Origin: Chiloscyllium plagiosum
Taxonomy: Eukaryota
Direction of reading: 5' to 3'
Assembly (NCBI RefSeq): GCF_004010195.1
Contig: NW_025214739.1
Location: 1-50,000, forward strand
Length of the DNA stretch: 50,000 bases
In this document: positions 1-50,000 of the stretch, one piece after another
How the letters are laid out: every line of letters begins with the position of its first letter
How positions within the stretch are numbered: position 1 is the stretch's first letter
Made by a program: the position numbers and the translations under genes
The notes under the pieces: generated by a model
The model's input: the letters and a program-made list of their open reading frames with translations, nothing else
Told to the model about the DNA's origin: nothing
Databases searched by the model: none

Positions 1-62
1 CAATTCAGTCTTTTATTTTTCTTTCCTTTTCCATCTTTTATCATTACTCAATAAAGGTTGTG

Positions 63-390
63 TGTGGCATGCTGGTTCATTGGTTAACACTGCTGCCTCA
101 CAGCACCAAGGATCTGGGTTTGATTCCAGCCTCAGGCGACTGTCTGTGTGGAGTTTGCACATTCTCCCACTGTCTGCGTGGGTTTCCTCCAGGTGCTCCG
201 GTTTCCTCCCACAGACCAAAGATGTGCAGGTTAGGTGAATTGGCCGTGCTAAATTGCCCATAGAGTTAGGTGCATTAGTCAGGGGTAAATATGGGGAATG
301 AGTTTGGGTGGGTTACTCTTCGGAGGGTCGGTGTGGACTAGTTGGACCGAAGGGCCTGTTTCCACACTGTAGGGAATTGAATCAAATCGA
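63..390 (+). mobile_element. HE1-like V-SINE (tRNA-derived)
   Basis: tRNA-like head (tggttaacactgctgcctcacagc...gggtttgattcc), V-domain (tgtgtggagtttgcacattctccc...ggtttcctcccaca), CR1-like tail (ggaccgaagggcctgtttccacactgta). Confidence 0.88.
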
Positions 391-929
391 ATGTTCATAT
401 TTAAGCAAATTGCTATGGTTGAATCTTAACTACATTTAACCGAATCTGTAAAGAACCACTTGGATACACCGTGTGATCCAAAACAGTTTTCTAAGTCTTC
501 TATGACAAAGACAGACATAAAGTACCTCGTTAATATCTGTCATGCTTTGTTTCCCATCATTAATTCCCCAAATTCACTTTCGAGGACCATCACTAGTTTT
601 CGTCACTCTTCTCTTATTTAAATGCTTGTAAGAACTATTTTTGTACTATATAAAAACCAAACAAACTGTGGATACTGTATATCAGAGACAAAAACAGAAA
701 ACTGAGGAGGTTCTGAGGAAGGGTCACTCAACCCAAAATGTTAACTCCGATTTCTCTGCTGCTCGACCTGCTGAGCTTTTCCAGTAATACATAGTTTTGT
801 CTCTGTTTTTATATTACTGGTTACTTCTCTCATTTTGGAACAAATGCTGACACATTCAGATGGAGAGCATTTAACTCTTGTCTTTCTACCATTTTTACAA
901 ACTGCATACTTATCTGCTGGTGTGCTTAA

Positions 930-1640
930 CAGTGCTGTCGGCATTTCTTAATGGTCATTTCTATTTATGACTCATTTTTAAATGATCAGTTTATTGCTTT
1001 GGCATTGTTTTTTATCACTTTTTTTACTCTTAATTGTTATTATTGAAATTTATGTTTAAGTTTGTACTCTCTGTCTCTTTCTAACCCCTAACACTATCAT
1101 TATTTCAGTTTAATACTACCTTTCTCTCTTACCGTTTTCCCTCTGCATTACTACATCTCTTCCCACAGGATCCCCCCCACCCCGCTCCTTTCCACCCCCA
1201 ACCTCAACACCACCACCACTACCCACACTGTTTAGTTTAACGTTTTCCCAACCTGAGTTACACGACTTACTGAGCCGATCAGGTAAAATGCATCTCCTAT
1301 TTCCCCAGTATAAAAGACCACTGATTCTCTCTGCACAGATGTCATAAGAGATGCTGAGCATTTCCAACACTTCATGTTGTGACTGCAGTGAAATACCTCT
1401 TTTGCCTGCTCTCCAAACAGCAGTCAGACTCCCTGTGAGTGTCTCAACTCCTTCAGCAAGAAACCCAGCAGCAGCTGCCTTAGACCTGGTTTGGCACAAC
1501 ATGAAACATAAATTTCAATAAAAAAAGTTAAGACGTAAAAAGTGTGATTTGCTGAGCCAAAAAAAATGCCAAACCAATAAATTGATCATTTTAAATGAGT
1601 CATAAATAAAAATGACCATTAAAGCATGCCAACAGCACTG
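930..1640. mobile_element. Candidate non-autonomous DNA transposon with ~130-bp terminal inverted repeats, flanked by TTAA
   Basis: 930-1057 is an imperfect reverse complement of 1504-1640 (CAGTGCTG...CAGCACTG); TTAA at 926-929 and 1641-1644. Confidence 0.6.
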
Positions 1641-3375
1641 TTAATTAATAAAATGCCTTTTGCTTCAGAAGCAGAATTAGGGAGAAAGACAGATCAGGCC
1701 CCAACTCAGTTGAGAAGTTAGATTTAATAGCATTGACCTGGTGTCCTCCTGTGGTGCAAATTCTAAACTGACCTTGGCGGAGTCTTTCAGTCTGTGCATT
1801 CCTCCACGTGCAATCCACTATGTGGATGGTTCACTTTGGAAGGGAAGAGGAGAAGGGCCAGAGTGTATATCCCAACATTGAGCAGCATCTCCAGGTCTCA
1901 GCATTCCCTTTCCCACAAACACCCAACACTGAGGGAAGACAGAGATCAGAAAACAACATAGGAACATAGAACCTGAAATAACTCCTGTGTGGGGCCCAGC
2001 CCCGGGACGACACTCCAATCAGGAAGGAGGGTTGGGAAAGGCCAGAGAAATGAGGCACTAGGCCGTTTCCTCTGACAGGCTTCATTCGTCACCTTGACAT
2101 GTTCTTTGCCCATTTCAAGAGCAATCTGCCATGCCATTTCAAGAGCTTTCATAGAATCTTCAAGCTTCAACGTCAATCATTGAATAACGGTTCCAACTAG
2201 TGCCGCCCTTCTCTTGTGTTCAGACCTGCACCTTGGCATGTGTATTCTTTTTCCAAAAGCCTGCTGAATGGTCCTTATTTGAAATTCTGTTCAACTCCTC
2301 TGTCACTAAGTCCGCAGCCGTGGGCTTCCAGCCCTTTCCCTCACATTGGAAATACCTACAGACGATTCTGTACCAAATTAAGTTGTCATTGGTCATCCGG
2401 TGGATTGAGTTGGTGACACAGCCAGCGGACAAGGATGGAGAAGAACGTGAGCAGCAGAACATCCGCTGCTAAGCTCTCAATAGTGGCTACAAGTCTAGTA
2501 CTCAATTTACCATCTTCTTTTCTCCAGCGACTGGGTGGCCCTTCAAGGTAGTCTCAAATTCCATTAATGTCCCACAGCGGCAGCCTCCAGCCCAGGCCTC
2601 TGCTTTCCACCACTGACTAACCCGTGCTATCCAAATGCCACCTGTTGCCATAGAAACAAGCCAGGCATATGGAGCTGGGAGGAGTGTCAGAGGCAGGTTT
2701 AAAAGCACAAAAAAAAACAGCCCGGGGATTAATTCCAGTGAATTGGGGATTCAATACAGAGAAGCTGATCCTGCACAGGAACCCTGCACTTCATTGGGGA
2801 CAAGGTGTGAGGGTGGGGGTGAGGACAGGCTGCTGAGAAACAGCTGCTGCCAACATTCCCTCACACAAAGGACAATGAGGCAGTCAAGATACAGGGTACT
2901 GGTGAAGCTGGTGCTTCCTGCTACTTGTCAGACCAGCAACATTCACTGACCAACTTGCCTATCTGAAATATAAGCATTGTCCGCAGCCTCCTGTCTCCCT
3001 AGGACTGGGCACTGTCTCCACGCCCCCAACCCCATCTACACCCCACCCCCTCCCAGGCCCTGGAGTTTTCTCGCTCGGCCGATCACTATCTGAACAACAC
3101 TAACCTAGTGGTTTTACTGTAATTAACCTGGAGCTCTTGTGGAGCTGTGGTAGTGTCCCGTTTCTGACCTGGGAGGCCCAGGTTCCAAAGCCACTTGCTC
3201 CAGAGCTGTGTCTCATAACAGCTCTTATCAAAGCTGATTTGGAAAATATCGAAAACAGAAGCTAGGGTTTTTGTGGCACATTGGTAGTATCTCTATCTCT
3301 GAGCGAGGAGGCTTGTGCTCATCTGCCATTTACTCCTGGCATGTCTAATCAGGTTGATGAAAACCAGTAGCTGAC

Positions 3376-3579
3376 AGTGTGGTGCTAGAAAAGCACAGCA
3401 GGTCAGGCAGCATCCAAGGAGCAGGAGAGTCAACATGCCAGGCATAAGCCCTTCATCAAGAAGGCTTACGCCCGAAACGTTGTTTCTCTGGTTCCTTGGA
3501 TGCTGCCTGACCTGCTGTACTTTTCCAGCACCACATTCTCGACTCTGATCGCCAGCATCTGCAGTCCTCACTTTCTCCC
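3376..3579. mobile_element. Short palindromic Penelope-derived insertion (inverted terminal repeats)
   Basis: Inverted arms tgtggtgctagaaaagcacagcaggtcaggcagcatcc / ggatgctgcctgacctgctgtacttttccagcaccaca; degenerate 21-bp duplication at 3355-3375 and 3580-3600. Confidence 0.8.
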
Positions 3580-3752
3580 TGATGAAAATTAGTAACTAAC
3601 CTCTTGTTAACTGGACCAGCCTGTGTGCCTTTGGCTGATGGACTGATTTTGCAGGAGTGTTCTAGCCAACGGTTAACTGAATAAAGTTCATTACAAGCTC
3701 AGAAGCTACTTTACTTCACAATAGGTGAATATGGAGAATCGATTGATAGAAC

Positions 3753-4600
3753 TTATAGAGTCTTAGAGTCATACAGCATGGAAACAGACCCTTCAGTTCA
3801 ACTATCCACGCTGACCAAGTTTCCCAAACTAAACTAGTCCCACCTGCCTGCATTAGGCTCATATCCCTCTAAACCTTTCCTATTTTTGTAACTGTCCAAA
3901 TGTCTTTTTAATCTTGTAACTGTACCTGCATTTACCACTTCCTCAGACTGTTCATTCCACATATTAACCTACTGTGTGAAAAAGTTGCCCCTCAGGTCTC
4001 TTTTCAATCTTTCTCCTCTCACCTTAAAAGTATGCCCCCTAATTGGAAAGACTTTTGCTGTTTACGTAATTCTATTCCCCTCATGATTTTACAAACCTCT
4101 ACAAGGTCACCCCTCAACCTCCAAACTGATGAAGGGCTCCTGCCCGAAACATTGATATTCCTACTCCTCGGATGATGCCTGACCTGCTGTGCTTTTCCAG
4201 CACCACTCTAATCTTGACTCTGATCTCCAGCATCTGCAGTCCTCACGTTTGTCCAGTGAAAGAAGTCCCAGCCTATCCAGCCACTCCTTATAACTCAAAC
4301 CCTCCAATCCTGGCAACATCCCGATAAATCTCCTCTGAACCTTCTCCAGCTTAATAATGTCCTTCCTATAACAGTGCCACCAGAACTGTACACAGTATTC
4401 CAAAAGTGGCCTCACCAATGTCCTGCACAATCTCAACATGGCATTCCAACTCCTATGCTTAATGGTCTGAGCAATGAAGGCTAGTGTGCTAAATGCCTTC
4501 TTAACCACTTTGTCTACCTGTCACACAACTTTTAAAGAACTATGCACCTGAACCTCTAAGTCTCTCTGTTAGACAACACTATCCAGAGACCTATCATTAA
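3753..4600 (-). mobile_element. CR1 LINE 3' fragment, interrupted by a PLE terminal repeat (about 4123-4251)
   Basis: Translates RTLVRPLLEYCVQFW...DIIKLEKVQRRFIGMLPGLEGLSY (CR1 ORF2 C-terminus); short tandem tail at the left end. Confidence 0.88.
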
Positions 4601-4635
4601 CTGCCTAGGGTAATGTGTACACTTCTGGAGTTTAA

Positions 4636-4945
4636 ATTAAGATTAGATTAGATTACTTACAGTGTGGAAACAGGCCCTTACGACCCAACAAGTCCACACC
4701 GACCCGCCGAAGCGCAACCACCCATACCCCTACATTTACCCCTTACCTAACACTACGGGCAATTTAGCATGGCCAATTCACCTGACCTGCACATCTTTGG
4801 ACTGTGAGAGGAAACCGGAGCACCCGGAGGAAACCCACGCAGACACGGGGAGAATGTGCAAACTCCACACAGTCAGTCGCCTGAGGCGGGAATTGAACCC
4901 GGGTCTCGGGTGCTGTGAGGCATCAGTGCTAACCACTGTGCCACC
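4636..4945 (-). mobile_element. HE1-like V-SINE
   Basis: Reverse complement of the same head/V-domain/tail, with an (AATCT)n tail; many CpGs retained, so a young copy. Confidence 0.9.
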
Positions 4946-5134
4946 ATATCCCTTTGCCTTATTATCCACACAACCTTTCTCTGGGGTTTCAACACCTATT
5001 TCTATTCTATTCATATTCTACTTCAAAACCTTGCCTGATCAGACAGCATTTGTATTGTTTCTCTCAGTGTTTTCGCGTTTGCTGTTCCCAACCAAAGCAA
5101 CTAAGACTTTTCAAAATGTAGCATTCCCCTCAAA

Positions 5135-5380
5135 CGCACACTCACAGACACACACACAGACACAGACACACACACAGACACAGACACACACACACAGACA
5201 CACACACAGACACACTCACAGACACAGACGCAGACACACAGACGCAGACACACACACAGACAGGCACAGACACAGACGCAGACATGCACACACACAGACG
5301 TAGACACACACGCACAGATGCAGACACACACACACAGACACACACACAGACACAGACGCAGACACACACACACACACACA
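5135..5380. repeat. Compound (CA)n/(CAGA)n microsatellite in SELENOM intron 2
   Basis: Continuous cacacacagacacagac-type repeats. Confidence 0.97.
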
Positions 5381-5613
5381 ATGTATTTATGCACTCCGTC
5401 TCAAATTTGCGATTGTGCCAAATTCTTCTGGCACAGAAGTGGCCAGAACTTGCTTCGAGCTGACATTCCAAGACCCTCATTATGGCAGTGTCTGTACTGA
5501 AGAAGCCCAGTTCACTGTCACGGGAAAGGAAGGCAGAAAGCATTTATTCACTTCAAAAACACTGACTACTCGATGGAAAACTGGAGAGAGACGAGCACAA
5601 GGAAAGTCCTTAC

Positions 5614-5649
5614 CTCTGTCAGGACAGATAACTGTCACCCGCCGCAGGT
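5614..5649 (-). CDS. SELENOM: Selenoprotein M, coding exon 2 containing the Sec (TGA) codon
   Basis: 36-nt exon with strong acceptor ttctcccttttccag| and donor GAG|gtaagg. Reads ACC TGC GGC GGG TGA CAG TTA TCT GTC CTG ACA GAG = TCGGUQLSVLTE, matching human SELENOM TCGGUQLNRLKE. TGA at 5635-5637. Confidence 0.93.
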
Positions 5650-5805
5650 CTGGAAAAGGGAGAACAATTAATCAGAGTCAATTGAACACGAAAAAATCTG
5701 CAACTACTCAAAGAATCTGAAACTATTTGAACGAAGTAACCGGCAGGAAGGTGAGATGGGAGGGTGATCCTCCCGTTATCTCCCGGGTTACTGTTCTAGC
5801 TTTAC

Positions 5806-5916
5806 CTCCACCCTGCCTCGGGCTAGTGTTGGCGGCTTCTCCAAATTGAGTTTGTAGCCGGACACCGCCTGGGTCAGGGTCAGGGTCAGGGTCAGCAGCA
5901 CCGGCGGCGGCAACAT
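5806..5916 (-). CDS. SELENOM: Selenoprotein M, coding exon 1 (signal peptide + start of mature protein)
   Basis: ATG at 5916. Translates MLPPPVLLTLTLTLTQAVSG-YKLNLEKPPTLARGRVE (37 aa: hydrophobic signal peptide, then LARGRVE, like human SELENOM LTRARVE). Ends at a phase-0 donor GAG|gtaaag. Confidence 0.9.
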
Positions 5917-5959
5917 GTTGCACAGATCCAGTGAGCACCAGCCCCCACTGAACAACTCC

Positions 5960-6160
5960 GCTTTCTGGCCCTCTATAAATCGTGCTTGCCACGTCAGGGA
6001 CTCCACCAGGGAGCATGGGGGAGGTGGAGGTCTGGGCTGGAGGCGGAGACTGAGATTGAAACTGCAGAGCCGCACTGTCCACCCGATTGGAGCCATCTCC
6101 AGATGGTAACAGGGAGTCAGATACAGGACGTTCCTGCCCATCCATTGGCCAACGAGTGCA
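5960..6160 (-). promoter_or_regulatory. Putative SELENOM proximal promoter
   Basis: GC-richer segment just upstream of the ATG. Contains an AT-rich TATA-like element (5974-5980), TGACGTGGC (5988-5996) and CCAAT boxes (6086-6090, 6144-6148). Confidence 0.55.
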
Positions 6161-8107
6161 GTCACTAAAGGGACACCTTCTACCAACTCTAGGAGTGCAT
6201 CTGCACAACTCAAAACAGCTAAGCTAAGGCCGAGTTAAACTAAAATAAAATGATAACAATTTGTGTCAATGAAAAATGTCCCATTTTCTAACCTTCAGAT
6301 GAATAACAAGTAACACAAATAAAAACTAGGTTTCTCAAGAACTCAGATATGAAGGTACCCAAACCTGGAAGTTCTCAATCTCGATCCCCAGTGGTGACCT
6401 CAGGCAGAATGAGCTTCCAGTGGGTCACTGTATCCAGAGGTTAATGACCTTGGTGACAATTCCTGCTCCCCTGTTCTGTTCTATTCTCCAGGAAGTGCGG
6501 GTGCTTCCTGAGTGAAGGACTGGAGCTGGGCTTTGATACAATGGAATTCCCTGTTAACCCAATGGTCAAAGCCAAATATGAAGCATGATACCTGGAAGTG
6601 GCACCAGAGAAAGTGACTACCCAGGGGATAGACTCAGAGGGAATTGGAGGATAACATTTGTCAGTCCCTCTCAGAAAACGGATAAAAGTATTAAAATTTG
6701 CATCGTTAAATGTTTTAAATTGTAATTATTAGTGACCTACATTTATATAGTGCTTTTCACACCCTCAGAACATCACAAAGTTCTTTAGAGCCAATAGGGC
6801 ATCCTTGTAATATAGAAAGTTCAGACACTAATTCATGCACAGTGATAATGACTAGGTAATCTGTTATAGTAATATTGGTTGAGATAGAGATACTGGTTAG
6901 GATACTATGGGAAAAAGGCACAAGCTGCTGGGATATATTATGTAGATATCTGATCTGCACTGAAGCATCTGAACTCAGCTGCAGGATCAGTCTGGGCCCT
7001 GTAAATGCTCTCAGCTCCCCAGGCAACACAGGGGGTAAAACAGCTGAATGGGCAAGACAACAGAGGGCAGGAAATTCCTGTCAATGTTCCAATGCAAGCG
7101 CAGAAGGGTGAAAAATAAAAACAAAGAAGCCCAGTCTGTGCAGCATGTTCAGATCTGTTCAGTAGTGAAATTGCATTTTGTGCAAGGACTAAAACAAAAT
7201 GTAACAATACAGGAGGACGTAAGAGGAGGAGTGGAGGTCACAGATATGACCTACGGCTAAAAATAAGTCTCAAGCTTGCAGTGCGCAAATGCTTGATGAA
7301 GGGCTTTTGCCCGAAACATCGATTTTCCTGCTCCTCGGATGCTGCCTGACCTGCTGTGCTTTTCCAGCGCCACTCTGATCTAAACTATATACTGCCAAGT
7401 GTTGTGCAGACATACAAAGTGGAAAATGTTCATATATTGGATTGTACCAAGTCAAAAGATGTCAGCTGGAATCCCACAGGATACTCTATCATTGGCCTCA
7501 GTACCACTGATTTAATCATGAGAGGGCAGGTTTCTTTTCTGGACCTGTGTTCAGAAATTCCTGCTGGAAGTGTGTGAATGTGGGCATTGCTCAGGACAGA
7601 AAGAAGCTCAGCTGTGAAGCTTCTATTGTTTGAAAAGCCCTTTGAATAATGTTATGGAAACGAAATAGGTATTAGTTGTGGTGTGTGGTCAAAAGCTCAG
7701 CCCAGGAACAATTACATCACGAAGGCCACACACAGACCTAATTAAGCTTAAATAGCTTCCATGGAGGGAGATGAAGTTCGTAATTACAGAAAAGAAAATT
7801 GTCATGGGGATCGAAGATGATGACTTTGATCTTTCCAATAATTAACTGGAGGTTACTTCTGCTCATCCAGTACTGAATCAGTATCAGACAACATATAGTA
7901 GAGAGATTGAGAGAAGTGGTGCTGAGGTGGAGTTGAGTATCAGGTGGAGACAGTTTAAACAGCTAGAAATTGATTCTGTGCTTTTTGGGTGATGTCCACA
8001 TGGATGAGTAATAGTAAAGTGTCAAACATAAATCTGTGGGGGACACCAGGGAGTAACTGTGCAAGATTAGGAAGAGTTACTGTTGCAAGTGTTACAGTTC
8101 TTCTAAT

Positions 8108-9100
8108 AGAAACATAGGAGCAGGAGTAGACCATTTGGCCCATCATTGCTCATTCTGCCATTCACCATATTTGTGACTGATCCTCTATTTTAATGCCAAT
8201 CTCCCACTCTCTCATCATACTCCTTGAAACCTTTAGCTTCAAGAAAATGTATTTATGTTTTAATTACATTCAATGACTTGGCCTCTACAGCCTTCTATGG
8301 TAGATAACTCCACAGATCACCACCCACCAAGTGAAGAAATTTCTCCCCATTTTGGTCTGAAATGGCCTACCCCATAGTCCATGACCCCTTGTTCCAGACC
8401 CCCTGCTGGGTAAACATCATCCCTGCATCCATGGAGCCTTGTCCAGACCTGTGCAGGGTTTTTCACATTTCAATGTAATTCCCTCTCATTCTTCTAATCC
8501 CCAGTAAGTATGGATCCAGTTGACTCAATGTCACAGGACAAACCTGCCATTCCCTGGAATCAGGCTGCTGCTGTCCCTCAGCAGCAAGTTTATCTTTTCT
8601 TAGGTAAAGAGATCAAAACTGCACACAGTACTCCGAGTGTGGTCTCACCAAGGCCATGTATGGCTGCAATTAGACCTCCTTGCACTTGTACTCAAACCCT
8701 CACACAATGAAAGTCAACATATCATTTGCCTTCTGAACTGCTTGCTGCACCTCATGCCTGCTTTTTTGGTGACCGCTGTGCAAGGACACCTCTATCATGA
8801 CTTAAATAATGCTCTGTCATTCCATTTTCCCACCAAGGTGGACAATTTCACAAGTATCTGCGTTATACTGTATCTGCCATTTTTTTCCAAACTCTCAAAC
8901 TATCTAAATTGCCCTGAAGCCTCTTTTCATCTTCCGCACCACTCCCACTTCCACTCCCACCTAGTTTTGTGACAGGACCAAGCTTTGAAATTACAACATT
9001 TGATTCCCTGATTAATATATGTTATGAGGTTAGGACATGAGTATAAATCCCTGCAGTACTATATTGTCACTGTCTTCAACATTGAAAATGACCCATTTAT
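8108..9100 (-). mobile_element. Degenerate CR1-type LINE 3' fragment
   Basis: Typical tail (aacataggagcaggagtagaccatttggccc) and the reverse complement of the LVRPHLEYCVQF region (caaaactgcacacagtactccgagtgtggtctcacc). Confidence 0.7.
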
Positions 9101-9894
9101 TTGCCACCATCACAGAATTTGTTTTCATTCATTCACAGTATGAGGATGTCACTGGCTAGGCCAGCATTTATTGCCCACCCCTAATTGTCCAGAGGGCAGT
9201 TAAGAGTTGACCACATTGCTGTGGGTCTGGAGTCACATGTAGGCCAGACCAGGTGAAGATGGCAGTTTCCTTTCCTGAAGGACATTTAGTGAACCAGATG
9301 GGATATTACCTGAGATTTTGATAAGAGCCATTTTCATACTGTTGGCTATGGCATGGATTTGGGAGATTCAAAGACTTTGAAAATGAGATGGTTTGGAAAA
9401 TATGGTTTATAAAAACTGAGGGGTCAGCGATTAGAACAAAAGAAAACATGCATCTAGTAAATTAGTTAGTGACATAACCATAAGTGTAATGTAATTGCAC
9501 CAATTGTTGGACTTTTTTTCTGAGCTGCAATTTATCTTGCTATGATCACGTTATAAAAAACAATGAACATGAAACTGTGTCATTCTTGCGGCAAGTTAGA
9601 ATTTAGCGTAGTACTTGTAATTGTCACTAGAGGGCAGTCAATTGCAGCCTTGGCTGATAGTGCTGTTTGGTGCACAATCGCTCACTGTGATGTTACAGCC
9701 TCGGTTTCACGATGGTCACACGTTCCAGTTCTAAACTGTCAAATGCTGCACCCTTAAACCTACGTCTGGGATGCATTGAACCAATTAATTTTATTTACAG
9801 CCCCAATCAGTATAATCCAGTCATAATGACAACCTGACTGTTGCCTGAGTTAAAATAATGAACCTGGTGTTGTGTGATTTTTAACAGTTAAAAT

Positions 9895-10175
9895 AAATAA
9901 GACATGCATTTATATAGCATCCTTCAATCTTGATCACTGCATGTCCGCGAGCGCCTGAAAGCTAATTCGTGTTCTTGAACTCTAGTTACTACTACTACTG
10001 TAAAGAAGCGTGGGAATCAATTTGCATAAAGAAGTTCCCACACACAATTGTGGGATAATGAGCAATTCATCTTGTTTTGTGATATTGATTAAAGGATAAA
10101 TATTACCTGGACACCAGGAACAATTCTTCTTCAAAATAGTGTCATGGGATCCTTTACACCCATCCAAGAGGTAGA
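9895..10175 (-). mobile_element. Ancient Deu-domain SINE relic (SacSINE1/AmnSINE1-like); further copies near 6735-6960, 26030-26200, 31330-31620, 34980-35160
   Basis: Recalled Deu-domain motif aatttgca...agttcccaca...gataatga...ttgattaaaggataaatatt...ggacaccagga...cttcttcaaaatagtgtcatgggatc recurs in degenerate form at these sites. Confidence 0.6.
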
Positions 10176-12117
10176 TCCTGGCTGGTCTAGTCTCGTCCTG
10201 ACTCGGGGGTCAGAGTACACTAACTGAGCGACAGCTAACACACACAAGTACTGATTCATGATAAGAACAACATGAGCTAGCTTCAGCCCTGTGCACCTAC
10301 ACCTGACTCTGTTGAATGATTGAAGATACTGGCAAGGAGTCTGACAGAGTCTGTCTCCTCTCTCACCAGCTTTGTTGAGTATTATCCAGACTTGGAGTCC
10401 TACCAATTTTGAGCTTTCCTAATCTATCCAAGATGACAGGACTATTCATTTAAATATTAATAAAACAATTAAATACCAAGCATTTCCCATCAGAAACATT
10501 ATCTGTGTTATAACTCAGATAGACAGGCAGGGTTGGATAGAATGGACCTAAAGTTGGATTCTTCCCAGTCCCTGAATGCTATGGGAACTCCCAGCTGTTG
10601 GGAGTAGAAGTCCCATTTTCCAGCCAGATCTTGGATGAGATTCCTACTAGTGTGTGAGGAGAGGCTGGTTTGTTTGTATCAGTGTGCACTAACAGCTTCA
10701 TTATTATCTCATTTCACCTCAATGAGACACAGCTTCCCATTCTCCCACCAGTCAGATTGAAACTAGATAGTAACAATCCCTGAATTAAAGTTTAAAGCAG
10801 TAACTTGGCAACCCTAGCTTGCTGTTTGCTCCTCTGGACTCCTATTAGGGCATGCTCCTTAGGCAGTGACCACATGTGCCCTCTGCCCACCACAGCCTTC
10901 AGATTCCCCATTCACAAAGCAGGATGCCAGTTACCCTGAGTTCAATATGTTTGGGACAAAAAATGTAAATTATGCAGGGCAGATGTGAACTGCCAGCTCT
11001 TCCCTGGCTGCACAGCCAGACTTTAAGGATAATAACTGGAATTTCATGAGGTCCTGGCAGTGGCTGGTACTTCTGCCTGTAGTAAGTGAGCACCGTAGAG
11101 GAATAGTGGATAGGTACTGAGGCAAATTTGGGAATATAGCATGAGAAATTCACCAGGGCACACTGAGAGAAACCCTCCATGAAATTTACCAACATTGACA
11201 CTTGTTTGATTTTTGGTAAAATTCAGCCCTAAGTCTTTAAACATTTTGGTGTTTTCATTTACAGAGACATATTAAATATGTTATGTGCAGGTGAGGAAGG
11301 GTAATCAGCTCCACTCATTTTAACAACCTCAGTCAATCACAACAAAGACTTCATTTCTTTGTCGCAACCATTTCAATGAAAATGCAGTTCACTAGATCAG
11401 AACAAAACAGACAATGACCAAAGTTTTCTTAAGTAAACAAAAGTGTAATTTTGTTATCTCCGAATACTGGGAAAAATATTTTTTTAAATGCTATAAAATA
11501 CATTCGCAAACACAAATAAGGCCTAACAAGAACAGAGTGTGGGCAAAAGGAGCTCATCAGCGTGGAGGACAGAATTCATGACCTGAAATTGTTGGATTCA
11601 ACATTGAGTCCTGAAGGCTATAATCAGAAATTGAGGAGCTATGCCTCCAGTTTGTTTTGAACATTGCTGGAACATTGCAACAGGCCTGGGATGGATGTAT
11701 TTCATGTTCTTTCAATTATTGCTTTCATACTAACATAAGGCATTGACATATTTTGTGCTATTAACACCTAACTTTAACACCTCCCCTTCATCTATATCCC
11801 TCCACGTCTAATGAGCTCCTGATCAGCAAGTTCCTGACACTGGCTGTCGACGGTCCATCAATTATTGAGCCAGATGAATAAATGTCTTATTATTTACATT
11901 TATAAGGTAACAAACTCAAATCTAACTTATTACTTCTCATTTTAGACTCATTTTAGACTCACATGAGTACTTTGTGGGGATCAGGTAGCTGAATGGTTTA
12001 TGATCTAGAAGTGATGTTAACAGTATGGGTTCACCTCCCTCACTGGCTAAAGAACTCTCCTCCTAAACCTTTCCCTCACCTGAGGCATGGTGATCCTCAG
12101 GTTAAACCACCACCAAT

Positions 12118-13060
12118 TGGCAGCACGGTGGCTCAGTGGTTAGCACTGCTGCCTCACAGCGTCAGGGACCCAGGTTCAATTCCAGCCTCTGGCGACTGTC
12201 TGTGTGGAGTTTGCACATTCTTCCCGTGTCTGCATGGGTTTCTTCCAGGTGCTCGGGTTTCCTCCCACAATTCAAAGATGTGCAGGTTAGGTGAATTGGC
12301 CATGCTAAATTGCCCGTAGTTTTCAGGGATGTGTAGGTTAGATGTATTAGTCAGAGAAGAGTCGAGGGTATAGTGCTGGAAAAGCACAGCAGGTCAGGCA
12401 GCATCTGAGGAGATGTTTCAGGCATAAGCCCTTCATCAGGAATGAGGCTTGTGGGTTGGAGCTGAGAGATAAATGGAAGGAGGGATGGGATTGAGGAGAA
12501 GGTAGCTGGGGGAATGATAGGTGGATGAAGGTGATAGGTCAGAGGGGGCAGTGATGGACAGGTCTGGAGAATGGTGCCAAGTTGGAGGCTTGGGACTAGG
12601 ATAATGTGGGGGGAAGGGAAATGTGGAAGCTATTGGAATCCACATTTATCCTGTGTGGTTGCAGGGTCCCAATGCAGAATAAATGGTGTTCCTCCTCCAG
12701 GCATCGGGTGGTAACCATTTGGCTGTGGAGGAGGCCCAGGACCTGTGTGCCTTTGATGGAGTGGGATGAGGAGTTGAAGTGTTCAGCCATGTGGCGATGG
12801 GGTTGGTTGGTGCGGGTGTCCCAGAGGTGTTTTCTGAAATGATCCGCAAGAAGACGTACTGTTTCCCCGATGTAGTGGAGACCGCAACGGATGCAGTGGA
12901 TGGCATTGATAGAGGTACAGGTAAATTTCTGACAGATTAGTCAAGGGTAAATATAGGGTAGAGGAATGGGTCTGGGTGGGGTTACTCTTTGGAGGGTCGG
13001 TGTCGACTTTTTGGGCCGAAGGGCCTCTTTCCACACTGTAGGGATTCTAATTCTAATTCA
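12118..13060 (+). mobile_element. HE1-like V-SINE split by a Penelope insertion
   Basis: SINE 5' part 12118-12353 and 3' part 12936-13060; ATTAGTCA is duplicated at both junctions. Confidence 0.85.
12354..12935 (-). mobile_element. Penelope-like element 3' fragment (GIY-YIG endonuclease C-terminus + terminal repeat)
   Basis: Degenerate CGLHYIGET...AEHFNSSSHS...QVLGLLH...RCLEEEH..F.IGTLQP, followed by a CTGATGAAGGGCTTATGCCTGAAAC hammerhead-like motif. Confidence 0.82.
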
Positions 13061-14629
13061 ATTCTCTCTCTCTCTACCAAGAGAGATGGTCTAATAAGAT
13101 TATGGTGACTTAACTTCTACTTTGAAAAAGGGACAGGTGTCAACAGTAACTCCTTTCTTTGGAAAAGAGAAATCAAAAAATTCCAGGAAGTATATTATTT
13201 ATGCAGATGTGTATAACATAAGATGTTAATCATTTGTCTTTCTTCTGTAATATATATAAGATACATACTAACTTAAATGTACATGATATATTCACTACAC
13301 TCTGCTATTGCAAACTATTATATTTAATGCATTCAGGAGAAATTTCTTCTTTCAAAGTCTTTGGAACTCCTTGCCACAGAGAACTGTGAGGACAGAGTCC
13401 TTGTGTACATTTAAGGCTGTGATAGATAGATTCTTGATCAGTAGGGGAATCAAGGGATATAGGAAAACACAGAAAAGTGAGAAATGCCGGATCATCTGTG
13501 ATTCTACTGAATGGCGGAGCAGGCTCAAGAGGCTGGGTGGCCTACTCCTGTTCCGATTTCTTATGGTCTATGGTCATACTATGTTGTACCTACACTATAC
13601 TGCCCTCTTCTTGATGCAATGAGAGTTGAGAAAAAATGTTGGCCTTGTTAACAATGCCCATATCCCATGAATAAATAAAAGAATGTTAAACAAGATCAAA
13701 TGCCAAAACATTATTTGTTTTATTACATAGGGGCTACACACTGTATATACACATTGAGTTTATATATGGTTAAGTCACGCTTTTCGATGAAGAAATTTCC
13801 TCTTTAAGAGGTAGGCCATATGGAACAGTTTGGGTGTGAAGCAATATCGTCCATGCACACCAGTATCTATTGATCAAAAATAGGCTCCTGTTAAATGTAA
13901 ATACTTTTTCTCAATAATCACAATAGACCCTGACGATTTAAGCTGATGATTCATGTTCTGTGGAGGGTGTCATTATCAGCTGATTCATGTACAATCTGAT
14001 CCCAGCAGACTTGGTTTTCAGTGGATTAATATTGTTCCTGCAGATTTTATGAGCCCTGTGATTTACTTGAAAGCTGCAGGAGTGTTAGTCGGAACATGAT
14101 AAATAAGGTCACAGGTTACTGTAATTTCCACCCTAACAGACTGTAAATATTCATTGTGCTCATATTCTGTAAATCATTAATTCCGATTGAACAGGTCCTG
14201 TGTTACACAACCATGTCACATGCCTATTCAGAACGTTATTGTGATTGGTTAACTCATAAAACAGAAGCAAAAGAAATCTCAATTAGTTTTCTTCTTTCAT
14301 TATTAAATTTATTTTACATTTTCTATAAGATGAGGCACAGCTTTGCTGTGGGAAGAATACTTTCAGTGTTTGGGTACTGGGATAACATGAAACAATTCAT
14401 TTTGGGTATATTACATTCATAGATGCAGAGAGTTCCTGCTTATAGCATTGTGTTCCAACTTCAGATGAACCTCCTCTTCTGCAATCTTGTTACACCTGGT
14501 TCTACTAAGAGTTTTTTAACTTTATCTTACAGCACCTTACTGGCCTCAATACTACTCTCTATTGGAGAAGCACTCAGGAATGGGTTAAAATTCAAATGCC
14601 CTTTTATTTCTTTAATATGATATGACCAT

Positions 14630-16460
14630 AACAAGCTAGGCCAGCATTAATTGCCCATCCTTTATTGCCCTTCAGGAGGTGGTAGCAAGATGCCTTCTTG
14701 AACTACTGCAGTCAGTATTTAGGGGGAGAATCGGATATACCCACAGTATTGTTATAAGGGAGTTCCAAATTTTATGCAATGATAATGAAAGAACTGTGAT
14801 ATACTTCCAATCAGGAAGGCGTGTGGCCTGGAGAGAAACCTGAGATGTTGGTGTTCCCATGCATCTGTTTCTGTTGTCTTTCTAGGTGGTAGAGGTCACT
14901 GAAAGGTGGAAGATGATGTTGTAGGAGCCTGGGAGAGTTGCAGCAGTGAATTGTGTAGATGGTACACAGTTCTGCAAATGTGCATCAGTTGTGTAGGGAG
15001 TGAATGTTAAAGATTATAAATAGAGTACCAAACAAACAGGCTGCTTTGTTCTGGATGGTGCTGAGCTTTTTGAGTGCTGTCAGAGCTGAACTCATTCAAG
15101 CAAGTGGACAGTATTCCATCACAATCCTGACCCGTGCTTTGTAGAAAATAGATAGGCATTGAGGAGTCAGAAGATGAGTTCCAGGCCGCAAAATTTCTAG
15201 TCTCTGACCTGCCCCTGTAGCACAGTATTTTTATGGTGGGTCTAGTTTATTTCTTAATCAATGATAACACACATGATGTTGATAGTAAGGGATTTTGAAA
15301 ATGTAATGCCATTACCAAGGCAATATGACTAGATTCTCTCCTGCTGGAGATGGTCATTGCCTGGCATTTGTTTGGTGTGAATATTACTGACCACTTCTCT
15401 GCCCAAGCCTGGATGTTGTCCAGGCTTTGCTGCAAATGAACACAGACAGTATCAATGTCGAAGGAGTTACAAATGGTCGTAAATATTGTGCAATTATCAG
15501 TGAACATCTCCAGTTCTGATCTTACAATGGGGAGAATGTCATTGATGAAGCAGATGTGGATGGTTGGGCGTATGATAATAACCTTAGAAATCCCTGCAGA
15601 GATGTCCTGCGGTGATTGACCTCCAACAACCACAACTTTCTTCCTTTGTGCCAGGTATGACTGCAACTTTTGGATAGGTTTTCCTATATTCCCACTGATT
15701 ACAGTTTTACTAGGGTTCCTTGATGCCACACTTGGTCGAATGCAGTCTTGATGTCATGGGCTGTCACTCTCAGTAATTCAGCTCTATTGTCCAAATTTGA
15801 ATGAAGGCTGTAATGAGGTCAGGAGCTGAGCGACCATTGGAAATCATTTGGAACCAAACTGGGTGTCACTGAGCAGGTGCTTTTTGATCGCATTGTTGAC
15901 GACACCCTCTATCACTTTACTGGTAATCGAGAATAGGCTAATGGGATAATAATTGGCTGTGCTGGATTTGTCCTGCTAATTATGCACTGGACATATCTGG
16001 GAGATGTTCCACATTGCAGGATAAATGCCAGTGTCATAAATGTATCAGAACAGCTTGGCAAGGCACACGGCTACTTCAATACTAATGCCTGAATTTTTAA
16101 GGCCCATTACCTTTGTAATATCCAGCATTTCCAGCTGTTCTTGATATCATGAGCTGTTCCATCCAGAAATGTGGAGTGTTTACATCACATTCCTGACTTG
16201 CAGATAATGGACAGACTTTGAGGAATTGGTAGGTGAGTTATTTGCTACAGAATTCCTGGCCTCAGACCTGTGTTTGTTTTTGCAGTTTTGATGTTCTGAT
16301 CCAGTTCACCTTTTAATCCTAGTAACCCCCAGGATGCTGATGGTGGGGGTTTCAGTGAAAGTAATACAATGTCAATGAATGACAGATTCTTTCCTTTTGT
16401 TTGGACATAGTCATTGCCTAGCAAAATGTGTAACACAAATATTAATTGTCACTGATCAGT
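14630..16460 (-). mobile_element. Old CR1-like LINE RT fragments
   Basis: Degenerate SYLAQRKKVVVVGGQS...CFINDI...MFTDNCT...LQQSLDNIQAWAEKW..F.PNKCQAM. Confidence 0.78.
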
Positions 16461-17156
16461 CCAGGCCTGCAAACTCTCTCGATATTGTTGCAAGGACAAC
16501 TTACATTTAAAATCCACCTCCTTCTTTCCTTCAAAAATTTCAAAATCTGTCTGATGTGTTGGCTAAAAGTTTTTCTGTGCAAGTGCCCTCAGAGTTGTAA
16601 TCATAGTTAGAATTAAACACAAGCAATTACAATAATCACCAATGATCCCAAAATGATGACAAGGAATAAACAATGGGTAAGGTAAGTCTACTTTTGCTAA
16701 AGGCAGGAGAAGTTCAAATATAAAAGATGTTTGAATGCTTAAAATTAAAACTAAACCAAAATCACTTTATATTCATAAAAATAAAATAAACCAAAGGTGA
16801 AATGTGAGGACTACCCTGCTATAGTCTTGGTAATATTAAAATCATAGGACAACATCGTTTGATGGATCTGAAAAATGGTGGAGCATTTTCCAAACTAACA
16901 ACAACAACTTTGTATTTGTGTTGCATTTTCATGTAACAAACATCCCAAGGTGCTTCAAAGGAGTGATTATCAAATAAAATATGACACTGAGCCATCAAAG
17001 GAGATGTTCGGGGAAAAGACAAGAGGGAGGTTTTAAAGCATTTCTTCTTCAAGAAAGGGAGAGGTGTGGGGCTTGGACCCAGGGCAGCCAAAGGCACAGT
17101 TACCAATGATGGAGCGATTAAAATTGGGAATGTACAAGAGGCCAGAATTGGAGGAG

Positions 17157-18695
17157 AAACATAGAAAATAGGAGCAGGAGTAGACCATTCAGCTCTTCAA
17201 ATCTGCTCAGCATTCATTATGACTAAGGCTGATCATCCAACTCATTATCTTGTTCCAGCATTTCCCCATATTCTTTGATCTCTTCAGGCCCAAGTGCTAT
17301 AGAGTAACGGGGGTCCTACCAATGATTGCTGCAGTACACCACTAGCCATTGCCTGTTATTCAGGAAAATACCCTTTTATCCCTATTCTTTGTTTCTTGTC
17401 TGCCAACCAGTTTTCTATCCATCTCAATATACTACCGCAATACCATTCATTTTAATTTTACACATCAATTTCTAATGTGGGACTATATCAAAATCCTTCT
17501 AAAAGTTCAAATACTCACATTCATCAGCTTCTCCTTACCAACTCTACTAGTTACATTCTCAAAGAACTCCAATAGATTTGCCAAACCCTTTCTTAAATCC
17601 ATGTTGACTCTGTCCAATCCTGTCACTGTCTTCCAAGTGCTCAGCTATTAATTATTTTATAATGGTTCTAGCATTTTCCCCACTACTGACATCAGACTGA
17701 TTGGTCTATAATTCCCAATTTTCTCATTCCCTCCCTTTGTTAAACAGTGGGGTTACATTACCCACCTTCCAACCTGTAGGAACTGTTCCAGAATCTATAG
17801 AACCTTGAAAGATAATAACCAATGCATCCATTATTTCTAGGACCACTTCCTTAGTACCGTGGGATGCAGATGATGATTGGGCCTTGAGGTTTTATTGACC
17901 TTTAATCCCATCAGTTCCTCCAACACCATTTCCTAAGTAAAACTGATTTCCTTCAGTTCTATTCTCTCACTGAATGCTGTGTCCCTCAGCATTTCTGGTA
18001 TGTTATTTATGTCCTCCTTTGTGAACACAAAACCAAAGTAAGTATTTCATTAGTCTGCCAATTCTTTGTTCCCCATTATAAATTTCCCTGTTTCTGACTG
18101 TAAATGACTTACATTTGTCTTCACCAATTGTTTTCTTTTCACCTATCTACATAAAAACCTTTGCTGTCCTTTTATGATGTTGATAGGCATACTCTTGTAC
18201 TCTAATTTATCTTTCTTAATTTAATCCCTTTGTCCTCCTTTGCTGAATTCTAAACTGCTCCCACTCCTCAAGTCGGTTGGTTTTTCTTCTGGCAGTTTGT
18301 ATACCTTTCCCTTGGATCTAATACTATTTCTAATTTCCATTGTACATCCTGGGTTGGCCACCTTTTCCAATCTACTTTTGTGCTAGACAAGGATGAATGA
18401 TTATTGCAGTTCACCCATGTGTTCTGTGAAGGTTTGCCATTGCCTTTCCATCATCATCCCTTTAAGTAAAGTTCCCTGGTGTAGTTTCCTTTATTTAGTC
18501 TCAGGACCCTAGTCTCAGAATCAACTACATCACCCCATCTTGATGAGGAATTCTATCGTATTATGATCACTCATCCCCAAGGGGCCTTGCACAACTACAT
18601 TGCCAATTATTCATTTCTTATTACACAATACCCAGTCTAGGATGGCCTGTTCTTTCGACAGTATCTCAACATATTGATCCAGAAAACCATCCCGT
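17157..18695 (-). mobile_element. Degenerate CR1-type LINE with internal deletions
   Basis: CR1-type tail at 17157 followed by reverse-complement ORF2-like sequence (ccttctaaaagttcaaata...ctcaaagaactccaatagatttg). Confidence 0.7.
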
Positions 18696-19069
18696 ACACC
18701 AGAGTTGAAGAGTGTGGTCCAGTGACCCCTATCGGAAAATGTACGTGTATCCCACAAGGATGTGATGCCTCCTTAGTTGAATAGTCTGACTGCCTCCACT
18801 CATTTGGATAAAAGGCAGAAAGGTTTCCAGTATTTGCAGGAGAGGAGACAAACAATGTTGCAGTTCCCTGACCACTCACTAAATGTGAGTGGTCAGGGAG
18901 GGAGTGTGTGTTTTGGGGTTTGTTTGGTGCATGTCCGTGAATGGGACACACTGTGACCGTGTCTGTCCCTGCCCCTGGGGCGCGAAACCTCCTGGGGTGC
19001 TGGCTGCCTCTCCCCTTGAAGTATTATTGCCCCATGATGTCAGGGACAGGAAGAGGCTCCGAGGCAGCA

Positions 19070-20428
19070 TCGGGAGAGTGATCCTGTCTCAGGGAAAGTG
19101 ATCCGGCCTGAGGGAGAGTGATTATGTCCCAGGGATAGTGATTATGTCTCAAGGAAGGTGATCCGGCCTGAGGGAGAGGAATCCTGTCTGAGGGAGAGTG
19201 ATCCTGCCGGAGGGAAAGTGATCTGGCCTGAGGGAGAGTGATCTGGCCTGAGGGAGAGTGATCCTGTCTGAGGGAAAGTGATCCGGTCTGAGGGAGAGTG
19301 ATCCTGTCTCAGGGAAAGTGATCCTGCAGGAGGGAGAGGAATCCTGTCTGAGGGAGAGTGATCCGGCCTGAGTGAGAGTGATCCTGTCTGAGGGAGAGTG
19401 ATCCTGTTTCAGGGAAAGTGATCTGGCCGGAGGGAGAGGAATCCTGTCTGAGGGAGAGTGATCCTGTCTGAGAGAGGGATCCTATCTGAGGGAGAGTGAT
19501 TCTGTGTGAGGGGGAGTGATCCTGTCTAAGGGAGAGTAATGAGTAATCCTGTCTGAGGGAGAGTGATCCTTTCTGAGGAGGAGTGATCCTGCCGGAGGGA
19601 GACTGATCCTGTCTGAGAGGGAGGGATCCTGTCTGAGGAAGAGTAATTCTGTCTGAGGGAGAGGGATCCTATCTAAGGGAGAGTGGTCGGAAAGTGATCT
19701 GCCCTGAGGGAGAGTGATCCTGTCTGAGGGAAAGTGATCCGGTCTGAGGGAGAGTGATCCTGTCTCAGGGAAAGTGATCCTGCAGGAGGGAGAGGAATCC
19801 TGTCTGAGGGAGAGTGATCTGGCCTGAGTGAGAGTGATTCTGTCTAAGGGAGAATGATCCTGTCTGAGAGAGGGATCCTGTCTGAGGGAGAGTGATTCTG
19901 TGTGAGGGGGAGTGATCCTGTCAAAGGGAGAGTAATGAGTAATCCTGTCTGAGGGAGAGTGATCCTTTCTGAGGAGGAGTGATCCTGCCGGAGGGAGACT
20001 GATCCTGTCTGAGAGGGAGGGATCCTGTCTGAGGAAGAGTAATTCTGTCTGAGGGAGAGGGATCCTATCTAAGGGAGAGTGGTCCAGCCTAAGGGAGAGT
20101 AATCCTGCAGGAGGGAGAGTGATCCTGTCTGAGGGATAGGGATCCTGTCTCAGGAGAGTGATCCTGTCTGAGAGGGAGTGATCCAGCCTAAGGGAGCGTG
20201 ATCCTGCTGGAGGGAGAGTGATCCTGTCTAAGGGAGAGTGATCCTGCAGGAGGGAGAGGGATTCCGCCGGAGGGAGATCGATCCTGTCAGAGGGAGATCG
20301 ATCCTGTCTGAGAGAGAGAGAGAGAGAGCGATCGTGCCGGAAGGAGAGCGATCCAGTCGGTGGGGGAGTGATCCTTCCGGGAGGAGAGCGATCCTGCCGA
20401 TGGGAGAGTGATGTGATCCTGTCGGAGA
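19070..20428. repeat. 20-bp minisatellite, consensus GAGGGAGAGTGATCCTGTCT (roughly 65-70 units)
   Basis: Direct tandem periodicity of 20 nt with variant units; units degenerate and gain CpG towards the right end. Confidence 0.97.
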
Positions 20429-20429
20429 G

Positions 20430-20560
20430 TGTGTGCCCGGGAGTGGGGGGGAGAGCGGCGGGGTCAGTTCTCCAGCGAGAGGCAGCCCTGGAGCAGCGCA
20501 GTCTGGGGTGAGCTCGGGCAGCAGCGTCTGCAGCAGCTCCGCGACTTCACTGAGGGTTGG
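20430..20560 (+). promoter_or_regulatory. CpG/GC-rich segment, candidate INPP5J promoter or non-coding first exon
   Basis: Locally CpG-rich, lies 200-300 bp upstream of the 20755 acceptor, and has a candidate donor GGG|gtgagc at 20508. Confidence 0.4.
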
Positions 20561-20764
20561 CGGTGCAGTGATCGAACCTCAGGACAGACCCTGTGTGACC
20601 TTCCTGGATACAATATTACACCGTCTTTCCTGGATACTGCAAAGTGTGTTCATGCTGCATACTCCCCCCCCCCCCCCTTTAGGAGATACATTGACCTGTG
20701 TTTCTCTACCTCCTGAATATCTCTCACAATCTGTTATCTCTTGTTTCTCCGCAGTTCCGACAGG

Positions 20765-20856
20765 ATGAGCGCTGCTCTGATCCAGGAACAGCCAGCGGTC
20801 AGTTTTGGCTCCCTAACTGTGACAGAAACAGACGATGCTGGAGACGACGGGTTCAG
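20765..20856 (+). CDS. INPP5J: Inositol polyphosphate 5-phosphatase J, first recognisable coding exon
   Basis: Acceptor ttgtttctccgcag| (exon starts 20755), ATG with A at -3, MSAALIQEQPAVSFGSLTVTETDDAGDDGF+AG|gtgaga (phase 2). It joins in frame to the 43566 exon and resembles human INPP5J ...DPGFR-ITVVTWNVGT. Confidence 0.72.
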
Positions 20857-22039
20857 GTGAGAATAGGATCTGTCACTGTCTCAAACCATCTTGCTTCTAC
20901 GTGGCGTGACAGGTTTGGAACTGTGTTTTCTTTTTTAAATCCCTTTTTAAAATGTCCTTTCCATCTCTTGGTCTGATGTGTCAGTGCAGCAGAATTCATC
21001 ATGGTTGCCAACTCCATTCGCTGTACACACCTCTCGCCGACTAAGTCTTTCATGGGTCTGTGATCATTTTGCTGCACCTTTGCCTGTCCCAGTGCAAACT
21101 AGCTGCTCTGCAGCAATAGCTCGTTTTCTTCAATATCTTAGACTCCCCAATCATCACCCCCAATTTTCCTTAATCACTAGCTTTGCCTTAACTCCGGCCA
21201 TGTGTTGATCGCCCACACCGAATATGATAACAAAACTGGACTCCTCTGTCGCCTTAACTTCACGACTGGGTCACTGTGTCTGCAGACTGTCTCTCTAACA
21301 TCAAGTCAGGGATTCTGTCCTGGCAGGATTGACAGCACCAGTGTGGTTTTGGCTCCAAGATGGGCAGACATGCCACAGCTCCATGTTTAAACTGTTTTAT
21401 AGTTTAGATACCCTGACTGAGTTGAGCTTCAATCCCCTCCATCACCAACAACTTTCAAAGAGAAAATGAGGGAATTCTGAAATATAAATCGAAGATGCTT
21501 TAAATGTTCAGCAGATTAAGCAGTGACTATTCGCTGCCTTCTATTTGCGCAGCAAAATGAGCCATGTCTCTTGGCTAACCCTGTGCGCTGTTTAAAGTTT
21601 TTACATGACATGGTTAAACTGTGCAGATAGGAGCATAAAGTTACAAAAGGACATAGACAGACAGGCTAAGTGAGTGACAGATGGAGGTCAGGTGGCTGTG
21701 GGCAGGCCATTCTGAAAGGCCAAATGAACAAAGCTGGGGAATGGCACTTTATTCAGACCATCTTTATTCAGATGGTGCTCTGCACAAACTAAGGGCAACC
21801 CCCAAGATGTCACTAATCTCCTGCTACCTTCCACACCACCTGCCTCATCGATCCTGGTGCCTCTCCTTCCACCCGGTTCTCTGTGATCATTTCTCACCCT
21901 AAAAGCCCTGCCACTGACCCTCTAGGAACAATGGATTGATAAGCAGCCCCTGAGAGCTGGAAGTCCTGCTGAATGAGGGGTAGAAGATGCACAATGAGCC
22001 AGTTTAATCCACCCACAGCATATTATGCTTATAATGACC

Positions 22040-22775
22040 ATGCTGTCCTGGCCCCTTCCCCCCACTCCAACTCCCATTCACCTCTGCTCCTCTATACACC
22101 TCCCCCTCACCTCCATCCAAGGCCCCAAAGGGTCCTTCCACATCCGGTAGAGATTTTCCTGTACTTCCATTCATGTCACCTTCTGTGTCCATTGCTCCTG
22201 ATATGGTATCCTGTACATTGGGGAAACAGGACGCCAACTTGTGGAACGTTTTAGAGAATGTCTCTGGGACACCTGCACTAAACAACTCCACTGCCCTGTG
22301 GCTGAACACTGTAACTCCCCCTACCACTCTGCCAAGGACATGCAGGTCCTGGGCCTCCTCCACCACCAGATTCTAGCCACCCGACACCTGGAGGAAGGTC
22401 ACCTCATCTTCCGCCTTCACCCTCCAACCACATGGGATCAATGTTGATTTCGCCAGTTTCTTCATCTCACCTTATCCCAGATGCAACCCTCCAAATCAGC
22501 ACTGCCTCTTGAACCATCCTACCTGTCCAACTTCCTTCCCACCTATCTGCTCCACCCTTCGCCCCGACCTATCACCATCACCCCCCACCTTCATCCACCT
22601 CTCACATTCCTAGCTACCTTCCGCACAGCCCCACCTCACTCCCATTTATCTTTCAGTCCCTTCGGACCTCCCCCACATTCCTGATGAAGAGCTTATGCTC
22701 GAAGCATCAATGCTCCTGCTCCTCAGATACTGCCTGACCGGCTGTGCTTTTCCAGCGCCACACTTTTTGACTCCT
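22040..22775 (+). mobile_element. Penelope-like element 3' fragment, same family as 12354-12935
   Basis: YIGETGRQLVERFRE...VAEHCNSPYHSAKDMQVLGLLHHQILATRHLEEGHLIFRL; same terminal repeat with CTGATGA at 22681. Confidence 0.85.
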
Positions 22776-23120
22776 CCATAAAGTCCAGCCCATTAAATTG
22801 AAGGACCTGGTTGGCAAATTGACTGGCAGCAGACAGCATTAGGGAATACATGGGCTGGTACTCGAATTGGGTGGCTGTGGCAAGTGGTGACAAGCAAGGA
22901 TTTCTGTTGGAGCCTCAGTTGTTCACTGTTTTTATTAAAGTGGAATGCCCCTACCTTGACACAAAGATAGGTGACATTGTCAGCAGTATAGACCAAAGCA
23001 TAAAATTGCAAAGGTATATTAACAATTTTAAGTGAATGGAAAACTGGAAAATTGATTTTACTGAAGGTAAATGTGAGGCTATCCCATTTGGACCTAAACA
23101 TAATTGAACAGAGTAATTTA

Positions 23121-23470
23121 TAGAGTTATAGAGTCATACAGCACAGAAACAGACCCTTGGTCCAACTGGTTTATGCCGACCATGTTTCCAAACCAAACTA
23201 GTCTCTCTTGCCTGCATTTGGCCCATATCCCTCCAAACCTTTCCTATTCATGTATTTATCCAAACGTCTTTTAAATGTTGTAACTATACCCACATCCACC
23301 ACTTCCTCTGGCAGCTCATTCTAGACACAAACCACTCTCAGCATTAAAAAAGTTGCCCCTCATGTTTTTCCAAAACCTTCTCCTCTCACCTTAAACATTG
23401 GCTCTTAGTTTTGAGCTTTCCCACCTTAGGGAAAAGAGCCTTGCTATTCACCTTACCTATGCCCCTCATG
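23121..23470 (-). mobile_element. CR1 LINE 3' end
   Basis: Same tail and 3' sequence as 26439-27080. Confidence 0.8.
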
Positions 23471-26438
23471 AACAGTGTAATTTCTTCATGTTGAAAAACT
23501 AAAAACAGTAGTGAGATTTGGGGGGGTCTATGTAGACAGATCACTACAATGTTATGAACATGTACAGAAAATAATAACAGTCCAATAGAATACTGACTTT
23601 TAATCAGTACTAGAATAAAAGGGTGTAGAGGTAGGATGAATGTTTGTTCTCTCCCTCATACTTTGGGCTTTGAGGCTGGGGCATTTAATCAGGAGGGAGG
23701 CTGGTGGCTGAGGAACCTCATTCTTCACCCCATTTGTGTCTGTGACAGGAAGACTCATGGACAGTTTTCCTGTTCCACCACCAGCTAATGTCTCTGTGAG
23801 GACCTGATCCTACTGCTGCAGATATTAACTCAACAGCAGGCAGGAAGCTTGCCATGTGGAGAGCACAGCAAATAAACTAGTCAGAGTTCCTTTGATGTTT
23901 CTGGGGAAGGTCCCATGTTCAAAGTCAATGATCAAGGCACCTAGTCTTGGTGGCTGGAAGGAGTTTGCAGGGGATCACTGAGAGATACTCTCTCGCCCTT
24001 ATGCCAAACCATCTCCCATGTGACTCACCCATAACATTAATTATTGGCCTGGGATCCAATGTCAACATAATAAAGGAGCAGGTAGGGTAGATAGAGAGAA
24101 GCAATCTTCATTGTTTAGGGACACTGCAGCTAGGAACCTAATCTAGTAAATGGAGTCAGCTGTTTCAGGAGGAATATCGAGTAAAGTCAAAGTTTGGAAA
24201 TTTCTTCTGCAATTGACAATCAATGCTAGGCCAGTGGTCTATTTGAAATTGGAGATTTTATATTTGATAATGTTAAGGGGTACGGGGAACGATAGAGTTG
24301 GGTCACAGATTTGCTGGAATTTTCTTTAAATGGCAGAATATGCTTAAGGAGAAAAATGGCCAACTTTGCTGTTCTCAGATTATCTTATTTAGCAACAGAA
24401 TTGATAACAATTCTACTGCTCAAGCCCATAGTATTGAGGTTTACAATAACTTTCTCTGGAAGTAGTTACAATGTCACTGGTTGGATGGTTTACAGGTTCC
24501 ATTCCATATATATTTGTTCTGAGAGATTACATCTTTAGTAGGGTTCACAGTGACTAGCTTATATGTTTGCTTCAGCAGCTGGCTGTTTCTTTGTTTCTTT
24601 TTCTGTTCACTCTCGACACAACTGTTGATAATGATACAAGGAAATAATTGATTAGACAATTGTATAACAACCCCATACCTGCGTGGTTAATGGATCCATT
24701 ACTCATTTGATAGGGTCTAATGCTTCCATTAGATTGTGGAAAGGGAAACTTGTATGAATACACAAAATGTTCTGTTGCTAATGTTGCTAACATGATTTGA
24801 AGGCTTCCCTAACTTGTACTTACCTTTTGAAGATAGTCGATTACAATAACTGCTATCCCTCTCTCTGCACAAGCTTCATTTTGACTTCGCTTCTTCTGCA
24901 TAAACTTCTTTCTGTTTCTAAAAGGATCTTTTCTTTGATTTTGTCTCCTCTTCTAGCCTTAACAGTCATCTTCTTCCTCTCTCTCCTCTGGAAAACTGAG
25001 ATAAAACTACCCATCTCTTATCTGAGTTTCTAAGGACAATTTAGACATTCTGACCCATTCATCATTTCCTCATCGAGACTCAATTGCCTCTCCTTTAACT
25101 GACCTGAACCCATCTGGCAGAACACCAAACACTCTGGGTTTTGAAAAGTATTAATTCCAGGCTGCATAATATTTGACAATCATGTGGAAGAGCCCCTTTG
25201 ATCACTTTGATATTTTTCCATAGTTCGTAACATTGTGTTGCAAGAATAAGTATAGCGATTGCATTTGCTTTCGTGCTGTATTGCCCAAATGGGAACAATG
25301 AATTAGCATCTTTATTGTCAGTGTACGTGTATTGTGTGCTGTTGAAATTAAATAGTTACCTGGTACTTGAGGTTCAGAAACTATCAATATTGTCAAAAAC
25401 AGCGAGAATTTTTTTTATCAGTTTAAGGCCTATAAAGTTTAGTCATTTGATTATCATCAGTCTCAGCATCCTTTAAAATCACACAGTCAAACTTTTAAGG
25501 AAACCACAAATATGAAACAAAATACATTGTAAACCTTTATTTGTTACTCTTTTTTGTTCTCCTCTAGACTTGAGATTATTCTAATGGTTTCTGCGCTGGC
25601 TTCTTGCCCCTTACTTTCCATAAATTCCATCCTTCTGCCATACTTATTCTGTGCTTTGTTTCTGACATTATTGACTGCCAGTCCCCAATAAATTGTATTT
25701 AAAATCTTTATGCTCAGCTAAAGCTTTTTGCCATGCTATCTATTTAAAATCCTCCAGCTGTCTATCCACTCCTGACTGCTTGCTTTTTTGGAGTCCATCC
25801 ATCTACATTTCTGTCACTAAGATCTTTCAGTGGTCTCAGTCCCACACTTTGGAACACTGTCCCCACAGCTCTCTGATTTGTGCTCCTCCTCCACCTTTTA
25901 AAACGTTTCTCAAGGCTCACCTCTGACTAAGCTTTCAGCTAGCCTCATCTACTGATGGATTTGCCTCTTATATTTTTTACATTAAGGTACCACTGGGTAG
26001 AACAATCTTGTATAAAAAGAAACAAAGAAAACCTATTTTTTTACTGCGCCTTTTGCACCCTCGTGATTACCCAGAATCCTTTGCAGCTCACAAAACACTT
26101 TTTAACTTCAGTCACTTTGGTGATGAGAAAATGAAGCAGCAAATGTGTGTACAGCAAAATCCCGCAAAGAGCAATGTGATCGTGATGAGATCAGATGCTT
26201 AACGAGCTGGTTGCAAGGCCATAGTAACATGTTAGATTATAACACAATGGATACAATCTTATAGGGCTCTTAGTGATGATGGTTATGATAAGACTATGGC
26301 AGATTAGGATGGGATTACCGTCAAAGTCTACCTCAATGTGTGATGTACCTCAATCCATTTTTTAAATGATTCGACTGAGTGACAAAACGAGTTTCTCACT
26401 ATGCAGCACAATGTTGTCGGCATAAAAGGTATTTTGGT

Positions 26439-27080
26439 AGAGTCATAGAGTCATAGAGATGTACAGCATGGAAACAGACCCTTCGGTCCAACCCGTCCAT
26501 GCCGACCAGATATCCCAACCCAATCTAGTCCCACCTGTCAGCACCCAGACCATATCCCTCCAAACCCTTCCTATTCATATACCCATCCAAATGTCTCTTA
26601 AATGTTGCAATTGTACCAGCCTCCACCACATCCTCTGGCAGCTCATTCCATACCCGTACCACCCTCTGCGTGAAAAAGTTGCCCCTTAGGTCTCTTTTAT
26701 ATATTTCCCCTCTCACCCTAAATGTTTGCCCTCTAGTTCTGGATTCCCTGACCCCAGGGAAAAGACTTTGCCTATTTATCCTATCCATACCCCTCATAAT
26801 TTTGTAAACCTCTATAAGGTCACCCCTCAGCCTCTGACGCTCCAGGAAAAACAGCCCCAGCCTGTTCAGCCTCTCCCTGTAGCTCAGATCCTCCAACCCT
26901 GGCAACGTCCTTGTAAATCTTTTCTGAACCCTTTCAAGTTTCACAACATCTTTCCGATAGGAAGGAGACCAGAATTGCAGGCAATATTCCAACAGTGGCC
27001 TAACCAATGTCCTGTACAGCCGCAACATGACCTCCCAACTCCTGTACTCAATACTCTGACCAATAAAGGAAAGCATACCA
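26439..27080 (-). mobile_element. Young CR1 LINE 3' fragment (ORF2 C-terminus still open)
   Basis: ORF 26525-27109: LYRTLVRPLLEYCLQFWSP...LERVQKRFTR...RLRGDLIEVYKIMRG...FFTQRVVRVWNELP; (ATGACTCT)n tail. Confidence 0.93.
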
Positions 27081-27477
27081 AATAAAAAACATCTTGCTAT
27101 GTAATACATTTACAAACCTGAATATTGCGAAATGTAACACTTAAAGACATCAGCACTGATAAAGCTCTTGCTTTTATGACTGGCTCATATTCCCTGTAAC
27201 CAAAAGGCAGCTGAACAGGATTGACTTAAACAGATCAGCTTTCTTCTCCCTCATTATTTCTGTCCTGGTAAATTCAGGGTCTGGGAATGAAATCTGATTC
27301 TTCTAACCTTATAACGCTCGGTAATATATTGGGTGCATTTACCTACTACAACATCACAGGAACTAGGTGATTTAAAAATAATTTCAACATCCAGTTGCAC
27401 TGCCACGTTCAGTCTCTGTTGCTCTGACAATATAAATTCCTCAGAAACATTTGAGATGACAAGCAGTTTTTACTTTC

Positions 27478-27825
27478 ACAGAATCATAGAATCCCTATAG
27501 TGTGGAAGCAGGCCATTCGGCCCACCTAGTTCACGTCAACCCTCCGAACAGCATCCCACTCAGACCCGCTCCAGCCCTCTAACCCTGTATTTCCCATGGC
27601 TAATCCACCAAGTCTGCACATCCCTGGACACTATGGTCAATTTAGTATGGTCAGTCTATCTAACCTGCACATCATTGGATTGTGGGAGGAAACTGGAGCA
27701 CCCAGAGGAAACTTGCACAGACACAGGGAGAATGTGCAAACTCTACACAGATAGTCTTCCAAGGCTGGCGTCAAACGTCTGTCCCTGGCTCTGTGAGGCA
27801 GCAGCGCTAACCACTGAGCCACCAT
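27478..27825 (-). mobile_element. HE1-like V-SINE
   Basis: Reverse complement of head/V-domain/tail. Confidence 0.85.
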
Positions 27826-28316
27826 GTTTTCTGCTGTGGTTGATCCTCCATTTTTTTAGTGGTTGATCAGATTTCAGGATGTAATCAGTTTAGCCCTGGG
27901 GCAATAGAGGTTTTTTTTAAACACATGGGATCTGGGCATTACTAGCTCAGCTAGCATTTATTGCCCGTCCCTAATTGCCCTTGAGAAAGTGCCACTTTAA
28001 TGCCACAGCCAGAGTGATCTAGGTACACGATGTTATTAGTGAGGGACCTCCTCCATTTTGACCCACTGATGATGAAAGAACAATGATATATTTTCAAGAT
28101 AAGATGTTATGAAAGGAACTTGGAGCTGGTGTTGTTCCCATGTCTCTGCTGCTTCTGTGTGATAGAGGTCACAGGTTTAAGCAGGTTCTGCTGAAAGGAT
28201 CTTGGTGAATTACTGCAGTGTAGGTTGGAGATGTCATACATTGCTGCCATGGTGCACCAGTAATAGAGGGAGTGATTACTTAAGGTGATGGATAGGGTGA
28301 CAATCAAAGGGGTCAT

Positions 28317-28725
28317 CGAATCATAGAATCCCTACAAGTGTGGAAACAGGCTAGTTGGCTCAACAGGTCCACATCAACCCTCCCACCCATACCCATTGTC
28401 CTACGCTGTGACTCTACATTTCCCCTAACTAATGCACCTAGCCTACACTTCCCTGAACACTATGGGCAATTTAGTATTGAGAGTGTATTGCTGGAAAAGC
28501 ACAGCAGGTCAGGCAGCATCCGAGGAGCAGGCCTTCATCAGGCAATTTAGAATGGCCAATTGACCTAACCTGCACATATTTGGACTGTGGGAGGAAACTG
28601 GAGCACCTGGAGGAAACCCACGCAGACACAGGGAGAATGTGCAAACTCCAGTCACCCAAGGCTGGAATTGAACCTGGGACCCTGGTCTATTAAGCAGCAG
28701 TGCCAACCAATGAGCCACCGTGCTA
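28317..28725 (-). mobile_element. HE1-like V-SINE with a 66-bp PLE-derived insert (28475-28540)
   Basis: GGCAATTTAG duplicated at 28465-28474 and 28541-28550 around the insert. Confidence 0.82.
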
Positions 28726-29740
28726 CCCGTTGCTTTATCATGTGTAGTACTGAGCTGCTTGAGTATTGTTGGTGCCATACCCATCTGGACTAGTGTTGTG
28801 TATTCCATCACATTCCTGTCCCTCCCCTAGTAGATGGTGGACAGAGTTTGGAAAGTCAGGAGATGAGTTACTGACTGCAGAATACCCAGCCTCTGAACCT
28901 TCTTTATCTGCTTGTAGCCTCAGTCTATTTAAGGCTGATCCAGTTAAGGCTTTGGCAAATGATTGTCCCCAGGACGTTGATGACAAAGGATTAAAGAGAT
29001 CGATATTGAATGTCTCCCATTATACACATCTTCCCCCATTTATTTTCAGAAATGAAGATCAGGACAGAGCTATGTGGATAGATGGTGCGATATAAGATTT
29101 GCGTAATTTAACACAAGAAATTAACATGAATTTCACTGAATGTGCAGAAATTTGTAAAGCAATAAATAGACAGAATTCTGCTGCAAGGACTTTGCTAATC
29201 CAGTGTTCTCAGAGCTAAAGATCTTTATTCAGGACAGACAGATTTGGGTCAAGCAGTAATGACAGTGATCATTTTATATTCAACAAATGCACAGCATAAT
29301 TGGAAGATTAGAGCTACAAGAAGAATGCATTAGAACCAGTTCCTAGCAAAATCCAAAATATATTTTTCTTCCACTATTTTATTTAAGGAATGACTTTTGG
29401 ATAAAGGTTGTTCTGAAGTTTGCCTGTGCAAGTGCAAAGCAGAGGAGTTGTTTGAGGTTTTAAAATCTACAATAAATTTACAAGAATCAGATTGTTTTCA
29501 GTCTATCTTTAAACTTGCTGACACTAATTTATTTTTTAAAATCTATATTTCACCTGTTGTTATGGAAACTAGTAAAGGCCAGTGTCTATATATTTAAGAT
29601 CTCAGCTTTACAGGTGAGAATAAACAGAGTCAGCTGAAACGTATCCCAACCAGTATTGATGCTGTCTGATTGCTTTGCAAGCTAAACATGTAATAATCAA
29701 CATTTTGATCGATACTGGACTCATCAGAGGCAAAAACATG

Positions 29741-31200
29741 GATGTAGGTTTGCTCGCTGACCTGGAAGGGTTGTTTTCAGACATTCCATCACCATACTAG
29801 GTAACATCGTCAGTGAGCCTCTGGATGAAGCCTGCTTTCTATTTATGTGTTTGGGTTTCCTTGGGTTGTAATGTAATTTCCTGTGGTGACATCATTTCCT
29901 CTAGTGACATCATTTTCTGTTCTTTTTCTCAGGGGGTGGTAAATGGGATCCAAGTCAATGTGTTTGTTGATAGAGTTCAGGTTGGAATGCCATGCTTCTA
30001 GGAATTCTCGAACATGTCTCTGTTTGGTTTGTCCTAGGATGGATGTGTTGTCCCAGTCAGAGTGGTGTCCTTCCTCATCTGTATGTAAGGATACTAGTGA
30101 GATTGGGTTATGTCTTTTTGTGGCTAGTTGATGTTCATGTATCCTGGTCTCTAGTTTTCTGCCTGTTTGTCCAGTATAGTCCTTCTTTTTGAATATACTG
30201 TATAGGTGATTTTCCTCTGCTCTGCGTAGTTCCTCTGTGCTGCAGTGTGTGTTGGCTCATTGGAATAATGTTCTAATGCAGCTTCGTTTGTGGGTGTTGG
30301 GGTGATTGCTTCTGTAGTTCAGTATTTGGTCTATTTGTGTTGTTTTCCCGTAGACACTGGTTTGAAGTTCCCCATTGACTGTTCACTCTACTGTGACAGC
30401 TAGGAATGGCAGTTTGTTGTTGTTTTCTTCCTCTTTAGTGAATTTTATGCCAGTGAGGGTACTATTGATGGTCTTGAAGGTTTCTTTTAATTTGTTTCTA
30501 ACACAGTCTACCGATTTCTCAGCAACAAACCCAAACAAGCAGACAAAACACGTCCAGAAACTCTAGCCACTCTCCCTCAAAGACATCTTGGAAATGATTG
30601 CCAGACTACTCAGACCTCTTGGCATCATGGTAGCCCACAAACTCACCAACACACTAAAATTGCAGCTAATGAACATGAAAGACCATATACAGCATCAAGC
30701 AAAACTAATGTCATTTACAAAATACTGTGCAAGAACTGTAACAAATATTACATTGGACAAACAGGCAGAAAACTAGCCACCAGGATACATGAACATTAAC
30801 TAGCCACAAAAAGACATGACCCACTCTCACTAGTATCCTTACATACAGATAAGGAAGGACACTACTTCGACTGGGACAACACATCCATCCTAGGACAAGC
30901 CAAACAGAGACATGCATGAAAATTCCTAGAAGCATGGCATTCCAACCGGAACTGTATCAACAAACACATGGATTCCATTTACCATCCCCTGAGAAAAAGA
31001 AAGGAAATGACATCACCAACCTAAGGAAACCTAAACACATAAATAGAAAGCGGGCCATACCACCAATGCTTCATCCGGAGGCTCACTGAAGATATTACCT
31101 AGTATGGTGACAAAATGTCTGAAAATGAACCTTGCAGCTCAGCGAGCAAACTTACATCCAGAACCTCAACCTGAGCTACAAATCTTCTCAAAACTCGTTA
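29741..31200. mobile_element. Penelope-like element (second family) with inverted 5' half
   Basis: Right half (+) encodes degenerate NVIYKILCKNCNKYYIGQTGRKLATRIHEH...HYFDWDNTSIL...FLEAWHS (GIY-YIG). Left half is an inverted copy plus upstream ORF sequence. 13-bp TSD AGGCAAAAACATG at 29728-29740 and 31201-31213. Confidence 0.88.
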
Positions 31201-33654
31201 AGGCAAAAACATGTTTGATCTGAAAGCATTGTGTGTATCTTTACGTGCATATAAAAACGTGTCATTTGATTGTTAGTATTATCATCTCTGATTGAGATAA
31301 TTGTGTGTTTTAAACTGTACTCAAACATTAGACTGATTTTTCAGTGCGGTACTGCAGGAGAACTGCAGTGATAAATGTGCAGTTTTCTCTGTGAGATGTC
31401 AGATCAAGTCAATTTCTGCCTTTTCAGGGAAGCATAAAAGGTTCCTTACTTCTATTCAGAGAAAGAGAGAGAGAGTTTTTTGTGTTGTGCTGGCTGGCAT
31501 TCTTTCCTTAATAAAAAAATGAAACTTAATTCAACATTCATTCATTTTTTGCTTATGAGACTTTGCTGCCTCTGTTCAGACTGTTCTATTTGCTTATATA
31601 ATCATGTGACTACACTTCAAACATTAACTGAGGGACAGCACATTTTGGGGAATGATAAGCACAAGTCGTTATTTCCATTCTTAACTTTGGCTGTTGCAGG
31701 GACACACAGTCCAACCACCTCTCTACAAAAGCTAAATCCTGTGGATACTGGGAATCTGATATTGAAACAGAAAATGCTGGATATACTCTGTGATTCAGAC
31801 AGGATCGGCGGAGAGAGTTAGCGTTTTAAAGATGAGTTTATTCAGTTTCTCTGTACACAGTTGCTACCTGACGCATTGAATATTTCCAGTTACAGTCTGA
31901 CTATTCATCTCCATGTATTAAACAGACTAGTGACCAAATTTTGAGACTCAGCTTTATGTAAGGCTTAGCTAATCACGACTTTCATCAGTTCATCCAAAGT
32001 GAAATTTATGTTGGTAATGTTAGAGTTACTAATGTTGAAGAGAGAATCAGGCTTGTCTGCGATAGCTGCCTTAGTGGAGCAGCCACTGACACTCATCCCC
32101 AAAGTTCATAGATGAGAAATTGTGACTTGAGTCAAACACCAGGGCCTTGTTGGTGTTGGGACTTTGTAGGCTGTCGAGAAACACATTTCAGATGAGAAGG
32201 TGGAAAACTTGCAATTTCGTGGTGACTTTAAAATTTGACTTGCTTCCATCATTGTCCCCAGGCTAACTCACCATTTGTGTGAAAGGAAAATTTGATGCAA
32301 TAAATAATTCAAACACCATCTCACATGACACTGTATCAATAACTGAGCATTTTGGTCTAACTGAGGAAAGGGTGTGTATAAGATGTTTTGATATTTTTCA
32401 GAAAAGTGCTCTTGAAATGTGGGAAACATCCCGAGAGTCTCCTATTGCTTGTGACAAATGCCTTTATTTGAAAGTCCCCATAAGGAAACATTTCCTATCT
32501 GGAGCATCAAGTATGCAGCTCTGAATGTAGCCACGTGGTCTGACTGCTCTCCTGAGGTGGAATGTCTGATAAACTACAAGCTAAGAATAGTCTCACTGTG
32601 CCCGATGATAAAGGACAGAGAAAGCTGCAGCTGAATCAGTGAGAGTGGGGCAGAGCAGACAGGAAATGCTTGCACTGTACGATACACATCTTGGGCTTGA
32701 GCTGTAGGTCCTACTTTCTGTCTTGGGACTGACTCTTTAAGAAATGGGTTTAGCTTTGCAGGCCTAGTCCAGGAGTGGGCTCTAATCAGCTGGGAACTGC
32801 TGCTGTGGTTCTCGAGGTATATCGTCTGGAGAATTGTTTGTTCATTGTGCAGTTCAGCCATGCATGAAGAGGTACTGAGGTGATCCCATCATTAGAGGGT
32901 GTCGATTTTAACCCTTCACTTCCTGATGCATCAACAATTGTAATTTGAAGGCAGTCCCTGTCAGTCGGGTCCACACCAATGAATGTCTGTGCTCAAGCAA
33001 CATATACTTTGCACTTTGTTTTATGGTGAGACAGTGACAAGACTCAAAGCAGAGCTGAAATATCAAAAAACATTGTTGTGATGCAGCTGAACACTCTAGG
33101 AGGTGTTTATATCCCCCCACAACCTACTCAGACAAGCCTTCAGGTGGTTCACAGCCAGAGAGTCAGAGCAATCACAATTTTGAATTGTCATTTGCAAGTC
33201 ATCTCTCTTCACTGAGTGCTGCCATTGACAGCTTTACCTTCAGCTGCCTCCACACTAGGCTGTGCAGTGCTGTCTATCAGCAGTGACTCATTTGGTCACG
33301 CTGTCCTGAGTCAGAAGATTGTGAATTCAAACGTATCCTAAGTGTTGGAGATTTGAAATAAAAACAGAAGGTGCTGCAGAAACGCAGCAGATCCAATGGC
33401 ACCTGTGGAGAGCAAAACAGAGGGTGGAATCTCTCAGGGATCTGATGACATGAACTATGACGAGATTTGTGGCAGATTCTGATGTGAAGTCCAGTGATCT
33501 CAGCATCTGGAACGTCTGACTTCATCTTTTATACCTCTGACAAACAGCGAGTTTCTCACGTGGCAGCAGTGATTCGACAATCAAGAGGGACTATTGCTTG
33601 TTAAATGCCTTGGTAATGGCCCAATTTGCCTCAATGATATTGATATCATTAACA

Positions 33655-34252
33655 TTTATTGGTCAGTGTCTTGAGCATAGGAGTCGGGATGTCGTGTTGC
33701 AGCTATACATCGGTGAGGCCACTTTTGAAATACTGTGTGCATTTCTGGTCTCCTTGGTATAGGAAGGACGGTGTGAAACTTGAAAGTTTTCAGAAAAGAT
33801 TTACAAGGATGTTGCCAGGGTTGGAGGGTTTAAGCTATAGGGAGAGGCTGAATAGGCTGGAGCATCGGAGGCTAAAGGGTGACCTCATCGAGGTTTATAA
33901 AATCATGAGGGGTCTGGATAGGATAAATAGACAAGGTCTTTTTCCCAAGGTGGGGAAGTCCAAAACTAGAGTGTATAGTTTTAAAGTGAGAGAGGAAATA
34001 AAAGAACCTAAGGCAACTTTTTCACATAGAGGGTGGTGTGCTTATGGAATGAGATGTTAGAGGAAGTGGTGGAGGCTGGTACAATTACAACATTTAAAAG
34101 ACATCTGGATGGGTATATGAATAGGAAGGGTTTGGAGGATATAGGCCAAGTGCTGACAAATGGGACTAGATTTATGTAGGATATCTGAGCGGCATGGACA
34201 AGTTGGACCAAAGGATCTGTTTCTGTACTGTTCAACTTTATGACTCTATGAA
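33655..34252 (+). mobile_element. CR1 LINE 3' fragment
   Basis: VRPLLKYCVHFWSPW...RRLKGDLIEVYKIMRGLDR; tail atgactctatga. Confidence 0.9.
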
Positions 34253-35477
34253 TCTCTAATAATACCTTATCAAATGTGCCAAATAATCTAGATGATGAGA
34301 AATTTTGACATGGAAATTGCAGCTTGTTACGAAGGACTTTTATGGTGGGCACAGGGCACCAATCTCTCAGGGCATCCGCCATGGGCACTACTACATGCAC
34401 CCCAAATCCATGGGCCTTGATATCTGATGTGTGTTAGCCTCTAAGAACCCACAACTTCCATTTACAGGAAGTTTCTGCATTTTACTGCTGCACCTCAGGC
34501 TGCCCCGGTAACTCTCATTGTAATGCTGCAGTAAGGAGACTGTGTGCTCAGGGACACACCCCCAGATCATGGACTGGACCAGTCTGCCTCTCCAGACTCT
34601 TCAGTCGCTGTCATGGAGGTCACTCACTGTGAGCCTACCTGATGCTCACAGCATCCCTGTATTGCCTTGTTTTGCTTATTGCACTTGGCCCTCTCAGCCA
34701 AAGTTACCAGGCTTCTATCACTTCAGTCTTATCTTGCCTTAGCTGTGACAGAAAGGAGCCTTGTTATAATTGTCAGCAGGCTTCAGTCAGGTCAATAGAG
34801 TAGCCTTCTATCAGGGGATCATGGGACAGTAAGTCAAGAGCAGCTTAAGCTTGGAAACAGTCAGTTATTCCACTCAGGGCAGTCATAGTCAGGATGATGT
34901 CCACATTAGGGGCGAATGTCAGGCTGACTTTAGTCTTTCTGCTCTGTTGGAGGCTGCTTTTTTGCCTGGTATAAGAGAGAGAGATTAAAGGAGATGAAAG
35001 TGCGTAATATTCACCCTTCAATCAACCTCACAAAAAGCAGATTATCTGATCATTATCACATTACTATTTGAGAGTTTGCTGACTAAACTTCAAATAGCAT
35101 TTCATTGGCTGAAAAGTGCTTTGAAACCCATTTGTGGTTGTGACAAGAGCAAACTAAATGCAATTATTTTGTTTCTTTTTGATAGATAAGTACATGGTGA
35201 CACCAAACATCAACAAAAGAGACGTTTTATTAGATCGTTTGTTTGAAAGAAGAGTACAAGAAAACACAAACCATTTTTGTGTATTATGAGCCATTTTGTA
35301 TGTTCTTGATCAGAAAGTAGCTAGCTTTCATGTTCAGCATTCTGAGATTTCTTCCAGCTTTTCCAGAGTGATACAGAAATTTAAGAATTATTAGATGCTG
35401 GAAAAGGCGACTTAGATAAGTAAGCTGGCCTATTTAACTTGCCTCAGCCCCACCTTCTCACTACACCTGTTCCAGAA

Positions 35478-35712
35478 AAAACAATAAAGAACTGAATGCT
35501 GGGGATCTGAAACAAGCAGAAGCAGAAATTGCTGATGAAGCTCAGCAGGTCTGGCAGAATCTATGGAGAGAAAGGAGAGTTAATGTTTCAAGTGCAGTGA
35601 CTCTCTCTCAGAAGTCTGAAGAAAGGTAATTGAACTCGAAACATTAACTCTGTTTTCTCTCCAAAGATGCTGCCAGACTTGCTGTGTTTCTCCAGCAATT
35701 TTTGTTTTTGTT
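35478..35712. mobile_element. Older palindromic Penelope-derived insertion (fourth family; related pieces near 655-810, 31735-31890)
   Basis: Inverted arms (agaaattgctg...agctcagcaggtctggcag...ggagagaaa / tttctctcca...gctgccagacttgctg...tccagcaatt) around a degenerate CTGAAGA...CGAAAC motif. Confidence 0.65.
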
Positions 35713-36589
35713 TGTTAAATATGTATATGTAAGCAGATTAATGATAGTAGAAATCTAACATAAGCAAGTGTAAAGATCACCCAGTTTAAGTGAAAATGGA
35801 TGACAGTTGTAATTAATATTGAAATGGGAGAAAATGATTTGGGAATCTTATTTATTTGGTTTCCAATGTACACAGCCATTGCAGAGCAGCAAACAATAAC
35901 AAAATAAATATAAACCTATACGATGAAAACAGTAAAATACAGATCAGCAACTATCAAAATCAAATCTGACTTTGTTCCAGTCTGAACACGTTTGCATAGT
36001 TTCCATTTCTGGTTTCTGAGATACAGGGGAGATAGTCAAACAGTGCCGATAGCAAGAACAGGCTGCTCCTTGTGAATAATTATTAAAATCCTGCATCGTG
36101 GAGAAAAAATTTAAGAAAAAAGGAGATGGTGTGGATGGATGATTGCAGGGAAGTAATACATGGAAAACCCCAGAGACTTGCTTAAGGCCAATCAGTGAGA
36201 ATAGAACAAGGGGAGCAGGTAAAACTGATATAACACAAATGATATCAGCAAATTTTCTTCACACGAGCTGTGATTAATACATTTGAATAAAGCTCCAGAT
36301 AGAATAGATTCAAAATTTTGGAATTATTTAACAAGTGATGGTGTGCCACGATATGGACAATGAAAAACTTTCCAAAAGAAGTTGGGTTATTAGCATCCCT
36401 TATTCACAATGATTTTGTGATATGCAGCTTGAGAGAATTGACTGTTGTCATTTGACTTCTGGACTTGCATGCAATGGGTTCCTTTTGAGAAATGTGCTGT
36501 GTCCTGTGAAATAAACTGAGAGATACCAATGAGGGATGATTATAGGGTTAGTAAAGGAAAGATCTGTCAGACAATGAAAGTAATTTTTA

Positions 36590-37930
36590 TACATTCATGG
36601 ATGAGACTAACATGTATTGCTCACCGCTAATTGATTTTGAGAAGATGGTGATGAGCTGACTTCTTGCACTGCCACAGTCCTTGGGGTGTAGGGACACCCT
36701 GGAGCGGTTAGGAAGAGATTTCCAAAATGTGATCACACGACAGTGAAGGAATGGCACTATAGCTCCAAATCAGGACGGTGTGTGGCTTGGAGGGGAACTT
36801 GCAGGTGATGGTGTTCCAATGTATTTGTTGCCTTTGACTTTCTAGGTGGCAGTGTTTGTAACGTTGAAGGATACTGGGTGAGTTGTTGTTTGCTTCTTGT
36901 GGTTGATACAAACTGCTGCAACTGACTGTTGATGCTGACGGGACTGAATGTTGAAAGTGGTGGATTTGTCTTTAATCAAGTGAGGTGCTTTTTTCTGGAT
37001 GGTGTTGAGCTTCCGAGTTGTTGTTTGAGCTGCAACCATTCATACAAGTGGAAAATATTTCATCATTCTCCTCAATTCTCTGTTTATGTGGCAGATACAC
37101 TGGGCAGAACAGGAGAGGAGTCACTTGTCCTAGAATTCCAAAATCTGACCTAGCTTTGTAGCCACTATATTTATATGGCTAATCCAATTTAGTTTTTCAT
37201 CAATGATAACTCTCGAAATATTGATGGGTTACAGCAATATGCTACAATTAAATGCTGAGGGACAGTGGTTGGATTCTTTCTCATTGGATATGGTCATTGC
37301 CTGGTATGTATGTGGCATGAATGTTACTCGACACATATCAGCCAAAGTGTGGAAGTTGTATAGATCTTGTTGCAAATACACATGGGCTGCTTCAGAATTG
37401 AGGAGTTATGAATGGTGCTGACCTCCCAAAATGCACCACCTCATACTTGTCTGGATTAAACTCCATCTGCCATTTCTTTGCCCAAATTTCCAACTGATCT
37501 ATATCTCCTTTGACAACCTTCCTCACTACTCACATTTACACCAATTTTTGTGTTGTCTACAAACTCACCATTAAGACCACCTACATTTTCATCCAAATCA
37601 TTGATAAATGCGATAAGCAAGAGGTCCCAGCACTGATCCTTGCGAAACACCACTGGTGACAGAACTCCAGTCTGAAAAACAGCCCTGCACAACTATAAAC
37701 CTATCATAAGTAACCTTGTCAAATGCTTTAGGAAAGTGCATGTAGACAACATCCACTTCCTTATCCTCATCAATCATTTTTGTCACTTCCTCAAAAAACT
37801 CAATCAGATTTGTGAGACAAGACCTCCCCTGCACAAAGCCATGCTGACTGTTCCTAATAAGTCAATTTTTCTCCAAATGCAAGTAAATTCTGTCCTTAAG
37901 AATCTTCTCCAATAATTTCCTGACCACTGA
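36590..37930 (-). mobile_element. Adjacent CR1-like LINE fragments of two families
   Basis: QGRSCLTNLIEFFEEVT...VDVVYMHFPKAFDKV...VTSGVSQGSVLGP (RT), plus an older 3' fragment to the left. Confidence 0.8.
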
Positions 37931-39189
37931 TATGACGTGACACTTGCGATCTACACTCCCGTGTGACCTGGCTGAGTGAGATACTGTAGATTGACCTGAA
38001 AGGTAGAGTTATTAACAAACCCTGAGTGTCTTCAGGAGAGGAATGGAGAAAATAGAAAGCTGATTTGCTGTCATTGTAATGTTGTCTTTTAGTTACACCA
38101 CTGAACTAACCAGTTTCACATTAACCAGTCTCTGCAAATGTTATACAAATGTTATTCCCTTGCTGTAAAATGAGGTGAGTGTTCATTGCAAAGATGGAGG
38201 TTAAAGACTTTGATTGTTAGTTAAAGATTGGAAATGATTGCTAACGATGCATAACAAAGGCAAGTCTAAACTAGCTATTATTGTGATCTGAGTGTCGATT
38301 ATACCTAACTAATAACAAAAATGGAAGCTACCATTAAATTGTTGGTCACCTGGAATGAATGAGACAATGACCATCTCTCAGCTTCATGTGGAGAAACTTC
38401 CAGCAGTGGTGTTTTAAGAAGAAGCAAACCTCATGTCAATGGCAACATGTTTTTTTATATTTTGAAAATATACTTTATTCATAAAAATATATACATATGT
38501 AGTCACTGAAGCAGTTTGGTTCTGTACAGTAACATGTGCAAAAACAAACAACATGTTGTGCTGCAGTTATTGGTATTTGCAGCTGCTGGGATGTATCTTG
38601 GTCTCTGCTTTGCAAGTCCCAGTGATAGTGTTGTCTCTTTCAAATTGGGAGAACTGCTTTATTGCTAGCCCTCCATCTGAGTTTTTAATCCTGCGATCAA
38701 TTCCAATATCAACAATGCAGAAAGAAGACAAATTGAAGAGGAGGAGGAGGTGGCGACAGCTTGAGAACAGTTTGAGACAATTACTGACGTCATCTGAATT
38801 GTGGCCTCCTACTCAATGAGCTCCGTTTATATAATTTGCAGTGTCTGGAAACAACTTTGCGAATGAAATTAAATTGATGACGTCACTGAGGGGTGATTAT
38901 AGGTTAAATAAGAAATTAATAGCTAGTTGTTTAGGTGAGAAGTTCGTGGGGCGTATTACTTTGTAATTTTCCTGACCTTGTTTAATCAAAGCTCCTCAGG
39001 GACTGGGGGATTTTTCTATACAGAAGCCGCAGGTTACAATCTGTTCAGTGGTAAATTTGACACTGCTTTTGGTACACCTTCTTTCCTTTGTAGTGGAGCA
39101 ACAGAATCTCTATTAACTAATAGTGTTTTTAATTGCTCACAGGTTAATTTCCTTCCGTGCACAAGGTTTCAGCAGTTCACTTTCCACCA

Positions 39190-39392
39190 AAGTTAAAAAT
39201 CATACAACACCAGGTTATAGTCCAACAGATTTATTTGGAGGCACTAGCTTTCGAAGCACTGCTTCATCGTCAGGAGGTTGATGAAGAAGCAGTGCTTCGA
39301 AAACTAGTGCTTCCAAATAACTCTATTGGACTATAACCTGGTGTTATATAATTTTTAACTTTGTCCAGCCCAGTCCAACTCCTCCAAATCAA
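39190..39392. mobile_element. Short palindromic Penelope-derived insertion (third family)
   Basis: Near-perfect ~175-bp palindrome with a hammerhead-like motif in each arm; 9-bp TSD TTTCCACCA (39181-39189, 39393-39401). Confidence 0.8.
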
Positions 39393-40963
39393 TTTCCACC
39401 AGTATGACTCTCCCCTGGTTAATGACTTCATCTGTCGGTTTTCATTCCTCGGCTCTTGAAGATGATGCTTTCAGTCATGGTATAGTTTAATGCACCTAGG
39501 AAGCCCAAGTAAAAAGAAAGACTTGCATTCATGTAGCATTTTTCACCTCAGAATATCTCAAAATGCTTGAATCTAATCATTGTGTAAATGGCCGTTTTTA
39601 ACATAGGTTTAGACATTAGTGGGTCATGTTGCCATGTGGATAATCTCAAGACAATTCTGTTCTGATCTTATGTATTTCTTTCATCCACTTTTGAGTTCAG
39701 TTTAACAAGCGGTGAACAAGACCCTAACTAATCCTAGTTTGTAAAGCTAAGCTTTAAGCAAAGCTAAACTAAACCAAGTTTATATAGCATCTTTACTACC
39801 AATCTGAGTGCAATCAACAGTGTTGCAACTAAGATAACCAGGCAGTGAAGGGCTGAACCAGAGCCCAGTCTTTACACACTGATAATTCTTTAACCAAAAC
39901 ATGTTCCTTCAAAACCAACAACTTCCATATATTTCCATATATAGAAACATAAATAAGTTTGAGTTACTGCCCAGTATCTGAATTCAATTAAGCACTCAAT
40001 TAATATATAATTAACATTGAAGTCGTTATTGGACAAGCAAATGGATGCACATGGAATAGTGTAGGTGGGATGGGCTTCAGATTGGTATGACAGGTCGGCG
40101 CAACATCGAGGGCCGAAGGGCCTGTACTGTGCTGTAATGTTCTATGTTCTATTGAGATTCATCAGTGTCCAGCACACGGGTGAGTAAATGAATGAAAAAT
40201 GTTCACAATATTCTGGGGAAAGTGATGTACAATCACAGCTTGATTATTTCTTATTCTGTCTTGGAAATTTCCTAGTAAGAAGTTGGGAATGGAGTAACTT
40301 ACTATAATTGCAAAGAAACTTTCTGACTAAAACATGCTCAAAAAAGACATTTATTTTGAAGCTTACAATATGAAACTTATAGACACTCATTAATGTGAAG
40401 CTTACGATAAGAAATTGCATGAGAAGAGCCTTGTCATATCCAGATCACCTTCATTTAAGCAGAGCAAGCTAAAAGGAGAATTAATGGAGGTTAATTCAGA
40501 AGGTTTACATAGTGAATCTACTTGATCCAATACTTGCTTTTATATGTCTTAGTTAAGTCTTTTTATTGGAAAAAAGTTACTCAATTGCATTTAAGATTGA
40601 ACAGAACAGCATGAACTAACACTGTGAAACTGAAACATTGAGTGTGTGTGGTAGAATGTGAACGTCAAATGGTGGCCCTGAAACTAAAATTAAATATTTG
40701 GATGTTGAAATAAGTGACAGAAATGAGTAAGCTGCAAGTCATTGCAAAACTGAAACCTCCTGAAAGTGGAGTCATTTTGAAAAAGGAATAAGAGAACATG
40801 AAACAGAAGAGGGATATTGGTTTATCAAGTCTTTTTTTTCCCACATGCACCACATGCAATCCACTCCATTGTGGAATCTACCCACCTGTTTAATTTCTTT
40901 AGAGAAAGTTCCACATAAATACTCCCTGGTACCCAATGATTTTGAAGCAAAGCTCCAGAGTAC

Positions 40964-41288
40964 AGGCGGCAAGGTGGCACAGTGGTTAGCACTGCTGCCT
41001 CACAGCTCCAGAGACCCGGGTTCAATTCCCACCTCAGGCGACTGACTGTGTGGAGTTTGCATGTTCTCCCTGTGTCTGCGTGGGTTTCCTCCGGGTGCTC
41101 TGGTTTCCTCCCACAGTCCAAAAGATGTGCAGGTTAGGTGAATTAGCCATGCTAAATTGCCCGTAGTGTTAGGTAAGGGGTAAATGTACGGGTATGGATG
41201 GGTTACGCTTCGGCGGGTCGGTGTGGACTTGTTGGGCCGAAGGGCCTGTTTCCCCACTGTAATCTAAACTAAAAAACTAAAAACTAAG
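40964..41288 (+). mobile_element. HE1-like V-SINE (young subfamily, similar to 4636-4945)
   Basis: Full head/V-domain/tail. Confidence 0.9.
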
Positions 41289-41376
41289 TACTGGTCCATA
41301 CCAACAGTACTGGCTGCTGTGTCACACACAACATTCCTTGCCCTCTATCTTCCTACCAACCATTCAAATAGACAAC

Positions 41377-42522
41377 TGTAGTGACCAGGTGAGGAGGGGT
41401 GATCAGCTCCTTTTTTTAAACCCATTTTTGGTCAGTTGTAATAAGTATTGTAAAAACTGTGTCTTCTTAAGTCTAATTTCTAATTGTGGCCTGAAATGAG
41501 AAAGAAAGAACTGTTTTAAAAATGAAGGATGGTAGGGGGATTGTTGCATGTTTGAAAGCAAATAACCTGACACTCATTGTTTGCACAGCTGCTGATTTAG
41601 CAGTAGTTGAAGTGTACTTTGCAGATAAGTTGGAGTGAAAGGGGTGCATACAAATGGAGCTTTGGTTGGTGCAAGTAACTGATTGGTCTATGGGCTAGTA
41701 ACTGGTTATCGATGACAAAGGCATTCTGCCTGTCAACAGCTATGTGATTGGTTCTCAGTTAGCTGAACGGCTTTGACCTGTGAAAAAAATAGTGAGAAAC
41801 CTTTAGAGCCCCATCAACTCAGGAGCTCTCTCTGTTCTCAGCATTAAAAGCCACTTTAGACCTGAAGAAAATCATTTTATTTTGCCTCTGGCAGTTAATT
41901 AATGAGTCAGAGACTTTTTAAAAGTGACCCAGCCATGTTGTGCTTCTGGAAAACCAGAGGAAGCATCTGGAAAAAGAAGATGAAGAAGCACTCTCTGATC
42001 AGCACAAGAACGATCTTGGCAACTCTTGTGAGCAAGGACCATTGACCTGTCTTCCCAGTTTATCCCTCTGTCGATAAGCTGTAATTTAAAAACATAGAAT
42101 ATAGATCAGCATGAGAATAGGCCGCTTGGTCCACCATGTCTGTGCTGACCATGATGTCAATGTAAACTAATCCCATCTACTTGAGCACAGTCCATATCCC
42201 TGTATTCCCTACCTGGTCATTTTTTTTTCTTTATCTCCCTGCTTGTGTGTGTAATGAGGAGCTTATTAGGGAGTTCAAGTTTAAATATTGGTGTTATATA
42301 TCTATAGGTCACAATTATTTACCCTAAGCTGGTGTCTGAATGCTTGTAATAAACAGTAATTTCTATTAAATAGTGAAACCTGGTCTGTGCTTTCTGTCAA
42401 TTTGGGTCTAAATGATTGGTTAAATGGAGAGATTTGTATATTTCAAAACATTTAACTTCTGTGATTTCTCTGGGAATAGTAGGGCCTGATTTCCAATGTG
42501 CTATCCCAGTGAAGTGTTATAA
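41377..42522 (+). mobile_element. Possible solo LTR, with a CR1 tail inserted near 42090-42220
   Basis: Starts TGTAGTGACCAGGTGAG, has CCAAT/ATTGG motifs and AATAAA near 42348, ends ...ccagtgaagtgttata. No clear TSD or paired LTR. Confidence 0.3.
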
Positions 42523-42607
42523 TGTTCTTTTTAGTCATAACACTTCAATTCAAGTTGGTTTACCAATCAGAAATGGAGAGAAACCAGTTCCAGGGTTTTC
42601 TTGAATG

Positions 42608-42683
42608 AAAGAAAGTGGAATTTTATCACATTTTCAACATGAGGAAAAGAAAGTGGAATTTTATCACATTTTCAACATGAGGA
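42608..42683. repeat. Perfect 38-bp tandem duplication
   Basis: AAAGAAAGTGGAATTTTATCACATTTTCAACATGAGGA occurs twice in tandem. Confidence 0.95.
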
Positions 42684-43565
42684 GAAAAGGCAACATCGAA
42701 TGCTTACATGCAATGCAGATAATAAGCTAAAAGGAAGAGGGGAGGAGTGTGTCTACAGAGACAGAAAGATACAGGAAGATACAGAATGGAGTTTTTAGAA
42801 CCCACTGTGAAAGTAAAACTTGAATCCCAACAATTTAGTTGTAGCATTGCTTCCTCAGGAATATAGAAGTTTCTAGAAACCTTGATTTCTCAGTGAACAG
42901 TGGTTTTTCCAAGTTTCCTTTTCACTGGCATTGCTATTTCAAATTGGGCGAGAGAGCGAGAGAGAAGAGCTTTCAGTATTCCTGCTGTTATCAATCTGTG
43001 TTACTTTCTCTCACCTTTATTTCTCAAAGCAACTGTATTATAGGTCAAAGCTACTGTATTAGGCTTCATTCACATATTATCAATCTACCTCCTTTGACTT
43101 CATCAAATTGAACACTCTGCAGGTTTCATCTCTTTTCAGCTCCATATGCGAGTGTGAGTAAAACGAGAGCTGCAATGTTTTTGATATTTCATTGAGTTTC
43201 AGCATGTCTTGATTAAAATGGTAATTCTGATGCAGCCGTTTTCATATATTCCATATGAACGCTTGGACTTGTCAGCTGAGCACAAACCCTGTTTTGGTTA
43301 GGGGTGTCCTGTTTCAATTAAAACCATATTTCAGTCCATGTAAGACTCTAGGGTATTAAAGTTGATTGATGAAAAGTTGAATAATGGTAGTCCATTTTTA
43401 TTCAGCGTGTAAGAGTATTTAAGTTCCTCAGTCTGCGCTGGTCCCATTGATCTCCAATCCCATTGATTCAGCAACACACTGAAAAATAACTTGACCTGAG
43501 CATGTTCAAGGTATTTTTCCAATGTTATATTTTCCCCTTTAAAAATGTATTTCTAATTTTGACAG

Positions 43566-43673
43566 CATGCAAATCATCACATGGAATGTTGGCACTGCGG
43601 TTCCACCCGATGATGTTTCTTCACTTTTGGGTCTGAATTCAGTTGATGCAAGAATTGACATGTATGTCATTGG
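43566..43673 (+). CDS. INPP5J: INPP5J exon encoding the start of the 5-phosphatase catalytic domain
   Basis: Acceptor ctaattttgacag|, donor GG|gtaagt, 108 nt, phase 2 to phase 2. Translates (S)MQIITWNVGTAVPPDDVSSLLGLNSVDARIDMYVI(G), the TWNV...D.Y.IG(LQE) motif of INPP5J/K. The head-to-head position with SELENOM, as recalled for human chr22, favours INPP5J. Confidence 0.9.
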
Positions 43674-44484
43674 GTAAGTTAAGACTTTCCTTTGATTCGG
43701 GATTTGTGAATATCACAATTATTGACAGGGTGAATGATGTTAGTGGTAAGAAATGAAATACCTTTGTATTTGTATTTACTAACTCAATGCAAATTGGGTG
43801 TTGATGGCAAAACTTTTGAGGCTCAAGAGTTATCTTTAGATCCAGTGCATCTCATGGTGTCACACCTCAGTCCCAGGTTTGATTCTCAGCTTGTGTTGAG
43901 ATATTTAATGACAGATGTCAGATGTTATAGTTGTCCTCAGTAGCTTTCAATAAGAAGGAGAAATGTTTACCCAAGTTCCTGTTTGTCATGCTGTGCTCCA
44001 GGTGGAAAGGGGCAACGCAGATACTGACTGGTCTTGTAATGTCAGTGGCCTAGTAATCCAGAGGTGTAGGCTCCTGATCTGGCAATATGAGTTCAGGTCC
44101 CACCATTGCAGCTAGTGGAATTTAAATTCAATAATTAAAATCTTGAATTGAAAGCTATCTCAGTGATTATGACTATGAAACTAGCACTTATTGTTAAAAT
44201 GTGGAAGTAGAAAAAGGGAGAGATTGAGTGTGATGAAAATTATGCTCGCGCTCTTGCAGGTGATTGAAAAGTGTAGAGATGTCCCAAGCGAGTGAGGAGG
44301 CAGCGGTGAGGTTGTGCAGGGTTACCAGTGTAGGATACTGGGAGGTTAGGGTGATGGGAATGAGAACAAGTGAGGAAAGATGTTACAGGCAGTAGTGAGA
44401 GTGGCATGAGCCTTGGGTAGGAGGTGGGTGCAGTAGCAGAGAGAGAGTTAGTGTGAGGTTTCAGAGAGAAAGTGGTGGCATTTA

Positions 44485-44712
44485 TCCTGGTGGAGTGGAG
44501 AAGGTCACTGGCCTTCTTACAGCACGGCTGGCCATTCTTCCACACCAGAGAGATGGCATTGATCCAGACAGCAACCTCTGACCAGGCTGCAAGGGCCTGG
44601 GAGTGTGTCCTCCTCTACCAGTTCTCTGGGAAAAGGACTCCAGTCCTCGACATCACCCCCTTGATCGGAGCCTCCAGATTTCTGTCAGAGAGTTGCGATG
44701 CCCCCTTCCCTT
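44485..44712 (-). pseudogene. Myb/SANT-like DNA-binding domain relic, probably from a Harbinger transposon
   Basis: One frame reads GKGASQLSDRNLEAPIKGVMSRTGVLFPENW*RRTHSQALAAWSEVAVWINAISLVWKNGQPCCKKASDLLHSTR, fitting the ...F(S)..E.E.L...V..R..VLF...AW.E(V/I)A..VNA.....R...QC.KK..DL pattern; one in-frame TAG at 44615-44617. Confidence 0.7.
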
Positions 44713-45404
44713 CTCTGAAATCTTCAGAATGACAGTCCACCCCGAGCAGGGCAGCTTCGATATGCCAGTGTGCATTCTGGCACAGCAGCCTTTTAAAAAT
44801 GGTATGGTCCCCAGTCTTTCGGGAGGTTATCCAGGAATGATGAGCTGTTTTGGGAATGGTGAGTGATGAGATAAGCCTCAAATCAAGTGAGAGGGGTGTT
44901 GCAGGGCCGGGATAGTTGGTTAATGAGGAGGTTTTCTAAAATACAGTGAGAGATCTTGTTAGGTTTTGTAGTGAGAAATCCTCCATAACAATCAACAAAA
45001 CCGACATTTAGTCACAAGACATAAGATTCAGCACATTTGTTTCCTATATACTGAAGTTCTGAAAATAAAGCCCAGGATTTTGTCTTAACCTGACCTGCCA
45101 CCTTCAACAATTTGTGTGCACATCACCCTGGGTACCTCTGCCACTGCACCCTCGTGAGAATTGAATCCTTAATTTTTTATTGACTTTCCTGGTTCTTCCC
45201 ACCAAAATGTATCACTTCACATGTTGCTGCTCATGATGCCATGCTTGGTTTTAAAAGTTGTCAGATTGTAATGGAAGAAAAGACTGAGCAAGATTGGAGT
45301 TCCACAGATTTGGGGTCCTGTAAATTTAATGATAAATCTCAATAACTCTCTTGGTCATTTGTCTGAATTGACATTTGAGAGTCCTCACTGTTCACACTCT
45401 AAAA

Positions 45405-45570
45405 AATGTGCAGGTTAGGTGAATTGGCCAAGTTAAATTGCCCGTAGTGTTAGGCGAAGGGGTAGATGTAGGGGAATGGGTCTGGATGGGTTGCGCTTCG
45501 GCGGGTCGGTATGGACTTGTTGGGCCGAAGGGCCTGTTTCCATACTGTAAGTAATCTAATCTAATCTAAT
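45405..45570 (+). mobile_element. 5'-truncated HE1-like SINE
   Basis: Begins at atgtgcaggttaggtgaattggcc and ends in an (AATCT)n tail. Confidence 0.85.
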
Positions 45571-46734
45571 TCTGTAACAACAATTACTGCTCTTCAATAC
45601 ATCTGACTTGCTTGTTAAATAAAAGCACCCTCTATTTTTGGGACTAATACAGTGAAGATGCAGGAAGAAACAAAAACCTTTGGATTGATACTTTTAGAGA
45701 GAAATTATACCCAGTCCTGGACTGGTTTGTGATGTAGATTACAAGCATCGTCATCCCAACAATTTGTATTCTTTATTATATCCATTAAACTACTAAATTA
45801 ATAGCTTTTACTTGTCTAGGATGCATACACTGTAGTCTAATCAAAGGGGTTCCCTCCTCTCTCAAATTTCTACGAAGATAATGTGGCGCTGTCTGATCTA
45901 CTTTTTACAGTCTTTTTACAGCCAGCAATTAGGGTTTCGGATGGTTCCATTTCTCTCACAGGCTCAGGGACACTGAGATTAGCTGAAATTCTCCACTTGA
46001 GATCAGTGAGCTCAGCACCAACAAAGAGCTGAACCTTAGACCCCCCTGCTGTAAAATGGTAGGTTCCTCTCCCAGTCTGCACTAATCCAATGTTATGGGC
46101 AAGTGGAACACTCTACTTTCATTTCAGTATGAATCTGTCTTCAAAATAAATGAAATTGTTTTGTGAGTGAGGGAATCAGCAAGTGATCAGGAATGAAATG
46201 CTTTTGTTCTGACATAAAGAATGAGACAATGAGAGGGAGATTGAATCTGTCATAACATTTTGTTCATCAACTTTGTTAATGAGGCGGAGACGGAAAAATA
46301 CCAGCAATAGTCAGCAACTCAGTTGGTGCTTGCATTAATTATTGATCAGGGTTCATTACAGTTGCTATGTCAATAAGCAGAAGAACAGGGATATTATAGA
46401 CACATATGAAGACAGGAAAAAGGAACAGGAATAGGGCAATCAGGTCCTTGCGCCTGCTCTGCCATTCAGCTAGATCATGGCTGATTTTGTGCCTCAACAC
46501 CATTTCCCTACACTATCCTCCATCCTTTGGCATCCATATTATTTAGAAAATTTCAGATTTTGCTTTGAATGTACTCTGACTGAGTCTCCATCTGTGGTGG
46601 AGAATTCCAAAGACCCACCACCCTCTGAGTGAAGAAATCCCTTCTCATCTCAATCCCAAATGGGCTACCTCTTACTCTCTTCCAGGATTCTCAATCCCCT
46701 CAGCCAGTGGTACCACCAGCGGAAGAGTCTGTAA

Positions 46735-48090
46735 TGTTTTAAATTTTTTGGATCACTTCCAGTCACAGCTGACAATATCACACTTTGGATGCAGAAAGAT
46801 CTGGTCCGAGCAAAACTGAGACAGCTGGTGGTGCTGGGGGAAACCAAAGGGCTATCACAGCTAGAACTGAAACTTTCTGGACAGACCACATCTTAGTAGA
46901 GGACTGTGAATTATTATGGGGAGCAAGAGTGATTGTCCTGAGCAAGGATCACTGCTGGAAACTGTCTTAAACCCACCAGGGTCATCCACGGGTTTCCAAA
47001 GTGAAAATGTGGTGAGACGTTATGTCTGGTGACCAGGATTGGATGCAGACATAGCTGCATTTGTGGGGCAGTGCCCAGAGTGCCATCAAGGACAAAACAC
47101 ACGGCCAGCAGCTCTCCCACATTCATGGGAATGGCTGGGTAAACCCTGGACTCAGTTACACATTGACTATGCAGGTCCTTTCATGGGCTTAATGTTCCTA
47201 ATTATTGTAGATGCCCATTCAAAGTGATTGGTCATTTGTCCATTTGTCAAACAAAGGACTGACAATAGAAAAACTGCGCACATCTTTTACAATACACAGA
47301 CTCCCGGAAGTGTTGGTCACAGATAATAGGATATTGTTTACCAGCAGGGATTTGAGTTTTTCCTAAAGTTGAATGGCTTTTGGCATTTAAGGACTCTTCA
47401 TATCATCCAGCATCCAATGGCCTAGCAGAAAGAGCAGCCCAAACATTGAAAGCAGGCTTGCAAAATCAGCCTACAGCTTTGCTAGAAACCAAACTTTCCC
47501 GGTTCCTAGTGACTATAGGACCACCCCTCATGCAACTACAGGGACAGCTCCAGCAGAGTTGCTAATGAGGCAAAGACTCTGCATCAGGTTAAATCTAATC
47601 TTCCTGGAGCTGGGGCAGGAGGGTGAAATGGCATCAGGAATGCTAATGCCAGACACGAGACTCCATTAAGCAGGAGAGACAGTTTACTTCAGGGGATGAA
47701 GTTTGGTGAAAGTACCAGAGAAATGGCCGTACATGGGTAAGAGGCATGGTCGACACGAGATCAGGTCTTGTGACGCATAAAGTTTGGGTCGGTGTGATGG
47801 TCCTGAACAAGCACATGGACCTTATTAAAGCTGCAAACTCACAAATGGTGCAGGAGCAGAACATGTCCTACCCCATGGAACAGTTGGAAAGACTGTCCGA
47901 ATCTGTGGGTTCTCCCTCTCTGTCAGGAGACCTCTGAATCTTAGATGGACACAGCGGATCTTGCATCATCGATGCCTTGCTGCAAGAAGAGAATGAACTT
48001 CCCCTGAGGTGCTCTGGGTGCAAGGGGCAAGCTCCTGTGCATTACACACCGCCTGTATCTGACACAGTGTCAGAGGAACTTGCCCCTTGC
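46735..48090 (+). mobile_element. Gypsy/Ty3 LTR retrotransposon pol relic (integrase region)
   Basis: Frameshifted WPGLDADIAAFVGQCPEC...WEWLGKPWTQLHIDYAGPFMGLMFLIIVDAHSK, LPEVLVTDN and YHPASNGLAERAAQTLK: zinc-finger and DDE integrase motifs. Confidence 0.88.
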
Positions 48091-50000
48091 CCCACGATCG
48101 GCCCAAATACTAAAGTAAATGATTTCAGATTTTTCTATATTATATTGCATTCAATTCCTTAGCCTGGTTAAATTCTATTGACGCCTCTTCGCAACTCATG
48201 TTCCCATCTAATTTTGTGTCATCAGCAACCTTGGAAATATTATATTTCATCACCACATCCATATCATTGACATAGATTATGATCAGCTGGTTCCCAATCA
48301 TCAATCCTTGTGGTACCTCACTCTCGTCACAACACAAATTACAGACTTCTCAAAAACCTTTTTCTCAATACTTGAGGTATTTTTTACTGTATTGAATAGT
48401 AGGGCTGGTTCTCTGAAGTGTGTTGGAAGTGTAGTGCTGATTGCAGCCTGTGTATTGGAATGAAACAAACTCCTATTGTGCAAGATGTTTCTAATCCATT
48501 AAGATACAGAATGCTTCATGCACTGGATGGTTAATATGGGGACAGGGAGCTGATTAACATACAAGATCCATTCAGTTAATCTCCATCTTGATGTGAATCT
48601 TGTCTGCCTACCAGACAAAGTCCTTTATACCGTGCACTGAAAATTACTAACATTCAGTGGAGGATGAAGGATTTTCACTGTTGCATTTCTGTCATGACAT
48701 GGCTAATTAAAATTCACTGATATGTATCAAATTTTGCCCACATTCGATTTGAGATCAAAGAACTTGAAATAAAATCACTACAGACGCATGGGACAGATTT
48801 TGACCTTGTATGATAGTGTAATACAGGTAATAAACTGCCTGGATTGCATTCCTCCCAATGGACTTGCTTGGGAATTAAATCTGAGCAAGATATAAAATAG
48901 ACAGTCAGTTTATTGTCAGCTCTTTGCTTAAACTACCTTCAACCATTGAGGCCTTCACCTTGGAGTTGGCTCCCTAAGCTTCTCTAACTTTCTCCATTCC
49001 TTTAAGACATGCCTTAAATTCTGCTTCCTTGATCAAACTGTCATGATATCGCCTTATGTGACTTGAGGTCAAATTCTGTTGGATTATACTGCAAAGAAGT
49101 GAAAGGTGCTGTTCATTGTAAATTGTTGCTATTCTATCACATAAAGCCAAAATCCTTCTGAGTGAATTGTCATTGCTTGCTTCGTTGCTTCATTGACGCT
49201 CTTCACCTTTATCATGTAGCCTCCTGTTATTGACCTGAGGCCCTGTATCCCTAGTTACATGCTCCTTCCACCTGTGTCTCCTAATCTTTATATAATAAGG
49301 AAACAGGCTCTTCAGCTCATCTGGAGCATCTGGTGTTCTGATCCAAACAAGCCTCCTTTCATCCAGTCATTTAACCTTATCCGTATACCCTTCTTATCTC
49401 CATAACATTTTTATCTACCTTCCCCTTAAATGGATCTTTAATTTCCCCTTTTCTATGGCCCCATGAACAAGATTTTTATACAGTATTGGCTGCTGTCCAA
49501 AATTCAAAGCAGCTATTTGTCCTTCTCTTCCTGCTGGAGTTATGTATAAAATAAAACACTAATCTTTGATGTGGTTAAAAGACAAACATCTAGGAAGTGT
49601 GGCTTTCCAGACACACTTTCCACAAATGCATTGGCCCTTTAAGATACAGATGACTGGTGTGTGCTGCTTACATTCCAGTTTTTTGACTCTGCACTTTCAA
49701 ATGAATTTTAAATGAAGTAATCACAGGTTTAATGCAACAGCTTAAATGCCCCGGAAACTGCTGTAAGCATTCTGAAAATTGGTTACTGACACAGTCAAGA
49801 TTTTATTTTCCCTATCCTTGGCAACAGCAGTATTCAAGACTGTAAAAGCCAGAGTACAACATTGGAAAATATTTTTAAATTATTTATTAATGTTGTTAAA
49901 AAAAACAATCAATTTTTTAGTAACAGGCAAAATAATTTCATAATTTGTGGCTTAATTGTGTTGTCTGAACAAACTGCATTTAGCTTGACTGGGGGCTGAT

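Follow-up and report, generated by a model that had tools for sequence, protein, structure and literature searches.

The window, by which we mean the whole 50,000-nt stretch analysed here (positions 1 to 50,000 of contig NW_025214739.1 from Chiloscyllium plagiosum), carries the beginning of a spliced gene on its minus strand and two coding exons of INPP5J on its plus strand (Table 1). The minus-strand gene is real and very probably the 5' end of an ordinary bamboo shark orthologue of SELENOM, in which an in-frame UGA is likely recoded as selenocysteine (Sec). A first-pass annotation of this DNA had described two minus-strand exons with canonical splice sites around a 156-nt intron, an arrangement that is confirmed by a sequence scan and by contigs from sequencing runs; its remark that the gene was missed by the open reading frame track is true, but trivially so for any spliced gene.

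Table 1. Positions of the SELENOM and INPP5J features in the window (X1, X8 and X12 are sequencing runs).
Feature	Positions	Strand	Remarks
SELENOM exon 1, 5' untranslated part	5917..6005	-	Extent covered by contigs, which end at 6005 (X1), 6001 (X8) and 5960 (X12)
SELENOM exon 1, coding part, 111 nt, 37 codons	5806..5916	-	ATG 5916; phase-0 donor GAG/GTAAAG
SELENOM intron 1, 156 nt, GT..AG	5650..5805	-	Skipped in contigs of three of four runs
SELENOM exon 2, 36 nt, CGG-TGA motif followed by QLSVLTE	5614..5649	-	Donor GAG/GTAAGG
In-frame TGA, codon 42, phase 0, putative Sec codon	5635..5637	-	Aligns with the second Cys of CGGC in the 2A2P chain
SELENOM intron 2, at least 5.6 kb, runs off the left end of the window	1..5613	-	Exon 3 outside the window
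INPP5J first coding exon, ATG 20765	20755..20856	+	30/30 residues identical to the C. punctatum protein
INPP5J next coding exon, 108 nt, phase 2	43566..43673	+	37/37 aligned residues identical to the C. punctatum protein

Four of 24 sequencing runs were compared over positions 5401-6300, of which X1 and X8 are RNA by program guess only, X12 is of unknown kind and X14 is RNA on record. Spliced sequence across the junction 5649/5806 had been set beforehand as a check on the gene model, and the contigs of X1, X8 and X12, which bear three organism labels, do cross it, skipping the intron with CT..AC ends, while X14, represented by four reads, has depth on both exons and no listed joint. Towards its 3' end intron 1 has a pyrimidine tract and a terminal CAG whose AG is the only one in the final 48 nt, and branch-point-like words occur at 5681 and 5675. 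The spliced contigs are unlikely to derive from a retrocopy, since those of X1 and X12 are at least 99% alike to the locus. Run X12 also yields an unspliced contig over intron 1 (5622-5835; depth 12.2 vs 21.7 for the spliced joint) with differences from the window at 5690 and 5740; this contig would represent pre-mRNA, intron retention or DNA.

Depth ends at the exon-2 donor in all runs except X8, which reaches 16 nt into the start of intron 2. The X8 piece covering 5598-5649 has four differences from the window at positions that are not given, most likely within this intron overhang. By hand comparison, the start of intron 2 (5613-5598, minus strand) matches the start of exon 3 at 11 of 16 nt and would encode VRTFL as against VKAFV; the likeness is probably coincidental, but it can lead aligners to draw exon 2 too long.

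The sequence scan found no ATG between 6005 and 5917 on the minus strand, and ATG 5916, the first inside the span of the contigs, is most likely the translation start. Further upstream on the same strand, outside the span of the contigs, are three ATGs (6141, 6096 and 6016), two of them in the SELENOM start frame and one in the second open frame described below, by which gene callers could be misled. Near the 5' contig ends, at 5996-5989 (minus strand), is the sole TGACGTGG of the window, which resembles an unfolded-protein-response element and would suit an ER gene. The coding part of exon 1 starts with a predicted signal peptide, which contains a Leu-Thr hexamer repeat, and continues with a segment ending in RGRVE. 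This N-terminal stretch is uncharged and moderately hydrophobic, with a 9-residue Kyte-Doolittle peak of 2.34, a value that describes hydropathy only. In exon 1 the X8 contig differs from the window by one synonymous change at 5845 and by six gap letters, and the gap fits one unit of the hexamer repeat.

The first-pass annotation had also reported that a second frame of exon 2 is open, and the alternative frame DLRRVTVICPDR does run open through that exon. Translation of this frame from ATG 6016 through DLRRVTVICPDR would give a product that needs no recoding, and the frame is open from upstream of 6016 across exons 1 and 2, but in the hand-read contigs a TGA closes it 17 nt into exon 3, its ATG sits 11 nt past 6005, where the farthest-reaching contig ends, Pfam gives it no match, and an exact look-up of its unspliced form in the protein collection found nothing; we consider it scarcely credible that this is the product of the locus. 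The related suggestion, that automated annotation might truncate or mis-frame the gene, is unproven: the other frame closes in exon 3, and the failure to find a protein with exon 1 in the database fits a missing annotation and also fits the limits of the search.

That failure extends across several searches. Exon 1 gave no match in the PDB, Pfam assigned no family to three short fragments, exon 1 included, and in the protein collection exon 1 matched none of 66 candidates of 75-2000 aa and neither of two of 81-259 aa, the word index covering proteins of at least 75 aa. A HMMER search of exon 1 against 50% representatives returned one unrelated repeat protein with no matched stretch, an artefact, and exact look-ups of unspliced open reading frames in the protein collection found 0/4 and 0/1. 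The gene may be missing or mis-modelled in shark annotations, or a low-complexity query of about 40 residues may simply fail; the neighbouring INPP5J, by contrast, was easily found in the same protein collection. Misannotation of selenoproteins is in any case general and already documented, one study giving the proportion that is well annotated as 11% in Ensembl, 5% in GenBank and 77% in RefSeq (PMC12822975).

The claim that exon 2 holds a TGA in frame within a CGG-TGA motif is confirmed at 5637-5635, and the codons Cys-Gly-Gly-TGA (5646-5635, minus strand) correspond to the CGGU redox motif of SELENOM if the TGA encodes Sec, as we infer. Taken alone, the Cys-Gly-Gly-TGA pattern is weak evidence for SELENOM; it occurs once in the window and is present in 8% of 200 mononucleotide shuffles. 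What lifts it beyond chance is the junction 5649/5806 in three of four runs, together with the match of the exon-2 frame to mouse SELENOM. Searched against the PDB, the exon-2 frame found mouse SELENOM (2A2P) as the top of four matches with an E value of 0.027, a score that is slightly flattered because the query ran into intron 2, whose first codons mimic exon 3. Over exon 2 and the first five residues of exon 3, 14 of 17 residues are identical to mouse SELENOM when the TGA is counted against the Cys of the PDB chain. After the TGA, three of seven positions differ (QLSVLTE here vs QLNRLKE in mouse).

To the left of exon 2, hand reading of the X1, X8 and X12 contig ends on the minus strand shows the TGA frame going on into VKAFV, the start of the next exon that had been expected from the outset, and these five residues are also the ones at the corresponding place in mouse SELENOM (2A2P). 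In the hand-read X8 contig the TGA frame is open across 15 exon-3 codons, the last residues being YHNL, and X1 and X12 differ from X8 in exon 3 at a synonymous Leu codon. A 20-mer from exon 3 has no match in the window at up to three mismatches, and splice-site and motif scans of the window gave no SELENOM-like candidate exon; exon 3 is thus absent from the window and intron 2 must span at least 5.6 kb. The X12 and X8 contigs, 2.3-2.5 kb in length, extend about 2.2 kb past exon 2, as against some 300 coding nt expected; either the 3' UTR could be long, or an overlapping transcript of the opposite strand could have been merged into the contigs. Human SMTN ends near SELENOM.

The alternative that the UGA is a true stop, in a transcribed, decaying copy that has no SECIS and yields a 41-residue peptide or a decayed mRNA, draws on the fact that any SECIS lies outside the window, on the divergence of the post-Sec residues and on the failure to find the full-length protein in the protein collection. 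Against it, at least 22 codons beyond the TGA remain open and SELENOM-like, the readable changes between organisms are synonymous or have lengths that are multiples of three, and the TGA itself has no listed difference across three organism labels, none of the four runs listing an alternative letter there. We therefore judge a true stop to be very unlikely.

Recoding of the UGA as Sec is the reading followed here, and the predicted SECIS would lie outside the window, so that Sec decoding is what we infer. An Rfam search of the window gave no matches. A crude SECIS pattern scan of the minus strand over 1-5613 tested 13 patterns, of which one, at 593 (-8.1 kcal/mol), passed a loose helix filter and was rejected as an intronic chance occurrence. 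By analogy with the family (PMC10668967), codon 42 would be read as Sec with the help of SBP2 and eEFSec bound to the SECIS predicted for the 3' UTR. Judging from the family and from hydropathy only, the protein would be directed to the ER by its N-terminal stretch, serving as signal peptide. We predict that the product is a redox protein of the ER with a thioredoxin fold, whose CGGU (Cys-Gly-Gly-Sec) site would, as in the family, take part in thiol-disulfide exchange in the ER lumen, cycling through a selenenylsulfide.

The neighbouring INPP5J bears on the identity of the locus. Its first two coding exons, both with canonical ends, are separated by a phase-2 intron of 22,709 nt, and taken together they agree with the Chiloscyllium punctatum protein at all 67 aligned residues and with the Hemiscyllium protein at 93-97%. 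A search with the second exon matched 14 of 17 candidate proteins, each of the 14 from a shark or ray; 11 are named phosphatidylinositol 4,5-bisphosphate 5-phosphatase A (INPP5J), two are named INPP5K and one is unnamed; the C. plagiosum INPP5J models begin further downstream than these exons. SELENOM and INPP5J are transcribed divergently, with a distance of 14,849 nt between their start codons. In pig, the gene order is given as SMTN, SELENOM, INPP5J (PMC10034349). The position of the shark gene beside INPP5J, as in pig, adds support for SELENOM identity, which the first-pass annotation had proposed and which is further supported by the 2A2P match and the VKAFV exon.

Among the known systems, the closest is vertebrate SELENOM as represented by mouse 2A2P, with which the shark locus shares CGGU after a predicted signal peptide, the residue identities given above and an adjacent INPP5J. 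It is unlike mouse in having SVL..T in place of NRL..K directly after Sec, and unlike vertebrate SELENOM in its low-complexity Leu-Thr signal region, its long intron 2 and the extent of the contigs past exon 2. SELENOF (Sep15) has a Cys-rich N-terminal domain, whereas shark exon 1 has no Cys, and to our knowledge bony-fish Fep15 (SELENOE) is without the partner Cys. SELENOF belongs to the same ER thioredoxin-like subfamily and has its Sec near the N-terminus, but CGGU is described as particular to SELENOM and SELENOF has CGU (PMC10668967), a motif that is not the one found here. SELENOE, compared by description only, is a fish selenoprotein of the same wider family that occurs in cartilaginous fishes (PMC13134290, PMC3316567).

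These comparisons leave a small chance of a diverged SELENOM-family paralogue, kept on account of the three post-Sec differences in seven from mouse. Under this unlikely reading the locus would be an extra copy or a shark SELENOE/Fep15 that keeps CGGU, with an active-site helix rebuilt by SVL in place of NRL and a SECIS up to about 2 kb downstream, and canonical SELENOM would lie elsewhere; were it true, the locus would supply a missing link from SELENOM to SELENOE, which is confined to fish. The lack of an exon-1 homologue in the PDB or the protein collection would suit such a gene, as would the reports of SELENOE in cartilaginous fishes (PMC3316567, PMC13134290), but the locus sits beside INPP5J like pig SELENOM, exon 3 opens with five residues identical to mouse SELENOM, SELENOM is described as single-copy (PMC13134290), and SELENOE is presented in two studies as no more than a distant relative of SELENOF and is given a separate search profile (PMC13134290, PMC12822975). 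An ordinary SELENOM orthologue also agrees with a survey that includes nine cartilaginous fishes and reports one Sec-bearing SELENOM per genome in nearly all vertebrates, both Chiloscyllium species being among its tree labels (PMC13134290), and with PMC3316567, in which SelM is reported from all vertebrates studied and Fep15 from the elephant shark.

Our literature searches found no match of Chiloscyllium with selenoprotein M and nothing on a Fep15 motif, exon structure or promoter. The part of the PMC13134290 supplement that was searched holds no QLSVL and no SELENOM or SELENOE sequence file, and the portions available of PMC5981252, PMC3473315 and PMC2375036 contain nothing decisive for the SELENOM reading. 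SELENOM is a known, near-universal vertebrate gene, and the locus matters little beyond annotation, where it cleanly illustrates a class of genes often mishandled by pipelines; the post-Sec residue changes would be of minor comparative interest should they turn out to be shark-wide.

Elsewhere in the window, a tandem array of about 62 copies of a 20-nt unit (19072-20412) stops just short of the GC-rich region that precedes the first coding exon of INPP5J. Three further regions (5137-5380, 4161-4520 and 26525-27109) consist of a CA-rich microsatellite and open frames, the latter resembling fragments of LINE reverse transcriptase.
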